Shown here one piece after another: positions 1-64,000 of a stretch of DNA of 64,000 bases. Numbering within the stretch: position 1 is the first letter of the stretch; each line of letters opens with the position of its first letter. The notes below the pieces were generated by a model, which saw only the letters and a program-made list of their open reading frames with translations, was not told the origin of the DNA and searched no databases. Both the position numbers and the translations under genes were made by a program. Where the stretch lies: NCBI RefSeq assembly GCF_965283645.1, contig NZ_CBDIPG010000002.1, forward strand, positions 124,113-188,112, read 5' to 3'. Source of the stretch: Kordia sp. (GTDB taxonomy: Bacteria; Bacteroidota; Bacteroidia; Flavobacteriales; Flavobacteriaceae).

Positions 1-53
1 GTTATATCAAACTTACATTAAATTAGAAATTTCTAAATCAATTCATAAGACAT

Positions 54-350
54 ATGAAACATACGAAGCTTATTATTCCACTACTCATTTTATTTTTAGC
101 TATCAGTTGTAAAAATTATTACAATGAAATGCTAGATTGGATTGATACTATTGAAATTGGATTGAACATTGAAGATGTAAAAAATATGCAACCAGATTAT
201 TTAGAAATAGATTGGGAAGATCCACAAAATTTTGAAAATGAAAAATGGTATTTAATTACTAAAATAAAAGGAAATAATGATGTTTTAGGAATGTCTAATT
301 TTTTAGTCTTTATTGATGACAAGTATCAAGGAAGAGAAGTGAGAAAGTAA
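54..350 (+). CDS. Small hypothetical lipoprotein
   Basis: 98 aa ORF with signal peptide and lipobox (LAISC); no family recognised. Confidence 0.7.
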   Translation: MKHTKLIIPLLILFLAISCKNYYNEMLDWIDTIEIGLNIEDVKNMQPDYLEIDWEDPQNFENEKWYLITKIKGNNDVLGMSNFLVFIDDKYQGREVRK

Positions 351-407
351 AACCATCAAGCTTTTAAAAGCAAACTGATTGAAAAATTCGCAAAATTCGT
401 AACAACA

Positions 408-457
408 TCTCGATACAATTTTTCTTCATTCTAGCACGAAAAACCACTCGATGTGAC
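408..457. repeat. REP-like short repeat fragment between convergent genes
   Basis: Ends in CTCGATGTGAC, the same YTCGA-NN-TGAC ending seen at 41696-41705 and 59879-59889. Confidence 0.3.
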
Positions 458-503
458 GCGTAGAAAAACTAAAAATCGAGAACTGAAAACTGTCAACTGA
501 AAC

Positions 504-1997
504 CTACTCCAATCCTAAAACCTTTGTAACTTCTGCTAACTGCTCATCAAACAACTCTTTCGTCAATTCCTGTTTCCAAAAAGGAACTAATTCTTTTAAT
601 AGCTTTTTTCCGTGGTCGGAATGTACTTCTTCTGGAAATGCAATTTCTAACACTTCTAGCATAATCTGAACTGCAGTAGACGCACCAGGTGAAGCGCCTA
701 ACAATGCTGTAATACTTCCGTCTTTGCTATGAACGACTTCGGTTCCGAATTGTAATTTTCCGCCTTCAAATTCATCCTTTTTGATAATTTGCACGCGTTG
801 TCCTGCAATCATTAATTCCCAATCTTCGTTTTTTGCATTTTTGACAAACTTTCGTAATGAATCCATGCGATCTTCGTGCGACATCAAAACTTGTGCTACC
901 AAATATCTTGTCAAAGGTAAATTGTGCCAAAATGCTCCAAACATTGCAGAAACGTTATCAAACTTAATCGATTTCATCAGGTCTAAATTTGAGCCTTTTT
1001 TTAAGAACTTTGGACTGAATCCTGCAAAAGGACCAAATAACAATTCACGTTTTCCGTTAATATATCGCGTATCTAAATGCGGCGTTGACATTGGCGGATC
1101 GCCAACACCAGCTTTGCTATATACTTTTCCTAAGTGTTGCTCAATGAGCGCTTCATTTTTACAAACCAACCATTCGCCACTCACTGGAAAACCACCATAG
1201 CCGTCTTTTTCGTCAATTTCAACTTTTTGTAATAACAACAAACTTCCGCCGCCAGCACCAATAAATACATGTTTTGCATCTAAATGTTGAATTTCGTTCG
1301 TTGCTGTGTTCTTCACTTTTACAGACCATTCTACCTCATCATCTGGATCAATATCCAACACATCATGGTTGCATTGTACTTTGGTGTTGTATTCAGATTC
1401 TAAAATTTCAAATAGTTTTCGGGTTAAATTGCCATAATTCACGCCAGTTCCGCGTTCAATTTTTGTAGCCGCTAGTAGTTCATCTTCGTTTCTATCATTC
1501 GCGATAAGCGGAAACCATTCCTTCATTTTAGAAATATCATTGGTAAACTCCATCGAATTAAACATAAAATGTGCTTTCAATGCTTTGAAACGTTTTTCTA
1601 AATAGGCTGTGTTTTCTTCACCAGTTACCCAACTATAATGTGGCATTTTTTGAATAAATGCGCTTGGATCGTCAATCAAATTATTTTTTACCAAATAGGA
1701 CCAAAATTGTTTCGATATTTCAAATTGCTTACAGATTTTTAATGCTTTTGTAATATCTACAGCACCATCTTCGTTTTCTGGTGTATAATTTAACTCACAC
1801 AACGCAGAATGCCCAGTTCCAGCATTATTCCAAGCGGCAGAACTTTCCAAAGCAACTGTATCCAATCGCTCTAAAATTAAAATATTCAAGTTGGGTTGTA
1901 TCAATTTTGTCAATAAAGCTAAAGAAGCACTCATAATACCGCCACCAACGCAAATAAGGTCGTAATCGGTATTTACATCAATCTTTTGTGAAGTCAT
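504..1997 (-). CDS. mqo: Malate:quinone oxidoreductase (FAD-dependent)
   Basis: GGGIMSASL FAD motif, ESSAAWNNAGTGHSALCELNYTP, LLGASPGASTAV; 497 aa. Confidence 0.95.
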   Translation of the reverse strand: MTSQKIDVNTDYDLICVGGGIMSASLALLTKLIQPNLNILILERLDTVALESSAAWNNAGTGHSALCELNYTPENEDGAVDITKALKICKQFEISKQFWSYLVKNNLIDDPSAFIQKMPHYSWVTGEENTAYLEKRFKALKAHFMFNSMEFTNDISKMKEWFPLIANDRNEDELLAATKIERGTGVNYGNLTRKLFEILESEYNTKVQCNHDVLDIDPDDEVEWSVKVKNTATNEIQHLDAKHVFIGAGGGSLLLLQKVEIDEKDGYGGFPVSGEWLVCKNEALIEQHLGKVYSKAGVGDPPMSTPHLDTRYINGKRELLFGPFAGFSPKFLKKGSNLDLMKSIKFDNVSAMFGAFWHNLPLTRYLVAQVLMSHEDRMDSLRKFVKNAKNEDWELMIAGQRVQIIKKDEFEGGKLQFGTEVVHSKDGSITALLGASPGASTAVQIMLEVLEIAFPEEVHSDHGKKLLKELVPFWKQELTKELFDEQLAEVTKVLGLE

Positions 1998-2114
1998 AAT
2001 CTATGTTTACGAAAGTAAATAAGTCACAATATACTAAGAAGCATACGCTAACGCATACTTCTATCTCCTTTAACTAACTCAAAATTTATAATTATGGTAG
2101 GTATGTAATTCTAG

Positions 2115-2354
2115 TTAACAGTTAAAAAGTGTGTTTCCACAACCTCTTGGCGTACAACTCAGCGCCGCATCTGTAAGACACGTTGCATTGGTTCCGCCAC
2201 CAGTTCCTGTTCCTCCTGTGCCACACAAAGCGGCAATTGTATAAGGTGGACAGTCTGCAGTATTTCCAGTTCCTCCTTTTACATTTTGTTTACAAAACGT
2301 AGCAACTTTTTTCTTTTTAAAATTTAATTTTGTCGTAAGATTTTTCTTTTTCAT
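2115..2354 (-). CDS. Putative RiPP/bacteriocin precursor (Bacteroidota Lys-rich leader, GG cleavage, Cys/Thr/Gly-rich core)
   Basis: Leader MKKKNLTTKLNFKKKKVA...VKGG; core with 6 Cys and many Thr. Confidence 0.75.
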   Translation of the reverse strand: MKKKNLTTKLNFKKKKVATFCKQNVKGGTGNTADCPPYTIAALCGTGGTGTGGGTNATCLTDAALSCTPRGCGNTLFNC

Positions 2355-2371
2355 GACAACTATTTTACAAA

Positions 2372-2569
2372 TTATAATTTAATAGGATTTGTTTCCGTTA
2401 CTTCACATGTACATGATTCAATTGGGCATGTACTTTGCTTTCCTAATGAATTATTAGCTGTAGTCGGATCGTCAGAAGCTCCAATTCCTCCGTATACATA
2501 TAGCAAATCTAGAGAAGCAATTTTTTTCTTTTTAAAATGTAACTTGGTATTCAGATTTTTTTTCTTCAT
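2372..2569 (-). CDS. Putative RiPP/bacteriocin precursor, paralogous leader
   Basis: Leader MKKKNLNTKLHFKKKKIA...VYGG nearly identical to neighbour; core with 3 Cys and Ser/Thr. Confidence 0.75.
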   Translation of the reverse strand: MKKKNLNTKLHFKKKKIASLDLLYVYGGIGASDDPTTANNSLGKQSTCPIESCTCEVTETNPIKL

Positions 2570-2674
2570 GATTTAGACTTTTAGAGTTAACCCTATAAAC
2601 TTACTAATAATCAATTACTTGTGAATACACAGAAACATTACTTGAACTACGTTTTTACAATAAAATTATCGTTT

Positions 2675-2690
2675 TATACCGATTGGTATA
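2675..2690. promoter_or_regulatory. Palindromic operator, likely TetR autoregulatory site
   Basis: TATACC-GATT-GGTATA 23 bp upstream of the TetR ATG; second copy at 3332. Confidence 0.75.
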
Positions 2691-2713
2691 TTTTTTACAT
2701 ATCTTTGGAACAT

Positions 2714-3310
2714 ATGATAACAAAAGCTGAAAAAACAAAAGCATTTATTATTGAAACCGTAGCACCAATTTTTAACAAAAATGGCTATGCGGCTACTAGT
2801 ATTGCTGATCTTACCAAAGCTACAGGTTTGACAAAAGGTGCCATTTACGGTAATTTTGAAAACAAAGAACAATTGGCAATTGCCGCATTTAAATTCATGG
2901 TTAAGAGTTTAATGAAGGAAATTGTTAGACACATGGACAAAAGCGAGTCACCAATTGAAAAACTTTTACTGATCTCAGATTTTTACCGCAATTATTACAT
3001 GTATACCAACAAAATGGGCGGTTGTCCTATTTTAAATATTGGCGTAGACGCGAATAATCAAAATACGTTGTTGTTACAAAAAGTGCGTACTATTATTGAG
3101 CGTATTCAAGATCAACTAGCAAGCATTATTGAAGATGGAATTGAAATTGGAGAAATCTCTACAAAAATAAATGCCATGCATACTGCCAAACGCATTGACA
3201 CGTTGATTCAAGGTGCCATTTTTATGGCATATACTATGGATGATGATTTTTACATTAAAGATAGTATGAATCAGATTGACAAAATGATTAATGAAGAATT
3301 AAGAGCTTAA
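2714..3310 (+). CDS. TetR/AcrR family transcriptional regulator
   Basis: N-terminal HTH (IFNKNGYAATSIADLTKATGLTKGAIYGNF); start moved to ATG 2714 from the ORF-track GTG 2621. Confidence 0.93.
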   Translation: MITKAEKTKAFIIETVAPIFNKNGYAATSIADLTKATGLTKGAIYGNFENKEQLAIAAFKFMVKSLMKEIVRHMDKSESPIEKLLLISDFYRNYYMYTNKMGGCPILNIGVDANNQNTLLLQKVRTIIERIQDQLASIIEDGIEIGEISTKINAMHTAKRIDTLIQGAIFMAYTMDDDFYIKDSMNQIDKMINEELRA

Positions 3311-3331
3311 GACTATTTTTTTAACTTAAAA

Positions 3332-3347
3332 TATACCAATTGGTATA
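3332..3347. promoter_or_regulatory. Second copy of the TetR-type operator
   Basis: Perfect palindrome TATACCAATTGGTATA upstream of the thioesterase. Confidence 0.75.
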
Positions 3348-3366
3348 ATAATTAAAACAATTTACA

Positions 3367-3855
3367 ATGAAACAATTACCAAAAATTTTAGAAAGTAAAA
3401 CCAAAATCCGTTTTCAAGATTGTGATCCACTAAATCATTTGAATAACAGTAAATATTTAGATTATTTAATTAACGCTAGAGAAGATCAACTTATTGAAGC
3501 GTATGATTTAGACATATTTAAAAACGCAAAAAATACAGGAATAACTTGGGTTGTTGGTTCACATCAAATCGCTTACATTCGTCCAGCATTTGTAATGGAA
3601 ACAGTGACTATTGATTCACAATTAATTCAATTTGGTAATAAACAATTACTGGTTGAAATTCGCATGTGGAACGAAGATAAAACAGTATTAAAATCTGTAA
3701 TGTGGAGTTCGTTTATTCATTTCAATATCTTAAAAGGAAAAGCGCATGAACACAATGAAAATTTCATGAAATTATTTGCAAATGCTGTACTTCCAGTTGA
3801 AGAAACTAGTTTTGATGCACGTGTTAAAAGTTTACGTTTGGCAAAAGCTTCGTGA
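3367..3855 (+). CDS. Acyl-CoA thioesterase (hotdog fold, YbgC/FadM-like)
   Basis: IRFQDCDPLNHLNNSKYLDY motif. Confidence 0.9.
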   Translation: MKQLPKILESKTKIRFQDCDPLNHLNNSKYLDYLINAREDQLIEAYDLDIFKNAKNTGITWVVGSHQIAYIRPAFVMETVTIDSQLIQFGNKQLLVEIRMWNEDKTVLKSVMWSSFIHFNILKGKAHEHNENFMKLFANAVLPVEETSFDARVKSLRLAKAS

Positions 3856-3887
3856 TAATTATCACATTTCAACGATTATATTTTAAA

Positions 3888-3895
3888 TATATTTG
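3888..3895 (+). promoter_or_regulatory. Bacteroidota -7 promoter box for deoC-deoD
   Basis: TATATTTG matches TAnnTTTG. Confidence 0.55.
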
Positions 3896-3975
3896 ACCTA
3901 AATATGATATATTGGTTTTTAGAGTTCCTACACTGCGGAAAAATAAAAACCAACTAACGTTATTTAATATATACA

Positions 3976-4641
3976 ATGAAAATTAATCGATATATAGATC
4001 ACACCTTACTAAAACCAACGGCAACACTAAACGACATTGAACAACTTTGCAATGAAGCTATTACACATAATTTCTTTTCAGTTTGTGTACATAGTTGTCA
4101 TATAGTATTTGCAAAAAAATGTTTACAACATACTACTTCCGTTCACGTGTGTAGTGTTATTGGTTTTCCGCTTGGCGCGATGAGTACCAACGCTAAAGTA
4201 GCTGAGTTAACACAAGCAAAAGAAGATGGCGCAGACGAATTTGACATGGTGATGAATATTGGTTGGCTAAAATCGGGAAAGGATGAATTAATCTTAGAAG
4301 AAATCAAACAACTAAAATTAGCGGCTGGAAACAAGGTTTTGAAAGTAATTATTGAAACATGTTATCTTACCCATGAAGAAAAAGCAAAAGCTTCTGAACT
4401 CGCAGTAAAAGCTGGAGCTGATTTTGTAAAAACCTCAACCGGATTTGGTTCAGGTGGCGCGACATTAGAAGATATTGCCATCATGAAAAATGCAGTAAAC
4501 GGAAAAGCAAAATTGAAAGCTTCTGGCGGTATTCGCGATTATGAAACGGCTCAGCAGTATATTGACGTTGGCGTTTCGCGTTTGGGAACTTCTAACGGAA
4601 TTGCTATCATTACAGGAACAGCATCAAAAAACACCTATTAA
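3976..4641 (+). CDS. deoC: Deoxyribose-phosphate aldolase
   Basis: [30 protein letters not shown] motifs. Confidence 0.96.
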
Positions 4642-4642
4642 C

Positions 4643-5341
4643 ATGAGTATACACATCAACGCAAGAAAAGGCGAAATTGCACCAACGGTTTTATTGCCTG
4701 GCGATCCAATACGTGCCAAATGGATTGCAGAAACTTATTTTGAAAACCCAACGTTATACAACGACATTCGTGGAATGTTTGGCTATACAGGAACGTACAA
4801 AGGAAAACCTATTTCAGTACAAGGTACTGGTATGGGCGCGCCTTCTATTAGTATTTACGCGCATGAATTGATCAACGAATACGATGTGCAAAAATTAATC
4901 AGAGTTGGAAGCGCTGGTTCGTATCAAAAAGATGTAAACATTCGGGATATTGTGGTGGCAATGTCGTCTTCATCAAACAGTAGTATGAACGATTTACCAT
5001 TTCATGGAGAAACGTTTGCACCTACAGCAAATGCCGAATTATTCTTAAAAGCCATCAATGTTGCCAACGAAAAAAACATTCCTGTAAAAGCTGGAAATAT
5101 TTTAACAAGTGATATTTTTTATCAAGAAGATCCTGATTATTATAAAAAATGGGCAAATTATGGCGTTTTATGTGTAGAAATGGAAACAGCATCTTTATAT
5201 ACACTAGCCGCACGATTTAATGTAAAAGCACTATCTTTATTAACAATTTCTGATAGTTTGGTGACCCATGAAACAACAACTTCGGAAGAACGTGCACAAA
5301 CTTTTAAAGAAATGATTGAAATTGCACTCGCAATTATTTAA
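4643..5341 (+). CDS. deoD: Purine nucleoside phosphorylase, DeoD type
   Basis: [33 protein letters not shown]; start at ATG 4643. Confidence 0.95.
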
Positions 5342-5352
5342 ACAAAAAACGA

Positions 5353-5889
5353 ATGAAAAAAAACATTTTACTTCTATTAAGTCTATTCTTAGTAATGAAT
5401 TGCTTCGCGCAAGAATCAAAAGAAAAAAATACTAAATCAAGTGCTGTAGCGGCGAAAACTTCTGTGTATTACTTAATCCGTCATGCTGAGAAAGATCGTA
5501 GTGACAAATCAAACAAAGATCCTAAATTAACCAAAAAAGGTAATGATAGAGCCGCCTATTGGGCAGAAGTATTCAAAAATGTAAAGTTTGATGCTGTCTA
5601 TTCTACAAACTACAACAGAACATTAGAAACGGCAATGCCAATAGCAAAAGCGAATGAATTGGAAATTATTTCATACCATCCTTTTAAGATTAAAATGAAT
5701 AAGTTTTTAAAAGAAACCAAGGGAAAAACTGTTTTAATTGTTGGACATAGTAACACAACTCCTTCATTTGCAAATAAGCTCTTAAACAAAGAAATGTTTG
5801 AATCAATTGAGGACGATAACAACGGAAATGTATATATCGTAACTGTTACTGGCAATGTAAAAACTGTACAGTTATTGACCATTAATTAA
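5353..5889 (+). CDS. Secreted histidine phosphatase superfamily protein
   Basis: Signal peptide; LIRHAEK, RTLETA, IVGHSNT motifs. Confidence 0.88.
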   Translation: MKKNILLLLSLFLVMNCFAQESKEKNTKSSAVAAKTSVYYLIRHAEKDRSDKSNKDPKLTKKGNDRAAYWAEVFKNVKFDAVYSTNYNRTLETAMPIAKANELEIISYHPFKIKMNKFLKETKGKTVLIVGHSNTTPSFANKLLNKEMFESIEDDNNGNVYIVTVTGNVKTVQLLTIN

Positions 5890-5997
5890 ACTTTACCGAA
5901 AAAATAAATATACGAAAAGATTAATGTTGGCAAAACTAGCATTGATCTTTTTTTAGCTTAAAAAGGTAAAATACAGTACAAATTATAGTGGAATCCC

Positions 5998-6005
5998 TAT
6001 ATTTG
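5998..6005 (+). promoter_or_regulatory. -7 promoter box for smpB
   Basis: TATATTTG 9 bp upstream of ATG 6015. Confidence 0.65.
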
Positions 6006-6014
6006 CGCTCATTT

Positions 6015-6473
6015 ATGCAAAAAAATATCAACATACAAAACAAGAAGGCGCGCTTTCAATATGAAATCTTAGATAAGTATACGGCAGGAATTGTCTTAAC
6101 GGGAACTGAGATTAAATCTATTCGAATGAGCAAAGCTTCTATTGCCGAAAGTTTCTGCGAATTTAACGAGCAAGGAGAACTTTTTGTGGTGAATATGTAT
6201 ATTGAAGAATATGCTTTTGGCACGCATTACAATCACCAACCGCGAAGTACACGAAAGTTGTTGTTGAATAAAAAAGAATTGCGAAGCTTAGAAAAAAGTA
6301 TCAAAAACGCTGGATTAACCATTGTTCCGTTGCGTTTATTCTTAAATGAAAAAGGATTGGCAAAATTATCTATTGCGCTTGCAAAAGGTAAAAAGATTCA
6401 TGACAAACGTGAAACGATGAAAGATCGTGACAACAAACGTAACCTGGATCGTATTAAGAAAAATTTCCGTTAA
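6015..6473 (+). CDS. smpB: SsrA-binding protein
   Basis: [39 protein letters not shown]; start at ATG 6015. Confidence 0.97.
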
Positions 6474-6541
6474 GTTTCTACTAGTTATTTACTGTATAAA
6501 ATCACGTCATTACGAGAATTTGTTCGCTCTAATCACATAAT

Positions 6542-6569
6542 TGTCATTCCTGCGAAGATAGGATTCCAT
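6542..6569. repeat. Degenerate REP-like hairpin
   Basis: GTCATTCCTGCGAAGATAGGATTCC is an imperfect palindrome beginning with GTCA. Confidence 0.35.
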
Positions 6570-6617
6570 TTTACTAGTAATTCACGAATTACTTTGCTTG
6601 CATTACGGAAAACCGCA

Positions 6618-6648
6618 TTGTATATGTGTGCATTTTGTTTTACATTTA
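6618..6648 (+). promoter_or_regulatory. Candidate array promoter (Pc-like)
   Basis: TTG-N20-TACATTTA (one mismatch to TAnnTTTG), pointing into the cassette array. Confidence 0.4.
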
Positions 6649-6653
6649 GGGGA

Positions 6654-6742
6654 AATAACAGGAAGTTTCGATAAAAATACTTCCTGTTATTGACTAAATT
6701 TAGTATGAAAACGGGAATTCCTGTTATTCATACGTTAGCTGC
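6654..6742 (+). other. attI-like leader site of the cassette array
   Basis: TTCCTGTTATT at 6681 and 6718, inverted copy at 6654-6664, then GTTAGCT at 6734; no folded left arm, unlike the other sites. Confidence 0.5.
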
Positions 6743-6758
6743 AAGCTGAAAAAATCAA

Positions 6759-7046
6759 ATGGAACCTGAATTAAAAAAATACTTGCTCGAACAATGTCGA
6801 GATTGGATGCTTAAAGAAGAAATCAAAGTATTAAACAGATTAGGATTAACAGAACACGGAGAGACGGTTACACGAAAAAATGCTTTAGTTGAATATAAAA
6901 TGGAATTGTTTTATGGGTTTCAAGACAAAAAAGTAAATGATTTAGTTTCTTTAGAAAAAACTCTTGTGGAAGAAAGAATAGCAGAACGTATATTAAATGA
7001 TAACCCCGATATTCTGAATAATTGCTCAAATTGTGGAAAATTATGA
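6759..7046 (+). CDS. Cassette A hypothetical protein, ends in a lone CxxC
   Basis: 95 aa ORF 25 bp after the GTT site. Confidence 0.6.
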   Translation: MEPELKKYLLEQCRDWMLKEEIKVLNRLGLTEHGETVTRKNALVEYKMELFYGFQDKKVNDLVSLEKTLVEERIAERILNDNPDILNNCSNCGKL

Positions 7047-7447
7047 CTACAGAACCAAGAGGAAGATTATATCAAGATTCTGAATTTGAATTCAATGAGT
7101 TTAACGGATTAAAAATAGAAAAACTAATTGTCTGTGAAAATCCAGAGACTAAAGAGCCTATACTTATTTATATTAAAGTGGAAAATAGAAATTGGCATCA
7201 ATTCTTTTTGGACGCAGGAATAGGGTTTTGGGAAAACTGGGACGAAATTGACATTGAGGATGATTCTTATGATTTCATTGATTTTACTGACAAATTTGAT
7301 TTAAAAAACAAAGTTATTAATAGAATATTCTGTAAAAAAGATTTAAATAATAGCAGAATAATATTAGAACTGAAAAGCAACGAAAAGTTGATTTTAAAAT
7401 GCAAAGAGCCAAATATATTTGATTCTGATTGTGAATTAATAATGTAA
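7043..7447 (+). CDS. Cassette A second hypothetical protein
   Basis: ATG 7043 overlaps the upstream TGA (ATGA); acidic protein. Confidence 0.65.
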   Translation: MTTEPRGRLYQDSEFEFNEFNGLKIEKLIVCENPETKEPILIYIKVENRNWHQFFLDAGIGFWENWDEIDIEDDSYDFIDFTDKFDLKNKVINRIFCKKDLNNSRIILELKSNEKLILKCKEPNIFDSDCELIM

Positions 7448-7456
7448 AAAAGGCCA

Positions 7457-7655
7457 GCAGGTAACAAGGTATAAAAAACATAGGGCGCTTTAGGCTTATC
7501 CGAAAGATCTGTGTGTATTTGCAAAGTCACCGAATATAAAATTTGGCGTTTATGAGAAAAAAGATAAAAGCAAAATATTTATATTTGGCTTAGTACCAAC
7601 TCGAAACGTATCGCTTATTACCTGCCCTACGTTTCTTATACTAGCCGTTGTGCGT
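7457..7655 (+). repeat. attC-like site 1 (long class, about 200 bp)
   Basis: GGTAAC-AAG-GTATAA-N6-TAGGGC ... GCCCTA-N6-TTATAC-TAGCC-GTTGTGC. Confidence 0.8.
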
Positions 7656-7688
7656 CATTTAAGAACACTCGAATAAAAAAAGAAAATT

Positions 7689-7892
7689 ATGACAAATTAT
7701 ATTAACTGTGATAAACCTGAAAGTCCTTTCGGAAGAATTGAATGTAATAATTGCGGAGCGAAATATGATTTTGAATTTGACTCAATAAAAGCACCTTACA
7801 AAGAAACAGGAATTTTAAAATGTGCTTGTGGAGTTGACTTGGTAAGATGGAATAGTACGACTGAACCATATTTGGTAAGAGTTAATGAATAA
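7689..7892 (+). CDS. Cassette B small zinc-ribbon-like protein
   Basis: CNNC and CAC motifs; 67 aa; overlaps the next gene by 8 bp. Confidence 0.6.
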   Translation: MTNYINCDKPESPFGRIECNNCGAKYDFEFDSIKAPYKETGILKCACGVDLVRWNSTTEPYLVRVNE

Positions 7893-8277
7893 AACATACA
7901 AAATACATCTGAATGGAATTCTAATTGGGACTTCTGAATTAGAAAAAGCTGATGCACCAATGGGAGTTGCATTTGGACTGATTGTATTTAACCGAATTGA
8001 ATCGCCATACGAATTCTTTAAAGAATACTGTTTGAAAAACAATATTGTTATAAATACAGACGACCCAGAATTTGAATTTATCGACACTCAAGTGATATCT
8101 GGTTTAAAAGTATTTAGACAAGATGGACTGGAAATAAAAGGAGTTGCTGGAAATGCAATTACAGGAATGAAAAGAGATGGATATGAAATTTCAATTTTAG
8201 GAATCAATTATCCTTTTTACGAAGAAGAATTTCCACATCACGTAAAGGAATATGAAAATTTGTTCGGAAAAGAATAA
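7885..8277 (+). CDS. Cassette B hypothetical protein
   Basis: 130 aa ORF ending just before ACGCACAAC. Confidence 0.7.
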   Translation: MNKTYKIHLNGILIGTSELEKADAPMGVAFGLIVFNRIESPYEFFKEYCLKNNIVINTDDPEFEFIDTQVISGLKVFRQDGLEIKGVAGNAITGMKRDGYEISILGINYPFYEEEFPHHVKEYENLFGKE

Positions 8278-8283
8278 AAACGA

Positions 8284-8423
8284 ACGCACAACACCGTGTA
8301 TAATTAATTGCTTTGGTCGTTGCCTATTTGGAAAATTCCTTCGGAATTTTCTCGCGTTCGTTTTTGTTTACTAAATTAGTTGCTCAAACACGCAACTAAC
8401 CATACACATCAACGTTAGGCTTA
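8284..8423 (+). repeat. attC-like site 2 (medium class, about 140 bp)
   Basis: CACAAC-ACC-GTGTAT ... ATACAC-ATCAAC-GTTAGGC; internal hairpins GAAAATTCC/GGAATTTTC and TTAGTTGC/GCAACTAA. Confidence 0.85.
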
Positions 8424-8454
8424 ATTAGAAAAACCCGAGAGACCAATTCCATAA

Positions 8455-9024
8455 ATGAAAATATTCCTTAAAATTCTTGGACAAATAATAGCACTCGGAA
8501 TAGTAATCTTTTTAGGAATATTATTGACTTGGGAACAAATTCCTGGAAATAAAAATATTTGTGATGCTGGTCAAGGACTTTACGGATTAGCTTGGTTGAT
8601 TTTCATAATTATTTCAATCGCTTTGTTTATAAATTCTTGGATTTTTCTAAATAAAAATAATTGGAAAAAATACCGAATTACTGTTATGATAATCTGTGTA
8701 CTTATCGTTTTAATATCGTTAACTCTAAGGTCTGTGATTTTTCAAGTATCATATGGAAAAGAAAAACATAAAATTGAAAATACCGAAAATTACAATCAGT
8801 TAATTGAAGTAAAACTTTATGAAAATGGAAAATTCTATTCTTGGACTTATGATATGGGTTGTCAATTAGAAAATATCGGAACATATAAATTGAATGGAAA
8901 TAAAATAACATTGGAATTTGGAAATGAAAAATCTGAATATTTAGGAACAGAATATCTAATCGAAAATGATAAAGTTGTCTGTAATAAAGGTTGTGATTAC
9001 GAAAACGAATTGAAAATAGAATAA
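8455..9024 (+). CDS. Cassette C membrane protein (3 predicted TM plus soluble C-terminus)
   Basis: Three hydrophobic stretches in the N-terminal half. Confidence 0.75.
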   Translation: MKIFLKILGQIIALGIVIFLGILLTWEQIPGNKNICDAGQGLYGLAWLIFIIISIALFINSWIFLNKNNWKKYRITVMIICVLIVLISLTLRSVIFQVSYGKEKHKIENTENYNQLIEVKLYENGKFYSWTYDMGCQLENIGTYKLNGNKITLEFGNEKSEYLGTEYLIENDKVVCNKGCDYENELKIE

Positions 9025-9030
9025 AATAAC

Positions 9031-9170
9031 TAAGCCTAACACCGTGTATAATTAATTGCTTTGGTCGTTGCTTATTTGGAAAATTCCTTCGGAAGTTTCT
9101 TGCGTTCGTTTTTGTTTACTAAATTAGTTGCTTAAAGACGCAACTAACCATACACAATCACGTTAGGCAC
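9031..9170 (+). repeat. attC-like site 3 (medium class)
   Basis: Near-identical to site 2: GCCTAAC-ACC-GTGTAT ... ATACAC-AATCAC-GTTAGGC. Confidence 0.85.
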
Positions 9171-9206
9171 AAGCAAAAGAAACCAACATTAACCAACTAT
9201 ATTAGA

Positions 9207-9608
9207 ATGAGTTTAGTTCAAATTGACAAACAAAAACTAATCGATACAGGATTTACGGAATCTGGTGTAAAAAGGTATGAAAATACTATTACAGAATATT
9301 CCCAAATACTATTCGATAAGTCTAAAAAATTCGGAGAAGCGCGAAAGGCCAACGATTCTGCGGTAGAAATAAATTATGAAAATGTTCAAGGAGCTGTGAA
9401 GGTAATTTCTTCAACATTCGCAGATGAAAAAATACCGAAATGGAAATTATGGGCTCAATCTGGTGAATATCTGATAACCGCACTTTGTGGTTATTTAGGT
9501 TCTCAAGCGACACAAGATAATGCACCAAGTCACTTCACAATATTCTTTGTAATATCTGCAGTTGTCGGAGTAGGTTTGTTTATCGTTAGAAAAACTTCAA
9601 AAAACTAA
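9207..9608 (+). CDS. Cassette D protein 1: putative histone-fold domain plus 2 TM helices
   Basis: FTESGVKRY..EYSQILFDKSKKFGEARK..EINYENVQGA pattern; hydrophobic C-terminus. Confidence 0.6.
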   Translation: MSLVQIDKQKLIDTGFTESGVKRYENTITEYSQILFDKSKKFGEARKANDSAVEINYENVQGAVKVISSTFADEKIPKWKLWAQSGEYLITALCGYLGSQATQDNAPSHFTIFFVISAVVGVGLFIVRKTSKN

Positions 9609-9612
9609 AAAA

Positions 9613-10122
9613 ATGAAAAAGTCAATAAAATACACAGATTCGGCTTCAAAAAAACTTAATAGTGTTTTGGAGAAAGTCAAAGAACAAATTGCTGATGATA
9701 TCGTTAATTCTAAAAATTATCCTGGAGAAGAACTTATTGAAATAACAGCTTCAGATATTGAAGAAACTTATCGCAGATTAAGCATACGGAATAACAAGTC
9801 AACATTTTACAGAAAAAGTAAAATGATAAGAATGATAATTCCTGTTTATTTTATTTTGGGTATTATGCTAACACTTTTTGGCATTTTTAGAAAAGATATT
9901 ATGGAATTAATTAAAAATGACAAAGAGGGTCTTATGTATTCACTAACAGGTTTTGTGATATCTCTAACTTCTGCTGCTATATTTTATCTATACAAAAATA
10001 AAGAGAATGAAAGAAGACGTGAATATGAAAAAGAACGTAGAAATCTAAGTAAGTGGATATCTGAAATTGATTTAGAAAAATATGATACTGAATTTCTGAA
10101 AGATGAAAATGCCAGTGCCTAA
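9613..10122 (+). CDS. Cassette D protein 2: putative histone-fold domain plus 2 TM helices and charged tail
   Basis: YTDSASKKL..EITASDIEET pattern; stop codon lies inside GCCTAAC of site 4. Confidence 0.6.
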   Translation: MKKSIKYTDSASKKLNSVLEKVKEQIADDIVNSKNYPGEELIEITASDIEETYRRLSIRNNKSTFYRKSKMIRMIIPVYFILGIMLTLFGIFRKDIMELIKNDKEGLMYSLTGFVISLTSAAIFYLYKNKENERRREYEKERRNLSKWISEIDLEKYDTEFLKDENASA

Positions 10123-10318
10123 CATCGTATAAAAACAATAGGGCAATTGTAGCAAAACCGAATGGTTTGGGCGCATTTGCAAGGTCGCCAAATTTTTAAA
10201 TTTGGCTTATTGAGAAAGAAAAAATAATAAGAAAAATTTAAAAATTCAGCTTGTGGCTCAACCGAATAGATAGCGTGCAAATCTGCCCTACTGTTCTTAT
10301 ACACAACCGTTATATATA
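10115..10318 (+). repeat. attC-like site 4 (long class)
   Basis: GCCTAAC-ATC-GTATAA-N6-TAGGGC ... GCCCTA-N6-TTATAC-ACAACC-GTTATAT. Confidence 0.82.
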
Positions 10319-10703
10319 ATTCAAAAAAAGAATCGGAGACATCCGTTAGAAAAGAGATTTTGGAACGATTTTATGTAGTTTTTAAAATCAATAGGTTTTC
10401 ATTTAAGTTTTTGTCAGTTACACTGTGAAAGACAGTTCTTTCAAACATTGTTAATGTACTCAAAAACTTGATTTAAGGTAGTAGATTTATTTGACAAAAT
10501 CAACTCTTTATAAAAAACGATAAAATCTAACGTTGTAAATGCTAAAAAACAGCACACGCCTTATACAAATATAAAGCGCATCCTTTTTTTTATTTCAAAC
10601 GGATTTCAATGCTCATTTGGGCTCTTTTTTGAACTCCTGTTTTTTACTTGAATTTAAGTTGTATTTTAGTTCAATAAAGAACGCAAAAAAACATATATAT
10701 AAC
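10309..10703 (+). other. Cassette E: apparently non-coding cassette
   Basis: Bounded by GTTATATATA and TATATATAAC; no ORF of 60 aa or more in the track. Confidence 0.65.
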
Positions 10704-10751
10704 ATTGTGTAAACCTGCATTAAAACGCAGTTTACACTTAACGTTACCTGC
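10694..10751 (+). repeat. attC-like site 5 (short class, 58 bp)
   Basis: TATAAC-ATT-GTGTAAACCTGC-8 nt loop-GCAGTTTACAC-TTAAC-GTTACCT, with one unpaired C in the left arm. Confidence 0.8.
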
Positions 10752-10770
10752 AAGCTGAAAAAAATTGAGT

Positions 10771-11460
10771 ATGACAAAAAACATTACACTTCTGATTTTA
10801 ATATTTATTATTTCAAGTTGCTCTGCACAAGAAAATTTTAGAGATTATTATTATCAAATTGGAACAAAAAAGGAAATCAAAGTTTACAAATATGTTGACA
10901 AAAACAATCCAAGGAATATTGAATATTGGAAAGTTACTACAAACCCGAAAACAAATAAAATTCTAACCGAATCTTTCACAACTGATTTTAGACTTTACAA
11001 TATATTCGAGGAAGAGCTGAAAACAAATGGAGCGGAAATAATTCGTTATGCAGATTTTGAGGTTAATGACGAAAAACAGAATATACGGATTGACGGAACG
11101 ATTGTCGATAAAGATGTTTATAAATGGAATGACACAAACAAATATATTTATTCAGTCAAATACACGAGTCCAAAATATGGAAATGAACAATTCATAAAAG
11201 AACGAACTAAAAATAGCTTTGAAAAAATAACTATTAGCGGAACTGAATATTCAACATTAAAATTTAAGGATGAATACGAGATTAAATCACTCGAAAATGA
11301 CCAGAACTATGAATTTCATCAATTTACCTATTACGCAAAGGGAATTGGAATGGTAAAATACCAAAGGTATCATCCAGATGGAGCAACGATTGAATTAGAA
11401 TTAACCGAAATCCTAACTGAAAAAGAATTTGATGAACTGAAAGAAAAAGCCAGCAGGTAA
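10771..11460 (+). CDS. Cassette F lipoprotein
   Basis: Lipobox ISSC; stop codon inside GGTAAC of site 6; start at ATG 10771. Confidence 0.8.
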   Translation: MTKNITLLILIFIISSCSAQENFRDYYYQIGTKKEIKVYKYVDKNNPRNIEYWKVTTNPKTNKILTESFTTDFRLYNIFEEELKTNGAEIIRYADFEVNDEKQNIRIDGTIVDKDVYKWNDTNKYIYSVKYTSPKYGNEQFIKERTKNSFEKITISGTEYSTLKFKDEYEIKSLENDQNYEFHQFTYYAKGIGMVKYQRYHPDGATIELELTEILTEKEFDELKEKASR

Positions 11461-11589
11461 CACCGTATATAATTCATTGCTAGTTATAGCCAGTTTACGA
11501 AAGTCCTCGCGGACTTTATTTGTCCGTAATTTTTTATAAATTAGGTGCTTAAAACACGCAACAAACCATATACAACAACGTTGCCATTA
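11453..11589 (+). repeat. attC-like site 6 (medium class variant)
   Basis: GGTAAC-ACC-GTATAT-N6-TTGC ... GCAA-N6-ATATAC-AACAAC-GTTGCCA. Confidence 0.8.
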
Positions 11590-11599
11590 ATTAGAACCT

Positions 11600-12442
11600 A
11601 TGACCAGAAACATTCCGAAAAAGGTAAGAGAAGCTTTAAGAAAAGAAGTCAATTTTGGATGTCCAATTGATGGTTGTGGCAGTCCTTATTTGAGTTATCA
11701 TCATTTTGACCCACCTTGGCATATTGAAAATCATCATAGACCAGAGGGAATGATTGCATTATGCCTCGAACATCACAAGCAAGCCGATTATAATGCATTC
11801 ACAGATGACCAATTAAAAGAATTTAAAAAAAATCCGTTCCTATCTTCAGATGATTCAATACAAGGTCAAATAAATTGGAAAAGAGAGAATTTAGTTTTCT
11901 TAATTGGGGGAAATGTTTTCATTGGAGCTCAAAATATTTATCTCAATAAACAAGAACAATTGTTGTGGCTCACTACTGATGAACAAGGTAATTCACTTCT
12001 GAATTTAGATATGAAATCCGAAAAGGGAGAATTGATTTTTTCATTACGTGATAATGATTGGTTGGTTATGTCCAATTTTGATAATATTGAAAGTATTCCG
12101 AGCGGAAAAAAATTATTCTTCGAAAATAAAACAGAAGATTTAAAAATCGATATTGAATTTAATAACTATTCAAAAGTCGACTTTCAAAAGAAATATGCAG
12201 AAGATATTCCAGCGAGGTGGATAGAGATAATTACAAATAAAATTGTTGCTGAACCTATCACAGTCTGCGTAATCAATGGTCACTTAACTTATCCTTTTGA
12301 AATTAGAATGGAATCAACAGGCACTACAATAAACGGAGAAGGAAGCGAGATTACTGTAATGGGAAGTCTAACTCTAAAAAATGTCAAGGAACACATAATG
12401 CAAAGAGGATTAGTTGTCGGAAGTGGAGTACTGATAAAGTAA
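11600..12442 (+). CDS. Cassette G protein with N-terminal HNH-type nuclease domain
   Basis: RKEVNFGCPIDGC..YHHFDP..MIALCLEHH. Confidence 0.75.
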   Translation: MTRNIPKKVREALRKEVNFGCPIDGCGSPYLSYHHFDPPWHIENHHRPEGMIALCLEHHKQADYNAFTDDQLKEFKKNPFLSSDDSIQGQINWKRENLVFLIGGNVFIGAQNIYLNKQEQLLWLTTDEQGNSLLNLDMKSEKGELIFSLRDNDWLVMSNFDNIESIPSGKKLFFENKTEDLKIDIEFNNYSKVDFQKKYAEDIPARWIEIITNKIVAEPITVCVINGHLTYPFEIRMESTGTTINGEGSEITVMGSLTLKNVKEHIMQRGLVVGSGVLIK

Positions 12443-12443
12443 C

Positions 12444-12647
12444 TAATGGCAACAATGTATATAAAAAATAACGCAAGTCGTTGCTAAAACAAAGGCTTGG
12501 GCATTATTTGGAAGTCGCCAAATTTTTCAATTTGACAATTTCCTAAAAATAAAATAAATAGTAAAATTTAAAAATTCGGCTTGTGTATAATCTGAAAAGT
12601 ATCGCTTACAACTGCCCTACTTTTCTTATACGGAGACGTTGGCAGTA
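12444..12647 (+). repeat. attC-like site 7 (long class, mismatched left arm)
   Basis: GGCAAC-AAT-GTATAT ... GCCCTA-N6-TTATAC-GGAGAC-GTTGGCA; centre resembles site 4. Confidence 0.75.
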
Positions 12648-12655
12648 ATACCGAA

Positions 12656-13744
12656 ATGAACATAGAATTAGAAAACCTACAATCGACTATAAAAAGGAAG
12701 TACAGTTTTAAATATAAACCTGAATTTTCTGAATCTTTCAAGACAGATATAAAAGACAACCAAATAATCCCATTAACTATTGAAGTTTTTGAAAAATTAG
12801 AATGGCCAATTGTCTTTAGAGACAATAAGTCAGTTGAAGCTAAAAGGAAAGGCGACTGGAATAAACTGACCGAAAAAATAACAATTACCAAAAAGGCTTC
12901 TGGTCGAATTGAGGTTCATAGTAAAACAATTGAAGGTAATTTCATTGATTTCGGAAAAAACTCTAAAAGAACTGGTTTATTCATTATTCTTTTTCAAAAG
13001 TTAGCTAAAGAATACCAAGAAAGCGGAAAACTCTCTGAATTAGAAACGGAGTTTGAAAAAGAAAACAGTTGGGCAGATTATGAAATTCCTTCAGAATTAC
13101 CAAAACCAAAAGAATTTGGAAAACCAAATTTAGTTCTTTCAATAATTGGAGGTCTTATTATCGCAATTCTGTTTGGAATATTAATTGCGTTTTTAACTAC
13201 AAAATTTACCTATTTCATTGGAATCTATGAATTCGCAATTGGAATCGGTATTGGATACTTCTTTGGTCAAGTTTTAAAGAAAACTAATTACATTGAGTTT
13301 AGATCAATTCAATTTATCATTGGAGGAATCGTGATTGTAATGTTTATAACGAATCTATTCACACAATATCAATTAATAATCGCAGAGAATAACATTTCAG
13401 AACTTAGCTTTTTTGAATTTATGAAACTGCGTTTTGAAGGCGGGTTAACAATAAAGGATTTAAATACAGGTTGGATTGGACTTACTTTAAGTTGGGTTTT
13501 TCAAATGGTTTTCCCTTACTTTTTAGCTGTCGGTAAAGTTGCAGGAATTACAGCAAATTATATTATTGAAAAAATTCCTGAAAAAGTACTTGAATATACA
13601 ATTTATCTTTTCGAAATGGAAAAGTCAGAAAGTGAAGTTAGAGCTGAATTAGCACAAAAAGGATGGAATAAAAAGTCTGACCAAGATAATGTTTTTAAAG
13701 CTATTGTCGAGATAAGTGGATTTCATCAAATGAACAGAGAATAA
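12656..13744 (+). CDS. Cassette H membrane protein (soluble N-terminus, about 4 TM)
   Basis: 362 aa with Gly-rich hydrophobic helices in the C-terminal half. Confidence 0.78.
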   Translation: MNIELENLQSTIKRKYSFKYKPEFSESFKTDIKDNQIIPLTIEVFEKLEWPIVFRDNKSVEAKRKGDWNKLTEKITITKKASGRIEVHSKTIEGNFIDFGKNSKRTGLFIILFQKLAKEYQESGKLSELETEFEKENSWADYEIPSELPKPKEFGKPNLVLSIIGGLIIAILFGILIAFLTTKFTYFIGIYEFAIGIGIGYFFGQVLKKTNYIEFRSIQFIIGGIVIVMFITNLFTQYQLIIAENNISELSFFEFMKLRFEGGLTIKDLNTGWIGLTLSWVFQMVFPYFLAVGKVAGITANYIIEKIPEKVLEYTIYLFEMEKSESEVRAELAQKGWNKKSDQDNVFKAIVEISGFHQMNRE

Positions 13745-13750
13745 AAGTAC

Positions 13751-13880
13751 TACTTGGCAACACCGTAAATAATTAATTGCTATTTATAATATACTTATGA
13801 AAACCCTCGCAGATTCTCTATTCATTTTTATTCGCCAAATTATATTCTTAAACAAATAATACACAAAACCATTACCAATA
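13751..13880 (+). repeat. Eroded attC-like site 8 (medium class)
   Basis: GGCAAC-ACC-GTAAATAATTAATTGC left arm aligns to sites 2, 3 and 6; right end reads ATTACC instead of GTT. Confidence 0.55.
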
Positions 13881-13886
13881 ATTAAG

Positions 13887-14282
13887 ATGAAGAAAATAAT
13901 TTTCATATTAACTTTGATATGCATATCTACTATTGGATTCAGTCAAACAGATTCAATTAAAGGAAACCAATTTGAACTAACGGGAAAGATTATCAATGAA
14001 ATTTCTTTAACTCCTCATTGTGGAAATTTTGCTTTCGGAACGGTCGTTGAATTTGAAATTATCGAATTTTCTGACTCCAATTATAAAGGTAGTTCTATAG
14101 GTGTGATTTTTACTTGTCCTGAATTCTATAAAAGTGGATTTTTTGAGATTGGAAAGACTTATACAATTACCATTGCTGATGAAAATCAAGCAGACTTCAG
14201 TTGGATTATTCCTAATGAATATATATTGAATAAATACAAGTTGGACAAAAAACTGTGGGTCATTGAAGCGAATAAGAAATAA
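13887..14282 (+). CDS. Cassette I-like secreted hypothetical protein
   Basis: Signal peptide MKKIIFILTLICISTIGFSQ. Confidence 0.75.
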   Translation: MKKIIFILTLICISTIGFSQTDSIKGNQFELTGKIINEISLTPHCGNFAFGTVVEFEIIEFSDSNYKGSSIGVIFTCPEFYKSGFFEIGKTYTITIADENQADFSWIIPNEYILNKYKLDKKLWVIEANKK

Positions 14283-14412
14283 TAAAATATGAAATCATAG
14301 TTCACTACGGCTGTTATGTTATATATACTAAACGTTACAAATTCCAAATACACAAAACCAAGCACATTCAAGATTTCCCAAATGTGCTCAACTTAAAATA
14401 TAGTAGTGTTTT

Positions 14413-17400
14413 CTAAACAACAACTTCCTCAGAAGTTTTCGATGTCAACTTTGTGAACTCTTGATTATCTTTCTGAAAATCTACCAATCGTGCAAAAAAC
14501 CAAATAAAGGCTTCTACTTGTCCGTTTAGCACAAATCTTCCACTAGAAATATGATCCAATACAGCTTGTATATCTAACGTTTGTAACGCAGTAAATGCTT
14601 CTTGATGTTGAATCCATACAGCACAAGAAGGCAAATCTGTGATGACTTCTGTATTTTGTGCTATATTTCCATCTTGTATAACAATTGTAATTGGCGTACT
14701 CTTTTCAGAAATACGCATGGAAATCGCAAGATTCGGTGTTGGGCGCGTAATTTGTGTCAACCAACGCTGCAAATACGAAGCAAACGTAGTTACCCAATAT
14801 TGAAGTGCTTCCCGCGTTACATTCACTTTTTCCTGCTTTTGTTCTTCAATAAGCATTTGCGCATCTATTTCGCGTTCAGCTTCAATAAGTGCTTCCAGCG
14901 TTTTATCAATATCTTTTCGCGTATGCGCTGCCGAACAAATAAATCGTAAACGTCCACGCCCAATTTCAACAATTGGATAGGTTACCGCCAAGGTTTGAAC
15001 GCCACGTTTGTACAAACTTTGCACAATAGCATACAATTTATCTTTATCGCCAAAATGTGGTGTGATAATTGGTCCGTCACCTGTGCCTAAATCATAGCCA
15101 GCTTCTTCAAATCGTCGGCGCATGTATCGTGTTCTGTCCCATAATTGTTCGCGTAGTTTTTCATCAGCGCGAAGCATTCTCAATGAAGTCAACGCTGCAG
15201 CAATATCTGCCGGACTGATAGACGCCTGAAATATATACGCTCTTGAGGATGCTTTTAACAAACCTATATGTTCACGACTCGCGGCAATAATTCCACCGAT
15301 ACTTCCCAACGCTTTGCTCAGTGTTGTCATTAAGAAATCTACATCTGCGGTTGCACCTTGTTCGGCACAAATTCCAGCTCCATTTTTTCCATAAAAACCA
15401 AAAGAATGTGCTTCATCTACAAACGTAAGTGCATTGTATTTTTTTGCCATACGCACAACTTCTGCTACAGGCGCAGTTCCTTCTCCCATACTATACACAC
15501 TTTCCAACACTACCAAAACTGTGCGATACGGAGAAACTTCTGTCTGTAACACTGCTTCTAAATCGTTTGCATCATTGTGTTTAAATGTTCGTATTTCGGC
15601 ACCGCTCAAACGCGCGCCATCTACTATGGAAGCATGACACAATTGATCGATAATGACAACATCATTTTTTCCAAGAATTCCAGAAATGGCACCTACATTT
15701 GCCGTGTAACCTGTGGGAAACAAGCAAGCATCTTCTTTTCCGACCAAATCAGCAAACTCTCTTTCAAAAGCTACATGCTGATTCGTCATTCCAGATGCCG
15801 ATGCAGAAATCCCCATTCCTGTACCAAATTTTTCCAAAGCGGCTGTCGCTTCTTTGATCACGTTGGCATCTCTATTTAAACCAAAATACAAGTTCGTAGA
15901 CCAAATAATTGCTTCCTGTTCTTCATCATTAAATGCATCACCAACTACACCTGTGGCGGCACTTCCAGTTCGTAATACTTTCCCGTAAGGATTTCTACGA
16001 TTGTCATTTACCATACGCAACACTTCCTGCACAAGCTTGCTTTTATCATCCGCGCTCCAAGCTGTTGCGTTTGCCGCTTGAAACGTTGGAAAACTCGCTT
16101 GAATATCAAATTGAAATTTCGCCAGCGTATCACTCATCACCTTGCACGGTTGATGTGTAGGTTGTGCTTCCACTCCATTGGTTGTTATGTTGGCAATATA
16201 AGTTGCCAAAGCATTTGCTGTTGGATATTCAAAAACCGTTGGCGCTGTGATCTTTTTTCCTAACGATTTTGAAAGTCTACTGCTAAATTCCAACGTAGTT
16301 AACGAATCGAGTCCGAATGCATCAAACGGTTGATTGGGTAAGATTTCTTTTGGATCGTTTATATTAAGAATCGTAGCAATTCCGCTTTGAATAGTAGCTA
16401 AAATGGCTTCTTTTAAGGAGTTATTTGAATTTTTAAAGCTTTCCAGCAGATTTTCCTCAGTAGTTTGTTTTGTCGATGGAGTTTGTGACAAACGCATGAG
16501 TTGCTTTCGATCAAGCTTATCATTTGGTAACAATGGCAATTCATCTAAATAATTAACAACTTGCGGCACCATATATTTTGGCAATCGTTCCGAAATGTAT
16601 GATTTGATGTTTTCCGTTGTAATTGATGCATCTTTCTTTACAACGTATACAACCAACATTTGTTGACCAATGCCGCCTTCAACAGCCGCAGCCGCTACAG
16701 CATCAATGCCATTCATTGATTCAAGTGTAGATTCAATTTCTTCGAGTTCAATTCGGAAACCTCTAATTTTCACTTGTTGATCAACTCTTCCCAGAAATTC
16801 AATTTCCCCATTTTCTGTCCAACGGCATAAATCGCCTGTTTTATACAATCTGTTATCTGGAATAGCTTCCGAAGGTGTAATTTCAATAAAACGTTCCTTT
16901 GTTTTTACTTCATCATATAAATAACCACGCGCCAATTTCGTTCCCGCAAGGTGTAATTCTCCAGCATCTCCATTAGATACAGGTTGTAAATTATCATTTA
17001 AAATATACGCTCGTGAGTTTGGAACTGACTTTCCAATTGTAATAACTTTTGCATCACGAGCAACTTCTGAAATCGTTGAATATACGGTATCTTCAGTAGG
17101 TCCGTATGCGTTTAAGACTCTTTCAACTGAATCATGTGCATACACTTGCTGCACCAATGAACGCTTTAGAGCTTCTCCTCCAAAAACAACACACTTTATA
17201 TTTTCAGGTAATATTTCTGTTGCCAATAATGCTTGTACTGACGACGGAACCATTACAAATGTTCGTACTTCATCTAACGCTGGAATTTTAGTCAATTCTA
17301 AAGCATTTTTTACTAATATTATTTTTCCACCAAGTGATAATGTTCCCATGATTTCCATCACAGACGTATCAAAACAAACAGATGCTGCAGCAAGCATTCC

Positions 17401-17985
17401 GTTCAATTCTTCATCACTAAATATTTCGCGTACGGAAGCACGCATTTCCACTATATTTTTATGCTCAACCGCTACACCTTTTGGTTTTCCTGTAGAACCT
17501 GAGGTATAAATTACATATGCCAATTCATTTTTAGATGCATGTATTTTTTCGTCTGAATGATTTCCGAGTTTGTCAATCCACAATACATTTTCAACTTCAT
17601 TACACAAATCCGCAGTAGCTTTTGTATCAACAATTGCAGCTTTCGATTTCGAATTTGTCAACATATATTTAATACGATCTTTCGGATATGCAGGATCTAA
17701 CGGAACATACGCGCAACCTGCTTGCATTACGCCTAGTAATGTTGCTACTAATTCCCAAGAACGATTCATACAAACACCAACTAATGATCTGGCTGTTACA
17801 CCACGATTTTTGAGTTCTCCAGCTACTTCATTGGCTTTTTTCATCAACCGTTGATACTCAATATTGAGTTCTCCGTCAATGATTGCTATTCGTTCTGGAT
17901 GTGCCAGCATTTGTTTTTTGATCAATCCACAAATTGTTATTTCTGGATTGTCTTCAATCTGTTGCATTAATGTATCCATTTTCAT
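14413..17985 (-). CDS. Standalone NRPS-like enzyme: adenylation - ACP - PLP-dependent alpha-oxoamine synthase - SCP2-like C-terminus
   Basis: YTSGSTGKPKG, NAYGPTE, YKTGDL and KIRGFRIEL (A domain); FGLDSL (ACP); DQLCHASIVDG, VDEAHS and TLSKALG (AOS); SGRFVLNGQ (SCP2-like). Confidence 0.88.
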   Translation of the reverse strand: MKMDTLMQQIEDNPEITICGLIKKQMLAHPERIAIIDGELNIEYQRLMKKANEVAGELKNRGVTARSLVGVCMNRSWELVATLLGVMQAGCAYVPLDPAYPKDRIKYMLTNSKSKAAIVDTKATADLCNEVENVLWIDKLGNHSDEKIHASKNELAYVIYTSGSTGKPKGVAVEHKNIVEMRASVREIFSDEELNGMLAAASVCFDTSVMEIMGTLSLGGKIILVKNALELTKIPALDEVRTFVMVPSSVQALLATEILPENIKCVVFGGEALKRSLVQQVYAHDSVERVLNAYGPTEDTVYSTISEVARDAKVITIGKSVPNSRAYILNDNLQPVSNGDAGELHLAGTKLARGYLYDEVKTKERFIEITPSEAIPDNRLYKTGDLCRWTENGEIEFLGRVDQQVKIRGFRIELEEIESTLESMNGIDAVAAAAVEGGIGQQMLVVYVVKKDASITTENIKSYISERLPKYMVPQVVNYLDELPLLPNDKLDRKQLMRLSQTPSTKQTTEENLLESFKNSNNSLKEAILATIQSGIATILNINDPKEILPNQPFDAFGLDSLTTLEFSSRLSKSLGKKITAPTVFEYPTANALATYIANITTNGVEAQPTHQPCKVMSDTLAKFQFDIQASFPTFQAANATAWSADDKSKLVQEVLRMVNDNRRNPYGKVLRTGSAATGVVGDAFNDEEQEAIIWSTNLYFGLNRDANVIKEATAALEKFGTGMGISASASGMTNQHVAFEREFADLVGKEDACLFPTGYTANVGAISGILGKNDVVIIDQLCHASIVDGARLSGAEIRTFKHNDANDLEAVLQTEVSPYRTVLVVLESVYSMGEGTAPVAEVVRMAKKYNALTFVDEAHSFGFYGKNGAGICAEQGATADVDFLMTTLSKALGSIGGIIAASREHIGLLKASSRAYIFQASISPADIAAALTSLRMLRADEKLREQLWDRTRYMRRRFEEAGYDLGTGDGPIITPHFGDKDKLYAIVQSLYKRGVQTLAVTYPIVEIGRGRLRFICSAAHTRKDIDKTLEALIEAEREIDAQMLIEEQKQEKVNVTREALQYWVTTFASYLQRWLTQITRPTPNLAISMRISEKSTPITIVIQDGNIAQNTEVITDLPSCAVWIQHQEAFTALQTLDIQAVLDHISSGRFVLNGQVEAFIWFFARLVDFQKDNQEFTKLTSKTSEEVVV

Positions 17986-18248
17986 TTTTCTTTTAGTAGT
18001 TATTAATTAAGTTAATTTCTTAAAAGTCAAATGGATTAGGGAAGTCCAATACTAGTTAGTTATTCACTAAATAATCATTGTAATTTTGAAAATATTAATT
18101 TCGATAGTGCGAATACAGTTATTATATCGATTGTGAATAAAGCTATGATTTAATTACTCAAATTCAAAATAAACGGTGGAATTTTTGAATCGTATAAAAG
18201 TTTATGAATGCTAGAAAGTTAGTAGGGATTCAGTTATAAGTTAATTTT

Positions 18249-18890
18249 TTAATTTTTATTCTCTAACATTGGAACAAAACGGAATTCGCCGAATTCTTTT
18301 TTTGTAAATTCTTTTTCAGAAGTACGCACAAATAAAGTCATAATTTGCGCTTTATCACCTACAGGAATCACAAGCTTTCCTCCTATTTTTAGTTGTGCCA
18401 ATAACGGTTTTGGTACAAACGGTGCGCCAGCTGTAACGACAATTCCGTCAAATGGTGCTTCTTCAGGCAATCCTTTATAGCCGTCACCAAAAATGAGTCG
18501 TTTTGCTCGGTAACCAAGTTTTGGTAGGAATAGACTTGTACGTTTAAATAATTCTTTTTGACGTTCTATACTGTATACTTTTGCGCCCAACTCAAGTAGC
18601 ATAGCCGTTTGATAACCACTTCCTGTACCAATTTCAAGAATTTTAGCACCTTTTGTCACTTCTAATAATTGTGATTGAAAAGCAACCGTAAATGGTTGTG
18701 AAATTGTTTGATCCGCTCCAATAGGAAACGCTTTGTCTTGATACGCATGTGCTTCAAAACTAGAATCCATAAACAAATGACGTGGAATGTTTCGAATTCC
18801 ATTCAGCACATTTTCATCTGTAATTCCTTTAACAGCAACAACTTGTGCTAACTGATTTCGCATTCCTTTATGTTTAAACGTATCTTTCAT
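18249..18890 (-). CDS. pcm: Protein-L-isoaspartate O-methyltransferase
   Basis: QTISQP, LEIGTGSGYQTA, APFDGIVVTA, FRFVPML. Confidence 0.96.
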   Translation of the reverse strand: MKDTFKHKGMRNQLAQVVAVKGITDENVLNGIRNIPRHLFMDSSFEAHAYQDKAFPIGADQTISQPFTVAFQSQLLEVTKGAKILEIGTGSGYQTAMLLELGAKVYSIERQKELFKRTSLFLPKLGYRAKRLIFGDGYKGLPEEAPFDGIVVTAGAPFVPKPLLAQLKIGGKLVIPVGDKAQIMTLFVRTSEKEFTKKEFGEFRFVPMLENKN

Positions 18891-18897
18891 ACCGTCA

Positions 18898-18905
18898 CAA
18901 AAGTA
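18898..18905 (-). promoter_or_regulatory. -7 promoter box for pcm
   Basis: CAAAAGTA reads TACTTTTG on the minus strand. Confidence 0.6.
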
Positions 18906-19021
18906 GGTTTATTTTTTATGTAATTCTCAAAAATAATACAAGTTCGATTCAAAAAGATCTTAGATTTTAGCTAACAAACTCTTTTTCTGAAATGTAACAT
19001 GTTTATTTTAAAAAGTAAATT

Positions 19022-19137
19022 CTAGTGTCCGAATAAAAGAGTAAGACTGCTACACTAGAAGAATAAAGAATCTAGATTTGATGGTAACTATTTGAGAGCC
19101 TTCTAATTCTTACATATAAAGTATTTATCGAACACTA
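19022..19137. mobile_element. Possible MITE/IS scar
   Basis: Imperfect terminal inverted repeats GTGTCCGAATAAA / TTTATCGAACAC, each flanked by TA. Confidence 0.3.
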
Positions 19138-19274
19138 CTAAAAGTGAAAAAACAATTTTATACTTAGAAAAAAGCATTCCATTTAAAAGATTAAAGCATT
19201 CGCAGAAAAGTTTAATTATACAAACACATCAAAGACCATTTGCGTAAATTTGTCGTACTAGAAATTCAATATCC

Positions 19275-20030
19275 ATGAAAAAAACAGAAATTATACTAAC
19301 TTTTGTTTTCGCAACTATTCTTATTGGTTGTAATACTGATACATCAAAACGTACAATTGAAAATGCCGAAAGTGATTACACAGAAAAGAAAACTGATACA
19401 CTTACAAAACATTTAAAACCTTTTAAAGAAGAATTACCTACTATTGGTCTTTTAATGTATAATGGCGTTTTACAAAGTGAAGTTGTAGCAACATCTGATG
19501 TTTTCGCAAAACCTACCGAAGATGGCACACAACTTTTTAATGTGGTTACCATTGCCGAAACTGAAAACCCGATTACCACAGAAGAAGGAATGCGTTTTCT
19601 TCCAGATTACACCTTTGAAAATTGTCCGAAATTAACGGCTCTCTTTGTGCCAAGTGCTTATGATATGTATGCACAAGTTCATAATAAAGAAATTGTAGAT
19701 TTTATTAAAACTAAAAATAAGGAAACCACGTATACTGTGAGCAATTGTGCTGGCGCGCAACTTATTGGAGCCTCTGGAATTGCGGATGGATACAAAATTG
19801 TAACGTGGATTGGTGGTGGTTTACAATTACAAAAGGACTATCCTAACTTGAAGGTTCAGAATGATAGTTTGGTGACTTTTGTAGAAGACGGGAAATTCAG
19901 CTCATCAAACGGGAATTTGGCAAGTTATATTACTGCACTGAATTTATTAGAAAAAATGACAAGCTTAGAACATAGAAAATTCGTAGAAAGCTATTTGTAT
20001 TTAGATCGATTGCAACATTGGAAGAATTAA
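19275..20030 (+). CDS. DJ-1/PfpI family lipoprotein
   Basis: Lipobox LIGC; FENCPKLTALFVP, SNCAGA nucleophile motif. Confidence 0.85.
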   Translation: MKKTEIILTFVFATILIGCNTDTSKRTIENAESDYTEKKTDTLTKHLKPFKEELPTIGLLMYNGVLQSEVVATSDVFAKPTEDGTQLFNVVTIAETENPITTEEGMRFLPDYTFENCPKLTALFVPSAYDMYAQVHNKEIVDFIKTKNKETTYTVSNCAGAQLIGASGIADGYKIVTWIGGGLQLQKDYPNLKVQNDSLVTFVEDGKFSSSNGNLASYITALNLLEKMTSLEHRKFVESYLYLDRLQHWKN

Positions 20031-20177
20031 GACTATTGCCAAACTACCTACGTGTATTTTAAAATATAGCATAATTCGTAAAAATTAGTGGTGAAAAATA
20101 TAAATAATATATAATTGTTGATGATAAGTCCGAAGGTTTTCGAAAAATAAATTATTTTTGTGGAAAACACTTTTTTT

Positions 20178-21143
20178 ATGCTAAAAGCTGGAGTTTTAGG
20201 TGCTGGACACTTAGGAAAAATTCACCTTCGATTATTACAACAATCTTCACAATACGAACTTATTGGTTTTTATGATGCAAATCCTGAATATGCAAAAAAA
20301 ATAGCCAAAGAATTTGGGTATACGTATTTTGATTCAATTGATGCATTAATTGACGCTGTAGATGTGGTAGATATTGTAACTCCAACGCTTTCACATCACG
20401 AATGTGCTAAAAAAGTAATTACAAAAGGAAAGCATGTTTTTATTGAAAAACCAATTACGAATACGGTTGCTGAAGCTGAGGAATTAATTAAACTTGCAAA
20501 CGAACACAACGTAAAAGGACAAGTTGGACATGTAGAACGTTTCAATCCTGCATTTAAAGCGGTAAAAGATCAGATCAATTCGCCAATGTTTATTGAAACA
20601 CATCGTTTGGCAGAATTTAATCCGCGCGGAACTGATGTTCCTGTAGTTTTAGATTTAATGATTCATGATATTGATGCAATTTTAAGTGTTGTAAATTCTA
20701 AAGTAAAAGACATTCACGCTAGTGGTGTTTCGGTAATTAGTAATTCGCCAGACATTGCCAACGCACGTTTGGAGTTTGAAAATGGTTGTGTTGCCAATCT
20801 GACTTCAAGTCGAATTTCCATGAAAAACATGCGTAAAAGTCGTTTCTTTCAACGTGATGCATACATTGCTGTAGATTTCTTAGAAAAGAAAGTTGAAGTT
20901 GTAAAAATGAAAGACGCACCGAAAAAAGAAGATGAATATGCTATGATTCTTCAAAATGCAGAAGGTGTAAAAAAACAAATCTATTTTGAAAATCCAGAAA
21001 TTGACGAAAACAATGCTATTTTGGAAGAATTAGAAACGTTTGCAGACGCAATTAACAATGACACAACGCCAATAGTTTCGTTAGAACAAGGAACCGAAGC
21101 ATTGCGTATTGCGATTCAAATCATTGAAAAATTCAACAAATAA
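20178..21143 (+). CDS. Gfo/Idh/MocA family oxidoreductase
   Basis: GVLGAGHLG, HVFIEKP, GHVERFNP, DLMIHD; TATTTTTG box at 20153 supports ATG 20178. Confidence 0.92.
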   Translation: MLKAGVLGAGHLGKIHLRLLQQSSQYELIGFYDANPEYAKKIAKEFGYTYFDSIDALIDAVDVVDIVTPTLSHHECAKKVITKGKHVFIEKPITNTVAEAEELIKLANEHNVKGQVGHVERFNPAFKAVKDQINSPMFIETHRLAEFNPRGTDVPVVLDLMIHDIDAILSVVNSKVKDIHASGVSVISNSPDIANARLEFENGCVANLTSSRISMKNMRKSRFFQRDAYIAVDFLEKKVEVVKMKDAPKKEDEYAMILQNAEGVKKQIYFENPEIDENNAILEELETFADAINNDTTPIVSLEQGTEALRIAIQIIEKFNK

Positions 21144-21151
21144 TTCTATTC

Positions 21152-21844
21152 ATGTCAAGTATCAAAAAAATAATACATCTTCTTACCCTTTTTACGATAA
21201 CGTTTTCGTTTGGACAGGAAATTATAGAAATTAAAAATATTGATCAAATTAACGTTTCTGACTTGACAAAAGATATTCAAATTGTCAAAAAGGATAAAGA
21301 TAATTTCAAAATGGTATGGTGGATTCCTACGCAATATTGGCAAGTAGTGATGAACGGAAGCTCCATTGTAAATTCAAGTGAAATAGATCAATTTGTAGAA
21401 ATATTAGACGAATATATTTTGGTGGCAACTATGAATTCTGAACTTACAATTACAGGAAATTTTAAACCAAAGTATTCAAAAATTCAACTGAAAGACGAAA
21501 AAGGAAATATGTATGAAGAACTGAAAGGTTCAGAAATTTCGGGAGAATATCTTCAAGTACTTTCTACACTCAAGCCTTCTATGACACAAACTTTGGGCCA
21601 ATTGGGCAAACAATTGAAATTTCACGTATTCAAAAAAACAGGGGAAAACGGAAAACTTATTACACCAATGGCAAAGTTCAGTGAATTTTCATTTATTATG
21701 AATGAAAAATCAAAATTCAGTTTCAAATTACCTTTAGCAAGCATGGTAGAAGAAAAAGTATGTCCTAAAGATAATGAATTGGTAAACGGAAACTGGAAAT
21801 ACTGTCCATGGCATGGAAAAAAACTAAAATTACAGACTAAATAA
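21152..21844 (+). CDS. Secreted hypothetical protein with C-terminal CP..CPWHG zinc-ribbon-like motif
   Basis: Signal peptide; VCPKD..YCPWHG. Confidence 0.7.
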   Translation: MSSIKKIIHLLTLFTITFSFGQEIIEIKNIDQINVSDLTKDIQIVKKDKDNFKMVWWIPTQYWQVVMNGSSIVNSSEIDQFVEILDEYILVATMNSELTITGNFKPKYSKIQLKDEKGNMYEELKGSEISGEYLQVLSTLKPSMTQTLGQLGKQLKFHVFKKTGENGKLITPMAKFSEFSFIMNEKSKFSFKLPLASMVEEKVCPKDNELVNGNWKYCPWHGKKLKLQTK

Positions 21845-21854
21845 ACTATATATT

Positions 21855-22742
21855 ATGAAAAATGTAGCTGTCATCGGAGCAGGAACAATGGGCAACGGAA
21901 TTGCACATACATTTGCTCAATTTGGCTTTAAAGTTCAATTGATAGATATCTCTCAAGCATCTTTAGATAAAGGAATTGCAACAATTACGAAAAACTTAGA
22001 TCGTATGGTTGCAAAAGAAAGAATTTCTGAAGAAGACAAACAAAATACGTTAAACAATATTACAACACATACTTCAATTAAAGAAGGTGTAGAATATGCT
22101 AGTTTAGTAGTAGAAGCTGCAACTGAAAATGTAAATCTGAAACTGAAAATATTTAAAGATTTAGACGAATTATGTCCAGAAGATACCATTTTGGCAACAA
22201 ATACGTCTTCAATTTCAATCACACAAATTGCAGCCGTAACTTCACGTCCAGAAATGGTGATAGGAATGCACTTTATGAATCCAGTGCCCATTATGAAATT
22301 GGTTGAAATCATTCGTGGATATAACACTTCGGATGAAGTTACGAATACCATTATGGAGCTTTCGAAGCAATTGAACAAAGTTCCTACAGAAGTGAACGAT
22401 TACCCTGGATTTGTAGCAAACAGAATTTTAATGCCAATGATCAATGAATCAATTGAAACATTGTATAATGGTGTTGCTGGCGTTGCGGAAATTGATACCG
22501 TAATGAAATTAGGAATGGCGCATCCGATGGGACCATTACAACTAGCTGATTTTATTGGGTTAGATGTTTGTTTATCTATCTTAAATGTAATGTATGAAGG
22601 ATTCAAAAATCCAAAATATGCACCTTGCCCACTATTAGTAAACATGGTAAACGCTGGAAAATTAGGTGTAAAATCTGGAGAAGGATTCTATGATTATTCA
22701 GAAAGTAGAAGAGCCGAAAAAGTAGCAAAAATGTTCAACTAA
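21855..22742 (+). CDS. hbd: 3-hydroxybutyryl-CoA dehydrogenase
   Basis: VIGAGTMGNGIA, ATNTSS, GMHFMNP, GFVANRIL, MAHPMGP. Confidence 0.93.
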   Translation: MKNVAVIGAGTMGNGIAHTFAQFGFKVQLIDISQASLDKGIATITKNLDRMVAKERISEEDKQNTLNNITTHTSIKEGVEYASLVVEAATENVNLKLKIFKDLDELCPEDTILATNTSSISITQIAAVTSRPEMVIGMHFMNPVPIMKLVEIIRGYNTSDEVTNTIMELSKQLNKVPTEVNDYPGFVANRILMPMINESIETLYNGVAGVAEIDTVMKLGMAHPMGPLQLADFIGLDVCLSILNVMYEGFKNPKYAPCPLLVNMVNAGKLGVKSGEGFYDYSESRRAEKVAKMFN

Positions 22743-23182
22743 TGATCGATACAAAACGGTATCAATTGACAAAAAAAGAATACAGAAATGTAGTCTTTAA
22801 TACGTTTCGTAAAAATGTATTAAAATTGATTCCTTTTGTACTCATTTGGAGTTTATTACTAGGTTGGACAGTCAGTTTGCACGTATTGCTTTTTACGCTT
22901 TTGACAATATTTCTATTGAGTATAAAGTTGCTATACTGGCTATCTGTAAAGAATTTAAAACCATTTTTTGCGGAAACACATCTGCAGTTTGACGAAAAGT
23001 TTTTATACCTATCTAAAAGTAATGATACTTCTAAATGGTACTTTAGTCGTCTGAAAAAAGTAGTTGCTGAGCAAAACTATTGGTTGGTATATATTACAAA
23101 TACACAGTATATATATGTGCCAAAACATATATTTTTGACTGAAAAAGATCAAATTGCATTCAAATCTTATCTAAAAGTTTGA
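22742..23182 (+). CDS. YcxB-like membrane protein
   Basis: 2 TM then a YIYVPK-type C-terminal domain. Confidence 0.65.
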   Translation: MIDTKRYQLTKKEYRNVVFNTFRKNVLKLIPFVLIWSLLLGWTVSLHVLLFTLLTIFLLSIKLLYWLSVKNLKPFFAETHLQFDEKFLYLSKSNDTSKWYFSRLKKVVAEQNYWLVYITNTQYIYVPKHIFLTEKDQIAFKSYLKV

Positions 23183-23796
23183 AGCAATTAATTCTGATAC
23201 TATGCGTATGCTTAGTAGGTTGCCAACAAACAACCCACACTAAAAGTACGCCAAAACAACAACAAGAAAAGGCAAACGTAACTAAAAATATGTTTGCCTT
23301 TTTTGATTCACTATTTACAAAACAACCAACGTATATGGCTTCTGGCTTCGATTTTCCTGTTGGAAAACCAAATGCCGACGGTTATTACAATGCGCAAAAG
23401 TTTACCGTAAACAATCATTTAGGTGACGATTGGAATGGAAAAGGTGGCGGCAATACAGATTTGGGCGATCCAATCTACACCATTGGAAACGGATATGTCA
23501 ACTTTGCCGAAGATGTTGGCGGCGGTTGGGGAAATGTGATCAGAATTATTCATAAATATAAAAATAACTATTATGAATCCTTGTATGCGCATTGTGATAC
23601 AATTTCCGTAAAAAAGGGTAGTTTTGTAACCAAAGGCATGCAAATAGGTACTATCGGAAACGCAAATGGCGCTTATTATGCACATGTACACTTAGAAATT
23701 CGCGATAAAATTCTTATGGAAGTTGGTGGCGGATATAGTAACAATACGGAAGGATTTGTTAATCCGACTGAATTTATAACCTCAAACAGAAACTAA
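23179..23796 (+). CDS. M23 family metallopeptidase lipoprotein
   Basis: HLGDD, SLYAHC, HVHLEIR; lipobox LVGC. Confidence 0.88.
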   Translation: MKQLILILCVCLVGCQQTTHTKSTPKQQQEKANVTKNMFAFFDSLFTKQPTYMASGFDFPVGKPNADGYYNAQKFTVNNHLGDDWNGKGGGNTDLGDPIYTIGNGYVNFAEDVGGGWGNVIRIIHKYKNNYYESLYAHCDTISVKKGSFVTKGMQIGTIGNANGAYYAHVHLEIRDKILMEVGGGYSNNTEGFVNPTEFITSNRN

Positions 23797-23797
23797 G

Positions 23798-25036
23798 GTG
23801 GCAACTATAAAACCATTCAAAGCAGTTCGTCCTACACGAGACAAAGTAAGCTTAGTAGCGTCACGCTCATATCAAAGTTATACGCAAGACGAACGTGAAG
23901 CGCGATTGGATTACAATCCGTTTTCATTTTTACATATTGTCAATCCAGGATATAAATATCACAAAGAAATTTCTGGAAAAGACAGATATACGTTGGTTCG
24001 AAATCGTTATTTAGAATTTAAAGAAGATGATGTTTTTACACAAGATGAAACACCTTGTTTTTATATCTACCGAATTGTCAATCGCGAAAAGCAAACCTTT
24101 ACAGGAATTGTTGCCGCCGCAAGCAATGAAGATTATAAAAATAATATCATCAAAAAACATGAAGATACTATTGAATACCGAGAACAAGTTTTTAAAGAAT
24201 ACCTAAAAACTGTCGGATTTAACGCCGAACCTGTACTCCTAACCTATCCAGATTCTAGTACAATTAATGCCATTCTAGAAAAATACACCAACTTGCGTTC
24301 AGAATATGAATTTACAACAACCTACAGAGATACACATTATCTTTGGAAAGTTGAAAATACTGAAGATATTCAAGTAATTCAGCAGGAGTTTGAACACATG
24401 GGCGAAATTTATATTGCGGACGGACATCATCGTTCTGCATCTTCATTCTTATTAGGAGAAGATTTAAAAAATTCGAACCCAAAACATACAGGACAAGAAG
24501 CATACAATGCATTTATGAGTTATTTAATTCCTGAATCTGAATTGCGTATTTACGAATTTAATCGGTTGGTAAAAGATTTAAATGGACTCACAAAAGAACA
24601 TTTTTTACTAAAGCTTGATCAATGTTTCCGAATTGAAAATCGTGGTGTAGAATTATATAAACCAACTAATAAACATCACTTTAGCATGTATTTGGATGGC
24701 GAATTTTATTCACTGTATTTACGTAAAACACATTATGAGTTTACAGATTCTTTAAGTGAACTTGACACCCATATTTTGTACATAACCATTTTAAAGCCAA
24801 TTTTAGGAATTACCGATTTACGCAACGATCAACGAATTGATTATGGATACGACAAACACAATGTTATTGAAATGAAAAACCGTATTGATCAAAAAGAATT
24901 TGCTGTTGGTTTTGGCTTGGTTCCTGCAAATGTTGATGAAATGAAACGTATTGCAGATGAAGGCTTAACAATGCCGCCAAAAAGTACCTACATAGAACCA
25001 AAATTACGAAGCGGCGTTACAATTTATGAGTTTTAG
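23798..25036 (+). CDS. DUF1015 family protein
   Basis: IKKHEDT, YIADGHHR, MPPKSTYIEPKLRSG. Confidence 0.9.
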   Translation: MATIKPFKAVRPTRDKVSLVASRSYQSYTQDEREARLDYNPFSFLHIVNPGYKYHKEISGKDRYTLVRNRYLEFKEDDVFTQDETPCFYIYRIVNREKQTFTGIVAAASNEDYKNNIIKKHEDTIEYREQVFKEYLKTVGFNAEPVLLTYPDSSTINAILEKYTNLRSEYEFTTTYRDTHYLWKVENTEDIQVIQQEFEHMGEIYIADGHHRSASSFLLGEDLKNSNPKHTGQEAYNAFMSYLIPESELRIYEFNRLVKDLNGLTKEHFLLKLDQCFRIENRGVELYKPTNKHHFSMYLDGEFYSLYLRKTHYEFTDSLSELDTHILYITILKPILGITDLRNDQRIDYGYDKHNVIEMKNRIDQKEFAVGFGLVPANVDEMKRIADEGLTMPPKSTYIEPKLRSGVTIYEF

Positions 25037-25111
25037 CTTCAACTTCGCTCAATTAAGTCTTGGTTTTGGCTTAAATTTAATATTTAGCATTCAAAATTTA
25101 TACATAAAAAA

Positions 25112-25792
25112 ATGTCTATTTCAGAAAAAATAAAAGAATTACATACAACTTTACCCAAACATGTAACACTAGTTGCTGTTTCCAAAACAAAACCTGTAGC
25201 TGACTTGCAAGAAGCATATGACGCAGGACAACGTGTATTTGGAGAAAATAAAATTCAGGAAATGGCAGAAAAATGGGAAGTTTTGCCCAAAGACATTTCT
25301 TGGCATATGATTGGTCATGTACAACGGAACAAAGTTAAATATATGGCTGCATTTGTAGATTTGATTCACGGTGTTGATAGTTTAAAATTGTTGAAAGAAA
25401 TTGACAAACAAGCAAAAAAACACCATCGAATTATCAAATGTTTACTTCAAATTAAAATTGCCGAAGAAGATTCAAAATTTGGCATGAGTTCCGCTGATGC
25501 ATCTAGTTTGCTCGCTTCCGCAGAATGTACTCAGTTAGAAAACATACAAATTGTTGGTGTTATGGGCATGGCAACTTTTACAGATGATACAACGCAAGTT
25601 CAAAAAGAATTCAACAACTTAAAAACTACTTTTGATCATTTGCAAGCACAACATGCTTCGTTGGAAATCATTTCAATGGGCATGAGTGGCGATTACGAAT
25701 TGGCAATAAAAGAAGGCAGTACTATGGTAAGAATTGGAAGCAGTATTTTTGGCGCTCGAAATTATACGTCAGCAAGCCAAGTAAATCCTTAG
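25112..25792 (+). CDS. yggS: YggS family PLP homeostasis protein
   Basis: LVAVSKTKP, FGENKIQE, WHMIGHVQ, SMGMSGDY, VRIGSSIFG. Confidence 0.95.
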   Translation: MSISEKIKELHTTLPKHVTLVAVSKTKPVADLQEAYDAGQRVFGENKIQEMAEKWEVLPKDISWHMIGHVQRNKVKYMAAFVDLIHGVDSLKLLKEIDKQAKKHHRIIKCLLQIKIAEEDSKFGMSSADASSLLASAECTQLENIQIVGVMGMATFTDDTTQVQKEFNNLKTTFDHLQAQHASLEIISMGMSGDYELAIKEGSTMVRIGSSIFGARNYTSASQVNP

Positions 25793-25838
25793 GATATTTT
25801 TATATTTATACCCTAAACCTAAAACGAAAACGCATAGC

Positions 25839-27203
25839 TTGTACGCAATAGTAGACATAGAAACAACTGGTGGAAAGTACAATGAAGAAGGAATTACAGA
25901 AATTGCAATCTATAAATTTGATGGTCATGAAGTTGTAGATCAGTTTATAAGCTTGGTAAATCCTGAACGTGACATCCAACCTTTTGTAGTAAATTTGACA
26001 GGAATTAATAGCAAAATGCTTCGTGATGCTCCAAAATTTTACGAAGTTGCCAAACGCATTGTAGAAATTACAGAAGACTGTATCATTGTAGCGCACAATG
26101 CAAATTTTGATTACCGCATCTTACAATTAGAATTCAAACGCTTAGGCTTCCCATTCAAACGAAAAACTTTATGTACAGTAGAATTGTCCAAAAAGTTAAT
26201 TCCAGAAATGGAATCATACAAACTTGGAAAACTAGTACGTGCTTTGGGTATTCCGATGAGTGATAGACATAGAGCTTCCGGCGACGCTTTGGCCACTGTA
26301 AAACTCTTTAAGTTATTACTTGATAAAGATTCCGATAAAAACATCATTCAGCAAGCTGTAAAGACAGAAATTCGTAAAAAAGTAGCTACACGCCTACTCG
26401 ATATTATTGAAAGTTTGCCTTCTGCAACAGGCGTTTATTATATGCACAATGCGAAAAGTGAAATTATTTATATCGGGAAAAGTAAAAATATTAAAAAGCG
26501 TGTCAATCAGCATTTTACAGGAACAAATAATAAATCTAAAAAGATTCAGAAACAAGTTGCTACGGTAACTTTTGAACGTACAGGAAGTGAGTTGGTAGCA
26601 CTTTTGAAAGAAAGTGAAGAAATAAAACGTAACAAACCAATTTATAACAGAGCGCAACGCAAAACCATTTTTCAATATGCAATGGCTTCTTACAAAGATG
26701 AAAACGGCTATATTGGATTAAAAATTGAAAAAGCTGACGGACGTAAAAAGCACATTACTACTTTTACCAACATATCTCAAGCAAAACACGTCATGTTTAA
26801 GCTGACGGAAGAGTTTGGTTTGTGTCAAAAAATTAATGAATTATACCGTTCAAAATCACATTGTTTTCAATACACAATTAAAGAATGTGCTGGCGCTTGT
26901 ATTAATGAAGAAGACGTTGCTAATTACAACAAACGTGTACAAGAAGCAATAACAAAATACAGCTATCAAAATCAAAATATGTTGATTATCGACAAAGGTC
27001 GTGCGCATGATGAACGCAGTGCTATTCTTATTGAAGACGGCGTTTACAAAGGGTTTGGTTATTACAGCTTAAACTACCAAGTAACCAACATTGAAGTTTT
27101 AAAATCAATTATTACTCCAATGCAAAATAACAGAGACGTACAACATATTATTCAGAGTCATCTTCGTCGAAAAAATAAATTTAAAATTATCCCATTACAG
27201 TAG
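25839..27203 (+). CDS. DEDDh 3'-5' exonuclease (DnaQ-like) fused to GIY-YIG (UvrC-like) domain
   Basis: VDIETTG, AHNANFD, HRASGDA, GVYYM..YIGKS. Confidence 0.9.
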   Translation: MYAIVDIETTGGKYNEEGITEIAIYKFDGHEVVDQFISLVNPERDIQPFVVNLTGINSKMLRDAPKFYEVAKRIVEITEDCIIVAHNANFDYRILQLEFKRLGFPFKRKTLCTVELSKKLIPEMESYKLGKLVRALGIPMSDRHRASGDALATVKLFKLLLDKDSDKNIIQQAVKTEIRKKVATRLLDIIESLPSATGVYYMHNAKSEIIYIGKSKNIKKRVNQHFTGTNNKSKKIQKQVATVTFERTGSELVALLKESEEIKRNKPIYNRAQRKTIFQYAMASYKDENGYIGLKIEKADGRKKHITTFTNISQAKHVMFKLTEEFGLCQKINELYRSKSHCFQYTIKECAGACINEEDVANYNKRVQEAITKYSYQNQNMLIIDKGRAHDERSAILIEDGVYKGFGYYSLNYQVTNIEVLKSIITPMQNNRDVQHIIQSHLRRKNKFKIIPLQ

Positions 27204-27206
27204 CTT

Positions 27207-29168
27207 ATGAAATTATATTACTTGTTTTTTGTATTCCTAATCACATGTATGTGTTACGGACAAAATCCATTGAGTGAGAAGTTTGGCAACGTTTCTCAGA
27301 AGGAATTAGATATGCGTACGTACGAAAAAGATACAACTGCACACGCTGTTGTGTTAGAAGAATATGGCGATGTTTCTTTTCAATTAATTAAAGATCGAAT
27401 CCTTTTAGTAAAACAATATTATACTAAAATTAAGATTTTAGATAAACAAGGAGTTGATGAAGCTATTATTCAAATTCCGTATTATCGAACTAGAAAATCT
27501 GAAGAGACTATTAAAAACATTAAAGCTGTTACCTATAATACAGGTGAAACAAATACGCTTGCGACAGATCAAATTTTCACAGTAGATCATTCTGAAAATT
27601 GGTCTGAAAAACGATTTACATTTCCGAACGTAAAAGTGGGAAGCGTTTTAGAATATCAATATACATTGGAAACGCCTTTTGTGTACAATTTTGAAGGTTG
27701 GGAATTTCAAAGTGATATTCCAAAAGTGTATAGTGAATTTAGCGCGAAAATTCCTGGAAACTATCGATATAACAGAGTTTTAAAAGGTTTCTTAAAATTA
27801 GCCATTAACAAATCTGATGTAAAAAAAAGGTGTTTTTACGTTCCTGGACTTGTTGATAAAGCTGATTGCGAAGTTTTTAAATATGCCATGAGAGACATTC
27901 CTGCTTTTAAAGAAGAAGCCTATATGCTTTCTAAAAACAACTACTTGTCAAGAATACATTTTGAAATGTCGGAATACTATCGTTTTGACGGTGGAAAAGA
28001 TGTGTATACCAAAACATGGAAAGCGGTGGACAAAGAAATGCGAAATGATAAAGATGTTGGTGGACAAGTAAAACGTAATAAGTTCTTTAAAAATCAACTC
28101 TCGGATGCTATTTTAAATGAAAAATCCGATTATAAACGCGCTCAAAAAGTATTCAACTTTATCAAAGAGCATTACACTTGGAATGGTGAATACCGTCTTT
28201 TTAATAACGCAAATGTGCGACAAGCATTTATAAACAAAACTGGAAGTATTGCCGAAATCAACTTATCATTAATCAATAGTTTATTGGCGGCTAATATAAA
28301 AACAGAAACAGTCATGCTTTCCACACGATCGAAAGGAATACCAACGCAAATTCATCCGGTTATGTCCGATTTTAATTATTTGGTTGCAAAAGTTACCATA
28401 GGACAAGAAGTGTTTTTACTTGATGCTACTGACAAATTGCTTTCGTTTGGATTGATACAAACACGTGCGTTAAACTATACAGGACGCGTCATGGATTTTA
28501 AAAAACCTAGTTATTGGAATCCTATAAATCCGTATGCAGAAAATCGTCAAAATACATTAATTAATATTGCTGTAGATGAAGAAGGAACTGCAAAAGGTAA
28601 AATTTCGCAAGTAAATTCAGGTTACTTAGCATATGAAAAACGAAAAGAATTAGCAGACACAGACGAAGACAGTTATTTGGATGATATTGAAAAACGGATT
28701 CCATTTGTAGAAGTTGAAAAATATGAAATTAAAGACCGAGAAGAAACTCAGAAACCCACAAAAGAATTTTTCTTTTTGGAGTTTAACGATGCCTTTTCAA
28801 GTGAAAAAACCTATTTAGATCCCTTCTTTTTCAAGCTATTTCCATCAACGCCTTTTCGATTGGAAGAACGAAAATATCCTGTAGATTTTGCGTATCCGCG
28901 AATCTACACGACACGTTTCATTATGTCAATTCCTGATTCGTATGAATATGTAAATATTCCAGAAGACAAAACCTATAAATTAGCAGGTACAAAAGCTATT
29001 TGTGGTTTAAAAACTGTTGCACAAAACGGACAATTAAACATGACATTTAAGCTTGTTATCAATGATTTTCATTTTACAGCGGCGGAATATCAAGAACTAA
29101 AAACATTTTTCAGCAACCTAGCTACACTAGAAAGTAAAACACGCTTAACCATTACGAAGAAGAATTGA
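27207..29168 (+). CDS. DUF3857/transglutaminase-like domain protein
   Basis: Signal peptide; FTFPNVKVGSVLEYQY; FLLDAT. Confidence 0.8.
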   Translation: MKLYYLFFVFLITCMCYGQNPLSEKFGNVSQKELDMRTYEKDTTAHAVVLEEYGDVSFQLIKDRILLVKQYYTKIKILDKQGVDEAIIQIPYYRTRKSEETIKNIKAVTYNTGETNTLATDQIFTVDHSENWSEKRFTFPNVKVGSVLEYQYTLETPFVYNFEGWEFQSDIPKVYSEFSAKIPGNYRYNRVLKGFLKLAINKSDVKKRCFYVPGLVDKADCEVFKYAMRDIPAFKEEAYMLSKNNYLSRIHFEMSEYYRFDGGKDVYTKTWKAVDKEMRNDKDVGGQVKRNKFFKNQLSDAILNEKSDYKRAQKVFNFIKEHYTWNGEYRLFNNANVRQAFINKTGSIAEINLSLINSLLAANIKTETVMLSTRSKGIPTQIHPVMSDFNYLVAKVTIGQEVFLLDATDKLLSFGLIQTRALNYTGRVMDFKKPSYWNPINPYAENRQNTLINIAVDEEGTAKGKISQVNSGYLAYEKRKELADTDEDSYLDDIEKRIPFVEVEKYEIKDREETQKPTKEFFFLEFNDAFSSEKTYLDPFFFKLFPSTPFRLEERKYPVDFAYPRIYTTRFIMSIPDSYEYVNIPEDKTYKLAGTKAICGLKTVAQNGQLNMTFKLVINDFHFTAAEYQELKTFFSNLATLESKTRLTITKKN

Positions 29169-29192
29169 TAAATAAATAGTAAATTAGCAACT

Positions 29193-30024
29193 ATGGCAAA
29201 AAACTGGAAAGCTAAAATTCACGAAGTCATTTATGAAGCTGATACACCTGCTGGAAAACTGTTTGATGTAGTTTTACTGATACTTATTTTGGCAAGTATT
29301 GTATTGGTCATGCTCGAAAGTGTTAATGAATTTGCTGACAAGCATGGAAAATTTCTAAACATTGCCGAATGGGTAATTACTATTTTATTTACGATTGAAT
29401 ATTTTGCCAGAATCATTTCTATAAAAAAACCAAAACAATATATTTTTAGTTTTTACGGAATTATAGATTTACTTTCTACTATTCCAAAATATTTATCCTT
29501 ATTCTTAGTCGGTTCACATTCATTAGTAGCGCTTAGGGCTTTACGATTGATGCGTGTTTTTCGTATTTTAAAATTAGCACGATTTGTTGGAGAATCAAAT
29601 AATTTAATGCGTGCTTTAAAAGCCAGTAGAGTCAAAATTGCTGTATTTATAATGTTTATTTTGATTTTATGCACCATTTTAGGTTCAATAATGTATTTGG
29701 TTGAAAGTGGTCAAGATAGCGGCTTTACGAGCATTCCAAGAAGTATTTATTGGGCAATTGTTACCTTAACAACTGTTGGTTATGGTGATATTGCGCCGCT
29801 TACCGCTTTGGGGCAATCCATTGCTTCTATTATCATGATTTTAGGTTATGGAATTATTGCCGTTCCTACGGGAATTGTTTCTGCCGAATTAGTCTCTATG
29901 GATAAAAACGATGTTCATTTAAACACACAATCCTGCCCCAAATTGTAGTGCAGAAGGACATCGGAATAATGCTGAATATTGTTATGATTGTGGTGAAAGT
30001 TTAAATCCTGAAGAAACCGATTAA
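29193..30024 (+). CDS. Voltage-gated-type potassium channel (Ion_trans); frameshift near 29940
   Basis: RALRLMRVFRILKLAR S4 segment, TVGYGD filter; ORF stops at 29948 but the shifted frame continues CPNC..CYDCG to 30024. Confidence 0.8.
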
Positions 30025-30031
30025 ATTACAC

Positions 30032-30937
30032 ATGTCTAACTATCTTATTTCAATCGTTGGCGCAACTGCCATTGGAAAAACTGCATTGAGCATTCAATTG
30101 GCACAACATTTCAATACGGAAATCATTTCGTGTGATTCACGTCAGTTTTTTAAAGAAATGGCAATCGGAACTGCGGTTCCTTCCGAAGAAGAGCAAAATG
30201 CCGCACCACATCATTTTATTCAACACATTAGCATTTTTGATAATTATAATGTTGGACAGTTTGAAAAAGATGCTATTGCCAAACTTGACGACTTGTTTCA
30301 AACAAACAAAGTTGTCATTATGGTTGGCGGAAGTGGTTTGTATGTAGATGCCGTTTTGAAAGGTTTAGACGATTTTCCAAAGGTAGATCCTAAAATTAGA
30401 GAAACGTTAAATCAACAGTTAGAAACCGAAGGTATTACTTCTCTTCAAGATAAATTACAGGAACTCGATCCTGTTTATTATAAAAAAGTAGCATTGGAAA
30501 ACCCACATCGATTGATTCGTGCTTTAGAGATTTGTATTGGAAGTGGAAAACCATATTCGAGCTTTTTGAAATCTGAAACGACACAGCGTAATTTTACTTC
30601 GATTAAAATTGGGCTCACCGCAGACAGAGAAATTATATACGATCGTATTAACAGACGCGTTGAAATTATGATGCAAGAAGGTCTGTTGGAAGAAGCAAAA
30701 ACACTATATCCACATAAAACGTTGAATGCTTTACAAACCGTTGGTTACCGTGAATTGTTCAATTATTTTGATGGAAATTTCACGTTGGATGTTGCTATTC
30801 ATGAAATTAAGAAGAATACACGCCGATTTGCCAAACGACAAGGAACTTGGTTTCGAAGAGATGAAAACACGAATTGGTTTGATTATGAAGAAGATATTAA
30901 ACGTATTATTGAGAAAATTGAAAGTTTGATTTGTTGA
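30032..30937 (+). CDS. miaA: tRNA dimethylallyltransferase
   Basis: GATAIGKT, DSRQF, VGGSGLY, TRRFAKRQ.TWF. Confidence 0.96.
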   Translation: MSNYLISIVGATAIGKTALSIQLAQHFNTEIISCDSRQFFKEMAIGTAVPSEEEQNAAPHHFIQHISIFDNYNVGQFEKDAIAKLDDLFQTNKVVIMVGGSGLYVDAVLKGLDDFPKVDPKIRETLNQQLETEGITSLQDKLQELDPVYYKKVALENPHRLIRALEICIGSGKPYSSFLKSETTQRNFTSIKIGLTADREIIYDRINRRVEIMMQEGLLEEAKTLYPHKTLNALQTVGYRELFNYFDGNFTLDVAIHEIKKNTRRFAKRQGTWFRRDENTNWFDYEEDIKRIIEKIESLIC

Positions 30938-31134
30938 TTTGTGTATTTATTTATTTATTTGAAAATATATACTTTATTCAGAGTTTTGAATTTCTCGTAA
31001 TGACATTTTATTAGATTTTCAGCACGTAAATTCGAATGATTTTTTTTTAAATTTCACTCAGACTGACGGTTTGTATATTGAAGCACTCAACTACCAAAAT
31101 ACCAACAGTAAAACTAATACCAAAACCAAAAAAA

Positions 31135-31641
31135 ATGACCCAAGAAGTACAAAACCTCGTAGAAAACCTAAAATTATTACCACATCCTGAAGGTGGATTT
31201 TATAAAGAAGTATATAGAAGCGCACATATGATTTCGAAAGAAGCGTTGCAGGCTAATTTTTCGGGCGATCGTAGTTATTGTACAAGTATTTATTTTTTAT
31301 TGACTTCTGAGAATTTTTCTGCTTTTCACAGAATTAAGCAAGATGAAATTTGGCATTTTTATGGCGGAAGTTCCTTGTCTGTTCATGTTATTGATGAAAA
31401 CGGACTGTATACAGAACATAAAGTTGGAATGGATTTTAGAAATGGAGAACAGCCACAATTAGTTGTTCCCGCAGGTTGTTGGTTCGCGTCAAGCGTTCCA
31501 AAAAAAGATTCATACGCATTTGTAGGTTGTACAGTAGCACCAGGATTTGACTTTGATGATTTTGAATTGGCTACACGTGCGGAGTTGACAAAAACATATC
31601 CAACCTATAAAAATATTATCTATAGACTTACTAGAGATTAA
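31135..31641 (+). CDS. Cupin domain protein (DUF985 type)
   Basis: LLPHPEGGFYKE, TSIYFLL, FHRIKQDEIWHFY, CTVAPGFDF; start at ATG 31135. Confidence 0.88.
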   Translation: MTQEVQNLVENLKLLPHPEGGFYKEVYRSAHMISKEALQANFSGDRSYCTSIYFLLTSENFSAFHRIKQDEIWHFYGGSSLSVHVIDENGLYTEHKVGMDFRNGEQPQLVVPAGCWFASSVPKKDSYAFVGCTVAPGFDFDDFELATRAELTKTYPTYKNIIYRLTRD

Positions 31642-31716
31642 TGATAACTGAAAAAGTCGACATTCGGGAGCCGACTATATTTCAATTGTTTAGGGGAAAA
31701 CGTATATTTTGAGTTG

Positions 31717-32430
31717 TTACTCTGCTTTATTTTTTACAACCAATCTAAATCCTTCTCCGTGAATATTTAGAATTTCTACGTCTTCATCTCTTTTCAGATA
31801 TTTACGTAGTTTCGCAATATACACATCCATTGATCTTGATGTGAAGTAGTTATCATCTCTCCAGATTTTCGTTAATGCAAGTTCTCTTGGCATTAAGTCA
31901 TTTTCATGTAAAGCTAATAAGCGCAATAATTCGTTTTCTTTTGGAGACAGTTTGATAGGTTCTTCCGTATCAAATGTTAAGAATCTTAATTTAGAATTTA
32001 GGCTAAATCTTCCAATTACGAATTCGAATTGTTTGCTGTCTGCAACAGAATCAGATGTTTTGCGTTGCATTATTGCTTTGATTTTCATCAATAATACTTC
32101 CGAATCAAAAGGCTTGTTTAAGTAGTCGTCTGCGCCTACTTTGTATCCTTTCATTACATCTTCTTTTAATGCTTTAGCAGTTAAGAAAATGATTGGAACT
32201 TCTGTATTTTTCTCGCGAATTTCTTTCGCAAGCGTAAAACCATCTTTGTACGGCATCATTACGTCAAGTATGCAAAGGTCGTAATTGTCTTTTTTGAATT
32301 TTTCAAATCCTTCCATTCCGTTCTTTGCATGAACAACGTCATAATCGTTCATTGATAGATAGTCTTTTAATACAGTCCCAAAATTCGGATCATCTTCTAC
32401 TAATAAAATTTTTTTGTTTTGAATCTCCAT
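31717..32430 (-). CDS. OmpR-family response regulator
   Basis: LLVEDD, LDVMMP, FLTAK, SRSMDVYIAKLRK. Confidence 0.95.
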   Translation of the reverse strand: MEIQNKKILLVEDDPNFGTVLKDYLSMNDYDVVHAKNGMEGFEKFKKDNYDLCILDVMMPYKDGFTLAKEIREKNTEVPIIFLTAKALKEDVMKGYKVGADDYLNKPFDSEVLLMKIKAIMQRKTSDSVADSKQFEFVIGRFSLNSKLRFLTFDTEEPIKLSPKENELLRLLALHENDLMPRELALTKIWRDDNYFTSRSMDVYIAKLRKYLKRDEDVEILNIHGEGFRLVVKNKAE

Positions 32431-32434
32431 GTGG

Positions 32435-34018
32435 TTACGATATTAATGGTAATTTGATAATGAAGGTAGTTCCTTTGCTTTTCTCACTTTCAACCGAAAC
32501 TTGACCTTGATGGTCGTCTACGATTTTTTTTACGTAAGCTAAGCCTAGTCCGTGGCCTTTTACATTATGTATGTCACCGGTATGTTCTCTATAAAATTTT
32601 TCAAATATTCTTTTTTGTACTGATTTGGACATTCCTTGTCCTTGATCTTTCACTTTTATTACAATGTTGTCTTTCACCACTTCAGTGTGAACGTCAATTT
32701 TTGGTTCACCTTCTGTGTATTTTATTGCGTTGTCCAACACATTAACCAATACGTTGGTAAAGTGCGTATCATTTGCCATTACCATAGAATCGGTTGCTCC
32801 CAAATGCATTTTCACATAGCCATTTCTGTCTTCAACAATCAATTCTATGTGAGACATTGCATCTTCAATTAGGTCGTGAACATCAACTTCTTCTTTACTT
32901 ATATCTAATTGGTTTTTCTCCAATTTAGATATTTGTAATACATTTTCTACTTGTGCATGCATTCGTTTGTTTTCTTCACGAATCATTCGCAAATAGCGTT
33001 TTACCTTGTCTTTATCATCAATGATTTTCGGATTCTGAACAGCATCTAGCGCTAAATTTATAGTCGCAATTGGTGTTTTGAATTCGTGTGTCATGTTGTT
33101 GATGAAATCAGTTTTTATTTCTGAAATCTGCTTTTGTTTTATTAATTGATATAATGCACTTGAATATGCAATTATTATAATTAGTGTAAAAACAATAGAC
33201 ATGATTGCCATTCCTATGATTGACGATAGTACGTATTTGTTTCGCTTTGGAAAACTTAAAAATAATGTAAATCCACTTCCGCCTTCATAGTCGTCAAATA
33301 ATGGAACATCATACATTCCACCATCTGTAATTTTGAACTTTTTAGATTTTATTTTTGTTGCCAATCCATCATCATATACACCAAATTCGTATTCTAAATC
33401 AAGATCTAGCTTATCTAAGTTTTCTTGGATTACAAATTCTAAAAATTCGCTAGAAACACGTTTATGAATTGGAATTTGCTTCGTAAATTCGTTTATATCA
33501 TCTTTGTATTGCTCCATTTTCCTAGAAATGTTGTCCACTTCTCGCATTCGCTCTACAAAAGAGATACTACTCACGTTCGCATCATCTAGTAAATCTTCTT
33601 TATAAACAGTACGTGTTGTATACCGTTTGAAGTTTTTTAGACTTGTACTATCATCTTCGTTAATATTATCAATGAACGTAGGAAATATATTGTAATCTTC
33701 TTCAATAATTCCTCTAGTATAAATACTAGTTTCGTTATTTTTATCATTTCTACTTGTTATTTGTAATACACTGATTATTTGTGAATTTTCAGGTTCTTCA
33801 ATGCTGTCAATTAACTTTTGAAATTTTGAGTAATATTTAAAATGTTCTGATTGGCTTGCGCTTTCAGAAACATTGGTTAGAATTTGATTTGCATTAAGGG
33901 TGAAAGATTCCTGCTTTTCCTTTACAGCAGAAGCAATCCAATATCCTTGGACAAATATAATTCCGATAAGCGATAAACTCATCAAAATGACTAGAACAAT
34001 AAATAATCGTTTACTCAT
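32435..34018 (-). CDS. Membrane sensor histidine kinase
   Basis: NNMTHEFKTP, NVLDNAIKY, DQGQG, GHGLGL. Confidence 0.95.
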   Translation of the reverse strand: MSKRLFIVLVILMSLSLIGIIFVQGYWIASAVKEKQESFTLNANQILTNVSESASQSEHFKYYSKFQKLIDSIEEPENSQIISVLQITSRNDKNNETSIYTRGIIEEDYNIFPTFIDNINEDDSTSLKNFKRYTTRTVYKEDLLDDANVSSISFVERMREVDNISRKMEQYKDDINEFTKQIPIHKRVSSEFLEFVIQENLDKLDLDLEYEFGVYDDGLATKIKSKKFKITDGGMYDVPLFDDYEGGSGFTLFLSFPKRNKYVLSSIIGMAIMSIVFTLIIIIAYSSALYQLIKQKQISEIKTDFINNMTHEFKTPIATINLALDAVQNPKIIDDKDKVKRYLRMIREENKRMHAQVENVLQISKLEKNQLDISKEEVDVHDLIEDAMSHIELIVEDRNGYVKMHLGATDSMVMANDTHFTNVLVNVLDNAIKYTEGEPKIDVHTEVVKDNIVIKVKDQGQGMSKSVQKRIFEKFYREHTGDIHNVKGHGLGLAYVKKIVDDHQGQVSVESEKSKGTTFIIKLPLIS

Positions 34019-34099
34019 TTGATCAAAATTAACGCTTAATCTCGGTTATTATAACTTTTTAACCAAACCTTAACAAATATGTTAATTTTGTCAGATTTT

Positions 34100-34684
34100 C
34101 TAGCAAAATACTAATATTTCTTGATGGATTTTTGCCACCTGTGCTTTCGATTTTGTGAGGTCTTCATTATGAATAATATAGTCAGAGCGTGCTATTTTTT
34201 GTTCATCACTCCATTGATTATTCATTCTATTTTGCACAGCTTCTCGTGTTGTGTTATCTCTTAGTAAGATACGACGAAAACGTTCTTCAATTGGCGCAAT
34301 AACCGTTATTATTTTATCACATTGCTTGTATGAATCATTTTCAAATAATATAGCAACTTCCTTAATGATGTATTTTTCATTGCTACGCTCGGCATACCAA
34401 TCTTTAAAATGTTGTCTAACTCGTGGATGTACGATGGAATTTATTTTTTTTAATTCCTCTGGTTGCTTGAATACGATGTTGGATAAATAACTTCTGTTGA
34501 GTTCTCCATTTTTATAGGTTTCTTCTCCAAATGCTTCAATAAGTTCTTTTTGTATGACTTCAGAAGTATGCATCAATTTTTTCGCCTCAATATCTGCAAT
34601 ATAGATAGAAACGCCCAATTCATGAAACATTTTAGCTATGGTGGTTTTTCCACTTCCAATTCCGCCTGTAAGTCCTACAATCAT
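34100..34684 (-). CDS. coaE: Dephospho-CoA kinase
   Basis: VGLTGGIGSGKTT, IVHPRV. Confidence 0.95.
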   Translation of the reverse strand: MIVGLTGGIGSGKTTIAKMFHELGVSIYIADIEAKKLMHTSEVIQKELIEAFGEETYKNGELNRSYLSNIVFKQPEELKKINSIVHPRVRQHFKDWYAERSNEKYIIKEVAILFENDSYKQCDKIITVIAPIEERFRRILLRDNTTREAVQNRMNNQWSDEQKIARSDYIIHNEDLTKSKAQVAKIHQEILVFC

Positions 34685-35643
34685 TTTTTTATTAAGAAGT
34701 TTATTTTTTGGTTATCAATTCGGTATGATTTTACTTTTTTTGGTCGTTTTCCCAGTTTGGGAATAAAGAAGGAAGCATTTGTCTTTTCAATATCTTTGTA
34801 ATCACATAGAATTGAAAAGTCATTTGCCGAAATTTCGTTAAAATCGGACACATTTGCCGTAAAGATGATGTTTACTTCTTTCGGAAATAGTTTGATGGAA
34901 TATCCGCTTGGCAAATTAACAATACGCAACGGAATGCTTAGTTTTCCTTCCGTAAATTTATCTACTTTGGCTATTGCTTTTACTTTTGAAGTACTATACG
35001 TTAAGCGTTTTAGTGAATCGTTTTTTAATAGTTTTACTTCTAAATTTATATCTTTATTTATTCCTTCTATTTGTTTGATTTCGGTGTATACTACTTTTTG
35101 AGCATCTATTACATCTTCTGGTCCTGATATTTTTATCGTTTTTGGTTCAATTTTCAATGAATCGTATAGATTATAACCGTTTTCAAATGTAAAAGCTAAT
35201 TGATGAATTACTGGAACTTCTTTGGTTTTGTTTTTCCCAAGTTTTAGAAATAAAGTGTCTGGTGATACTTTTAAAATTTCAATTTCCCTATATAAATGCT
35301 TATCAATGGTATTGTCTGTTAGTACATAAAATGTTTCAGCCGCTTTGAGTTTGTTTACTTTTTTTAGATCGACTTCTACTGTGCTTTTGAAGAATTTTTG
35401 GCGTAACATCCGAAAACCTGTTGTTTTTACTTGCGCTTCGATAATGTTTTCTTGGCTTCCTAATAAAATTTTATCATCCGATAAGTTGGTGTATTCAACA
35501 TTCATTTTAATCGTATCCGTATACGTGTTGGATAGTTTGATAAGCGTCCATATCATGAAAGATACAATGAAAAAAATCAAGAATGTATTGATTTTTCGTC
35601 CTTTGTATAATTCGGCAAATACACTTTTAATTCCTTTAATCAT
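34681..35643 (-). CDS. YbbR-like (CdaR family) domain protein
   Basis: Single N-terminal TM; IEPKTIKISGP, LFPKEV; conserved position beside coaE. Confidence 0.75.
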   Translation of the reverse strand: MIKGIKSVFAELYKGRKINTFLIFFIVSFMIWTLIKLSNTYTDTIKMNVEYTNLSDDKILLGSQENIIEAQVKTTGFRMLRQKFFKSTVEVDLKKVNKLKAAETFYVLTDNTIDKHLYREIEILKVSPDTLFLKLGKNKTKEVPVIHQLAFTFENGYNLYDSLKIEPKTIKISGPEDVIDAQKVVYTEIKQIEGINKDINLEVKLLKNDSLKRLTYSTSKVKAIAKVDKFTEGKLSIPLRIVNLPSGYSIKLFPKEVNIIFTANVSDFNEISANDFSILCDYKDIEKTNASFFIPKLGKRPKKVKSYRIDNQKINFLIKK

Positions 35644-35645
35644 AG

Positions 35646-36653
35646 TTATTTTTTAAAGAATAATTTAGGAAATCTTTCTTCTGGATTGTGTTTAAAAATT
35701 TTTAAAGCTATTGTCGATTTTAAAAAACCTATTCCATATCCGTAAAATTGTATACAAACTGCAAGCATTGCCAATAGTGCAATTTTGATACTTTTTGTAC
35801 TTCGTAATGCATCTAACAATATGGCTATAAAATATACGCCATATGCATATGAAAACCAATGAAATTTAAAAAATATACTCGCAATTACTGAAATTAGGAA
35901 TCCTACACAGAATAGTGTTGGAAACCAATAGGTAAGTTTTGCTGTTTTTGGATGCCATCGATTTAAAATTGGACGCACCATTCCAAATTTATTGACTTGC
36001 ATATGAAATTTTTCCCATGAAATTCTTCGTTTATGATATACGTATGCTTCTGGCAACAATGTAGTTTTGTAACCTGCTTTCCAGATTCGGATTGTTAAAT
36101 CGGGATCTTCTCCTGGATGAATTTGACCAAAACCTTGTGTTTTTTCAAATACTTCTTTAGAGATTCCCATGTTGAAACTTCTCGGTTGAAATTTATCGAC
36201 TGCTTTTTTTCCGCCTCTTATTCCACCTGTGGTTAAAAACGCTGTCATTGCATAACTAATTGCTTTTTGTATGGTTGTAAATGAACTATGTGCGGCATCT
36301 GGACCACCAAAACAATCGTAGTATGTATTTTTTAAAGCTTTGTCAACCTCGCTCAAATATTGTGCTGGAAGAATACAATCGGAATCAAATATTAAGAAGT
36401 AGTTTCCTTTGGCACGTTGCATTCCGTAGTTACGTGAATCGCCAGGTCCTGAATTTTGTTTGAAATAATAACTTATGTCAAGTTGATCTTGATACGCATC
36501 AATTACATCTTTTGCAGGAATTGTAGAACCATCTTCAACAATTACAACTTCAAAATTTTCTTGAAACGTTTGTTTCGTTATACTTTCAAGTAGTTCATTT
36601 ACCTCATCAGGTCTGTTATATACAGGAACAATAATTGAGAATTTTAGTTGCAT
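35646..36653 (-). CDS. Glycosyltransferase family 2
   Basis: SIIVPVYNR, IFDSDC, GEDPDL. Confidence 0.92.
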   Translation of the reverse strand: MQLKFSIIVPVYNRPDEVNELLESITKQTFQENFEVVIVEDGSTIPAKDVIDAYQDQLDISYYFKQNSGPGDSRNYGMQRAKGNYFLIFDSDCILPAQYLSEVDKALKNTYYDCFGGPDAAHSSFTTIQKAISYAMTAFLTTGGIRGGKKAVDKFQPRSFNMGISKEVFEKTQGFGQIHPGEDPDLTIRIWKAGYKTTLLPEAYVYHKRRISWEKFHMQVNKFGMVRPILNRWHPKTAKLTYWFPTLFCVGFLISVIASIFFKFHWFSYAYGVYFIAILLDALRSTKSIKIALLAMLAVCIQFYGYGIGFLKSTIALKIFKHNPEERFPKLFFKK

Positions 36654-36681
36654 GTAGCAAATGTAAATTAATCACATAAAA

Positions 36682-36705
36682 AAAGCCACCGATTGGTGGC
36701 TTTTC
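36682..36705 (-). terminator. Rho-independent terminator
   Basis: AAAAGCCACC-GATT-GGTGGCTTTT hairpin with U-tract downstream of the T9SS gene. Confidence 0.85.
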
Positions 36706-36726
36706 TTAATGATCTCTGAAAAAAGA

Positions 36727-39700
36727 TTATTGTTTGATAATTTTGATAGTATTAGTGGCATTATCCACAGTTACTTTTACAAAATAAGTTCCAGCTTTTA
36801 ATGAAGCTGTATTAATTTCTTTGCTTATTGCATTAGGTGAAACTGATAATACCTCTTGACCTAGCATATTGTAGAATACTGCATTTTGGATATTCTTTTG
36901 TGCTTTTAATGTCAACGTATTTTTTACTGGATTCGGGTAGTATTTGAATCCTTCAATACTAATATCATTTGTTGATAATGTTGACGTTTCTAATACACTG
37001 AATTTTCCAACATGGAAATCATAATCTTCTGTGTTATCAATAGCACCATCACTTGCCCATAAAGCAAATTGCACGTTTCCTGTTACAGTTATATTATGAA
37101 TATATCTAGTACCAGTAACTAATGGCTGATTGGCAGCATTCCATGTCGTAATATTTGTCCAAGTCACTCCTCCATCAACAGATTGTAAAAGCTGAACTTC
37201 ATCATCACTACCCATAGTATCAGTATCAGTAGCATCACTAGTTCCTGAAAATGAATAATCAGTAACGGCTACTTCTAAATCTAAGCTGTAAGAAGTTCCC
37301 ATTGGAATATCATAAACAGTTGAAATTAACCATTCTCTATCAACATTTTGGAATAAATTAATGACATTACTATTTACTACAGTAGTATCATCATTTGTAT
37401 AAGCTCTACCTGATTTCCAATCTGAAGTTGTCCCAGTTGGTCCATCAGCTACTTCTCCTGCTCCAGCCTCTGCCCAACAAGTTGCTGGATTTGACGAAAA
37501 GTCAGTTGTAGCTGGAAAGGCAGTTACAGAACCACAAATAGTTGAGAAAGTAAATGGTCCAGCCCATACAGATGTTCCATTAGCACCACCACAATCTGCT
37601 CTTACGTAAAAATCGTATGCTGTGTTATCTGTTAATGACATAGCGCTATAAGGGTTTGTTGTTACACCCGCGTTTGTAGGAGTTCCTGTTGGAGTAAATC
37701 CTGAAGTACCTATTTCTAAATCCCACATCGTAGCTGTTCCTGCTTCTGTCCACCCTAAATCAGCAGTAGTTGCCATGATATTCGTAGCAGTTAGAGCAGT
37801 TGGCTCAACACATGTTGGAATTTCTCTTACTTGAAACTTACTTACGTGAAAATATATATCTTCTGGATCATCTACAGCACCTTCTTGTGCTAGAAAAGCA
37901 AATTGTACTGTTCCTGTTTGTGCAGTTAAATCATATGTAATTTCTTCTCCTATATCAGTTGGCACATTACCTTGAACCCATGCTTGTAATCCAGACCAAG
38001 TTGCACCTCCGTCAGTAGTCATTAATAAACTTACTCTATCATCTGAACCTAAATCTGCTCCTGATCCGCTTGTACCACCTTCTGTTAATGCTACGTATAC
38101 TTTTAATTCACTTGGCGCTGCCATAGATAAATCAAATTCTGGAGAAACAATCCAATCACTTCTTCCTGATATAAAAAGATTAAACCTGTTACTTGGTGTT
38201 CCGTTGTGGTTAGAAGCAGCCCAAGCAGAACTACCTAAATCCATAGGCCCAGTAGATGAATCTCCGTTATCAGCTTCTACCCAACAAGTCGGTACGTTTA
38301 CAGACATATCTGCATCGTAATCTGGTGTAAAAGGATTACAGGCAGTTGTAAAAGCAAATGGTCCAATCCAATCACTTGTATCACCTCCACCACAGTCAGC
38401 TTGTACATAAAATTGATATTCATTACTTGCAGTTAATCCTGTAGCATTAAATGGGTTCATAACTCCTGAGTTAGTAGCCATTCCCGTAGCCATTCCTCCT
38501 GTAGTAACATTAACTATTTCTACATTCCATGAAGCTGCCGTTCCATTTTCTGTCCAACCTAACGTAGCTCCTGTCGTTGTTATAGCCGAAGCTGTCAATG
38601 TAGAAGGGTTAGGGCAGATAATTGTTTCTAAACAAATATCTGTAGTACCTGATATAGCACCATCTTTCCAAACAGCCAATTGATATGTTGATCCAGCTGT
38701 TAAGCCAATAACTTCTCCTTGGTTGGTAGCTGTATTAACACATACTAATTGCATTCCACAACCATCAAATACAGCATATTCTGCTGTTTCCCCTTGAAGG
38801 TTAATTACAACACTTCCTGTTGGTGGCGCTACAAACTCATACCATGATCCTGCATTTACTCCAAACGTATCACAAGAAAGATCTGTTGTTCCTAAATCAA
38901 AAGATGAAGAATAATCTAATGTGGTAGGTGTAGCAGTAGAACAATCAGCTTCCACAGTTAACCCAATAGGTAAACTACATAATTCTCCTAAAGATGGCTG
39001 TGTCCATGTCAATGAAACATATATACTATCATCTCCACCGCAATTAGCTTGGACGTAGATATCGTAAGTTTCTCCTTCTGTTAATCCCGTTAGATCTAAT
39101 GAAGGTGTTGTCATTACAGTTCCAGACGTTCCTCCGCCTCCTTGTGCGTAAGGTGAAACACCATATTCATAAGTCCAGTTTGTTTCAGAACCTCCAGCTG
39201 TCCAATTGATTGTCGCTTCTGTTGTTGAAGTTATTGTTTCACTTAAGGCTGTTACCTCTGGACATGATGGCGTTGTATCATTTACTACGTTATCTACGTA
39301 TAATTCAAATTCATCAGTCCCTGTTGCTCTTATTGCCACATAAACTGTTTGACCGACATAAGAATTTAAGAAATATTCAATTTTTGTCCATGCTGCTGCT
39401 GCAGTGGTTTCAGCTTGCAATACTACTGTAAATGAAGACGCCATTGCATCTGTGGTTGATAATAAAACCTCATATGACTCTAGAAATGTACTACTTCTTG
39501 ATTTGATGTAAAAAGAAAATCTATCATTAAGCCCTGCTGTAACAGCAATTGCCGGAGAAATGAGAAAATCATCGTGAGCATTTGAGCCATAAACAATACC
39601 AGCTACAGCTGATCCATCTTGAGCTCCTCCTGACGGTGCATCGTCAAAAACCCAGCCATTGGTGCTTCCGTTATTGATAACCGTCCAAGATGCTGGAATT

Positions 39701-39786
39701 TCTGTTTCGAAACTTTCGGTAAATTGTGCATTAGCCTGCCAACAATATGCGATTAATGTTATGCATAATAGTGTAATTTTTTTCAT
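36727..39786 (-). CDS. T9SS-secreted adhesin-like protein (cleaved-adhesin/choice-of-anchor J-like, FN3 repeats, type A CTD)
   Basis: DDFLISP; three FN3-like W-containing repeats; YYPNPVK..YNMLGQ..GTYFV CTD. Confidence 0.85.
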   Translation of the reverse strand: MKKITLLCITLIAYCWQANAQFTESFETEIPASWTVINNGSTNGWVFDDAPSGGAQDGSAVAGIVYGSNAHDDFLISPAIAVTAGLNDRFSFYIKSRSSTFLESYEVLLSTTDAMASSFTVVLQAETTAAAAWTKIEYFLNSYVGQTVYVAIRATGTDEFELYVDNVVNDTTPSCPEVTALSETITSTTEATINWTAGGSETNWTYEYGVSPYAQGGGGTSGTVMTTPSLDLTGLTEGETYDIYVQANCGGDDSIYVSLTWTQPSLGELCSLPIGLTVEADCSTATPTTLDYSSSFDLGTTDLSCDTFGVNAGSWYEFVAPPTGSVVINLQGETAEYAVFDGCGMQLVCVNTATNQGEVIGLTAGSTYQLAVWKDGAISGTTDICLETIICPNPSTLTASAITTTGATLGWTENGTAASWNVEIVNVTTGGMATGMATNSGVMNPFNATGLTASNEYQFYVQADCGGGDTSDWIGPFAFTTACNPFTPDYDADMSVNVPTCWVEADNGDSSTGPMDLGSSAWAASNHNGTPSNRFNLFISGRSDWIVSPEFDLSMAAPSELKVYVALTEGGTSGSGADLGSDDRVSLLMTTDGGATWSGLQAWVQGNVPTDIGEEITYDLTAQTGTVQFAFLAQEGAVDDPEDIYFHVSKFQVREIPTCVEPTALTATNIMATTADLGWTEAGTATMWDLEIGTSGFTPTGTPTNAGVTTNPYSAMSLTDNTAYDFYVRADCGGANGTSVWAGPFTFSTICGSVTAFPATTDFSSNPATCWAEAGAGEVADGPTGTTSDWKSGRAYTNDDTTVVNSNVINLFQNVDREWLISTVYDIPMGTSYSLDLEVAVTDYSFSGTSDATDTDTMGSDDEVQLLQSVDGGVTWTNITTWNAANQPLVTGTRYIHNITVTGNVQFALWASDGAIDNTEDYDFHVGKFSVLETSTLSTNDISIEGFKYYPNPVKNTLTLKAQKNIQNAVFYNMLGQEVLSVSPNAISKEINTASLKAGTYFVKVTVDNATNTIKIIKQ

Positions 39787-39931
39787 AAAATTATTTGATT
39801 TTTGTTAGTTAGTTGAATTCCAGCAGAAATTACAACATTTTTTTTGGTTTCACCATGTTAATATCGATAAAACGACATTTTTTGCCGACAAAACACTAAA
39901 AAAGCAGTATTTCCTCTATATGATTTTTAGA

Positions 39932-41662
39932 TTATTTTAACATTATATTTTTATTAAATATTCTTTTCTTCCCTATGATTTTAAGAATATAATAACCAGA
40001 AGATAAACTAGAAATATCAATTGATTTATGCAGGTCTATTTTACCATATTTTAAAAGTGCACCTTTAGCATCAAATATCTTGTATGTAAAATCATCATTT
40101 ACAGTTGATTTTACCCAAATAATTCCTTTAGTAGGGTTTGGATATACTTGTAATGAATTTGTTGATTTGTATTCATCAATACTTAATGGACTGCTTCCTT
40201 CTAGTATATTTAGCGTCTGATTTGGTGTTACATTGTATAGTATGTCTTGTGCGCCACCTAACCACGTTATTTTTACGTATTCTATTGTTGTGTTTCCTAC
40301 GAGTCCAAAAAATTCTGATCCAGAGTTTTGCCCTAGATATCCTTCTCCACAAACAGTGTAACGATATTGCGAAACTCCTCCTGCTTTTACTTCAATAGTT
40401 GCTCCAATACCTTGCTTGTTACTCACCACACCTTCCAGGTTTACTTTTAACCAGTTGTTCGTGCTTGTGGTTTCATTTTTCCAAAGAAATATGTTTTCAT
40501 CTCCTGAGTTACTCACTACTATTTCGGGAAAACCATCATTATCGGTATCACCAATAGCGTTGGAATAACTTTGTCTGGCATCATTTACAAATCCTGAACT
40601 AGTTTCTGTACTGAATGTGTTGTTACCATTATTTGTGTAAAATGCAGCTGGCAGAAAAATTGGATTGCTTGAGTCAAACGATCCACTTACATATAAATCT
40701 AAATCACCATCGTTTTCAGCATCTAAAAATACAGATCCCCAAGCGATACTATTAAACATTGTTCCAGTTCCGGAAGCTATGTTGGTAAATGTACCATCGC
40801 CATTGTTTCTTAAAAAGTAATTTCCTTCCGTTCCATTTGTTACATATATGTCAAACCAAGTGTCTTTGTTGTAATCGGCAATTGTAACAGACATAGCGTC
40901 GATTGCCAAGTTTGTTCCAGATTCTACACTTACATCTGTAAATGTACCATCGCCATTGTTTTTGTAGAGAATGTTAGTCGTGTTTACTTTGTCATTTGCC
41001 ATGTAAATATCTTGCCAACCATCATTGTTGTAATCAAAAAATGCTGAGCAAAATGATAAGTGACTTCCTGTACTTATTCCAGCCGCATTGCTAACATTGG
41101 TAAACGTTCCGTCACCGTTATTTTTGTAGAGATAGTTTTGTTGTGGCGTGGTTAATCCTCTATTGCATAGAAATACATCTAAATTACCATCATTATTGTA
41201 ATCGCCCCATGAAGCTCCAAAGTTATCCATAGCCGCAGGTGGCAAACCAGCAGTGACAGTAATATCAACAAGTGCCGTTGTATCATTTCTGTATAAGCGA
41301 CTTCCGTCTATATCTCCAGATATATATAAGTCATTGTCTCCATCATTGTCAAAATCAACCCATATGACTTGTTTTTGTTGCGTATTATTGTTCGGATTTA
41401 GTATTGTTTCTAATGAAAATGTTCCATCTCCATTATTTTTGTAAATTTTTAGTGGATCTCCAGCTTGTGTAGCTATCGTAACATCATCCCAACCGTCATT
41501 ATTGAAATCGTAAAAAGAGATTCCTCCGCCTAAGTAAATAGTTCCACACATATCGCCAACACCTAGCGCTGTAGCTTGGTCTTCAAAAAATATTTGCGCA
41601 TGAAATGTAGTTGAAGAAATACATATATATACAATAAGAAAGAAACGTAATAGTTTTTTCAT
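39932..41662 (-). CDS. FG-GAP/VCBS repeat protein with ASPIC/UnbV domain and T9SS CTD
   Basis: Repeated D(F/Y)NNDGxxD and NNGDGTF; GYLGQNS; VYPNPTK CTD. Confidence 0.88.
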   Translation of the reverse strand: MKKLLRFFLIVYICISSTTFHAQIFFEDQATALGVGDMCGTIYLGGGISFYDFNNDGWDDVTIATQAGDPLKIYKNNGDGTFSLETILNPNNNTQQKQVIWVDFDNDGDNDLYISGDIDGSRLYRNDTTALVDITVTAGLPPAAMDNFGASWGDYNNDGNLDVFLCNRGLTTPQQNYLYKNNGDGTFTNVSNAAGISTGSHLSFCSAFFDYNNDGWQDIYMANDKVNTTNILYKNNGDGTFTDVSVESGTNLAIDAMSVTIADYNKDTWFDIYVTNGTEGNYFLRNNGDGTFTNIASGTGTMFNSIAWGSVFLDAENDGDLDLYVSGSFDSSNPIFLPAAFYTNNGNNTFSTETSSGFVNDARQSYSNAIGDTDNDGFPEIVVSNSGDENIFLWKNETTSTNNWLKVNLEGVVSNKQGIGATIEVKAGGVSQYRYTVCGEGYLGQNSGSEFFGLVGNTTIEYVKITWLGGAQDILYNVTPNQTLNILEGSSPLSIDEYKSTNSLQVYPNPTKGIIWVKSTVNDDFTYKIFDAKGALLKYGKIDLHKSIDISSLSSGYYILKIIGKKRIFNKNIMLK

Positions 41663-41953
41663 AGTCGGTTTTTAGTTTCTTGAAAAGATCGAGGTTCGAG
41701 ATGACTAAACTATAAAAACATATGATCTTATACAAATATTAATTGCGTGTATGTGTCTGAATATCAATTGTCAATTTACATTTCAAGAATGACACTTCTC
41801 TTATTTCAAAATTATTTTTACTATTGAAATACATGCAAAACCTTATGAATACAGGAAAAAGACTAAATATATTTTTAACATTTGCTACGGTTTTTACCAA
41901 AAAAAATGTCTCTAATACGTAGAGACATTTTTATAGTATATATGTATTATTTT

Positions 41954-42769
41954 TTATTCTTCTGTAAATCTTTCAATTACTTCTTGACTTACTCCTGTGT
42001 TAGAGAATCCACCATCATTGTATAGATTTTGCATGGTTACTCTCTTCGTAAGGTCTGAGAATAATGTTACCGTATAGTTTGCACAGTCTAATGCTGTTGC
42101 GTTTCCAAGTGGCGACATTTTTTCTGCATATGAAATAAATCCGTCAAATCCTTTTACACCTTGTCCAGCTGTTGTTGGCGTTGGTGATTGAGATATTGTA
42201 TTGACACGAACTTTTCTGTCTTTTCCAAAGAAATATCCAAAACTACGTGCAATTGATTCTAGGTATGATTTGTTATCAGCCATATCATTGTAATCAGGAA
42301 ATGTACGTTGCGCCGCCATGTATGTTAAGGCTACAATACTTCCCCATTCGCTCATTGCGTCAGATTTGTATAGTGTTTGCATTACTTTATGGAAAGATAC
42401 CGCAGAAACATCCCAACCTTTTGTCATCCAATCGTAGTTTAGGTCTGTGTAGTGTCTTCCTTTTCTAACATTTACAGACATTCCTATTGAGTGTAATACG
42501 AAGTCAATTTTTCCACCTAAAATCTCCATTGATTTATCAACTAAATTTTGAAGATCTTCTGTACTTGTTGCATCGGCAGGAATGATTTCAGAACCCGTTT
42601 TTTCTGCTAAATCTCTAATTTTTCCCATACGCATTGCTATTGGCGCATTTGTTAATACAAACGTTCCTCCTTCTTCATGCACACGTTCAGCAGTTTTCCA
42701 TGCAATAGAGTTTTCGTCTAACGCACCAAATATGATTCCTCGTTTTCCTTTTAATAAGTTATATGACAT
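41954..42769 (-). CDS. fabI: Enoyl-ACP reductase
   Basis: GALDENSIAW, LHSIGMS, YNDMADNKSYLES, RVNTISQSP. Confidence 0.93.
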   Translation of the reverse strand: MSYNLLKGKRGIIFGALDENSIAWKTAERVHEEGGTFVLTNAPIAMRMGKIRDLAEKTGSEIIPADATSTEDLQNLVDKSMEILGGKIDFVLHSIGMSVNVRKGRHYTDLNYDWMTKGWDVSAVSFHKVMQTLYKSDAMSEWGSIVALTYMAAQRTFPDYNDMADNKSYLESIARSFGYFFGKDRKVRVNTISQSPTPTTAGQGVKGFDGFISYAEKMSPLGNATALDCANYTVTLFSDLTKRVTMQNLYNDGGFSNTGVSQEVIERFTEE

Positions 42770-42863
42770 GCTTGTTAATTTTAGTCGTTTTTAGTTGTTT
42801 TGGTAGTTCAAATATATGGTAAAAGATTGAATTGATCGATTTCTACGGATTGAATATTGTGTT

Positions 42864-44519
42864 TTACGATTCTAGTAATTCTTTTGCATTGGCTAATGCC
42901 GAATCTAATATTTTTGCGCCGCTTAACATTTGTGCTATTTCTCGAACGCGTTCGTCACCTTGAAGCTGTTTTAAATGTGTCGTAGTTACTTCATTTATAT
43001 CTTCTTTGTATACTTTGAAATGTTGTTTACCTTTTGCCGCAATTTGTGGTAAGTGTGTGATGGAGAATACTTGCATACTTTTCCCCATATGCTGCATTAT
43101 TTTCGCCATTTTATTAGCAACTTCACCAGAAACTCCTGTGTCAATTTCATCAAACATTATAGTTGGCAATTGCATGTATTTTGATAGAATTGCTTTGATA
43201 CACAACATTACTCGTGATAATTCTCCACCAGAAGCCGCTTTTTTCAATTCGCTAAAGTTGCCACCTTTGTTTGCCGCAAATAGAAATTGTAAATCGTCCA
43301 TTCCGTTTGCATACAATTGATCGGTTTGCGTTACTTTGATATTGAATCGTGCATTTGGCATTCCCAACGTTGCTAACATGGTTTCCAGTTGCTCTGTTAG
43401 GATCGGAATTCCGGCAACACGTTTTTTACGAATTGAAGTCGCAATCGTTTGTAATTCTTTTTGTAATTGTTGTAAAACTGCTTCTTTCTCCTTAATTACA
43501 TCTTCAATGTTTTCAGATGTTTGCGCTTTATCTGCTAAGGTGTTTTGTATATTTCGCAATTCTTCAACCGTTAATACATTGTGCTTTTTTTGTAGATCGA
43601 ATATTTTTTGAAGCTTCTCTCCTATTTGCGCCAATAATTCAGGATCAAACTCTGCATCAGCTTGTAAATTAATGACTTCATTATAGATGTCATCCAATTC
43701 AATATATACACTTTTGATACGTTCTGAAAGGTTTAAAAATTCAGGAGCAATGTCCGAGAGCTTTCCCGAAGTTGTTTGCAATTCTGAAATCAAATGCAAC
43801 ACGCCAACTTGCTCATCTGAAAGTAGTTGTTCAGAAGCACTCAAATTGGTTTTTATATCTTCTGCATTGTTTAAGCGTTCGTATTGTGCTTCTAAATCTT
43901 CAACAATTAAACCTTCTAATTTAGCTTCTTCTAATTCTTTAAGCAAGAACATATTATAATCGTGTTCTTTTTCTAAATCTGCTTGTTCTTGACGTATTTT
44001 TTGAAGTTCTTTTTGTGCTTTTTGATAAGTATTTAAGCGTGTTTGATACGAAATAACTTCATCCGTAACATTCGCCAATGTATCAATAACTTGAAACTGA
44101 AATTGATTGTCGGTAAGTTGTAATGTTTGATGTTGCGAATGTATATCTATCAACTGATCGCCAAGTGAATTTAATACACCCAAACGTACAGGAACGTCGT
44201 TTATAAATGCTCTTGATTTGCCAGAAGGTAGTATTTCGCGTCTTATGATGGTGTCATGATCGTAATCAAGATCATTGGTTTCAAAGAAGTTTTTGAGCTT
44301 GTATTTTTTAATCGAAAATTCGGCTTCAATCACACATTTTCGCGTGGTATCTTTTAGCGAAGACAAATCTGCACGTTTTCCTAATATTAAAGCCAATCCA
44401 CCGAGCAGAATTGATTTTCCAGCACCAGTTTCTCCTGTAATTATAGTTAATCCTTTATCAAATTCAACTTGTAAAGAATCAATTAACGCGAAGTTTTTTA
44501 TAGATAGTTGTGTGAGCAA
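42864..44519 (-). CDS. recN: DNA repair protein RecN
   Basis: GETGAGKS, IDIHSQH, ASGGELSR, FDEIDTG, THLPQIAA. Confidence 0.97.
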   Translation of the reverse strand: MLTQLSIKNFALIDSLQVEFDKGLTIITGETGAGKSILLGGLALILGKRADLSSLKDTTRKCVIEAEFSIKKYKLKNFFETNDLDYDHDTIIRREILPSGKSRAFINDVPVRLGVLNSLGDQLIDIHSQHQTLQLTDNQFQFQVIDTLANVTDEVISYQTRLNTYQKAQKELQKIRQEQADLEKEHDYNMFLLKELEEAKLEGLIVEDLEAQYERLNNAEDIKTNLSASEQLLSDEQVGVLHLISELQTTSGKLSDIAPEFLNLSERIKSVYIELDDIYNEVINLQADAEFDPELLAQIGEKLQKIFDLQKKHNVLTVEELRNIQNTLADKAQTSENIEDVIKEKEAVLQQLQKELQTIATSIRKKRVAGIPILTEQLETMLATLGMPNARFNIKVTQTDQLYANGMDDLQFLFAANKGGNFSELKKAASGGELSRVMLCIKAILSKYMQLPTIMFDEIDTGVSGEVANKMAKIMQHMGKSMQVFSITHLPQIAAKGKQHFKVYKEDINEVTTTHLKQLQGDERVREIAQMLSGAKILDSALANAKELLES

Positions 44520-44577
44520 TGCAACAGTATTTTATTGAGTTACAAAAATAGACTATTGCATTAAATATTTGCTAGAA

Positions 44578-45468
44578 TCAGAATTTAATTTTTTCCCACT
44601 TTGTTGCGTGAAATGGCGCTACTCTATTTAGGGTTTCTACCAAGCGTACCACGTTTACTTTTGGTCCACCAGAGTAAATACTTTGAATTTCTTCTGCTTT
44701 TGCATCAAAAAATGTTTGTAATAGAAAAGAATTTGGACGTCTGTTGTTTAACGCTTTAAATATTTCTAAACTTTTTGCAATTGTACTTTTGGCGGCGCGT
44801 GCATCATCAGCCATTAAATCCATGCCAACTCTGTGGTAATTGTACATTACCGTTCTGTATTCTTTGTGTGTATTGTTTAATAAATTATCTAACAATAACC
44901 AACGTGTACGGTTTCCGTCTGCTTCTTTCCAACCTAAAAATGGCGTAGGTTGTGCTAAGTTTACAATTTGTTGTGCTTGTGCAAAGTATTCCGATCCGCC
45001 ACGTAGTTTGAAACTATCAGCATCTATTCCTAAAATTACATATGCATAATAAGCTACGACTGCTACCAAGTTGGTTGTAAATGCGTTTGGATTGTATACT
45101 ATTGGTTGAAATTCTTGATAGATGAATCTGAATTGCTTGTCGTTGAAGTTAAATACTGGCGACTCAAAAGACGAGTTGTATATTGGTCGTGACGATTGCA
45201 CTTGAATGGTAGCTACAAATTCATCCGAATTGTATTGTGAAACATTAATTACAAAACTACAATTGATACGCTCAGAAGCCTTATACTTCTTGTTTGTCCA
45301 TTGTGTTTTGTTTACAAAATCCGTTAATGAACGTTCTAATGTTTTAAAAATTTGCTGATTTGTCTGATTGACTTGCTGTGCATCAATTGTGATTTGACAG
45401 TTCAATTCTTGTGCCGTAGAAAAACATACTGCACCAAATACTAAGATACTTAAAACAAGATTACGCAT
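44578..45468 (-). CDS. DUF4835 family protein (PorD-like)
   Basis: AQELNC, FVNKTQWT, VQSSRP; conserved position between coaBC and recN. Confidence 0.8.
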   Translation of the reverse strand: MRNLVLSILVFGAVCFSTAQELNCQITIDAQQVNQTNQQIFKTLERSLTDFVNKTQWTNKKYKASERINCSFVINVSQYNSDEFVATIQVQSSRPIYNSSFESPVFNFNDKQFRFIYQEFQPIVYNPNAFTTNLVAVVAYYAYVILGIDADSFKLRGGSEYFAQAQQIVNLAQPTPFLGWKEADGNRTRWLLLDNLLNNTHKEYRTVMYNYHRVGMDLMADDARAAKSTIAKSLEIFKALNNRRPNSFLLQTFFDAKAEEIQSIYSGGPKVNVVRLVETLNRVAPFHATKWEKIKF

Positions 45469-46672
45469 TGATTCGCTTTAAAATTTCACTAAATATATCG
45501 TTGGCTACTTCAGCTTTCGATTTTAATCCAAAAGCGAAGGTATTCATTTTTTTGTCAATTATCGTTACTTTATTTGTTGGTTTTCCAAAACCTGCACCTG
45601 TATCATTGAGTGAATTTAGCACAATCATGTCTAAATTTTTCTTGGTGAGTTTTCCTTTTGCATTTTCCAATTCATTATTCGTTTCCAATGCAAACCCAAC
45701 TAAAAATTGATCTTTTTTTATCGTTCCTAACGAAGCTAGGATATCTTTTGTTTTGATCAATTCTATAGTTAACGATGAAGCTGCCTTTTTTATTTTCTGA
45801 GAGGCAACATCTTTTGGTTTATAATCAGCTACAGCCGCAGCTAATATTGCAATAGTAGCCGTTGGAAAATCGTGATGAGCCGCATTATACATATCTTCAG
45901 CACTAATTACATCAACTACTTTTACTGAAGAGTGTTGCATGCTTTGATTATTTGGTCCTGCAATTAATACAACCTCAGCACCTAAGTTTGCGGCAGTTCG
46001 TGCCAATGCAAAGCCCATTTTCCCTGAAGAATGATTTCCAATAAAACGCACAGGATCAATTGCTTCATAGGTTGGACCAGCCGTAATTACTACTTTTTTT
46101 CCTTTCAGCGGAAGCTTGCCTAAGATATCTTGTTCAATAAACGAAATGATGTCTTCAGGTTCTGCCATTCTACCTTCTCCAACCAAACCACTAGCCAATT
46201 CGCCGCTTGTAGCAGGAATCATGATGTTTCCAAAACTAGTTAATTTTTCAAAGGAGTTTTTAGTAGAATTGTGTTTGTACATATCCAAATCCATTGCTGG
46301 CGCAAAATATACAGGACATTTTGCTGATAGATATGTAGCAAGCAATAAGTTATCACTATTTCCTGTCGCCATTTTAGACATTGTATTTGCTGTTGCTGGT
46401 GCAATTAGCATAAAGTCTGCCCACAAACCAAGTTCTACATGGTTTGTCCACATGTCGTTTTCGTCTGATTCATTGATGAAAGACGAATGTACAGGGTTTT
46501 TAGAAAGCGTAGATAGTGTTAACGGTGTAATGAAGTCTTTAGCAGCAGGCGTCATCATCACTTTGATTTCTGCGCCTGCTTTTATAAATAACCGTACAAG
46601 AGAAGCTGTTTTATAAGCGGCAATTCCGGCAGTAACACCTAACAATACTTTTTTGCCTCTTATTATTGACAT
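45461..46672 (-). CDS. coaBC: Phosphopantothenoylcysteine decarboxylase/ligase
   Basis: GIAAYK, APATANT, PAMDLDM, DPVRFIGNHSSGKMG, GFALET. Confidence 0.96.
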   Translation of the reverse strand: MSIIRGKKVLLGVTAGIAAYKTASLVRLFIKAGAEIKVMMTPAAKDFITPLTLSTLSKNPVHSSFINESDENDMWTNHVELGLWADFMLIAPATANTMSKMATGNSDNLLLATYLSAKCPVYFAPAMDLDMYKHNSTKNSFEKLTSFGNIMIPATSGELASGLVGEGRMAEPEDIISFIEQDILGKLPLKGKKVVITAGPTYEAIDPVRFIGNHSSGKMGFALARTAANLGAEVVLIAGPNNQSMQHSSVKVVDVISAEDMYNAAHHDFPTATIAILAAAVADYKPKDVASQKIKKAASSLTIELIKTKDILASLGTIKKDQFLVGFALETNNELENAKGKLTKKNLDMIVLNSLNDTGAGFGKPTNKVTIIDKKMNTFAFGLKSKAEVANDIFSEILKRINA

Positions 46673-46675
46673 ATA

Positions 46676-47002
46676 CTATGCTTCTTCTTTAGTGTTACGG
46701 TAGTATATTTTTTCTTCCAACCATTCTTGTACTGCAATAGCATGTGGTTTTGGAAGTTTTTCATAGAATTTAGATACTTCAATTTGCTCTTTGTTTTCGA
46801 AGATTTCTTCTAAACTATCGTTGTGTGTAGCAAATTCGTCTAACTTCTCGATTAATTCTTTTTTAATTTCTGAATTGATTTGTATTGCTCTTTTTGCAAC
46901 TACAGAAATCGCTTCATAAATGTTGTCTGTCGGCGCATCAAATTGATTTCGTTCAACTGTTGTTGTGCTAATTGGAGCGTCTAAATTTTTAATATCAACC
47001 AT
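46676..47002 (-). CDS. rpoZ: RNA polymerase omega subunit (Bacteroidota type)
   Basis: NIYEAISVVAKRA, EQIEVSKFYEKLPKP; bamD-rpoZ-coaBC synteny. Confidence 0.88.
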   Translation of the reverse strand: MVDIKNLDAPISTTTVERNQFDAPTDNIYEAISVVAKRAIQINSEIKKELIEKLDEFATHNDSLEEIFENKEQIEVSKFYEKLPKPHAIAVQEWLEEKIYYRNTKEEA

Positions 47003-47011
47003 AATTCAGGG

Positions 47012-47806
47012 TTATTTTGAAATTTTTTCTAATTCTTGTGTAATTGAAGCCATCATTTCGTCAGCTTCTTCTTTGTATTTTGATTCTGGATAGAATTTCA
47101 CCAACGTTCGATACGCTGCTGAAGCTTCTTTAAAACGTTCTTCCATCAAAGAAATAAAACTCTTTGAAGCAAGTCTGTACATGGAATCTAATTTTAAAAA
47201 CATTGCGTCTTCACGAAATGTAGTTCCAGGAAAATCTGAAAGGAAATTCTCTGTTGCTTTGATAGCCGCTTTGTAATCAGCTATTCTGTTGTATTGTTTT
47301 GCAATTTCGTATGCTTTTTTCTCTATTTTCGTAGTTAACTCACTTACCATTTTGTTTGCTTCTGGCATGTCTGGTGAGTCTGCATAGTTATTGATGAAAG
47401 CTTGCAATTTGTTGATTGCTTTTTTTGTCTCTGTTTGATCTATGCTGTAACGAGGCGATTCCATGTAATAGCTTTTTGCTTCATAGAATAAAGCCTTTTG
47501 TACGCTGTCACTTTTTGGATATGATTTGGCAAAACGCTCAAATTGATATGCTGATACGAAATATTGTTCTATTTCAAATAATGTGCGTCCGTACATAAAT
47601 GTAACACGTTCTCCTTGTGGTTTTCCACGATATCTTGGAACAACTTGCTCAAAAAGTCTGCTCGATTTTTTGTATTTTCCTTCTTTGTATAAGCGCTCAG
47701 CTAATTCATATTTAACCTTTATATCTTCTGACTTTAACGCCTTTTGATATTCGCTACACGAAGCTAATGTAATTGTTACTAATAGTATGTAAAGAAAGTT
47801 CTTCAT
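47012..47806 (-). CDS. bamD: Outer membrane assembly lipoprotein BamD
   Basis: Lipobox LASC, TPR repeats; TACTTTTG box at 47823-47830 favours ATG 47806. Confidence 0.9.
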   Translation of the reverse strand: MKNFLYILLVTITLASCSEYQKALKSEDIKVKYELAERLYKEGKYKKSSRLFEQVVPRYRGKPQGERVTFMYGRTLFEIEQYFVSAYQFERFAKSYPKSDSVQKALFYEAKSYYMESPRYSIDQTETKKAINKLQAFINNYADSPDMPEANKMVSELTTKIEKKAYEIAKQYNRIADYKAAIKATENFLSDFPGTTFREDAMFLKLDSMYRLASKSFISLMEERFKEASAAYRTLVKFYPESKYKEEADEMMASITQELEKISK

Positions 47807-48047
47807 ATTTTTAAACATCTTGCAAAAGTATGTATTTATTATGTATTAAAAAAACATTTTTAAAGCGCTAAATTAAGTTTAGATATTTGTTTTTAATAGT
47901 CTTTATCATAGTTTTAACTTTTTAGACCAGACTTCTTTGATTTTTGGACTTACTTTGCTGTTTACTTGGTTATCCGTTTTTTGCTATTCTGTTGATTTGA
48001 AGATTTACTAACGAAGCAACAAATACATAAGACAAGTCAATGTACTA

Positions 48048-48968
48048 CTACAACTTCTCCGTATTGCTTAGTTTACGATGATCTAAAATGGTGTATCCTT
48101 CTTCATCAAAATAGAATGCTTTTTCAAAGGTAACATCCATCAAGAGTTCTTGAAATGTGTATGAGTGTAATTTGTAGACTTCTTCATTGAACGCTTCATC
48201 ATAATAAGTAATCATGATGAGGAATTCTCCATTTAAAGTTTTCAATGCTTCTTTTGAGAATTTTGCCAAAGGTGAATCTTCCGTAATTTCGTGTACCAAC
48301 GTCCACGTAGTTGGCAAATAGGTAATGTGATCTCTTTCTAACTCTAATTGATAAAAATTACGTTTGTATCCATGTGTTGCATCTTCTTCCGTAATAGCAA
48401 GCGTAACTACGATTCGCGGATTGATCATGACATCCGTTTTACTATTGATTAAACGAAACATTAATGCTTGTCCGTCATTAAAATCTCTGTAAATGATGTT
48501 ATTACTGAATTCAATAGAAGCTTTCGGCTTTGAAAAACGTCCATACAAAAGCCCAGTTACGAATGAAAAGCTTAACAGTCCGATCAATGCGTGACAACTT
48601 GAAACAATTCCTGCTAAAATACCTTTTGGCGCCATGGCTCCGTACCCAAGTGTTGTAACTGTTTGAGACGAAAAGAAAAATGCTTTTACAAAATCGTGAA
48701 GGAATGATATTGGTTGTACTCCAATAAACTCAACTCCTATGATTACATATATTGTTGCAAAAAATATGTTTAATACAAAGTATGCTAAGAATACAAAACA
48801 GAAAAAACGTATCCAACTTATATCTACTAAATACGCATATAAAGCTGAGATACCTGATTTTCTATTTAAGTGCTTTATGTTAAACGAACCATCTTTGTTT
48901 ACGATTCGTTTTGCGCTTGTAACTGTCGATTCGCCAAGTCCTGGATCTTTTACCTTGTTTGTCGCCAT
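48048..48968 (-). CDS. Inward-rectifier potassium channel (KirBac-like)
   Basis: FFSSQTVTTLGYG filter, GRFSKP, WTLVHEITEDSPL. Confidence 0.9.
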   Translation of the reverse strand: MATNKVKDPGLGESTVTSAKRIVNKDGSFNIKHLNRKSGISALYAYLVDISWIRFFCFVFLAYFVLNIFFATIYVIIGVEFIGVQPISFLHDFVKAFFFSSQTVTTLGYGAMAPKGILAGIVSSCHALIGLLSFSFVTGLLYGRFSKPKASIEFSNNIIYRDFNDGQALMFRLINSKTDVMINPRIVVTLAITEEDATHGYKRNFYQLELERDHITYLPTTWTLVHEITEDSPLAKFSKEALKTLNGEFLIMITYYDEAFNEEVYKLHSYTFQELLMDVTFEKAFYFDEEGYTILDHRKLSNTEKL

Positions 48969-48975
48969 TCCATCT

Positions 48976-49857
48976 TTATGAATTCAATTGATCCGTAAAC
49001 GTGTTTAATTTTTCTTTCAGTGCTTGTGAAGCTTCAACTAAAGGCAACCGAACTGTCGCCGTTGCTAATCCAAGTTTTTCAAATACAGCTTTGATTCCTG
49101 CCGGATTTCCTTCTTCAAAAATATAATCAATAGAAGGCATTATTTTGTAATGTAATTTGTTTGCCTCCACTACATTTCCTTCCAATCCAAAACGAACCAT
49201 TTGCGAGAATTCTTTCGGATATCCTTGGCCTATTACAGATATTACGCCTGCTCCACCAGCAAATACCATTGGCAACGTAACCATATCGTCACCTGAAATT
49301 ACTAAGAAATCTTTTGGCGCATGTTGAATCAATCGCATGGCCTGTACCATATCGCCTGCGGCTTCTTTTACGGCAATAATATTGTCAAAATCTGTTGCCA
49401 AACGAATCACCGTTTCTGGTAACATATTACTTGCCGTACGACCTGGCACATTGTATAAAACTATCGGTTTTGGACTTGCCGCAGCAATTGCTTTGAAATG
49501 CTGATAAATTCCTTCCTGTGTTGGTTTGTTGTAAAATGGAGATACTGATAATATGGCATCAATATGTTGTAAATCTGTTGTTTTTAGTTCCTGTACAACT
49601 GCAGCTGTGTTGTTTCCGCCAACACCCAAAATGATTGGCAAACGTTTATTAGTTGCTTTTACAATTGTATTTACAACCAATTGTTTTTCAGCTGTTGTTA
49701 ATACTGCGCTTTCTGCTGTTGTTCCCAAAACAACTAAGTAATCTATTCCGCCTTTAATAACATGTTCTACGATGTTTGTAAGTGCTGTAACGTCTACCGA
49801 ATGATCTGCATTAAAAGGTGTAACTAATGCAACTCCAGTTCCTATGAATTTCTTCAT
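48976..49857 (-). CDS. dapA: 4-hydroxy-tetrahydrodipicolinate synthase
   Basis: ALVTPF, GTTAES, YNVPGRT, VKEA, SGDD, NPAGIK. Confidence 0.96.
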
Positions 49858-50369
49858 TATGATAGTTTATTAAGTATGTGTAAATATTTGTGTAGCTCTT
49901 TTGCAAAAACTTTTGTTTCTGTTATGTTGGTTTGAATAATCATATCATGAATTTCTTGATCTGTTCCTGCTATTCCAACTTTCAAGTTTGCCGTATGCAA
50001 GCCTGAAACTAGTTGCAATGGTACTGAGTCAGAATTGTAATAACTAATTAACAAATCGAATGGTGTTTTTAGAAATTGTTGCAAGCTTTCGGCTTTCGGT
50101 TTTCCTTTCCAACCAAAATCTTTTTCATAAAAAACAGGATAGCGAATTGAACGTGTTTTTTTAACATCTTTATGATAACATAATACGTGTATTTTAGCAT
50201 TAATTTCAATACTTGCAATAATTTCCTCAATAGTATGTGTTTCATCCGCATTGATAAGAATTCCAATGCTTGAAATTGGTTTCGTATTTACTTCTTTAGC
50301 AATTGTTTTTGCTAATTTTTTCGTTAATACTTTTTTGGAGGATTTGTATTGTAATGCTTTTAAAAACAT
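49857..50369 (-). CDS. Conserved hypothetical protein upstream of dapA (DUF6913-like)
   Basis: [12 protein letters not shown]; TACTTTTG box at 50390-50397 supports ATG 50369. Confidence 0.7.
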
Positions 50370-50673
50370 GTATTCTGTTTGATTCTTCACAAAAGTACAT
50401 TTTTTAAACAAAAAAATGAGATGTATGAAAAATGTATACACCTCATTTAATTTAACCTAAATCTAACTTTTACCCCTAAAAACGTAAGTTATACCGCAAA
50501 TTACATGGAACTTTTGAAAGATTAAAAAATAGTTCATAAGCGTCGAATTTTAACAACGAACGTTAATTTTTACCTTAGAATCACAAAAAAACTGTGTGTG
50601 TTTACAATTTTTTAGTGTACACAGCACTAATTGTATCTACGATTTTTCATAATTTGCCACATATTTTATTTTT

Positions 50674-51423
50674 ATGAAGAGATTTATTCCACTACTCGCT
50701 CTTTTTTTAGCGTTTTCATGTGCTAAAGAAAAGCAAGATGTTTCCCGAATTGAAGGAAAACGTATCAATATTAATGATTCTATTACTGCCAATCAAGAAA
50801 TTGAAGATTATATTCAACCGTTTCGCGATCGTATACAAGAAGACATGGAAAAAGTGTTGAGTTACGCACCAAAAGATATGCACAAAGGCGATGGTGAACT
50901 TGAAACTACTATTGGAAATTTGATGGCTGATTTTGTAAAATCGCAATCAGAACCTGTCTATAAAAAACGTACTGGAAAAAGTATTGATATCTGTTTACTA
51001 AATCATGGTGGAATTCGTGCGCCAATTGCAAAAGGACCAATTACAACTAAAACTGCTTTTAATGTCATGCCTTTTGAGAATTCTATTGTCGTTGCCGAAT
51101 TGACTTCTGAGAATATACATGCACTCGTTGCCTATCTCGCGGAAGCAAAAAGAGCACATCCTATTGCGGGTTTAACAATTAAATTGAATAGTGATTTTAC
51201 CGTAAATGAAGCGTTAATTGGTGGAAAACCTATTGAAGACGGAAAAACATATACTGTGGTGACTTCTGATTATTTACAACATGGCGGCGATCGTATGTAT
51301 TTCCTGCAAGATCCTGTGTCGTTAGATGTTTTAGATTATAAAATTAGAAACGCAATGATTGATTATTTTAAAACTGTAGACACAATTCCTGCACGACTTG
51401 ATGGCAGATTTGTAAAACTATAA
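50674..51423 (+). CDS. 5'-nucleotidase C-terminal domain lipoprotein
   Basis: Lipobox AFSC; NHGGIRA, MPFENS, YTVVTSDYL. Confidence 0.9.
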   Translation: MKRFIPLLALFLAFSCAKEKQDVSRIEGKRININDSITANQEIEDYIQPFRDRIQEDMEKVLSYAPKDMHKGDGELETTIGNLMADFVKSQSEPVYKKRTGKSIDICLLNHGGIRAPIAKGPITTKTAFNVMPFENSIVVAELTSENIHALVAYLAEAKRAHPIAGLTIKLNSDFTVNEALIGGKPIEDGKTYTVVTSDYLQHGGDRMYFLQDPVSLDVLDYKIRNAMIDYFKTVDTIPARLDGRFVKL

Positions 51424-51433
51424 ACCTATTATT

Positions 51434-52351
51434 ATGAAGAGAAGAGATTTTATACAACATTCGTTAGCAACTAGTGCTTTTGTAACTTTAGGTGGTTTGT
51501 CTTTACAAAGTTTTACCGCAAGTTCAGCAAAGAAACATATTACTATTTTACATACAAACGACGTTCACAGTCATATTGATCCTTTTGGAGCAAGTCATCC
51601 ACGAAATCCAAATCAAGGTGGCGCAGCACGAAGAGCAACGTTGGTTTCTAAAATTCGAAAAGAAAACCCAAATACATTGTTATTAGATGCAGGAGATATT
51701 TTCCAAGGAACACCTTATTTTAACTATTATGGTGGCGAATTGGAGTTTAAGTTAATGAGTATGATGAAATACGATTTAGCAACAATTGGAAACCACGATT
51801 TTGACAATGGAATTGACGGATTGTACAAGCAACTACCAAATGCAAATTTTGACTTCGTTTCTGCAAATTATGATTTCAAAAATACGGTGATGGATACACA
51901 TGTGAAACCGTATAAGATTTTTATGAAAGATGGAATTAAAATTGGAATCTTTGGACTTGGTGTAAAATTAGAAGGTTTGGTTGATAAACGTATGTATAAA
52001 GAAACTGTTTACAACGATCCTATTGAATCTGCACAAGATATGAGTCGTATATTGAAAGAAGAAGAACAATGCGATTTGGTCATTTGTTTATCACATATTG
52101 GCTATAATTACAAGAAAAACCCAGAAAGACCTTCAGATTTAGTTTTAGCTAGAAAAACAAAAGATATTGATTTAATTATTGGTGGACATACACATACATT
52201 TTTACGTAAACCAACCATTGAAAAAAATCTAAATGGAGATTCTGTTTTGGTGAATCAAGTTGGTGCGTATGGTATTTATGTGGGAAGAATTGACTTTTAT
52301 TTTGATGATGAAAAAAATGTAATTGCCAACGGAAAGTCGATTATAGTGTAA
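51434..52351 (+). CDS. 5'-nucleotidase N-terminal metallophosphoesterase with Tat signal
   Basis: MKRRDF; HTNDVHS, LDAGD, GNHDFD, LSHIG, GGHTH. Confidence 0.92.
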   Translation: MKRRDFIQHSLATSAFVTLGGLSLQSFTASSAKKHITILHTNDVHSHIDPFGASHPRNPNQGGAARRATLVSKIRKENPNTLLLDAGDIFQGTPYFNYYGGELEFKLMSMMKYDLATIGNHDFDNGIDGLYKQLPNANFDFVSANYDFKNTVMDTHVKPYKIFMKDGIKIGIFGLGVKLEGLVDKRMYKETVYNDPIESAQDMSRILKEEEQCDLVICLSHIGYNYKKNPERPSDLVLARKTKDIDLIIGGHTHTFLRKPTIEKNLNGDSVLVNQVGAYGIYVGRIDFYFDDEKNVIANGKSIIV

Positions 52352-53066
52352 ACATATCGTCGTTTTCTTTCTTCATTGTATCTTTTATCATCATATAACG
52401 CCACATGGAATAATTTGAAATCATAAAAAACATATTTGCACCAATTCCAACAATTCTATTGGTAAACACAAATAGATAAATTCCGTAAAGCATGCCCATT
52501 CCTATGGTGCTGACGCCTGCTATTAGCAACTTTTTTGTTATTAAACTAGGTTTGCTAACGTAGGTAAGTATTGTTAAAAACGAAAAATAACCAACTACAA
52601 ATGTGTACGATACAATTTGACTAAAGGCATAGTCAGGTATTTTATCAATAAAAAATATAAACGGAATCATATATATTGCCAAGAATGGTACTGTACTAAC
52701 TAAAATTCTTCTCGTAGAAATGTAGTGTGATTTTATCAATACAATAACGCCATACAATCCTATTCCGATAGTTGTAGCAATAACGCCTTCAATAAATTGT
52801 TCTCCGCCAATACGAAAAAAATAATCTGCCGTCATAAATGCTGCTAAAGCTACTAAGTATAGGATACTTTTTGTTTCTTTTTGTAAAAAATAAAAAAGTA
52901 CCAATACAGGTATAGGCAACAACATTGTGTAGCGCCTAAACGTCAAATCTGAATAGAAAAACCAAATAATATCTATGCTTGCAATACAGATTAATATGGT
53001 TTTAAGTATCGTATTTGTTTTTTTCATCTGCATCACAAAGTAAATTGTTTCTGTTTTGAATTCCAA
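52341..53066 (-). CDS. Multi-pass membrane protein (YhhN-like family, tentative)
   Basis: About 7-8 TM; paralogous to 53121-53762 (VPFLxIYxxP). Confidence 0.7.
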   Translation of the reverse strand: MEFKTETIYFVMQMKKTNTILKTILICIASIDIIWFFYSDLTFRRYTMLLPIPVLVLFYFLQKETKSILYLVALAAFMTADYFFRIGGEQFIEGVIATTIGIGLYGVIVLIKSHYISTRRILVSTVPFLAIYMIPFIFFIDKIPDYAFSQIVSYTFVVGYFSFLTILTYVSKPSLITKKLLIAGVSTIGMGMLYGIYLFVFTNRIVGIGANMFFMISNYSMWRYMMIKDTMKKENDDMFTL

Positions 53067-53120
53067 TGATTTTTATTTTTATTGAGGAGCAATTACACTA
53101 AATAATTGTTTACTAATTAC

Positions 53121-53762
53121 TTACTGTTTGCTAACGTATTTATACATAGCAAAATGCATTAGTAAAAATGTTAATACGACACCAACTCGTATTGAAACTA
53201 GATATTCAAAAAACATATTGTATCCGTGAATAATTGTAGAAATCAAAAATAAAATTCCCGAACATAACAACCACAAGTTAAGTGTATTTTGATCATTTAT
53301 ATAGACAAGTGTGGAAACAAAAAAGAACAATCCTACAAAGAATACATAAAAAATTATATAATTAAATATGTCCATTTGCACTGCATCCGAATAGAAAATT
53401 AACGGAACTAAATATATAATTAGAAACGGAACAGCGGCAATGGCAATACTTTTTATCGGAATTACTTTTGCCGTTTTTAAACTCACAATCACGTACATGC
53501 ACACACCTAGTCCATAAAAAATTAATGCCAATTTAAAATATGCTTTTGTATTAAATAGTATGATCCCTAAAAATGTAGCAATCAGTCCAAAAAAGTACAA
53601 CCAATTGATGTTCTTTACAGAATGTATATACAATAATATTAAAATTGGAAATGGTAAAAAGGTTATGTATTTTCTATTAATCCATTCAGGAAATAGTACG
53701 CCTAGCACATCTAGAAAAATAGCAGTAAAATACAGTAATAAGAGGATTTTTCGTTTCGGCAT
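53121..53762 (-). CDS. Multi-pass membrane protein, paralogue
   Basis: About 8 TM; shared motifs with both neighbours. Confidence 0.7.
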   Translation of the reverse strand: MPKRKILLLLYFTAIFLDVLGVLFPEWINRKYITFLPFPILILLYIHSVKNINWLYFFGLIATFLGIILFNTKAYFKLALIFYGLGVCMYVIVSLKTAKVIPIKSIAIAAVPFLIIYLVPLIFYSDAVQMDIFNYIIFYVFFVGLFFFVSTLVYINDQNTLNLWLLCSGILFLISTIIHGYNMFFEYLVSIRVGVVLTFLLMHFAMYKYVSKQ

Positions 53763-53891
53763 GCACTAAAAAATTAAGTACATATAAGTTACAAAATATT
53801 TTTGATAATTTATGCGATTTATGTTTGTTCTGTAAGCTATAATTTTTTTCATCGACTACTTTTTCAACTAAACACTAAAAACCAACACTTT

Positions 53892-54290
53892 ATGAAAAAA
53901 TACATTCCATTTATCATCCGATTAGCCATTGCTATTATATTGATTCAAACCTTACGATTTAAATTAACTGCGGCTCCTGATAGTGTTTATATTTTTGAAC
54001 AAGTAGGTTTAGAACCAGTTGGACGTATCGGAATTGGTATTGCTGAATTGATTGCAGGGATTTTAATTTTAATTCCAAAAACTGCTTGGATTGGCGCAGC
54101 CCTAACACTTGGAATTATTGGTGGTGCGATTATGATGCATTTGACAAAATTGGGCATTGAAGTTCCGTTTGAAGGAAAACCAGATGGTGGCGCATTATTT
54201 ATAACTGCTGTTGTTGTATTTATATTGAGTGCAATTACGCTTTGGTTGCAACGCAAAAACATTCCTATAATCGGGAAAAAGTTTAGCTAA
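53892..54290 (+). CDS. DoxX-like membrane protein
   Basis: QTLRFKLT, EPVGRIGIGIAEL, GAIMMHLTKLG; start at ATG 53892. Confidence 0.82.
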   Translation: MKKYIPFIIRLAIAIILIQTLRFKLTAAPDSVYIFEQVGLEPVGRIGIGIAELIAGILILIPKTAWIGAALTLGIIGGAIMMHLTKLGIEVPFEGKPDGGALFITAVVVFILSAITLWLQRKNIPIIGKKFS

Positions 54291-54306
54291 CATTTGAAAG
54301 TTTTAT

Positions 54307-54586
54307 TTATTCTTCTAAAACATCTAAAACACTCATACCATCATTTTCAAGAATAAATTTGAAAGAGAAAAATAGCATAAAATTGCTATAAAATATTGCA
54401 ATTATCATAAACATTCGTTCATACATATACAGTTCGTTACTAGTGACTGTAATGTTCATGATACCCAAATTTACAGCCGTAATAAGCATCCTATAATAAA
54501 TCTATTTTTTCTAGAAATAAAGCGACCAGCAATGAAATAAAAGCTATTGCGAAAAAGGCAATATGTATCAGTTTTCTAAAGTCCAC
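54307..54586 (-). pseudogene. Internally deleted paralogue of 54602-55285
   Basis: GTG 54586 gives VDFRKLIHIAF..LVALFLEK (matches the neighbour's N-terminus), joined out of frame to MLITAVNLG..NELY (matches its C-terminus). Confidence 0.75.
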
Positions 54587-54601
54587 GTATAATTTAGATC
54601 C

Positions 54602-55285
54602 TCAAAAATCAATTGCTTCATCGGTATCATCCAACATAAATTTTAATACAAAAAATTGAATACACAAACTACAAAACACAACAATTACCGTAAATATAGT
54701 TTCGTACACATACAATTCATTCAAGCCAATAATAATGTTCATAAAGCCTAAATTTATAGCCGCAATTAACATCCAAAGGTTGGGTTGATTTTTATCTTTA
54801 AGGTAATAATACAAGGCGGTAAATATATAACTCAACATAAAAAACATTAAGAAACTAAAATATACAGCCGCCTCCGCAAGTTCCGATGAAATTATACTTA
54901 TTACATTATAATAGATGTACAATACTGGTATTGAAATTACTATTACATATAAATAAATAGTAACTTCTGTTTTTTTCATCACATTGCGTACATACATCAA
55001 ACGTAAATAGATAATATAAAATAGTGAGAATAATACAGAAACTGCTTCTAAATAGTTCCGTAAACCTAGTATTAACAATATTCCGCCAGCCAATCCAATT
55101 ATTTGTGAAATGATATATAACACACTTGTTGGTGTTGTTTTTTCTGTGAAATAAATTATTAAAATTGTAAACACCGTAAACGGTTGCACATAAATTAAAC
55201 TAAACTTTTCAAAAAGTATAGCTACAAGTATCGCCACTACTGCGGAAATTAAGAAAGCTATATGTGTCGGTTTCGTTATATTCAT
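54602..55285 (-). CDS. Multi-pass membrane protein
   Basis: About 8 TM, 227 aa. Confidence 0.72.
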   Translation of the reverse strand: MNITKPTHIAFLISAVVAILVAILFEKFSLIYVQPFTVFTILIIYFTEKTTPTSVLYIISQIIGLAGGILLILGLRNYLEAVSVLFSLFYIIYLRLMYVRNVMKKTEVTIYLYVIVISIPVLYIYYNVISIISSELAEAAVYFSFLMFFMLSYIFTALYYYLKDKNQPNLWMLIAAINLGFMNIIIGLNELYVYETIFTVIVVFCSLCIQFFVLKFMLDDTDEAIDF

Positions 55286-57286
<2,001 letters not shown>

Positions 57287-57318
57287 CTATACTAAAATCG
57301 ATGATTATTTATTTCTTT

Positions 57319-58635
57319 TTATGCTACTACTTTTTTTCTTCGCTTTACAAAACCATATATCATAATATATGTGTAACAAGCTAATACTAAAACAAATGCA
57401 GTTTTAAATCCTATATTGTCTGTTAACAGTCCGTATAATGGTGGAATAACCGCGCCACCAACAATCATGGTGCATAAAATTCCGGAAGCTTGTGGTTTCA
57501 AATCATCCAATCCTCCGAGCGCTAAAGTAAATATTGTTGGGAACATAATAGAATTAAATAGACCAACTGCCAAAATACTCCACATAGAGATAAATCCTAC
57601 AGTGTTTATAGAAATTATTATCATTAACAACGCACCAATTGCAAAACCGATCAATACTTTTGCAGGATCAATAATTTTGGTTAAATACGCTCCGATAAAA
57701 CGTCCAATCATGGCACCAGACCAATAAAACGTTACAAATGCACCAACAATAGCTTTTGGATCTAAGGTTGACAAATCGGCACTGACAATCCATTCTGAAA
57801 TACTTTTCATAGTTGGATTGTTTACAATGGCTTCCGCCAGATTCATATCGACAAAATAACTAGTTAAGTAACTTCCGATGGCAACTTCTGCGCCAACATA
57901 CACAAAAATTCCAATAGCTCCCATAACTAATGATGGTTTTTCTAGCAAAGTTAAATAACCGCCTTTTGGAGCTTTTTGAAGTATTTTTGGCAGTTTTACA
58001 TATACAAATATGATTGCTAATACTAATGTGAATAAGCCAATAGCAACAAACGGTATTTGCACATTGGAAGCTTCTGCGGCATAATACATTTCTTTTTGAA
58101 GACTATTTAACCCTTCAATTTCGTCACCTGTTTTTATCTTATCGCTCAAAATAAACATAGCTCCAACGGCTGGTGCAATTGCTGTTCCTAATGAGTTAAA
58201 TGCTTGTGATAAATTCAATCGGCTACTCGCGCCTTCTTCCGAACCTAACGCCGCTACATACGGATTGGCGGCAACTTGCAAAATGGTCATTCCGCTTGCC
58301 AATACAAATACTGCTAATAGAAATACGATGAAAATTCTTGAAGAAGCGGCTGGATAAAAAAGTAAACAACCCGATCCCATGATCACTAAACCTAGAATGA
58401 TTCCTTTTTTATAGCCAATTTTAGACAATAGAAATCCTGCGGGAATTGATAGTAATAAATATGCTCCAAAAAATGCAAATTGAATCAATCCAGATTCAAA
58501 GTACGAAATTTCAAATACTTCTTTGAGTCGTGGAATTAACGGATCGACTAAAACCGTGATAAATCCCCAAAGGAAAAATAATGAGGTTAAAAATATAAAA
58601 GCACTTTTATAAGAGTTTTTGGTTGTTGATGACAT
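57319..58635 (-). CDS. Sugar MFS transporter (FucP/GluP family)
   Basis: LFFLWGF, LQVAANPY, RLNLSQAFNSLG, SIMFPTIF. Confidence 0.92.
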   Translation of the reverse strand: MSSTTKNSYKSAFIFLTSLFFLWGFITVLVDPLIPRLKEVFEISYFESGLIQFAFFGAYLLLSIPAGFLLSKIGYKKGIILGLVIMGSGCLLFYPAASSRIFIVFLLAVFVLASGMTILQVAANPYVAALGSEEGASSRLNLSQAFNSLGTAIAPAVGAMFILSDKIKTGDEIEGLNSLQKEMYYAAEASNVQIPFVAIGLFTLVLAIIFVYVKLPKILQKAPKGGYLTLLEKPSLVMGAIGIFVYVGAEVAIGSYLTSYFVDMNLAEAIVNNPTMKSISEWIVSADLSTLDPKAIVGAFVTFYWSGAMIGRFIGAYLTKIIDPAKVLIGFAIGALLMIIISINTVGFISMWSILAVGLFNSIMFPTIFTLALGGLDDLKPQASGILCTMIVGGAVIPPLYGLLTDNIGFKTAFVLVLACYTYIMIYGFVKRRKKVVA

Positions 58636-58760
58636 GCTGGTTAGTTAAGTTATTTGTTGTGTATTGTGTTGTGTTGTGTGCTAGTTATTCACTTTCTATT
58701 TGTTTTCAAAGTATAAACTATTAGACTCCTAAACTTGATTTTTTATTAATTCGTTTTTCG

Positions 58761-58784
58761 TTCACACTGAGCTTGTCGAAGTGA
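58761..58784. repeat. REP-like fragment
   Basis: TTCACACTGAGCTTGTCGAAGTGA, related to the fragment at 59868. Confidence 0.35.
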
Positions 58785-58832
58785 TGATTCGTTTATTTAC
58801 TTTTTACGTCACTCAAAACTCATAACTAGTTT

Positions 58833-59852
58833 CTATTTTGTTTTGTTGTAAAAATCTGATTGAATATTTTTGTTTTCACCTTCTTTGTATAGGTTGTAAC
58901 TAAACCACTCATGAATGGAATATGCACCAGTTTCACCTTGTTTGTTTACAGCAATATATCCTACTTGAAAGTTTTTAAAATTACTGTTTGGCTTCTCCAC
59001 AATTCTTCTAATGGCTTCTTCACATGCTTCTTGTGGTGATTTCCCTTGTCGCATGAGTTCAACGATTAGGAAGCTTCCAACGGTTTTTAGCACTTCTTCT
59101 CCTAAACCAGTTGCAGAAGCGCCACCAATTTCATTATCGACAAATAATCCGCCACCAATTATTGGTGAATCTCCTACTCTACCTGCCATTTTATACGCCA
59201 ATCCACTTGTGGTACAGGCACCTGAGATATCTCCGTTTTTGTCTATCGCCAACATTCCAATAGTATCATGATTTTCGATGTTGATAATAGGTTTGTATTC
59301 AGATTTTATTTTCCACTCTTCCCAAGCTTTTTTGGATGCTTCTGTTAATAAATTTTCTTTTTTGAATCCTTTTTCATAGGCAAATTTTTCAGCGCCTTTT
59401 CCTATCAACATTACATGTGGCGTATCTTCCATTACTTTTCTTGCCAAAGAAATTACATGCATGATATTTTGCACGCCAAGTACAGCGCCATAGTTTCCAT
59501 GTGTATCCATGATGCACGCATCTAAGGTTACATTTCCGTCTCTATCGGGCAAACCGCCTTTTCCTACTGATTGTCCTTTTTCGTTTGCTTCCTCAATTTT
59601 ACAGCCTTCTTCAACAGCATCTACTACCGAACCGCCTTTTTCCAATACTTTTGCTGCAGTTTCTACTGCTAAAGGTGTATTCCAAGTTGCAATTACTAAA
59701 GGTCGTACAGGTTTTGTGTTTGTTGTTGTAGCTTTTGCAGTTGCAACTCCAGTTTCAGTGTTTTTTTCGTCAGCGCAAGACGCTAACGCGGTTCCTACGG
59801 TTAAACCTAATCCTGTTAAAGCGGCACTTTGTATAAATTTTCTTCTTTTCAA
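58833..59852 (-). CDS. N(4)-(beta-N-acetylglucosaminyl)-L-asparaginase (glycosylasparaginase), Tat-exported
   Basis: MKRRKF signal; IATWN, HDTIG autocleavage site, GRVGDSPIIG. Confidence 0.92.
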   Translation of the reverse strand: MKRRKFIQSAALTGLGLTVGTALASCADEKNTETGVATAKATTTNTKPVRPLVIATWNTPLAVETAAKVLEKGGSVVDAVEEGCKIEEANEKGQSVGKGGLPDRDGNVTLDACIMDTHGNYGAVLGVQNIMHVISLARKVMEDTPHVMLIGKGAEKFAYEKGFKKENLLTEASKKAWEEWKIKSEYKPIINIENHDTIGMLAIDKNGDISGACTTSGLAYKMAGRVGDSPIIGGGLFVDNEIGGASATGLGEEVLKTVGSFLIVELMRQGKSPQEACEEAIRRIVEKPNSNFKNFQVGYIAVNKQGETGAYSIHEWFSYNLYKEGENKNIQSDFYNKTK

Positions 59853-59867
59853 ATTGATTAATTTTTA

Positions 59868-59889
59868 TCTCGACTGCGCTCGATATGAC
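59868..59889. repeat. REP-like fragment
   Basis: TCTCGACTGCGCTCGATATGAC (TCGA-N6-TCGA). Confidence 0.35.
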
Positions 59890-59937
59890 AATAGTACAAA
59901 TTGTATTTTAGCATATAAAACTGCACGTGTCGAAGCG

Positions 59938-62868
59938 TTATTTTATTTCTATTTCATCCACAAATAACCAGGAACGTCCATCATGTTCGTAACCTAAATG
60001 CCATTCTGGAAGTACGCCCAATTTCTTAGCAACTACTTTTACATAGCGTGCTTTTTTGCCTTTAAAAGCAAATGTAAATTTTTTAACCTTTGGTTTTTCA
60101 ACGGCTACTAATTCTCCAAAATCACCTTTATGTATAGATTTGAAGTTCTTTCCATCGGTAGAAACTAAAAATTCAACTTCTGTTGGTAAAAATATCCAAG
60201 ATTTCTGGTCTTGCAAGAAATTTAAGGTGATTTCACTGATGTCTTTTTCACTTCCCAAATCAACGGTTGCAATCAGGTCTTTATCAAAATATCCTTGCCA
60301 CGTTCCTGTACGGAAATCTTCGGTTCCAAAAATACCATCAATTAGTGCATTTTCTCCACCAGCATTGTATTGATTGGCGTATTCAGTTCCAAGACTAATT
60401 TTTAAATTTGGATCAATTTTAAAGAATTCTGTCGTGATGTTGGCACTTTTTTGATCGCCACGTTGTGCATACGTTTTCAATACACTTTTTTCTGAAATCG
60501 TAAAAGGTTTAGTGTACTCAATGTGCTTATCTCCAAAACTATAATAAACTTTAGCTTCTTTATCAACCGTTTGTAATGTAACTTCCGTTTCTCCTTTAAA
60601 CGCAATATCACCTTTGGCAATAAATGGCGGCGGTACAATTTTGTATTCTGTAATTGCTGTAACAGGAATATTTTCATCTTGCGTTCCCCAATCTGTAGCT
60701 TCGTTTGTCATTTCGAACACTAAATTTCCACCATTCATAATGTCTTGATGATTGATGAACGTTTTTGGATGATTCTCTCCGTTTAAGCTTACTGATTTGA
60801 TATAGATATTCTCTTTCGAACTATTATTAGCTGTAATTGTAAACGTTTTTCCGTTTTCCAGATTGATTGTTGCTTTGTCAAATAATGGCGTTCCGATGAT
60901 ATATTCATTCGTTCCTGGAGTTACGGAGTAAAATCCTAAACTGCTCAAAACGTACCACGCGCTCATTTGTCCGCAATCTTCATTTCCAGAAACACCATCA
61001 GGTTCGTTTTTGTATAATGTTGTTAAGATTTGATGTACATATTCCTGTGTTTTTGACGGTTTATTGATGAAGTTGTACAAATATGCCATGTGATGACTTG
61101 GCTCGTTTCCGTGCGCATATTGACCAATTAAACCGGTAATATCTGCCTGATTGCGTCCAGAAGTTTCTTGATGTGCCGTAAATAACTTGTCCAATTGTGC
61201 TTCTAACTTGTCTTTTCCACCTAACAAATCTATGAATCCGGAAACATCTTGTGGCACGTAAAAACTGTATTGCCATGAGTTGGCTTCTGTGTAGTTAAAG
61301 TTTACTTCATACGGATCAAACGGTGCAAACCACGTATTTCTAAAACGTCCGCGCATAAATTGCGTTTCTGGATCAAATACGTTTTTATAGTATTGTGCAC
61401 GTTTGGTAAATTCTTCATAATCTGTAGTATTTCCTATTGCTTTTGCCATTTGGGCAATTGTCCAATCGTCATAGGCATATTCTAAAGTTTTAGACACGGA
61501 TTCTGATTCTTTTTCTACAGGAATGTATCCTAATTTTTTATAGTAATCCAAGCCAAGTTTATCACGTGTAGCACTGTGTTTCATTGCTTCAAATGCTTTG
61601 TCAACATCATACTCGCGAATTCCTTTCATGTACGCATCTGCAATAACAGGAACCGCGTGATACCCAATCATACAACCTGTATAGTTGGCAGATAAATCCC
61701 AAATGGGCATAATACCGCCAGATTCATATTTTTTGATAAACGTTTTAATGAAATCGTTTGTACGCTCTTGCTCAATAATTGTGTACAGTGGATGTGCCGC
61801 ACGATACGTATCCCACAAAGAGAAAACTGTGTAATGTGTATGATTGTCCGATTGGTAAATTTCTAAATCCATATCGCGGTAACGCCCATCTACATCTTGG
61901 TATAAGTTTGGTGCTAACATTGTATGATACAATGCTGTGTAAAAGTTTGTCTTGTAATCTACATCATCACTTTCAATCACAATCTTTTCTAATTGTTTTT
62001 CCCAAGTTTCTTGTGCTATTTGTTTCACTTCATCAAACGACTTCGCTCCTATTTCTTGTTCCAGGTTTTTCTTCGCGCCTTCCACATCAACCGCCGAAAT
62101 TCCAATTTTTATAACAATTGGTTCGTTGTTTGGGTTTATAAATGTCAAAGCTGATCGTCTTGCGCCTGGCATTCCTTGTTTTGGTGGCGATTGCAACATG
62201 TCATTGAAAGGATGTGACGTTTGTATTACATAGAATAAACGTTGATCACTTGCCCAAGCTTCCGAAAAACGGTATCCAACAATTTCCGTATCAGAAATCT
62301 TTTCAATTTTTGCATCTAATACTTTATCACGATGTACCAAATCTAACATCACAACTTGATTTTCTGCTGAAGGAAATGTGTATTTATGCATTCCGCTTCG
62401 TTCCGAAACTGTTAATTCTACATTAATATTGGTACTGTCTAAATGTACTTTGTAATAACCTGGCTCTGCAACTTCATTGTCATGAGAAAAGTGTGCACGA
62501 TAGCCTTTTTTACCATCAGCGCCGTTATTGAAATTAATTTCGTTGGTTGGCATTAACAAAATATCTCCATAATCGGAAACACCTGTTCCACTTAAATGTG
62601 TATGTGAAAAACCATAAATATAACTGTCTGAATAATGGTAACCAGAACAACCGTCCCAGCCATCCAAGCGTGTGTCTGGACTGAGTTGCATCATACCAAA
62701 TGGCATGGTTGCGCCTGGATATGTATGTCCATGTCCGCCAGTTCCAATAAAAGGGTTTACATAGGAAATGAGAGTTTTGTCTTTTTGAGCTATTTCAACT
62801 TTAGGAGTTTTGTTACATCCTAGAAATAGTAATGTAATAATAAAAATAGAGGTTAGTTGGAGTTTCAT
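59938..62868 (-). CDS. GH92 alpha-mannosidase lipoprotein with C-terminal accessory domains
   Basis: YVNPFIGTGGHGHT, SLWDTYRA, QYAHGNEPSHH, GNEDCGQMSAWY. Confidence 0.95.
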   Translation of the reverse strand: MKLQLTSIFIITLLFLGCNKTPKVEIAQKDKTLISYVNPFIGTGGHGHTYPGATMPFGMMQLSPDTRLDGWDGCSGYHYSDSYIYGFSHTHLSGTGVSDYGDILLMPTNEINFNNGADGKKGYRAHFSHDNEVAEPGYYKVHLDSTNINVELTVSERSGMHKYTFPSAENQVVMLDLVHRDKVLDAKIEKISDTEIVGYRFSEAWASDQRLFYVIQTSHPFNDMLQSPPKQGMPGARRSALTFINPNNEPIVIKIGISAVDVEGAKKNLEQEIGAKSFDEVKQIAQETWEKQLEKIVIESDDVDYKTNFYTALYHTMLAPNLYQDVDGRYRDMDLEIYQSDNHTHYTVFSLWDTYRAAHPLYTIIEQERTNDFIKTFIKKYESGGIMPIWDLSANYTGCMIGYHAVPVIADAYMKGIREYDVDKAFEAMKHSATRDKLGLDYYKKLGYIPVEKESESVSKTLEYAYDDWTIAQMAKAIGNTTDYEEFTKRAQYYKNVFDPETQFMRGRFRNTWFAPFDPYEVNFNYTEANSWQYSFYVPQDVSGFIDLLGGKDKLEAQLDKLFTAHQETSGRNQADITGLIGQYAHGNEPSHHMAYLYNFINKPSKTQEYVHQILTTLYKNEPDGVSGNEDCGQMSAWYVLSSLGFYSVTPGTNEYIIGTPLFDKATINLENGKTFTITANNSSKENIYIKSVSLNGENHPKTFINHQDIMNGGNLVFEMTNEATDWGTQDENIPVTAITEYKIVPPPFIAKGDIAFKGETEVTLQTVDKEAKVYYSFGDKHIEYTKPFTISEKSVLKTYAQRGDQKSANITTEFFKIDPNLKISLGTEYANQYNAGGENALIDGIFGTEDFRTGTWQGYFDKDLIATVDLGSEKDISEITLNFLQDQKSWIFLPTEVEFLVSTDGKNFKSIHKGDFGELVAVEKPKVKKFTFAFKGKKARYVKVVAKKLGVLPEWHLGYEHDGRSWLFVDEIEIK

Positions 62869-62907
62869 TAAATAGATTGCTAAATTTATGGCATCTAATA
62901 TACTAAA

Positions 62908-64000
62908 ATGAGAAGCAATATTTTTTTCAAATTCATAATTTTCCTGTGTTTTATTGGTTGCTCAAAACCACAATCTGCACTTAGACCGCATATCATACCG
63001 ATTCCCAATGAATTTAACATGCAAGAAGGTGTTTTTATATTGGATGAAAAAGTTTCGCTTCACGCAGATGATAAATTACAGTCCGTTGCAAATTTCTTTA
63101 ATACATATTTAAAAGAAAAATTAGGCTATAGCCTGAAAACACAAAGCAGTTCAACTACAAAAAACATTGTATTTCAACTTGATGAAACAATTGAAAATGA
63201 TGAAGGATATGAATTGATTGTTGATACTTCTCAGATCATCATCAAAGCAAAAACTGAAAAAGGTGCTTTTTATGCGTTTCAAACTTTTCGCCAATTGTTA
63301 CCAACAACTATTGAAAGTGATCAAATTGCCATTCGGAATTTAGCCATAAAAGATGCGCCGCGTTTTGTGTACAGAGGAATGCATTTAGATGTTTCACGTC
63401 ATCTATTTTCTGTAGATTTTATCAAGAAATATATTGACATGATTGCCATGTTGAAGATGAATACGTTTCATTGGCACTTAACCGACGATCAAGGTTGGCG
63501 AATTGAAATTAAACAATATCCTGAATTACAGAAAGTTGCCGCGTATCGTGATGAAACATTGATTGGTCATTATAACGATTCACCTCAACAGTTTGATGGA
63601 AAAAAATATGGTGGATTTTACACACAGGACGACGTAAAATCGATTGTAGCATATGCTTCTGAACGATATGTTACAGTTATTCCTGAAATAGAAATGCCCG
63701 GACATTCCCAAGCGGCAATTGCGGCGTATCCAAATTTAGGTTGTACAGGCGAGAACACGAAAGTTGCAACAAAATGGGGCGTTTTTGAGGATATTTATTG
63801 TCCAAAAGAAGAAACTTTCACGTTTTTAGAACATGTATTGGATGAAGTTATGCCGTTGTTTCCAGGAAATTACATTCATATTGGTGGTGATGAAGCGCCA
63901 AAAACACGTTGGAAAGCTTGTGAGCATTGTCAGGCATTGATCAAAAAGGAAGATTTAAAAGACGAACATGGACTGCAAAGTTATTTTATTGCTCGCATGG
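62908..64000 (+). CDS. GH20 beta-N-acetylhexosaminidase lipoprotein (runs off the window; absent from the ORF track)
   Basis: MRSNIFF..FIGC lipobox; YRGMHLDVSRH, FHWHLTDDQGWR, PEIEMPGH, HIGGDEAP. Confidence 0.93.
   Translation, partial: MRSNIFFKFIIFLCFIGCSKPQSALRPHIIPIPNEFNMQEGVFILDEKVSLHADDKLQSVANFFNTYLKEKLGYSLKTQSSSTTKNIVFQLDETIENDEGYELIVDTSQIIIKAKTEKGAFYAFQTFRQLLPTTIESDQIAIRNLAIKDAPRFVYRGMHLDVSRHLFSVDFIKKYIDMIAMLKMNTFHWHLTDDQGWRIEIKQYPELQKVAAYRDETLIGHYNDSPQQFDGKKYGGFYTQDDVKSIVAYASERYVTVIPEIEMPGHSQAAIAAYPNLGCTGENTKVATKWGVFEDIYCPKEETFTFLEHVLDEVMPLFPGNYIHIGGDEAPKTRWKACEHCQALIKKEDLKDEHGLQSYFIARM

Follow-up and report, generated by a model that had tools for sequence, protein, structure and literature searches.

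A candidate head for integron-like cassette arrays in Kordia: a promoter-like block joined to a putative docking site

Integrons are thought to need one attI site beside one integron integrase, IntI. In classical integrons the site attI1 is built of R, L, DR1, and DR2 boxes, and the promoter Pc reads the promoterless cassettes; the integrase, which has an IntI-specific extra domain, binds the repeated boxes, and attI recombines with attC. Clusters of attC sites that lack an integron integrase, called CALINs, were reportedly described by Cury et al. in 2016; to our knowledge they are defined by their attC sites only, and we know of no description of a conserved head for them. The Bacteroidota, as far as we know, are regarded as almost integron-free.

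The closest published system is rAID-1 of the Bacteroidales (Ross et al. 2019), which we liken to the present locus by its architecture. In the accessible part of its description, rAID-1 consists of a 5' XerD-like recombinase gene and a co-directional array of short genes (10.1101/471110; PMC12247911); the intergenic repeats are called "reminiscent of integrons", and downstream of the recombinase stop codon, ahead of the first gene, there is a conserved motif (10.1101/471110). As worded in that part, the criterion for rAID-1 is a recombinase with 44% or more identity to BF9343_RS08045 and, behind it, a run of at least two co-directional genes of low GC; the cargo consists of T6SS immunity genes (10.1101/471110; PMC12247911). 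The mode by which the rAID-1 arrays of gut Bacteroidales acquire genes is still open (PMC12247911). A search of the literature on integrons in Kordia or Flavobacterium returned nothing relevant, and in the literature we found no description of recombinase-less, promoter-bearing, multi-copy heads.

Here we analyze a stretch of 64 kb from a Kordia genome (referred to as the window, at its full length), with a focus on a 134-bp module at 6603-6736, just 3' of smpB. This module is probably the head of an integron-like cassette array, composed of two joined modules. A broader reading is put forward more tentatively—that Kordia possesses a "distributed integron" of at least 12 promoter-equipped docking sites beside housekeeping genes, each gathering its own cassettes and served in trans by zero to two Xer-like recombinases without the integron-integrase domain, with the site read as a folded hairpin.

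The head element and the array behind it

The features of the locus are collected in Table 1. The original prediction described a triple 11-bp motif, and its coordinates are exact: the 11-mer TTCCTGTTATT is found on the forward strand at 6681-6691 and 6718-6728, its reverse complement AATAACAGGAA is found at 6654-6664, and the five bases CATAC (6729-6733) separate the last copy from the GTT at 6734-6736. The motif is not triple, however: the 134-bp module holds four half-sites that make up two inverted repeats, the fourth half-site being the imperfect AACGGGAA at 6710-6717, which adjoins the third copy. With up to one mismatch, TTCCTGTTATT has 12 matches in the 64-kb window against 3.16 expected, a count that 0 of 100 shuffles got to; only four copies in the 64 kb are exact, and three of these belong to the head. 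Across the whole 5.77-Mb genome, clusters of TTCCTGTTATT within 150 bp are limited to the window head and C1:193936/193963, on contig C1, which is the head of another array.

Table 1. Features of the array head and its surroundings, in window coordinates. The arrow in G↓TT marks the crossover.
Feature	Position	Strand	Description
smpB	5988..6473	+	PF01668 SmpB, E 2.3e-55; housekeeping gene, left border of insertion
5' module, portable promoter-like block	6603..6652	+	TTG 6618-6620, 20-nt spacer, TACATTTA 6641-6648; predicted start ~6653
IR-A	6654..6691	+	arms AATAACAGGAAGT 6654-6666 and ACTTCCTGTTATT 6679-6691, perfect over 13 bp, loop of 12 nt; includes the first two motif copies
Linker	6692..6702	+	start of conserved TTTAGTATGA block; last bases form the outer stem of palindrome B
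Palindrome B, putative docking-site core	6703..6733	+	left arm GTATGAAAACGGGAA 6703-6717, right arm TTCCTGTTATTCATAC 6718-6733 including motif copy 3; one bulged base
GTT, crossover G↓TT, left boundary of first cassette	6734..6736	+	conservation of the head ends here; own-end complementarity and shared-cassette homology begin here
First cassette	6735..7650	+	ORFs 6759-7046 and 7022-7447, no family match
Rest of array	7448..14340	+	about eight more cassettes, attC-like sites of three size classes

Palindrome B extends right to the edge of the GTT. Folded as single-stranded DNA, positions 6649-6740 form two hairpins (z = -7); the stem of the second runs from GTATGA to TCATAC, with one bulged base, and ends at the base before the GTT. 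The layout of the head is that of the short attC at 10697-10744 (R''-N3-stem-N5-GTT) minus the R'' arm. No AAC-N3-GTRTA left arm is found in the head, in agreement with the original prediction; AAC-N6-GTATA at 6612-6627 is kept in all heads and overlaps the -33 region, and its spacing is wrong for the attC sites of the array. In the gap between smpB and the head, 6507-6600 contains REP-like intergenic repeats (gtcattacgag..., attgtcattcctgcgaag...), and similar stretches are found at many places in genomes of the genus and in at least one other genus. The window contains no RNA family that reaches the Rfam gathering scores, and by ARAGORN there is neither tRNA nor tmRNA beside smpB; with both searches empty, a structured-RNA or tmRNA-linked island was dropped as a candidate.

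The upstream promoter-like sequence facing the array, TTG-N20-TACATTTA, is present as predicted. The Bacteroidota sigma-A promoter has TTG at -33 and TAnnTTTG at -7, and its transcript would start 5 nt past the -7 box. The flavobacterial -7 box TAnnTTTG sits at -12 to -5 (PMC9723704), and the box in the head matches it at seven of eight positions, the last base being A, not the usual G. By this placement the predicted start falls at about 6653, at the first base of IR-A. In 31 heads the TTG and TAC-TTTA are invariant, with constant spacing save for gaps of one or two bases in two sequences. A search for the 5' module alone gave 12 genomic copies at E<0.01, each with a co-directional ORF behind it—at 18-260 nt in eleven cases, and at 540 nt where the non-coding 395-bp cassette described below comes first. 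At 13 of 15 loci the first ORF begins 14-38 nt past the GTT; in the window the first ATG (6759) lies 22 nt past the GTT triplet, so there is no room for a promoter of its own. From its conservation and the orientation of the downstream ORFs, it is plausible that the 5' module is a promoter for the cassettes.

The 5' module is also found without the docking module, at about nine loci (C1:855828, 1890090, 2682948, 942843, 1201470, 1582207, 2483298, 2518803, and 5240922) and always upstream of a co-directional ORF. Some of these copies, for example C1:1582207, keep a degenerate IR-A fused straight to ATATA-GTT.

Downstream of the head, about nine units extend from 6734 to ~14340, and the sites that part them read xxxxAAC-N3-GTRTA ... 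TAYAC-N5/6-GTTxxxx. Each unit begins, just past its G↓TT, with the reverse complement of its own end (for example GTTGTGCGT at 7648 and ACGCACAAC at 8284); this mirror complementarity between the start and end of a unit is the mark of insertion as circles. The first cassette follows the rule with one mismatch, its start GTTAGCTGC being mirrored by the 3' end GCAGGTAAC. The attC-like sites were called by the array's own grammar, not by the model of IntegronFinder; about eight lie at 7448-13880 and no recombinase lies in the window. A CALIN is defined by at least two attC sites that have no integrase closer than about 4 kb, and the array belongs to that class.

Conservation of the head and cassette turnover at its GTT

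When the genus was searched with 6474-6760, matches were found in 17 of 18 other genomes, mostly at 12 or more places in each. Thirty-one distinct copies of the head align with a mean column identity of 82% over the part shared with 6603-6736, and the similarity starts sharply at TTACGG and stops sharply at GTT. The consensus opens with the 5' blocks TTACGGAAAACCACATTGT (which contains the TTG) and TTTGTTTTACATTTAT; these are followed by IR-A (AATAAnaGGAAGT / AGTTCCTGTTATT, with a 12-nt loop), TTTAGTATGA, a palindrome with the center GGAATTCC and arms AACAGG / CCTGTT or ATACCG / CGGTAT, TATACATAC, and GTT. Many heads have GTATAT-type arms in place of the third motif copy. Paired cells make up 85.7% (IR-A) and 81.2% of the alignment in the two helices. 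Two-sided changes fall mainly in the palindrome; the arms of IR-A are kept and show few such changes, so its pairing, whether in RNA or DNA, is unproven by covariation.

Upstream, the heads are bordered by genes with housekeeping roles (mltF-like, sulfate permease, acyl-CoA dehydrogenase, transketolase, smpB), and some of these neighbors recur between species. The invariant columns of the head persist across species at places where the neighboring intergenic DNA has diverged beyond alignment. The possibility that the head is itself a cassette was rejected, as its left end is preceded by A or T, not G, and by housekeeping genes. Just upstream of the array head at C1:193.9k, C1:193500-193680 contains a tandem unit of ~40 bp, GTTTCCAA.ACGTT.GAAAGCGTGTTGCA..TCTGCG.GAAC; a similar repeat precedes a distant recombinase homologue in another genome (G009, L051).

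Insertion of new cassettes had been predicted at 6734, and the evidence agrees—own-end complementarity, turnover at the smpB locus, and a shared 395-bp cassette all start at the GTT. The junction was examined in 18 regions from two complete relatives, with 16 full heads. In 11 of the 16, the 10 nt from the GTT recur as their reverse complement 0.4-2 kb downstream (eight exactly, three with one mismatch), each time just before an attC-type left arm, and the head at C1:193885 in the window's genome displays the same own-end complementarity from its GTT. This test was used in place of the strict pattern AAC-N3-GTRTA...TAYAC-N5/6-GTT, which yields few sites after the heads in G003 and G010 because other attC classes, such as AAC-N3-GGTAACCGTTGCAC, are used there. 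Genes of the first cassette at the heads include Mrr-like, AbiJ/Abi_C, DUF6119, YfbU, and AriA/Old-like ATPase genes.

The smpB locus can be followed through the genus. All 19 genomes have smpB, and in eight of them a head, whole or partial, comes after it; the sequence past the GTT varies between species, with one cassette common to two genomes. Eight of the 11 headless genomes have an empty site, in which smpB is followed directly by the next gene with neither head nor remnant, this gene being a homologue of the window at 14.4-18 kb or 18.2-18.9 kb; in the other three, the neighbor was not found in the 1.5-kb flank examined. A short head is found at the smpB locus of one genome (G004, L093:2141-2260), where the right arm of IR-A is joined straight to ATACTTAC-GTT. 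It looks like a deletion between two direct copies of TTCCTGTTAT, and its form is that of the recombinase-proximal site of the window's genome.

The 395-bp cassette (window 10311-10704) is found five times in the window's genome, with 88-96% identity between copies, and once in a relative. The left contexts of this cassette are an attC, a dispersed head, and a recombinase-proximal site, and the homology runs exactly from GTT to the next GTT. The 88-96% identity of cassettes shared between arrays gives no sign of very recent exchange. The GTT is the cassette junction, cassettes have turned over at the site, and its core is identical to that of the recombinase-proximal sites; the head thus possesses the classical attI feature of a G↓TT crossover bordering the first cassette.

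The 395-bp cassette has no sizeable ORF and is often the first after a head or a recombinase-proximal site (C1:1265960, C1:31077, and L065 of G003). A cassette so numerous and so often in first place may have its own function, for example as a promoter, small RNA, or site.

The recombinase and its sites in Kordia and other Bacteroidota

Searches with PF00589 and TIGR02249 gave zero matches in the 64-kb window or on its 204-kb contig; all matches are on contig C1. Here two near-identical intact genes, at C1:1264570 and C1:5512573, encode a 428-aa Xer-like recombinase, and each is followed by an array on the same strand. The protein contains PF13495 and PF00589, and its 150-residue N-terminal extension has no Pfam match at the thresholds used. 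Its best model is NF040815, where it scores 215.7 bits (the cut-off being 220); TIGR02249, the model for integron integrases, gives 183 bits against a cut-off of 265, with a match that spans model positions 7-170 and 240-314 only and skips the IntI-specific insertion region. The NCBI name of the Kordia orthologues is "site-specific tyrosine recombinase/integron integrase".

The docking core adjoins the recombinase at C1:5513.9k and C1:1265.9k. In the window's genome, ~70 nt past the recombinase stop codon, the order is GAAATAACAGGAAC, an 11-nt loop, GTTCCGTATATACATAC, GTT, and a cassette; in five orthologues the same place is occupied by a perfect palindrome (ATATACGGAATTCCGTATAT or its CCGAATTCGG variant), ACATAC, and GTT. 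The arrangement of GAAATA, palindrome, ACATAC, and GTT is located 60-90 nt 3' of the 428-aa recombinase stop codon in the window's genome and five other Kordia genomes. At a locus with a recombinase remnant (G015), the site is identical to the consensus of the dispersed heads. The window array and the recombinase-linked arrays on C1 have attC classes and one cassette in common. The motif check called for in the original prediction favors its reading, as the motif both heads other arrays and adjoins tyrosine recombinase genes; the reading of the head as an attI analogue is supported by the identity of its core with the recombinase-proximal sites and by conservation that stops at the GTT.

A stretch just upstream of the recombinase start codon also matches part of the head, namely the right arm of IR-A, the linker, and the left arm of the palindrome, so that the recombinase gene has a half palindrome on one side and a full one on the other. 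IR-A may be an accessory or autoregulatory site, since the IR-A right arm and the linker precede the recombinase gene as well. Direct repeats of ATAACAGGAA flank the recombinase gene at C1:5512495-5512573 and C1:1264520-1264570; the copies belong to the half palindrome before the start codon and the full site after the stop codon, and through them the gene could be lost or gained precisely. Two more docking cores, at C1:818702-818728 (reverse strand) and C1:3250419-3250445 (forward strand), are preceded by sequence like the last codons of the recombinase and its 3' flank, and are probably arrays with a deleted recombinase.

When 15 head loci, the window's first 20 kb, and C1:190-205 kb were searched by tblastn for the recombinase, there were zero matches; no recombinase pseudogene is thus hidden within 1.5 kb of the heads. 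Of the 19 genomes of the genus, six have an intact orthologue, and another five or six a pseudogene or remnant. The recombinase was not found in G003, G002, and others with at least 12 heads, and G015 has a remnant. Many heads may therefore be inactive now.

Beyond Kordia, 63 loci encoding relatives of the recombinase were examined. At many of these, an inverted repeat whose outer ends are of the TATA type comes after the stop codon, with 5-7 nt between it and a GTT, and its arms are specific to the lineage; the layout is found in Allomuricauda/Flagellimonas, Polaribacter, Lutibacter, Algibacter, Chitinophagaceae, and Cytophagales. In other Bacteroidota, the inverted repeats beside homologues of 39-53% identity are different ones, again followed by 5-7 nt and GTT. 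In two pairs of loci (L125/L129 and L126/L153) the repeat is identical within the pair, and the sequence past the GTT is different. A search of 200 other genera of the family gave a single genome with the Kordia core pattern, and this genome has a full-length orthologue at 54% identity with a similar site after it. In these comparisons site and recombinase lineage co-vary, which is indirect evidence of recombinase binding to the repeats and of recombination of the site with attC.

The loop of the inverted repeat ranges from 0 to 16 nt across lineages, and is 0 or 11 nt within Kordia. Such variation in loop length would rotate the half-sites of a duplex with respect to each other but spare a stem, and we infer that the site is read in its folded form. 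In place of the double-stranded site of the original prediction, this suggests that the docking site may be a folded stem, equivalent to an attC that lacks R''.

Proposed mechanism, competing readings, and relation to known systems

In the mechanism that we propose, the 3' module (~6703-6736) would act as the docking site, equivalent to attI, for the Xer-like tyrosine recombinase encoded on the other contig. Circular cassettes would recombine at G↓TT, and the newest cassette would therefore be the first in the array. The 5' module (6603-6652) would be a portable sigma-A-type promoter, with a start at about 6653, that reads through the site into promoterless cassettes. The half-sites TTCCTGTTAT would be recognized by the recombinase, probably as stems in folded DNA rather than as spaced duplex sites. 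Recombinase binding, the folded as opposed to the duplex form, promoter activity, and present action in trans are steps that we infer.

In the main rival reading, the repeats would serve as operators or 5' UTR hairpins that control expression from the head promoter, and insertion would need only the few bases around the GTT. IR-A does begin at the predicted +1 and covers +1 to +38 of the predicted transcript; the presence of its right arm and the linker before the recombinase start codon is what a shared operator would give, and both hairpins are stable in single strands, with the z of -7 given above. The palindrome, however, directly follows the recombinase genes even where the 5' promoter module is missing, its layout is that of an attC stem, spacer, and GTT, and phylum-wide an inverted repeat with lineage-specific arms is fixed at 5-7 nt from the GTT after homologous recombinases; we therefore consider a purely regulatory role unlikely. 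The idea that the head is a fossil, left by deletion of an adjacent recombinase, with a static array and with conservation due to recent common descent, is improbable too. It draws on the direct repeats ATAACAGGAA around the recombinase gene as a deletion route, on recombinase remnants with intact cores (C1:818.7k, C1:3250.4k, and G015), and on heads without the recombinase in some genomes, and it may apply to the genomes that lack the enzyme. Yet no copy of the 5' module lies next to a recombinase gene, so that the heads are not simple deletion products; orthologous heads carry different cassettes, invariant columns outlast alignable intergenic DNA, and two recombinase genes remain intact in the window's genome.

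A degenerate attC, or a chance cluster of repeats without a special role, is very improbable. AAC-N6-GTATA at 6612-6627 and the terminal CATAC-GTT loosely resemble attC arms, but the R'' boxes of attC sites differ per cassette whereas the 5' end of the head is constant in 31 copies, and the sequences upstream are housekeeping genes, not cassettes. The density of repeats is also far above chance.

Under the docking-site reading, the head provides a precise candidate docking site for the integron-like arrays of Bacteroidota, and such a site can be uncoupled from its recombinase, given its own promoter, and multiplied round the chromosome. A hairpin-type attI, if true, would change the accepted view of the DNA forms involved in cassette insertion; if the docking site is folded, both insertion partners would be structured single strands. 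In practical terms, the 134-bp head is a simple probe for hot spots of accessory and defense genes in Kordia genomes.

The head resembles a classical attI with its Pc in providing, as far as its sequence tells, a cassette entry point, a G↓TT crossover, repeated motifs upstream of the crossover, and an upstream promoter-like block. In contrast to a classical attI, there is no adjacent integrase gene at the window head; instead of a simple site of L and R boxes with direct repeats, the head has an inverted repeat with a variable loop that abuts the GTT, and it is multi-copy and dispersed, with at least 12 copies per genome in most relatives. The partner enzyme also differs from that of a classical integron—it is without the IntI-specific insertion and falls under the integron-integrase cut-off.

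Like rAID-1, the system belongs to the Bacteroidota, and the two recombinase-linked arrays on C1 share the rAID-1 architecture, whereas the window array does not. The motif after the recombinase stop codon (palindrome and GTT, in Kordia and many Bacteroidota) and the attC-like repeats between cassettes are likened to those of rAID-1 by position. rAID-1 is defined by its adjacent recombinase; the Kordia heads are recombinase-less and promoter-bearing, which the accessible part of the rAID-1 text does not describe. That part defines neither mechanism nor crossover point, whereas the Kordia crossover is placed at G↓TT. The cargo differs as well: it is mostly of unknown kind here, with some defense-like genes, as opposed to the T6SS immunity genes of rAID-1. 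As with a CALIN, a cassette array without a nearby integrase is found in a genome with integrase-linked arrays elsewhere; unlike a CALIN, each array starts with the same 134-bp promoter-plus-docking module.

Follow-up and report, generated by a model that had tools for sequence, protein, structure and literature searches.

The described systems closest to the locus reported here are the classical integrons, especially the sedentary chromosomal ones and those of the 'inverted-integrase' group (Treponema and Chlorobium type), where the cassettes point the same way as intI. Their integrase, IntI, carries an insertion that, according to MacDonald and colleagues in 2006, reportedly contacts extrahelical bases. 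On Acinetobacter plasmids, pdif sites are XerC/XerD duplexes of 28 bp that alternate in orientation, and they use the host Xer. The IntI insertion is required for attC recombination (Smyshlyaev et al., 2021). Arrays of at least two attC sites with no integrase gene nearby are classed as CALINs; of the known ones, half are in genomes that lack IntI (Cury et al., 2016; PMC4889954). Integrons are also described from archaea (Ghaly et al., 2022; PMC9668308), and we group these with the XerA/NF040815 recombinases for comparison. The tpnF gene that accompanies tet(X3) has been treated as a neighbouring recombinase gene, with no suggestion that it heads a cassette platform (PMC7722449). In Bacteroidota integrons are rare, as the first-pass annotation of the present DNA, made from the sequence alone, had stated and as the IntegronFinder papers agree (including Cury et al., 2016; PMC4889954). 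We found no published description of the system presented below in open-access papers and bioRxiv.

A cassette array downstream of smpB

We analyzed a 64-kb stretch of DNA from Kordia (Flavobacteriaceae), called the window hereafter. Downstream of smpB, positions 6734-14336 hold 8 or 9 co-oriented cassettes. Of the folded sites that separate them, seven are intact and one is degenerate, and a remnant closes the array; sequence reading and the analysis of repeats and patterns agree on the array of about nine co-oriented units first annotated here. The conserved upstream flank is smpB itself (5988-6473, + strand; PF01668, SmpB, on an identical 152-aa product), which is conserved in 18/18 congeners searched and whose true start is likely the ATG at 6015. 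It is followed by a recombinase-less, attI-like head (6540-6736, + strand) with repeated AACAGGAA motifs, a hairpin AATAACAGGAAGT..ACTTCCTGTTATT at 6654-6693 and a core, GAAAACGGGAATTCCTGTTATTCATAC, that leads into the recombination point G|TT at 6734-6736, where crossover is inferred from sequence. The core resembles GAAATAACAGGAACTTTTAGTAAAAGTTCCGTATATACATAC|GTT, the site 3' of a recombinase gene located elsewhere in the genome, and the head recurs in conserved form at smpB in other Kordia species as well as at a further two recombinase-less arrays of the same genome. On its 3' side the array is bordered by a convergent gene for a 1190-aa A-ACP-aminotransferase, and the flank sequence conserved in relatives picks up again at ~14340.

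All units lie on the + strand, with ORFs that start 16-45 nt past each GTT (a range first put at 10-45 bp) and run in a single orientation. Cassette 1 (6735-7647) carries two ORFs, 6759-7046 (95 aa) and 7022-7447 (141 aa), and a 187-nt site at 7463-7649; it matched no Pfam, NCBIfam or PADLOC family. Cassette 2 (7648-8414) has ORFs at 7689-7892 (67 aa, zinc-ribbon-like) and 7885-8277 (130 aa) with a 127-nt site at 8290-8416, and cassette 3 (8415-9162) encodes a 189-aa membrane protein (8455-9024) ahead of a second 127-nt site (9038-9164) with canonical-looking R boxes, GCCTAAC...GTTAGGC (9033-9168). In cassettes 4 and 6 the stop codon (10120-10122 and 11458-11460) is the TAA inside TAAC, just as had been annotated: cassette 4 (9163-10309) consists of ORFs 9207-9608 (133 aa) and 9613-10122 (169 aa) and a 191-nt site (10121-10311), and cassette 6 (10744-11580) of ORF 10765-11460 (231 aa, signal peptide or lipoprotein-like) and a 124-nt site (11459-11582). 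Cassette 5, which lies between them (10310-10743), is 434 bp long, has no ORF, matched no Rfam family and ends in a minimal 45-nt site (10701-10745). Five full copies of it (90-96% identity) and partial copies are found in the other arrays of the same genome, one of them directly 3' of recombinase copy 1, and it is also present in other Kordia species. Cassette 7 (11581-12638) contains ORF 11600-12442 (280 aa, Cys/His-rich N-terminus) and a 190-nt site (12451-12640). Cassette 8 (12639-13871) encodes a 362-aa membrane protein (12656-13744) and has a degenerate site (13759-13873), in which GTATA has become GTAAA and GTT has become ATT; the 5' half of this site is 76% identical to the site at 11456-11513 (repeat family D6). 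The array ends with distal unit 9 (13872-14336), with ORF 13887-14282 (131 aa, lipoprotein-like) and a 3' site remnant, TATAC-TAAAC-GTT, at 14324-14336.

Cassette boundaries and variability of the locus

Since crossover is inferred at G|TT, the start of each cassette should be complementary to the far end of its own site. This is what we observed at 6/6 intact junctions of the window (cassettes 2 to 7), where the 9 nt that begin with GTT are reverse-complementary, at 9/9 positions in each case, to the 9 nt of the following site that end in AAC. At the start of cassette 1, GTTAGCTGC, 8/9 positions are reverse-complementary to its own R'', GTTACCTGC; cassette 8 is decaying, since its start and own end agree at only 6/9. 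Over all neighbouring sites detected, complementarity was present in 30/49 junctions; most of those that fail involve sites over 1.9 kb from each other, where another site probably went undetected. As controls, the two ends of one and the same site match in only 2/63 sites, and random pairs reach at least 8/9 in 6% of trials. The defining integron feature of a hybrid R' box, with the cassette start pairing with its own R'', is therefore present as far as sequence can tell, with no recombination observed, and on the same grounds the complementarity is the signature of cassettes presumed to have been circular once and recombined at G|TT.

The comparison across Kordia points to the same boundaries. 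Similarity between species at the smpB locus stops exactly at the GTT of the head. The distance from smpB to the far flank is ~50-150 bp in three species with an empty locus, and 0.9, 2.7, 3.3, 5.5, 9.8, 11.4 and 13.7 kb in others; the empty loci contain only a simple terminator. None of the window's cassette ORFs occurs in the smpB-locus arrays of the related species compared, and two assemblies with identical SmpB have one DUF2200 cassette in common while all others differ. The largest smpB arrays belong to the three species with an intact recombinase and both flanks on one contig (G010, G014 and G016). Cassette order and content were thus seen to vary at GTT boundaries, and the invariant order that would have spoken against the first-pass reading was not encountered.

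It remains possible, though in our judgment unlikely, that these are the remains of a system that once worked and is now inactive, at this locus or in the whole genome. Several congeners have only recombinase pseudogenes or decayed sites at the smpB locus, and sites 8 and 9 of the window are degenerate (GTT to ATT); because the two distal sites and the head junction (8/9) have degenerated, the window array may indeed be partly fossil. Against this, six perfect junctions follow one another, the non-coding cassette is found in copies 90-96% identical across all arrays, and the genome retains two intact recombinase copies, 99% identical, with all catalytic residues. Present-day activity of the array is nevertheless an inference, without direct evidence of recombination.

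Geometry and folding of the sites

The sites follow a common grammar, AAC-N3-GTRTA...TAYAC-N5/6-GTT. Measured from AAC to GTT, the intact ones are, in array order, 187, 127, 127, 191, 45, 124 and 190 nt long, and the size classes of 58, about 140 and about 200 originally reported are obtained when the 7-nt R boxes are added. All seven satisfy the general description of an attC site, an imperfect palindrome of variable length (here 45-191 nt) with R'' (..AAC) and R' (GTT..) boxes at the end of a cassette. Their geometry is unlike that of canonical attC sites, as had been suspected. Canonical sites have spacers of about 5 nt on either side and extrahelical bases in the L box; here the spacers measure 3 nt on the 5' side and 5-6 nt on the 3' side, which leaves an asymmetric internal loop (5-6 x 3 nt) between the AAC/GTT box and a continuous 17-bp stem, and conserved G.T pairs stand in place of the extrahelical bases of canonical attC. 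One unpaired base is present only in the 45-nt class.

Across 34 sites from more than eight lineages, the stem is 96% paired, against 26-47% in slid controls, and 15 of its 17 pairs have changed on both sides; this covariation was matched by 0/500 shuffles. One G.T pair is kept in 33/34 sites. We also observed a marked strand bias: in 63 unique sites, G.T positions are bottom-only in 132 cases vs top-only in 18, and the bottom strand gives the more stable fold in 26/30 sites. The sites that underlie both the covariation and the wobble counts share descent, and the pattern used to pick them already requires part of the stem. Folding of single sequences with DNA parameters gave only modest z-scores (-1.1 to -3.0), and in sites of the 127-nt class local hairpins are favoured over the long stem at minimum energy.

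These modest folds, not strongly better than those of shuffles, are one reason to ask if the same system could operate on double-stranded sites, the inverted repeats being duplex binding sites for a Xer-like enzyme (cf. dif, loxP and pdif). The recombinase described below has its top score with XerA, which acts on duplex dif, and is devoid of the IntI helix that reads extrahelical bases. We still find this quite improbable. Stem sequence is wholly different among classes and lineages, with pairing retained by two-sided changes, and an enzyme that reads duplex half-sites would conserve sequence, not complementarity, so the covarying stems speak against it, as does the bias of mismatches toward one strand. 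Moreover, the arms are at least 17 bp long and 8-150 nt apart, unlike the 28-34-bp core sites of Xer or Cre, and the array does not meet the definition of a Xer/dif (pdif) site (28-bp duplex, XerC and XerD half-sites, 6-bp spacer, host Xer). Folded single strands remain the inferred substrate.

A tyrosine recombinase encoded elsewhere in the genome

Neither the 64-kb window nor contig C2 contains a tyrosine recombinase at E <= 0.001. The genome does encode a 428-aa tyrosine recombinase in two copies (C1:1264570-1265856 and C1:5512573-5513859), with the catalytic R, K, HxxR, H and Y residues in place and matches to both PF00589 and PF13495. It scores 221 bits with NF040815 (XerA-type; cut-off 220), 188.1 bits with TIGR02249 (IntI; below the cut-off of 265) and 134.1 bits with NF011946/PRK15417 (below the cut-off of 435). 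The TIGR02249 match is restricted to model positions 7-170 and 240-314, and when the protein is aligned to VchIntIA (2A3V), IntI residues 201-246 are skipped, with 6 query residues in that interval; the IntI-specific insertion, which lies in the catalytic domain, is absent from 19/19 aligned members of the recombinase family. The genome is 99.98% complete, and none of its proteins reaches the cut-offs of the IntI models or outscores the recombinase on TIGR02249. The closest structures are XerA (5HXY) and IntI (2A3V), and the protein stands about as near to XerA as to IntI. Its N-terminus consists of two beta-beta-alpha-beta-beta-alpha repeats, the family having one to three extra repeat modules. 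It is not the housekeeping Xer, since separate Xer-like genes (304-331 aa) exist in the genome. As the IntI insertion is missing, the means by which it would read a folded strand is unexplained, which counts against our best explanation.

A strict site pattern gave 64 matches on both strands of the 5.77-Mb genome, of which ~30 sit in five clusters, with 7 within 5.2 kb in the window; a scan with the generic grammar gave 0.32 matches per 10 kb per strand genome-wide vs 5 in 4.1 kb in the window. The clustering of sites in the window is not chance, and genome-wide the sites are grouped in arrays and not dispersed like REPs, the outcome that would have undermined the first-pass reading. Four further arrays of the same site family are located at C1:24-31 kb (- strand), 194-204 kb, 1266-1284 kb and 5514-5531 kb. 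The last two begin ~100 nt past the recombinase stop codon, at ...TATACATAC|GTT.

Co-oriented arrays were observed downstream of the recombinase in 7/8 loci from Kordia and two other genera. In 33 Bacteroidota loci, we counted 2.97 sites per 10 kb downstream on the same strand vs 0.08-0.40 in three control compartments, that is, a density ~7-37 times that of the controls and on one strand. Among 20 loci from complete Bacteroidota genomes, at least one site was present in 16, at least three in 12, and complementarity between neighbours in 10. An attI next to the integrase gene, as integrons have, can also be recognized: past the recombinase gene comes a conserved palindrome, then TACATAC|GTT, and the first cassette starts from that GTT. 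This junction is confirmed by boundary complementarity. A distinct system with its own recombinase, which the first reading had only raised as a possibility, appears to be what we have, with no protein fitting the IntI models and arrays of the same sites right after the 428-aa recombinase and its Bacteroidota homologues. The link between enzyme and sites rests on adjacency and co-occurrence only, and catalysis is inferred.

This association bears on the notion that the array in the window is no more than a CALIN of the ordinary sort, with clustered canonical attC sites that a classical IntI left behind or serves. Its architecture does match the CALIN definition, at least two sites without an integrase gene nearby, IntI is absent from the genomes of many CALINs (Cury et al., 2016; PMC4889954), and some R boxes, such as those of cassette 3, are canonical. 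We nevertheless regard it as highly improbable, given that the sites form a non-canonical family with consistent 3 vs 5-6 nt box-stem spacing, long continuous stem and G.T pairs, that the best matches to the IntI models fall short of the cut-offs and have no IntI insertion, and that in many genomes the arrays directly follow a non-IntI recombinase with a complementary attI junction. Finally, hairpins right behind stop codons could also terminate transcription, but the idea that they are merely REP/MITE-like repeats or terminators with a coincidental cassette look is extremely improbable in view of the boundary complementarity (6/6 in the window and 30/49 overall, vs 6% for random pairs), the gathering of sites in five arrays and on one strand behind the recombinase, and the simple terminators that stand alone at the empty loci of relatives.

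Proposed explanation

G|TT-bounded units, complementarity of each to its own end, covarying stems and unrelated cassettes behind a conserved head all bear out the initial reading of an integron-type cassette array. We consider it likely that 6540-14336 is a satellite platform of a Bacteroidota integron-like gene-capture system, with an attI-like head and served in trans by the 428-aa recombinase. According to this model, a head without a recombinase gene of its own would have been inserted between smpB and the convergent biosynthetic gene, and would then have come to carry 8 or 9 promoterless, co-oriented cassettes, each a former circle made of an ORF, an ORF pair or a non-coding segment plus one attC-like site. 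Recombination at G|TT, with an attC-like site as one partner and the head or another such site as the other, would insert and excise cassettes. The inferred catalyst is the dedicated tyrosine recombinase encoded elsewhere in the genome; its action in trans at the smpB array is deduced because both copies head arrays of their own at other positions. The sites most likely work as folded single bottom strands, like the attC sites of integrons, and the N-terminal repeats of the recombinase may bind the AACAGGAA motifs of the head.

With more reserve, we lean toward a phylum-wide Bacteroidota counterpart of the integron, with an insertion-less, Xer/IntI-related recombinase bearing N-terminal repeats, folded bottom-strand sites of distinct geometry and several platforms per genome, including heads served in trans at conserved loci. 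A recombinase without the domain that defines integron integrases may explain the near-absence of integrons in surveys of Bacteroidota. If the proposal is true, the tpnF-tet(X3) unit on Acinetobacter plasmids would be a fragment of a Bacteroidota cassette platform.

Comparison with known systems

Like the pdif modules of Acinetobacter plasmids, the array consists of discrete gene modules between sites for a Xer-type tyrosine recombinase, but its sites are directly oriented hairpins of 45-191 nt with covarying stems and a dedicated recombinase. Archaeal XerA and NF040815 ('site-specific tyrosine recombinase/integron integrase') provide the best HMM and structural match for the core of the Kordia recombinase, although NF040815 is barely passed; XerA acts on duplex dif to resolve chromosome dimers and lacks a cassette array, whereas the Kordia protein heads arrays and has an N-terminal extension. 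A related partial recombinase is TpnF (XerD), whose gene lies by tet(X3)/tet(X5) in ISCR2 units of Acinetobacter plasmids (PMC7722449). TpnF (221 aa) shares 58% identity with the Kordia recombinase over residues 198-427 of the latter, and tpnF lies ~190 bp upstream of tet(X3), co-oriented with it, with the apparent 5' half of an attC-like site 3' of tet(X3). Unlike its Kordia relative, it is truncated, found in Proteobacteria and moved by ISCR2, and start-to-end complementarity is not intact. With CALINs the window array shares the absence of a recombinase gene inside or beside it, and it differs in its site family and in having cognate recombinase genes elsewhere in the genome. Its start, a conserved attI-like head, gives it the look of a platform without the gene, lost or never present, and not of a piece broken off an array.

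The likeness to classical integrons extends to the combination of a recombinase gene, an attI-like site and promoterless co-oriented cassettes, to imperfect AAC/GTT palindromes of variable length at cassette ends with an inferred G|TT crossover, and to the bottom-strand folding bias, the mostly ORFan cassette genes and a content that varies widely between species. What sets the Kordia system apart from them is a recombinase that has no IntI insertion, falls below both IntI HMM cut-offs and has one to three added N-terminal repeat modules, together with sites of asymmetric spacing, a continuous 17-bp stem, G.T pairs and size classes up to ~200 nt, and the presence in one genome of several platforms, some of them with recombinase-less heads.

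A cassette array with recurrent sites downstream of smpB

Between smpB (5988–6473), the upstream flank, and a convergent gene of 1190 aa (14413–17985), the downstream flank, lies an interval of about 7.9 kb that consists of short, co-oriented ORFs on the plus strand with structured non-coding stretches between them. These stretches follow a common grammar: AAC, 3 nt, GTRTA..., a variable center, ...TAYAC, 5–6 nt, and GTT. Intact attC-like sites are located at 7463–7649 (187 nt), 8290–8416 (127 nt), 9038–9164 (127 nt), 10121–10311 (191 nt), 10701–10745 (45 nt), 11459–11582 (124 nt), and 12451–12640 (190 nt), followed by a degenerate site at 13759–13873, where GTT is mutated to ATT, and a 3′ site remnant at 14324–14336. 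The first-pass annotation had described three size classes of 58, about 140, and about 200 bp, which we could reproduce once 7-nt boxes were added to the measured sites. It had also placed the ORF starts shortly past GTT, in agreement with the 16–45 nt that we measured, and the TAA of TAAC does serve as the stop codon at two sites, as it had claimed.

A strict site pattern gave 64 matches in the 5.77-Mb genome, about 30 of them in five clusters, and a generic scan returned 5 sites in 4.1 kb at the window array, against a genome-wide level of 0.32 per 10 kb and strand. Searches for known RNAs found no tRNA or tmRNA genes within the window and no Rfam match at gathering thresholds, the single miRNA match (E = 0.1) being at chance level. 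A generic hairpin scan by duplex energies was discarded, as it returned false positives by the dozen within coding DNA and failed to detect one of the true sites. Its replacement, an ungapped arm-score scan, was controlled for strand and position.

The ends of each unit are complementary

At the intact junctions of the window, the 9 nt starting at GTT are the reverse complement of the AAC-ending 9 nt of the next downstream site, with 9 of 9 positions matching in all six junctions. The opposite ends of a single site match in just 2 of 63 sites, and end pairs drawn at random match at 8 or more of 9 positions in 6% of trials. The same complementarity extends to the genome's other arrays and to other genera, joining 30 of 49 neighboring detected sites. 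Failures occur mostly where neighboring sites are more than 1.9 kb apart, and are probably explained by an intervening site that the strict pattern missed. The classical case for integron cassettes rests on this complementarity between the start of a unit and its own end. Judging from sequence alone, it is what would be expected if each unit had once been a circle with one complete palindromic site, opened between the G and the TT of GTT on insertion.

Covariation and strand bias support a proposed bottom-strand stem

For the analysis of covariation, 34 sites (118–130 nt; Kordia plus at least seven further lineages) were aligned as bottom strands. RNAalifold recovered one 17-pair stem adjoining the AAC/GTT boxes, 96% paired and with two-sided changes in 15 pairs. 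None of 500 shuffles reached any of five measures, and partners slid by 1–3 columns paired at 26–47%. A G.T pair occupies one stem position in 33 of the 34 sites and another in 24, the equivalent in the top strand being an A.C mismatch; the conserved G.T pairs are numbers 8 and 13 of the stem. Across 63 unique sites, 132 arm positions pair only in the bottom strand versus 18 only in the top strand. Under DNA folding parameters, stability is higher for the bottom strand in 26 of 30 sites from this genome. The covariation and strand counts call for some caution, as the sites are related by descent and the search pattern fixes five stem positions. Single-sequence DNA folding gave only modest z-scores; the long stem is singled out by covariation but not by folding alone. 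In the 127-nt class, the DNA energy model favors a local hairpin (GTTTACTAAATTAGTTGC / GCAACTAACCATACAC) in the 3′ 60 nt (8356–8416 and 9104–9164), which resembles the minimal 45-nt site. The sites could alternatively be recognized as half-sites in duplex DNA, yet this is hard to reconcile with a complementarity that persists through complete sequence turnover, or with the bias of pairing toward the bottom strand.

Further arrays, two of them behind a tyrosine recombinase

The window lies at 124113–188112 of contig C2 in a genome of two contigs (33% G+C, 99.98% complete). On contig C1, a BLAST search with the window sites located four more clusters with the same three site classes: at 24–31 kb on the minus strand, 194–204 kb, 1266–1284 kb, and 5514–5531 kb. 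Two C1 arrays lie behind genes for a tyrosine recombinase of 428 aa (C1:1264570–1265856 and C1:5512573–5513859) and begin about 100 nt past its stop codon; the two copies are 99% identical over 1463 nt. Downstream of the gene the sequence reads GAAATAACAGGAACTTTTAGTAAAAGTTCCGTATATACATAC directly followed by GTT, and from GTT onward the two copies run into different cassettes. The window array starts in a related sequence, …GAAAACGGGAATTCCTGTTATTCATAC followed by GTT at 6706–6736, with the gene absent, and the hairpin 5′ of this head core has the same AACAGGAA motif. Recombinase-less heads of the same kind are found at C1:193.9 kb and C1:31.2 kb. The motif ATAACAGGAAC lies directly 5′ of the recombinase start codon and is repeated in the attI-like site past the gene (C1:1264500–1264570 and 1265900–1265961; compare window 6540–6736). 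Because the sequence just 5′ of the start codon, TATTTGGTATGATAACAGGAAC, resembles the head segment ahead of the core, we infer that the recombinase-less heads may be former platforms that lost the gene by deletion between the repeated motifs. With five arrays, two intact recombinase copies, and three recombinase-less heads, this genome is a good model for the system, and the smpB locus is available in both the empty and the filled state among cultured Kordia species.

The recombinase lacks the IntI insertion

The recombinase carries the domains PF13495 and PF00589. It scores 221 bits against NF040815, an XerA-type model, barely above the cut-off of 220, but fails the integron integrase models TIGR02249 (188 bits, cut-off 265) and PRK15417 (134 bits, cut-off 435); the XerC and XerD models give 183 bits. 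Among solved structures, XerA (5HXY) and the integron integrase of Vibrio (2A3V) match it best in sequence and fold. When aligned with 2A3V, it skips from IntI residue 200 to 247, with 6 residues of its own in between, and the skipped segment is the IntI-specific insertion, which reportedly holds the residues contacting extrahelical bases of attC. The insertion has been described as essential for integron function (Smyshlyaev et al., 2021). The 19 family members that were aligned share invariant catalytic residues and are all without the insertion. Residues 1 to about 135 (L001:1027–1434) are made of two repeats of a beta-beta-alpha-beta-beta-alpha module of roughly 65 aa, with the motif W..K.W.(I/L)P(Y/F) and a modeled pLDDT of about 75–90. 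This module is present in two copies in Kordia, in three in Cytophagales and Chitinophagaceae relatives, and in one in others; it has no Pfam match. The genome also encodes ordinary Xer-like genes of 304–331 aa.

The smpB locus varies among Kordia species

Both flanks of the smpB locus are conserved in the genus, and we considered interval lengths only where both flanks share one contig. The interval is empty in three species (about 50–150 bp with a plain terminator), is 0.9 kb long in one, where it contains an unrelated gene, and reaches 2.7, 3.3, 5.5, 9.8, 11.4, and 13.7 kb in six others. In the longer intervals the conserved head and attC-like sites are present, none of the cassette ORFs of the window is found, and the similarity to the window ends at the head GTT. 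The largest smpB arrays belong to G010, G014, and G016, the three species with an intact recombinase and both flanks on one contig; in species without the recombinase, smpB arrays are absent or short. Two further assemblies have an identical SmpB and flanks 90–95% identical to each other, share one DUF2200 cassette, and differ in all other units. An invariant gene order, or sites unlinked to gene boundaries in the manner of REPs, would have refuted the proposal of the first-pass annotation; given this variation among relatives, neither holds. Its observation of an integron-like cassette array is confirmed, and its interpretation as a possibly distinct system with its own recombinase is supported.

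Cassette content

No Pfam, NCBIfam, or PADLOC family was found above threshold for any cassette ORF, and several encode small membrane or secreted proteins. Cassette 5 (10310–10743, 434 bp) has no ORF, ends in the minimal 45-nt site, and is repeated more often than any other cassette of the genome, with five full copies (90–96% identity) and several partial ones over all arrays, one of them directly past a recombinase gene. Copies elsewhere lie at C1:1265958–1266395, 5516034–5516469, 5519007–5519443, and 30678–31077, and other Kordia species have the cassette at 75–88% identity. A promoter or some other regulatory element may be located in it. In a Bacteroidales array (position 12510 of locus L071), a 44-nt site shares the ATTAAAAC loop of the cassette 5 site but has a different stem.

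Homologs of five cassette ORFs (7022–7447, 8455–9024, 10765–11460, 12656–13744, and 13887–14282) occur in other Kordia genomes at 65–77% nucleotide identity (loci L091–L096), with no recognizable flanking sites. We therefore rejected them as proof of cassette transfer, although they may hint at the recruitment of cassettes from the genus's own gene pool.

Recombinase and arrays are associated across Bacteroidota

Five Kordia congeners have full-length recombinase orthologs (77–83% identity) and five have pseudogenes or fragments. We fetched eight loci, comprising the five Kordia orthologs and three homologs of 36–40% identity, of which one is from a Kordia species and two are from further genera of Flavobacteriaceae. 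In seven of the eight, the recombinase gene is followed by co-oriented sites that obey the same grammar and have complementary boundaries, and the first cassette starts at a GTT soon after the gene. In 33 loci from Flavobacteriales, Cytophagales, Chitinophagales, Saprospirales, Sphingobacteriales, and Bacteroidales, the density of sites recovered by a generic scan was 2.97 per 10 kb on the gene strand downstream, versus 0.08, 0.40, and 0.28 in three control compartments. In a second set of 20 loci from complete genomes, taken from a phylum-wide sample, at least one downstream site was present in 16 and at least three in 12, with neighbors joined by boundary complementarity in 10. Four matches of roughly 285–320 aa in this set, all of one family (f45) and probably a housekeeping Xer, have next to no sites (0, 0, 0, and 1). 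A census by recombinase similarity counted 132 of 401 genomes at E ≤ 1e-45; this is an overcount and no measure of prevalence, as it includes f45 matches of roughly 285 aa without arrays.

Many metagenome-assembled contigs among loci L027–L089 and the census matches stop within a few hundred bases 3′ of the recombinase gene, as expected if array repeats break assemblies, and surveys based on such assemblies would under-count arrays. In locus L113 (G282:C1:534600–547400), a distantly related homolog with an open frame of 518 aa precedes 12 sites that lie within 9 kb. Most of these sites measure 67 nt and are spaced by about 375 nt, which makes the array highly compact and its cassettes tiny. 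The system is also plasmid-borne: a DNA search of a plasmid collection with a 127-nt site matched only two plasmids, both from Tenacibaculum finnmarkense (CP116296.1 and CP116298.1, sites 77–79% identical), and Fulvitalea axinellae plasmids NZ_AP025317.1 and NZ_AP025319.1 encode recombinase homologs (51–55% identity) annotated as xerA, "site-specific tyrosine recombinase/integron integrase".

A truncated family member adjoins tet(X3)

The Acinetobacter gene tpnF/xerD, located upstream of tet(X3), encodes a truncated member of the family (221 aa), 58% identical to residues 198–427 of the Kordia recombinase. In the tpnF-tet(X3) unit of an Acinetobacter indicus plasmid (NZ_CP041297.1, 4028–6200), a hairpin and then GTT precede tet(X3), and past its stop codon lies GCTACTAAC-AAG-CAGTTTTGCAATAGTGGGGC, which is like the 5′ half of an attC-like site. 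This suggests that ISCR2 acquired a fragment of a Flavobacteriia cassette platform.

Comparison with known systems

The 2016 IntegronFinder paper listed Bacteroidetes with only In0 elements, and that of 2022 one complete Bacteroidetes integron, in Salinibacter. We found no description of the present system in the literature, our search being limited to open-access papers and bioRxiv; the name of the NCBI model, "site-specific tyrosine recombinase/integron integrase", is one hint in public annotation, and tpnF/xerD is another. If our reading is true, Bacteroidota, a major phylum in the oceans, in soils, and in guts, own cassette-capture machinery that escapes current tools, since these rely on the IntI insertion and on canonical attC geometry. 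The system would provide a natural experiment in how a tyrosine recombinase could recognize folded single strands when the IntI helix is missing, give access to a large stock of uncharacterized cassette genes, and bear on the origin of Bacteroidota-derived mobile resistance genes such as tet(X), adjoined by the family member tpnF/xerD.

We consider it likely that the window array, which has no recombinase of its own, is a satellite of a non-canonical cassette system that resembles integrons; a single-strand mechanism and present-day activity are proposed with less confidence. Taken alone, the window array fits the definition of a CALIN, a cluster of attC sites without an integron integrase (Cury et al., 2016). 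The geometry of the Kordia sites differs from that of canonical attC, and the recombinase fails the two defining features of the IntI family that we tested, the insertion and the model scores. The overall architecture is the same as that of an integron, and the orientation of the recombinase gene agrees with that of the "inverted-integrase" chromosomal integrons.

Follow-up and report, generated by a model that had tools for sequence, protein, structure and literature searches.

The window, a 64-kb stretch of the chromosome of Kordia sp. (Flavobacteriaceae), carries an attI-like head after smpB and then nine units, which end before a convergent NRPS-like gene (14413-17985). Judged from its sequence, the region 6603-14340 is very probably an integron-type gene-cassette array into which circles would have been inserted by a tyrosine recombinase at G|TT. 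Its parts are listed below; a run is the length of perfect complementarity counted from GTT/AAC.

6603-6736, forward strand: attI-like head; includes a promoter-like stretch, two copies of the motif TTCCTGTTATT (6681 and 6718) plus one inverted at 6654, a palindrome, ACGGGAATTCCTGT, spanning 6711-6724, and CATAC then GTT at 6734
6735-7647, forward strand: cassette A; overlapping ORFs 6759-7046 and 7043-7447; site of about 190 nt at 7459-7653; ends matching at 8 of 9 positions
7648-8414, forward strand: cassette B; ORFs 7689-7892 and 7885-8277; site of about 127 nt at 8286-8420; ends GTTGTGCGT / ACGCACAAC, own run 9, in-site run 3
8415-9162, forward strand: cassette C; ORF 8455-9024; site of about 127 nt at 9034-9168; ends GTTAGGCTTA / TAAGCCTAAC, own run 10
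9163-10309, forward strand: cassette D; ORFs 9207-9608 and 9613-10122; site of about 190 nt at 10117-10315; ends GTTAGGCAC / GTGCCTAAC, own run 9
10310-10743, forward strand: cassette E, non-coding; 45-nt site at 10697-10749; ends GTTATATATA / TATATATAAC, own run 10
10744-11580, forward strand: cassette F; ORF 10765-11460; site of about 127 nt at 11455-11586; ends GTTACCTGC / GCAGGTAAC, own run 9
11581-12638, forward strand: cassette G; ORF 11600-12442; site of about 190 nt at 12447-12644; ends GTTGCCATTA / TAATGGCAAC, own run 10
12639-13871, forward strand: cassette H; ORF 12656-13744; decayed site at about 13755-13877, its right triplet being ATT at 13871
13872-14340, forward strand: unit I, the last; ORF 13887-14282; end without a recognisable site

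The attC-like hairpin sites in the window are of three sizes, about 45, 127 and 190 nt. Seven are intact and one is decayed; about 47 sites are found genome-wide. A covariance model (R1, 20 trimmed sites) used to scan the genome recovered only short sites, because long insertions are not tolerated, and was replaced by position-weight and pairing scans. These scans of ours miss some sites and yield some false ones, with 61 matches on the opposite strand; on reversed and complement-only control sequences the position-weight scan gave no matches. No Pfam or NCBIfam family matched the proteins of cassette A, and tblastn of all window cassette proteins against the genome itself and the loci fetched from other genomes found no paralogues. 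Rfam gave nothing at the gathering score for cassette E, only a single chance miRNA match (E 0.1). Certain distant homologues of the cassette G protein are labelled HNH endonuclease by their sources.

Within the array, the start of a cassette pairs with its own end. The sequence-only reading had listed six such start/end pairs, for cassettes B to G. All twelve strings lie where it had placed them and are exact reverse complements, with the perfect matches of 9-10 bp that it had described. The 8 of 9 given for cassette A is also correct, and corresponds to a perfect run of 4 and to 9 matching positions out of 12. Its count of five different sequences after GTT was too low; there are six, and C and D have only AGGC in common. 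When every start was compared with every end, own ends gave 9-10. The only other long matches were between the start of F and the end of A (9), because cassettes A and F end alike, and between C and D (7, the common GTTAGGC). The two ends of the in-array sites do differ beyond GTT/AAC, as had been pointed out for most of them, the arm-to-arm runs being 3, 3, 7, 4, 4, 3 and 4. The own-end match of cassette H is imperfect (run 4); relative to its orthologues, it has C>G at start base 5 and a 1-nt insertion in its end.

Such start/end complementarity is in itself the textbook signature of an integron. The cassette would enter as a circle, and a tyrosine recombinase would cut between G and TT. Insertion would bring to the cassette's start the TT of its own right arm and the 7-8 bases after it, and the displaced right arm would then be approximately 0.4-1.1 kb from the left arm at the cassette end. 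Start and end would be reverse complementary because the cassette's own right-arm bases moved to its start on insertion, and the arms of an in-array site would mismatch because they belong to different cassettes.

The sequence-only reading had proposed looking for the same cassettes in other contexts, bounded at the same GTT. We compared the boundaries of E (five), F, G and H (four each), and the copies and orthologues start at exactly the same GTT. The proposed circle and crossover thus withstand the check that could have refuted them, and are supported. Cassette E is present in this genome in five copies of 89-94% identity with five unrelated left contexts, and the homology of the copies runs precisely from GTT to ...TTAAC-GTT. 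Cassette F has orthologues of 77-94% amino-acid identity in Tenacibaculum, in Algibacter and on a metagenome contig, all of which share both of its ends. For cassette G, the orthologues (73-87%) come from Urechidicola and two metagenome contigs; their ends are identical and their upstream flanks unrelated. The orthologues of cassette H read GTTGCCAGTA / TACTGGCAAC, a perfect 10, and one of them carries a compensatory G>A / C>T pair by which pairing is kept. For G, H and F, orthologues in other genera share with the window copies both the (G)TT at which they start and the ...AAC at which they end.

An empty head in Tenacibaculum reads ACC-A|AT-AGCGAAAC. Where the F orthologue occupies a Tenacibaculum head, the left junction is ACC-A|TT-ACCTGC and the right junction ...CC-G|AT-AGTGAAAC; four further array ends also read G|AT-AGCGAAAC. 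A crossover at or next to G|TT had been suggested, and the empty and occupied heads fit only G|TT; Kordia itself resolves only to CGTT, and the placement is taken from Tenacibaculum, which has a recombinase of 42% identity. Sites with variant AAC/GTT triplets, sought in order to fix the crossover position in Kordia, yielded no usable case. In the textbook model, the exchange falls in the R box, where the bottom-strand AAC is cut between its A and its C (PMC5027507).

The same pairing of own ends is widespread. In this genome, an own-end run of at least 9 is found in 20 of 34 inter-site intervals. When loci from other Bacteroidota are included (the named genera being Kordia, Allomuricauda, Algibacter, Polaribacter, Sediminicola, Pedobacter and Urechidicola), an own-end run of 9 is reached in 61 of 107 cassette intervals, versus 1 of 107 for in-site partners. 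The loci showing it belong to several Bacteroidota orders. The ends covary: 64 cassettes have 49 distinct end 10-mers, and the pairs at end positions 4-9 are almost without exception Watson-Crick, each position having 2-4 pair types.

Each site consists of R''...AAC, a 3-nt spacer, the L'' stem, a variable body, the L' stem, a 5-6-nt spacer and GTT...R'. The sites are imperfect hairpins with the R''-L''...L'-R' boxes and AAC/GTT triplets of attC. The site rebuilt for the circle had been described as a perfect hairpin. This is true of the outer (R-box) stem; the unpaired central spacer is asymmetric (3 nt in one arm, 5-6 nt in the other), and there are wobble positions. Only the 45-nt type has a bulged base, a bottom-strand G. 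Over the 13 aligned bp of the L stem, the 127- and 190-nt types are free of bulges and show only positions that form G.T when the bottom strand folds. At position 11, 48 of 64 cassettes have A opposite C; the bottom strand can pair there, as G.T, and the top strand cannot. For 60 of 65 cassettes, the rebuilt bottom strand had the better computed fold of the two strands. The bottom strand may be the one that folds and recombines. In classical attC sites, the extrahelical bases are on the bottom strand, where the bulges enforce strand choice, and the unpaired central spacer is 5-6 nt in each arm (PMC5027507). A recurrent left-arm variant reads ...TGCAAC-AGGCAC.

No recombinase gene is found in the 64-kb window. 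Elsewhere, the genome encodes two intact Xer-like recombinases of 428 aa, each directly preceding a homologous array on the same strand and followed by an attI-like site. The duplicated recombinase platform (99% identical) stops exactly at the attI GTT, and homologues of the recombinase head arrays across Bacteroidota. The window head resembles the site (...CGGAATTCCGTATATACATAC|GTT) that immediately follows the recombinase gene, both in this genome and in others of Kordia. Attention to the heads showed that they are repeated in every Kordia genome searched, with scattered copies, the window head included, far from any recombinase. In all 20 Kordia head copies sampled, GTT is exactly where the homology stops, and the cassette start that follows differs in every one; none of the 20 is empty. 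Several Kordia genomes have many heads and recombinase copies that are only broken, or none; arrays can therefore outlive the enzyme. The window array may be a fossil, with the ends of cassettes A and H already decayed; we infer that it is still active.

A search with TIGR02249 (integron integrase) over the proteins of the genome gave at best 188 bits against a cut-off of 265, and model positions 170-240 were unmatched in the best matches. When the candidate was aligned to VchIntIA (2a3v), chain residues 200-247 were skipped, with approximately 5 residues in their place. The candidate lacks the IntI-specific additional domain, which lies around patch III (Messier and Roy 2001, cited in PMC9668308). 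By both sequence and structure, the nearest protein is XerA (5hxy), and NF040815 scores 221 bits against a cut-off of 220. The N-terminal domain of roughly 135 aa is made of two tandem β-β-α-β-β-α repeats (mean pLDDT 91). Three of 12 homologues had a match to Pfam HARP (best E 3.7e-4), and there is a profile match to the SMARCAL1 HARP domain (4o66; E 0.016). Foldseek with the N-terminal domain gave no significant match, and a weak HARP probability of 0.23. The repeats are probably a HARP-like domain. The candidate therefore combines an Xer-like sequence without the IntI insertion, N-terminal HARP-like repeats and a position directly upstream of an array on the same strand. Ordinary Xer-like genes of about 300 aa coexist with it. 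We infer that this HARP-bearing recombinase, encoded twice elsewhere in the genome, is the acting enzyme and works on the window array in trans.

The system shares much with classical integrons such as class 1 and the sedentary array of Vibrio cholerae: co-oriented, mostly orphan genes are each followed by an imperfect hairpin, site bodies are alike within a genome, and there is an attI-like head with a promoter-like stretch. The R''/L''/L'/R' boxes, the invariant AAC and GTT and the G|TT crossover are also those of classical attC, and the bottom-strand bias seen in the computed folds and pairs may be another such feature. In contrast to classical integrons, there is no IntI, and the candidate enzyme has HARP-like N-terminal repeats. 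The R stem in Kordia is 9-10 bp and cassette-specific, whereas the classical one is a 7-bp GTTRRRY consensus. The asymmetric spacer and the bulge-free long sites are likewise unlike classical attC, and sites reach about 199 nt, compared with 57-141 (PMC5027507). Instead of a single attI beside intI with a cassette promoter, each Kordia genome has many attI-like heads, scattered. With two or more recombination sites and no integrase nearby, the window array resembles a CALIN (PMC4889954; Neron et al. 2022, PMC9024848), and qualifies as one by the sites from our own scans, IntegronFinder's attC model aside; unlike a CALIN, it retains its own attI-like head. In Bacteroidetes proper, Neron et al. 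2022 name one complete integron, in Salinibacter ruber, and an earlier survey had detected only In0 in Bacteroidetes (PMC9024848).

The upstream, same-strand position of the recombinase gene recalls the 'inverted-integrase' integrons reportedly described by Boucher et al. in 2007 from Treponema denticola, Chlorobi and Planctomycetes; the enzymes of those integrons, however, are true IntI with the extra domain. The candidate is closest to XerA, and apart from IntI only Xer proteins (XerA; XerC/D, as in the folded-ssDNA integration of CTX phage) are known, among tyrosine recombinases, to act on folded single-stranded DNA (PMC5027507). Unlike Xer, the candidate heads cassette arrays and bears the HARP-like domain. 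We found no description of such a system in Flavobacteriia or Bacteroidota in a literature search of incomplete coverage, which leaves its absence unproven. The matching ends are the clearest sequence-level evidence that a family without the domain regarded as defining integron integrases performs circle insertion at G|TT. They support integron-type gene capture being common in Bacteroidota, a phylum reported as nearly empty by integron surveys. The long cassette-specific arms predict exact circle junctions for PCR, and the natural empty and occupied heads are a ready test substrate. The placement of G|TT from these heads and the exchange of bodies between orthologous cassettes are new in this analysis.

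Could chance, base composition or some unrelated constraint (transcript structure, for example) account for the end matches? The region is A+T-rich (G+C of 33.6%), and one start/end pair is a plain TATATATA run. The chance calculation that the sequence-only reading had called for gives a run of at least 9 in 14 of 28,575 GTT...AAC pairs (4.9e-4) lying 300-1500 nt apart outside the array. For randomly paired real cassette ends, a conservative chance figure, 0.67% reach the run threshold, and therefore six of six has a probability below about 1e-13 even conservatively. Own ends pair and neighbouring arms do not, the pattern recurs across orders, and the H orthologue has its compensatory change. 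Chance is refuted, and we regard any explanation of this kind as negligible. The 9-10 bp perfect inverted ends of each unit, and the conservation in orthologues of exactly the stretch between them, would also suit small transposon-like elements with terminal inverted repeats, inserted by a transposase between existing structured intergenic repeats. The inverted ends, however, are different from unit to unit (49 distinct 10-mers among 64), and therefore no single transposase could read them. Neither target duplications nor a transposase were found. The units are all co-oriented and occur only beside hairpin sites, recent copies include the downstream hairpin, the Tenacibaculum junctions fit a reciprocal G|TT exchange, and arrays begin at the site adjoining a tyrosine recombinase. 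A transposon origin is thus highly improbable.

Orthologous cassettes often have differing bodies, which the simple one-crossover model does not predict. In the orthologues of G, H and F, both arms are kept exactly and the sequence changes type right after AAC. Between orthologous cassettes, body identity is 46-72%, and in five of six cases each body is 73-89% identical to that behind an unrelated cassette of its own genome or locus. Two paralogous modules of 73% identity carry bodies of 96% identity. These observations, and the bulge-free L stem of the long sites, would fit a system in which only the gene module with its two arms (TT...AA) persists and moves, and bodies are exchangeable via a second, top-strand crossover at AAC. 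Modules and bodies would then assort independently. Yet recent copies keep their own body (the five copies of E, and a pair of 99% identity whose bodies are 100% identical), and the lone Tenacibaculum F cassette brought its body along and ends in G|AT. The strands are also unequal, in the spacers (3 vs 5-6 nt) and in the G.T pairs confined to the bottom strand. We therefore consider movement of modules alone unlikely; it is best seen as a rarer, added pathway that does not replace circle insertion at G|TT. Alongside circle insertion, it is conceivable, and we propose it tentatively, that the gene together with its two complementary arms forms the stable unit of transfer, and that bodies are swapped by a second, rarer crossover at the left-arm AAC. 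Such swapping would imply that the HARP-bearing recombinase has a looser strand choice than IntI, and would offer a mechanism for the old puzzle that sites are alike within a chromosomal array and genes are unlike. Body exchange is relevant to the question of how cassettes and sites arise and stay uniform.

The region has the anatomy of an integron cassette array. Behind smpB lies the head, a promoter-like stretch with an attI-like site, and nine co-oriented units (cassettes A to H and the last unit, I) follow it.

5988–6473, smpB, before the head
6603–6736, head, after smpB and before the nine co-oriented units

Each in-array site opens on the left with ...AAC-A, a 3-nt spacer and a GTRTA... 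stem, continues through a variable hairpin body, and closes on the right with a ...TAYAC stem, a 5–6-nt spacer ending in C, and GTT.... Three site types of approximately 45, 127 and 190 nt are present. The last site is decayed and carries ATT at 13871 where GTT is expected. The cassette proteins matched no family in Pfam or NCBIfam, and cassette E is non-coding. Cassettes A (6759–7447), B (7689–8277) and D (9207–10122) each hold two small genes without a family match, overlapping or 4 nt apart; these may be two-gene modules such as toxin–antitoxin pairs. ParE/ParD cassettes are present in related arrays (loci L097 and L098). The window spans positions 124113–188112 of contig 2. The source genome measures 5.77 Mb at 33% G+C, and its assignment to Kordia is supported by a recombinase 77–83% identical to those of K. 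jejudonensis, K. algicida and K. aestuariivivens. The interval between smpB and an NRPS-like gene is approximately 520 nt with no head in one other Kordia genome, and in three others it contains a head and 2–11.6 kb of different content; smpB abuts pcmt in a further four.

The sequence-only reading had claimed that each cassette begins with the reverse complement of its own end. All 12 strings on which this rested are in place and are exact reverse complements, with perfect runs from GTT/AAC of 9, 10, 9, 10, 9 and 10 bases for cassettes B to G. When every cassette start was compared with every end, the own start/end pairs stood out. The facing arms of the in-array sites matched over only 3, 3, 7, 4, 4, 3 and 4 bases. 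The 8/9 match of cassette A was borne out. The remaining long matches are trivial: the F start pairs with the A end because A and F end alike, and C and D share GTTAGGC. The ends of cassette H are unmatched (run of 4). Chance, which that reading had suggested calculating, is excluded as the source of these matches: among 28,575 GTT...AAC pairs outside the array, 300–1500 nt apart, 14 reach a run of 9 (4.9e-4), and real cassette ends paired at random do so at a rate of 0.67%.

[quoted passage not shown] With the crossover at this point, the bases after G travel with the downstream cassette. The start/end complementarity is the signature of this crossover. For cassette C, the circle would be predicted to carry the junction ...AACTAAGCCTAAC + 121-nt C|D body + G|TTAGGCTTAATTAG.

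Excision and integration had been proposed on the understanding that orthologous cassettes elsewhere are bounded at the same GTT positions, and copies or orthologues of E, F, G and H do keep their boundaries. This genome (G000) contains cassette E five times, at 89–94% identity; the homology starts exactly at GTT and stops at ...TTAAC-GTT. Their left flanks comprise three different attC types and two attI-like heads.

Window 10309–10749, cassette E
G000 C1:1265958–1266401, copy of E
G000 C1:5516034–5516475, copy of E
G000 C1:5519007–5519449, copy of E
G000 C1:30672–31072, minus strand, copy of E

Urechidicola sp. KH5 and two metagenome contigs carry orthologues of cassette G (86%, 87% and 73% amino-acid identity, respectively), all in unidirectional arrays with the start GTTGCCATTAATTA, the end TAACTAATGGCAAC and unrelated upstream flanks. 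Those of cassette F, in Tenacibaculum crassostreae (92%), Algibacter (77%) and a metagenome contig (94%), have the same two ends. Cassette H orthologues in Mangrovimonas and two other records (87–91%) show perfect 10-nt ends, GTTGCCAGTA / TACTGGCAAC, and one of them has GTTACCAGTA / TACTGGTAAC, in which two changes compensate each other. In the window copy of H, one arm carries a point change and the other a 1-nt insertion, and this accounts for its poor end match. A 77%-identical homologue of the H membrane protein in Winogradskyella schleiferi (L101, 5001–6089) is an ordinary chromosomal gene beside the threonine operon and lacks cassette ends, and it may exemplify a cassette gene in non-cassette form.

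Other Kordia loci (L009, L138) also carry an E-like unit, and E is the first cassette after attI in one recombinase locus. A Bacteroidetes-type promoter-like box, TTTG...TATATTTG, lies on the minus strand of E at approximately 10566–10573. The E copy directly behind an attI-like head at G000 C1:31050–31075 (minus strand) has GTTGTGTGGC as its first 10 nt, replacing GTTATATATA, so that pairing between its two ends is lost; a fusion or a deletion may have produced it.

Window-like sites form four further arrays and singletons in this genome. A position-weight scan of our own located 37 long sites and found none on reversed and complement-only control sequence; a covariance model added approximately 10 short sites. 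An own-end run of at least 9 was seen in 20/34 inter-site intervals of this genome. When arrays of other Bacteroidota were included (Kordia, Allomuricauda, Algibacter, Polaribacter, Sediminicola, Pedobacter and Urechidicola among the genera, with Cytophagales and Bacteroidales MAGs), 61 of 107 intervals up to 2.5 kb reached this run, against 1/107 for in-site partners. The site detectors are home-made and imperfect, and most of the intervals below run 9 are probably missed or false sites. There are 49 different start 10-mers among 64 good cassettes. Arm positions 4–9 are essentially all Watson–Crick in these 64, with two to four pair types each, which is strong covariation. Position 11 has A opposite C in 48/64, a G·T pair only on the bottom strand, and position 12 is paired again in most. 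Computed folding of rebuilt circle-form sites favored the bottom strand in 60/65 (mean 2.8 kcal/mol), suggesting a bottom-strand preference. A recurrent left-arm variant, ...TGCAAC-AGG(C/T)AC-A.., has six extra bases before the spacer (G000 C1:1268612–1268624, 5524263–5524275 and others; L087, L016); cassettes ending in it showed no own-end match under the parsing used.

Kordia alone resolves the crossover only to within the invariant CGTT, and the finer placement at G|TT comes from the related genus Tenacibaculum. Here the F orthologue is the only cassette behind a head of approximately 78 nt that occurs at least 9 times in the genome. The empty head reads ...TTAACC-AAT-AGCGAAAC. The head occupied by the F orthologue reads ...TTGACC-ATT-ACCTGC on the left and, behind the F hairpin body, ...CCAAACC-GAT-AGTGAAAC on the right; four more array ends show ...CC-GAT-AGCGAAAC after a hairpin body. 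If a head A|AT crosses over with a circle G|TT, the left junction becomes A+TT and the right one G+AT, which matches the junctions seen. In occupied heads, base 1 varies (G, T or A) and TT is constant. The junctions expected from a cut before the triplet, after GT or after GTT are not seen. This dispersed head family brackets short arrays in the form head-left...ACC N|TT...cassettes...G|AT AGYGAAAC (L102, T. crassostreae, 3895–4830; L107–L124); the empty head is that of L110/L120.

Recent copies keep their own downstream body, as seen in the five E copies, in a pair 99% identical whose bodies are 100% identical, and in another pair at 73% whose bodies are at 96%; this agrees with how a cassette is classically defined. 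Across genomes, orthologues retain both arms yet often have a body of another type, the switch falling right after AAC. L094 and L097 have a G body of the 127-nt type, the window and L096 one of the 190-nt type; orthologues of H and F show the same switch. Orthologous bodies are mutually 46–72% identical, and in 5/6 cases each is 73–89% identical to the body of an unrelated cassette from the same genome or locus. A single G|TT crossover does not explain this switch. An additional, rarer top-strand reaction that crosses over at the AAC of the left arm would plausibly do so.

No recombinase was found within the 64-kb window, and none of the proteins of this genome scored above the integron-integrase cut-off. 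The best candidates are two 428-aa genes that differ by 3 residues (C1:1264570 and C1:5512573), each with, on its own strand, an attI-like site approximately 100 nt downstream and then an array of window-homologous sites. Gene and attI form a duplicated platform of 1,463 bp, 99% identical (G000 C1:1264500–1265961 and C1:5512502–5513964), which begins at AAGTTGAAAAC and ends at the attI GTT; cassette E follows in one copy and a different cassette in the other. It is possible that this platform was itself mobile as one unit. Direct reading of the protein shows the catalytic residues R, H-x-x-R, H and Y. The protein scores 221 bits against NF040815 'XerA / integron integrase' (cut-off 220) and 188 bits against TIGR02249, below the cut-off of 265, and it lacks the stretch matching VchIntIA residues 200–247, the IntI-specific domain. 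Its nearest structures are XerA and VchIntIA. Residues 1–135 are predicted to form two tandem β-β-α-β-β-α repeats (pLDDT 91). A Pfam HARP match in 3/12 homologues (best E 3.7e-4), a profile match to the SMARCAL1 HARP domain 4o66 (E 0.016) and a low-probability Foldseek HARP match agree, each weakly, on HARP as the probable identity of these repeats. HARP domains bind forked and single/double-strand junction DNA. Homologues of the recombinase occur across Bacteroidota, followed by arrays with the same end signature. We infer that the window array relies on the 428-aa enzyme acting in trans.

Integrons are already known to show this end signature. Given the failed integrase test and further differences, the system is a variant of integrons: compared with these, the arms here are 9–10 bp and cassette-specific, the unpaired spacers are asymmetric, the long sites have no bulged bases, the site length differs, and many heads are scattered. 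Classical integrons have a single attI. We found no paper describing this Bacteroidota system; within Bacteroidetes proper, the one complete integron named in the 2022 IntegronFinder survey is that of Salinibacter ruber (PMC9024848).

The head (window 6603–6740) is a dispersed repeat with up to approximately 15 copies per Kordia genome, in dozens of places across 19 genomes. A sample of 20 heads from other Kordia genomes shows homology up to exactly the GTT, after which come 20 cassette starts, all different. Broken recombinase copies with several stop codons were found in three Kordia genomes that still have heads and arrays.

G012:C6:105733–106095, broken recombinase copy
G007:C4:312872–313255, broken recombinase copy
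G015:C2:20118–21076, broken recombinase copy

Heads are present in all 19 Kordia genomes searched and an intact close orthologue of the recombinase in only 7/19, this one included; the arrays thus outlast the enzyme.

What the first reader, a model, noticed from the sequence alone, without database searches (positions are those of the whole stretch)
7457..12647. Non-canonical but consistent recombination-site grammar across unrelated site families
Seen: all seven intact sites share AAC-N3-GTRTAW on the left and WTAYAC-N5/6-GTT on the right, so the right arm always has a 2-3 nt longer spacer, although their centres are unrelated. The 58 bp site 5 has one unpaired C in the left arm (GTGTAAACCTGC vs GCAGTTTACAC), equivalent to an extrahelical G on the bottom strand as in attC sites. 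Medium sites carry branched internal hairpins. Inference: the sites are recognised as folded single-stranded DNA by a recombinase that reads structure, with geometry different from VCR/aadA-type attC, which may let it escape standard attC models.
Basis: partly seen in the sequence, partly recalled or inferred. Interest (0 to 1): 0.75.

Follow-up and report, generated by a model that had tools for sequence, protein, structure and literature searches.

The report
Integron-like cassette sites with mirrored asymmetry
The seven repeats are real recombination sites at the ends of mobile gene cassettes in a Kordia (Bacteroidota) genome; they resemble integron attC hairpins but have a different, conserved geometry and go with a Xer-like recombinase fused to HARP domains instead of an integron integrase.

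Summary
Seven co-oriented sites (window 7463-12640) all read AAC-N3-GTRTAW ... WTAYAC-N5/6-GTT; 200 dinucleotide shuffles give a mean of 0.05.

They are cassette-end sites. The bases before each AAC are complementary to the bases after the previous GTT, not to those after the site's own GTT.

The same 3 versus 5/6 spacer geometry recurs in other arrays of this genome, other Kordia species, other Flavobacteriaceae, a Fulvitalea plasmid and metagenome contigs. This holds even where the L-box sequence differs (GGCTAT/ATAGCC, GAATAT/ATATTC, GCATTT/AAATGC).

- Stem pairs covary.
- 103 of 124 non-Watson-Crick cells are A.C on the top strand, which is G.T on the bottom strand.
- The bottom strand folds more stably in 54 of 56 sites.

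Canonical attC sites have a 5-nt left spacer and extrahelical bases on the R''-L'' arm; here the extra bases lie on the L'-R' arm.

The genome has no IntI. Other arrays start next to a co-oriented 428-aa Xer-like recombinase that lacks the IntI insertion and has two N-terminal HARP repeats.

Proxy covariance models of the two site types did not cross-detect. IntegronFinder itself could not be run.

This scan has reported the same system in other genomes. I found no published description.

The parts
6611..6736 (+). attI-like head of the array. It holds ATAACAGGAA / TTCCTGTTAT repeats and ends in ...TCATAC|GTT. No recombinase gene is adjacent; smpB ends at 6473.
   Evidence: The same head motif follows both recombinase genes (C1:1265919, C1:5513922) and heads another orphan array at C1:193937. 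It is also present downstream of smpB in other Kordia genomes.
7463..7649 (+). Site 1, long family, 187 nt: AAC-AAG-GTATAA ... TTATAC-TAGCC-GTT.
   Evidence: Its R'' (GCAGGTAAC) is complementary, with one mismatch, to the cassette start GTTAGCTGC at 6734.
8290..8416 (+). Site 2, medium family, 127 nt: AAC-ACC-GTGTAT ... ATACAC-ATCAAC-GTT.
   Evidence: Its R'' ACGCACAAC pairs with GTTGTGCGT at 7647.
9038..9164 (+). Site 3, medium family, 127 nt: AAC-ACC-GTGTAT ... ATACAC-AATCAC-GTT.
   Evidence: Its R'' TAAGCCTAAC pairs with GTTAGGCTTA at 8414.
10121..10311 (+). Site 4, long family, 191 nt: AAC-ATC-GTATAA ... TTATAC-ACAACC-GTT. The ORF's stop codon TAA lies inside R''.
10312..10700 (+). Body of an ORF-less cassette that ends in site 5.
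   Evidence: At least five copies in the genome, each preceded by a different site and each ending in the 45-nt site. This shows that a cassette is its body plus the site downstream of it.
10701..10745 (+). Site 5, short family, 45 nt: AAC-ATT-GTGTAAA[C]CTGC ... GCAGTTTACAC-TTAAC-GTT, with one bulged base in the left arm.
   Evidence: It is the only window site reached by covariance model R1, which has a trimmed loop (28.1 bits).
11459..11582 (+). Site 6, medium family, 124 nt: AAC-ACC-GTATAT ... ATATAC-AACAAC-GTT.
12451..12640 (+). Site 7, long family, 190 nt: AAC-AAT-GTATAT ... TTATAC-GGAGAC-GTT.
13759..13873 (+). Decayed eighth site: AAC-ACC-GTAAAT ... TACAC-AAAACC-ATT (GTT mutated to ATT).
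   Evidence: Read directly from the sequence.
14323..14336 (+). Orphan right arm ATATAC-TAAAC-GTT, which closes the array before the convergent 1190-aa gene.

Best explanation
The seven repeats are the recombination sites of an integron-like gene-cassette array. Each cassette is its gene(s) plus the site downstream of it. Cassettes were inserted one by one by a crossover at or next to the right-hand GTT, which left chimeric sites.

The sites act as folded single-stranded hairpins of the bottom strand. From the outside in, the fold has:
- an R stem (RYYYAAC/GTTRRRY);
- an asymmetric unpaired spacer, 5-6 nt on the arm that carries the crossover point (L'-R') and 3 nt on the other arm;
- a long L stem that on the bottom strand is continuous except for two fixed G.T wobbles;
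- a variable centre.

The enzyme is most likely the 428-aa tyrosine recombinase encoded twice elsewhere in this genome, acting here in trans. It has a Xer-like core without the IntI-specific insertion and two N-terminal HARP repeats. HARP is the domain that makes SMARCAL1 an annealing helicase acting on ssDNA:dsDNA junctions and branched DNA. I infer that it takes over the structure-reading role that the I2 insertion and the extrahelical bases play in classical integrons.

Shown: the cassette architecture, the conserved geometry, the covariation, the strand bias, and the association of recombinase with arrays. Inferred: ssDNA recombination, the exact cleavage point, and the role of HARP.
For: Cassette logic. 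The reverse complement of the 7 nt before AAC of site n matches the 7 nt after GTT of site n-1 at 6-7 of 7 positions in 36 of 60 neighbouring pairs. Against the site's own flank the mean is 1.96 of 7. The 434-bp ORF-less cassette keeps its downstream site in at least five different contexts.

Geometry. Of 48 spacer combinations only (3,5) and (3,6) are enriched: 44 and 70 against about 25 background. I also defined sites only by cassette-end complementarity. All 24 of these with an L stem of at least 6 bp on the cassette strand are (3,6) or (3,5). The same geometry is seen in L038 (another genus), L055, L056 (Fulvitalea plasmid), L054, L062 and L067.

Structure. Covariation; the bottom-strand RNAalifold stem of 16 contiguous pairs with two invariant G.U; A.C:G.T ratio of 103:1; bottom strand more stable in 54 of 56 sites.

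Enzyme. No IntI in the genome. The recombinase lies directly upstream of arrays in G000 (twice), in five Kordia orthologue loci and in more distant loci. It scores 221 bits on NF040815 and 188 bits on IntI model TIGR02249, below the 265-bit cut-off. The alignment to VchIntIA skips chain residues 201-246, and about 42 residues fewer than in IntI1 separate KGKKDR from HTLRHSFAT. The N-terminal profile hits the SMARCAL1 HARP domain, PDB 4O66, at E = 9e-5, and Pfam HARP hits 7 of 27 homologues.

The smpB-to-NRPS-like-gene interval that holds the array varies from 2.6 to more than 11 kb among Kordia species.
Against: The window's own array has no adjacent recombinase, so trans action is assumed.

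Xer-type enzymes normally recombine duplex DNA. IntI derivatives without the I2 insertion are reported to shift toward duplex activity (PMC4792948, abstract only). A hairpin substrate for an enzyme without I2 is therefore not a given.

The sites used for covariation were selected for a perfect 6-bp L stem and are related to one another, so the shuffle statistics overstate independence.

One homologous locus (L084) has the array divergent from the recombinase, and one (L054) shows a single site only.
Confidence: 0.72

Rival explanations
1. These are ordinary attC sites of a classical integron remnant (a CALIN). They are recombined by a canonical IntI that has been lost from, or is absent in, this assembly. 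The geometry is only a lineage-specific flavour that standard tools would still call.
For: AAC/GTT triplets, AACA...CGTT closing positions, stop codons inside R'', chimeric R boxes and a bottom-strand folding bias are all classical attC features. The right arm (L'-N5/6-GTT) has the same spacing as class-1 attC sites.
Against: No protein reaches the IntI model cut-off in a 99.98% complete genome. In every genome looked at, the arrays start beside the HARP/Xer-like enzyme instead. The left spacer is 3 nt rather than 5, and the R''-L'' extrahelical bases that define attC are missing (PMC2727003). The proxy attC model gives no hit on the size-compatible 45-nt site.
Confidence: 0.07
2. The cassette system is real, but the Xer-like recombinase works on double-stranded DNA. 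It would use the AAC/GTT-flanked arms as a conventional core site. The hairpin potential would then be a by-product of the palindromic arms, or would serve transcription termination.
For: The enzyme's core is Xer-like and lacks the IntI insertion needed for attC hairpin recombination. Xer/dif reactions are normally duplex reactions.
Against: The spacers next to the crossover point differ between partner sites (AAACAC, AAGACC, TAGCC and others), so a duplex reaction with two strand exchanges would lack overlap homology. The stem is kept over 16 bp by compensatory changes, far beyond a core site. Mismatches are strand-biased 103:1 in the way expected for one folded strand. The HARP repeats point to branched or junction DNA (PMC4035279).
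Confidence: 0.14
3. The repeats are REP/MITE-like palindromic elements or intrinsic terminators that spread between genes. They would have no role in cassette recombination.
For: Three repeat families occur in intergenic positions after ORFs. They are AT-rich palindromes with internal hairpins.
Against: This cannot explain why each unit's first bases are the reverse complement of its last bases before AAC, while each site's own two flanks do not match. It also cannot explain the identical cassette in five different contexts or the constant association with one recombinase family and an attI-like head.
Confidence: 0.03

Closest known systems
Integron attC sites (59-base elements) recombined by IntI, e.g. 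class-1 aadA/aadB/dfrA cassettes and Vibrio cholerae repeats
   Same: Imperfect palindromes at the 3' end of promoterless cassettes. AAC...GTT conserved triplets within RYYYAAC/GTTRRRY. A after AAC and C before GTT. Chimeric sites after insertion. Crossover at the right-hand GTT. R stem, unpaired spacer, L stem and variable centre. Bottom strand is the better-folding strand. The spacer on the L'-R' arm is 5-6 nt, as in class-1 attC sites.
   Different: The left (R''-L'') spacer is 3 nt instead of 5. There are no extrahelical bases in L'' (only the 45-nt family has one bulge, at another position and with a variable base). The asymmetry is therefore mirrored: the extra 2-3 nt lie on the arm that carries the crossover point. 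The L stem is long and on the bottom strand is interrupted only by two fixed G.T wobbles. Many sites are 120-190 nt. The partner enzyme is not an IntI.
IntI integron integrases (TIGR02249; VchIntIA structure 2A3V; IntI1)
   Same: Tyrosine recombinase with a SAM-like core-binding domain and a catalytic domain. It is encoded at the head of cassette arrays next to an attI-like site. It is about 25% identical to IntI1.
   Different: It lacks the IntI-specific additional domain of about 40-46 aa around patch III. It scores below the IntI model cut-off. It has about 150 extra N-terminal residues forming two HARP repeats. In most loci it is co-oriented with the cassettes rather than divergent.
Xer recombinases (XerA/XerC/XerD) and Xer-exploiting elements such as CTX phage, whose folded ssDNA mimics dif (the CTX comparison is from my own knowledge, not tested here)
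   Same: The catalytic core is most similar to XerA/XerC/XerD. CTX phage shows that Xer enzymes can act on a folded single strand.
   Different: No 28-bp dif-like site. The sites are 45-191-nt hairpins in tandem arrays with cassette logic. The enzyme has a HARP fusion.
HARP domains of the SMARCAL1 annealing helicase (PDB 4O66)
   Same: The N-terminal repeats match the HARP profile and PDB chain 4O66. In SMARCAL1, HARP accompanies activity on ssDNA:dsDNA junctions and branched DNA, and confers annealing-helicase activity when fused to other SNF2 proteins (PMC4035279).
   Different: Here HARP is fused to a tyrosine recombinase rather than a SNF2 ATPase. DNA binding by these repeats is untested.

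Membership tests
Integron attC site | Conserved AAC ... GTT triplets within inverse core sites RYYYAAC / GTTRRRY at the two ends | tested here: met
   All seven sites, e.g. GCCTAAC ... GTTAGGC. A always follows AAC and C always precedes GTT.
Integron attC site | Sites in arrays are chimeric: the R'' of a cassette pairs with the first bases of that same cassette (a circular-intermediate footprint) | tested here: met
   36 of 60 neighbouring pairs match at 6-7 of 7 positions; against the site's own flank the mean is 1.96 of 7.
Integron attC site | L''/L' stem conserved as structure rather than sequence | tested here: met
   Nine of 14 pairs show compensatory changes; covariation 0.381 against 0.088 in shuffles; RNAalifold consensus.
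Integron attC site | Two or three extrahelical bases on the R''-L'' arm, including the conserved G in L'' of the bottom strand, so that this arm is the longer one (PMC2727003) | tested here: not met
   Six of the seven window sites, and every site I defined by cassette-end complementarity, have no bulge in the first part of L''. The R''-L'' arm is shorter by 2-3 nt. Ten class-1 attC sites parsed here show the canonical pattern. Only site 5 has one bulge, after 7 bp, and its base varies (C or T).
Integron attC site | The bottom strand is the recombinogenic and better-folding strand | tested here: met
   Folding only: 103 A.C/C.A against 1 T.G on the top strand; bottom strand more stable in 54 of 56 sites. 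Recombination itself was not tested.
Integron attC site | Detected by the IntegronFinder attC covariance model | not testable with these tools
   The model is not available here. Proxy: a covariance model built from 10 class-1 attC sites finds 57-61-nt attC sites at 31-55 bits but gives no hit on the 45-nt site. The reciprocal model finds no class-1 attC. Neither proxy can span long centres.
Integron (IntI + attI + cassette array) | An integron integrase with the IntI-specific additional domain | tested here: not met
   No match over the TIGR02249 cut-off in the genome. The array-associated enzyme lacks the insertion.
Integron (IntI + attI + cassette array) | Array of mostly co-oriented, promoterless cassettes starting at a dedicated attI-like site | tested here: met
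   Window 6611-14336: the head motif is shared with the arrays next to the recombinases, followed by eight or nine cassettes.
Xer/dif chromosome-dimer resolution system | A 28-bp dif-type duplex site (two 11-bp arms and a 6-bp centre), one per replicon | tested here: not met
   The sites are 45-191-nt hairpins, dozens per genome, in arrays. The recombinase only just reaches the XerA model cut-off (221 against 220 bits).

The most novel reading that the evidence does not exclude
Bacteroidota carry a second, so far undescribed lineage of integrons. In it a HARP-fused Xer-like recombinase recombines folded bottom-strand hairpins whose asymmetry is the mirror image of attC: a 2-3-nt surplus on the cleaved arm and no extrahelical bases. 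The HARP repeats would read the DNA structure in place of IntI's I2 insertion. This would be either an independent solution to hairpin recombination or a relative of the state before IntI.
Probability: 0.5. Interest if true: 0.85.

Novelty: new variant of a known kind. Interest (0 to 1): 0.75.

Why it matters
Integrons are the textbook system for capturing genes as cassettes. They are defined by IntI and by attC hairpins with extrahelical bases. Surveys based on those two models report almost none in Bacteroidota.

These sites show that the same cassette logic runs in that phylum with a different hairpin geometry and a different enzyme. Three consequences follow:
- Integron censuses and cassette metagenomics under-count a major phylum.
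- The rules for strand choice and structure recognition in hairpin recombination can be compared between two natural solutions.
- A HARP-recombinase/hairpin pair could become a second structure-specific recombination tool, orthogonal to IntI/attC.

Tried and rejected
1. I defined cassette ends with 7-mers allowing one mismatch. This gave hundreds of false sites in the AT-rich DNA, so I replaced it with exact matches.

2. Covariance models built from constructs with the centre trimmed to GAAA cannot span real centres of 100-170 nt, so model R1 found only the 45-nt site. I therefore limited the cross-detection test to short sites and did not use the models to map distribution.

3. I looked for published attC alignments in the supplements of PMC4889954, PMC7439510 and PMC5027507; none are held. 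I took 10 class-1 attC sites from plasmid records instead.

5. A generic inverted-repeat listing over distant loci was too noisy to score. It gave only anecdotal extra examples (Aquiflexum, a Bacteroidales MAG).

6. The search for related loci with the family alignment used very general peptide patterns. It returned mostly unrelated tyrosine recombinases from many phyla, and only 3 of the 80 loci had arrays of this grammar.

7. I considered that the top strand might be the active one, because its 3' arm is the longer, as in the canonical bottom strand. I rejected this for three reasons: the repeated cassette places the crossover at the right-hand GTT; tyrosine-recombinase polarity fits cleavage on the 5' arm of the bottom strand; and the wobble bias and fold energies favour the bottom strand.

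8. Five literature searches (and for the attC literature) found no description of this system.

Full report
**What is there.** The region 6.6-14.3 kb of the window lies between smpB (5988-6473) and a convergent 1190-aa gene. It holds short + strand ORFs separated by imperfect palindromes. All read AAC-N3-GTRTAW ... WTAYAC-N5/6-GTT. The combined pattern occurs 7 times in the window, against a mean of 0.05 (maximum 1) in 200 dinucleotide-preserving shuffles. The medium sites contain internal hairpins, and one of these is conserved across genomes.

**They are cassette-end sites.**
- The bases that follow the GTT of one site are the reverse complement of the bases that precede the AAC of the next site, for example GTTAGGCTTA at 8414 and TAAGCCTAAC at 9031. 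A site's own two flanks do not match each other.
- Over all arrays collected, 36 of 60 neighbouring pairs match at 6-7 of 7 positions. Against a site's own flank the mean is 1.96 of 7, which is chance level.
- This is the footprint of circular cassettes inserted one after another.
- The 434-bp ORF-less unit 10312-10745 occurs at least five times in the genome. Each copy is preceded by a different site and ends in the same 45-nt site. A cassette is therefore its body plus the downstream site, and the crossover lies at or next to the right-hand GTT, as in integrons.
- Stop codons sit inside R'' in two cassettes.

**The grammar is a conserved geometry, not a sequence motif.**
- I scanned about 250 kb of arrays and flanks for any AAC...GTT pair with a perfect 6-bp stem at every combination of spacers. 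Only (3,5) and (3,6) are enriched, at 44 and 70 hits against about 25 in the other cells. The canonical-like (5,5) and (5,6) cells are at background.
- To avoid circularity I then defined sites only by exact complementarity of cassette ends. All 24 such sites with an L stem of at least 6 bp on the cassette strand start that stem at exactly (3,6) (20 sites) or (3,5) (4 sites).
- The L box varies: GTATAA, GTGTAT, GTATAT, GGCTAT, GAATAT, and GCATTT on one metagenome contig. Its partner is always complementary.
- In an alignment of 47 distinct sites, 9 of 14 L-stem pairs show changes on both sides. The covariation score is 0.381, against 0.088 in shuffles (0 of 500 reach it) and at most 0.073 when partners are slid. 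The sites were selected for a perfect first 6 bp and are related to one another, so these figures overstate independence. The pairs beyond position 6 and the sites defined by cassette ends alone are not subject to that selection.

**Which strand folds.**
- Of 124 non-Watson-Crick cells in the L stem, 94 are A.C and 9 are C.A on the top strand. These become G.T wobbles on the bottom strand. Only one cell is T.G on the top strand.
- RNAalifold on the bottom strand of 16 medium sites gives 16 contiguous pairs with two invariant G.U positions.
- With DNA energy parameters the bottom strand is more stable in 54 of 56 sites, by a mean of 2.4 kcal/mol.
- The bottom strand is therefore the strand under selection for folding, as in classical integrons.
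- The spacers next to the crossover differ between sites. A conventional duplex reaction would lack overlap homology, which also argues for a single-strand exchange. This last point is inference.

**Comparison with canonical attC.**
- I extracted ten class-1 attC sites from plasmid records: aac(6')-29a, VIM-2, arr-3, aac(6')-Ib, dfrA5, aadB, aadA2, aadA5, dfrA12 and orfF.
- They read AAC-N5-L'', with one bulged base after 3 bp and often further bulges, then L'-N5/6-GTT.
- Bouvier et al. (PMC2727003) define extrahelical bases as bases on the R''-L'' arm with no partner on the R'-L' arm. They show that these bases direct strand choice.
- In the present sites the L'-R' arm has the canonical 5-6-nt spacing, and the AACA...CGTT closing positions are also canonical. 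The R''-L'' spacer, however, is 3 nt and L'' has no bulge. The surplus of 2-3 nt therefore sits on the opposite arm, the one that carries the crossover point.

**Would standard models miss them?** IntegronFinder's model is not available here. As a proxy I built two covariance models:
- R2, from the ten class-1 sites with centres trimmed, finds natural 57-61-nt attC sites at 31-55 bits, including one not in the training set. It gives no hit at E <= 10 on the size-compatible 45-nt site.
- R1, from 47 sites of the present type, finds that 45-nt site at 28 bits and no class-1 attC.

Neither proxy can span long centres, so the test is narrow. The IntegronFinder 2.0 paper reports In0 elements and a single complete integron (Salinibacter ruber) for Bacteroidetes. 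A 2024 preprint cites that paper in listing Bacteroidota among clades previously found without any integrons.

**The enzyme.**
- The genome is 99.98% complete, in two contigs, and is a Kordia species by the names attached to orthologues. It has no protein over the IntI model cut-off.
- The same site grammar forms further arrays at C1:195106-203395, C1:1266351-1281832, C1:5514499-5519009 and C1:24126-30722.
- Two of these arrays begin directly downstream of two 99%-identical, co-oriented genes for a 428-aa tyrosine recombinase.
- The recombinase scores 221 bits on NF040815 (XerA/"integron integrase"; cut-off 220) and 188 bits on TIGR02249 (cut-off 265).
- Its alignment to VchIntIA (2A3V) skips chain residues 201-246. 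About 42 fewer residues than in IntI1 separate KGKKDR from HTLRHSFAT. The IntI-specific domain is therefore absent.
- The extra 150 N-terminal residues are two repeats. A profile of them hits only the SMARCAL1 HARP domain (PDB 4O66, E = 9e-5). Pfam HARP is found in 7 of 27 homologues, and longer homologues have three repeats.
- SMARCAL1 (HARP) binds ssDNA:dsDNA junctions, bubbles and Holliday junctions. Fusing its two HARP domains to other SNF2 proteins confers annealing-helicase activity (PMC4035279).
- Orthologues (77-83% identity) and more distant homologues (36-55%) lie at the head of arrays with the same grammar in other Kordia genomes, another genus of the family, an ENA MAG, a Fulvitalea plasmid, Winogradskyella and Flavobacteriaceae S0862. 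In Psychroserpens the orientation is divergent.
- The window's array starts with the same head motif (ATAACAGGAA/TTCCTGTTAT ... ATAC|GTT) that follows the recombinase genes, but it has no recombinase of its own. Action in trans is inferred.
- The smpB-to-NRPS-like-gene interval that holds the array varies from 2.6 to more than 11 kb among Kordia species, consistent with cassette turnover.

**Mechanism proposed.** The bottom strand folds into R stem, asymmetric spacer, L stem and centre. The recombinase, aided by its HARP repeats, binds the R and L boxes. It cleaves the 5' arm at AA|C, which is G|TT on the top strand, and exchanges one strand with the attI-like head or with another site. Replication then resolves the product. 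The conserved 3-versus-5/6 bulge and the two fixed G.T wobbles are candidate strand-choice and register signals that replace the extrahelical bases. The anatomy and its conservation are shown; the chemistry is inferred by analogy with IntI/attC.

**Novelty.** Five literature searches found no description (for the attC literature). NCBI names the enzyme generically. Earlier notes of this scan, which are AI notes and which I read only after my own analysis, report the same HARP/Xer-like recombinase with cassette arrays in several other Bacteroidota genomes, and G.T bias on one strand of such a site. They agree with what I found here but are not independent evidence. What this report adds is the quantified site geometry, the explicit contrast with canonical attC, and the strand inference. 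I class the finding as a new variant of a known kind.

Noticed in passing
window 10312-10745; copies at G000 C1:1265961-1266403, C1:5516037-5516469, C1:5519010-5519443, C1:30664-31077(-): A 434-bp cassette without an ORF is the most repeated cassette in the genome. It is the first cassette after one of the recombinase genes. It may carry a promoter, a small RNA or a regulatory site.
   Followed up: partly
window 6611-6736; G000 C1:193937, C1:1265919, C1:5513922; isolated copy at C1:3250427: An attI-like head with ATAACAGGAA/TTCCTGTTAT repeats ends in ATAC|GTT. The isolated copy (GGAATTCCTGTTATATATACGTTACCC) could be an empty insertion site.
   Followed up: partly
L001:3380-3410 (G000 C1); L142 (G003), near the end of the smpB-linked interval; L031:10907-10964: Very short 'collapsed' sites of the type AACACCGGTAACCGTT occur at some cassette ends in several Kordia genomes. 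In them a left arm is joined almost directly to a right arm. They could be deletion products of the hairpin or a minimal site form.
   Followed up: no
alignment A1 columns 17/36 and 22/31 (positions 7 and 12 of the L stem), e.g. window 8305/8401: Two fixed positions of the L stem are almost always A.C on the top strand (G.T on the bottom strand) across site families. They look like conserved recognition or strand-choice marks rather than random mismatches.
   Followed up: partly
L054:10001-12048 (JGI metagenome contig): A 547-aa homologue with three HARP repeats is followed directly by an SSB gene. A single site with the 3/6 geometry but a different L box (GCATTT/AAATGC) lies 3 kb downstream, at the contig end.
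   Followed up: no
L084 (Psychroserpens sp. AS72): Here the array of the same grammar lies upstream of the recombinase homologue and on the opposite strand (divergent, as in classical integrons). In most other loci it is co-oriented.
   Followed up: no
L137-L145 (the interval after smpB in nine Kordia genomes) compared with window 6474-14412: The interval between smpB and the NRPS-like gene is a variable hotspot, from 2.6 to more than 11 kb. G003 has the head motif, three ORFs and a block of roughly 40-bp tandem repeats, but no typical sites.
   Followed up: partly
window 13759-13873: The eighth site is decayed (L'' is GTAAAT, and the right triplet is ATT instead of GTT). The last two cassettes are probably fixed in place.
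   Followed up: no
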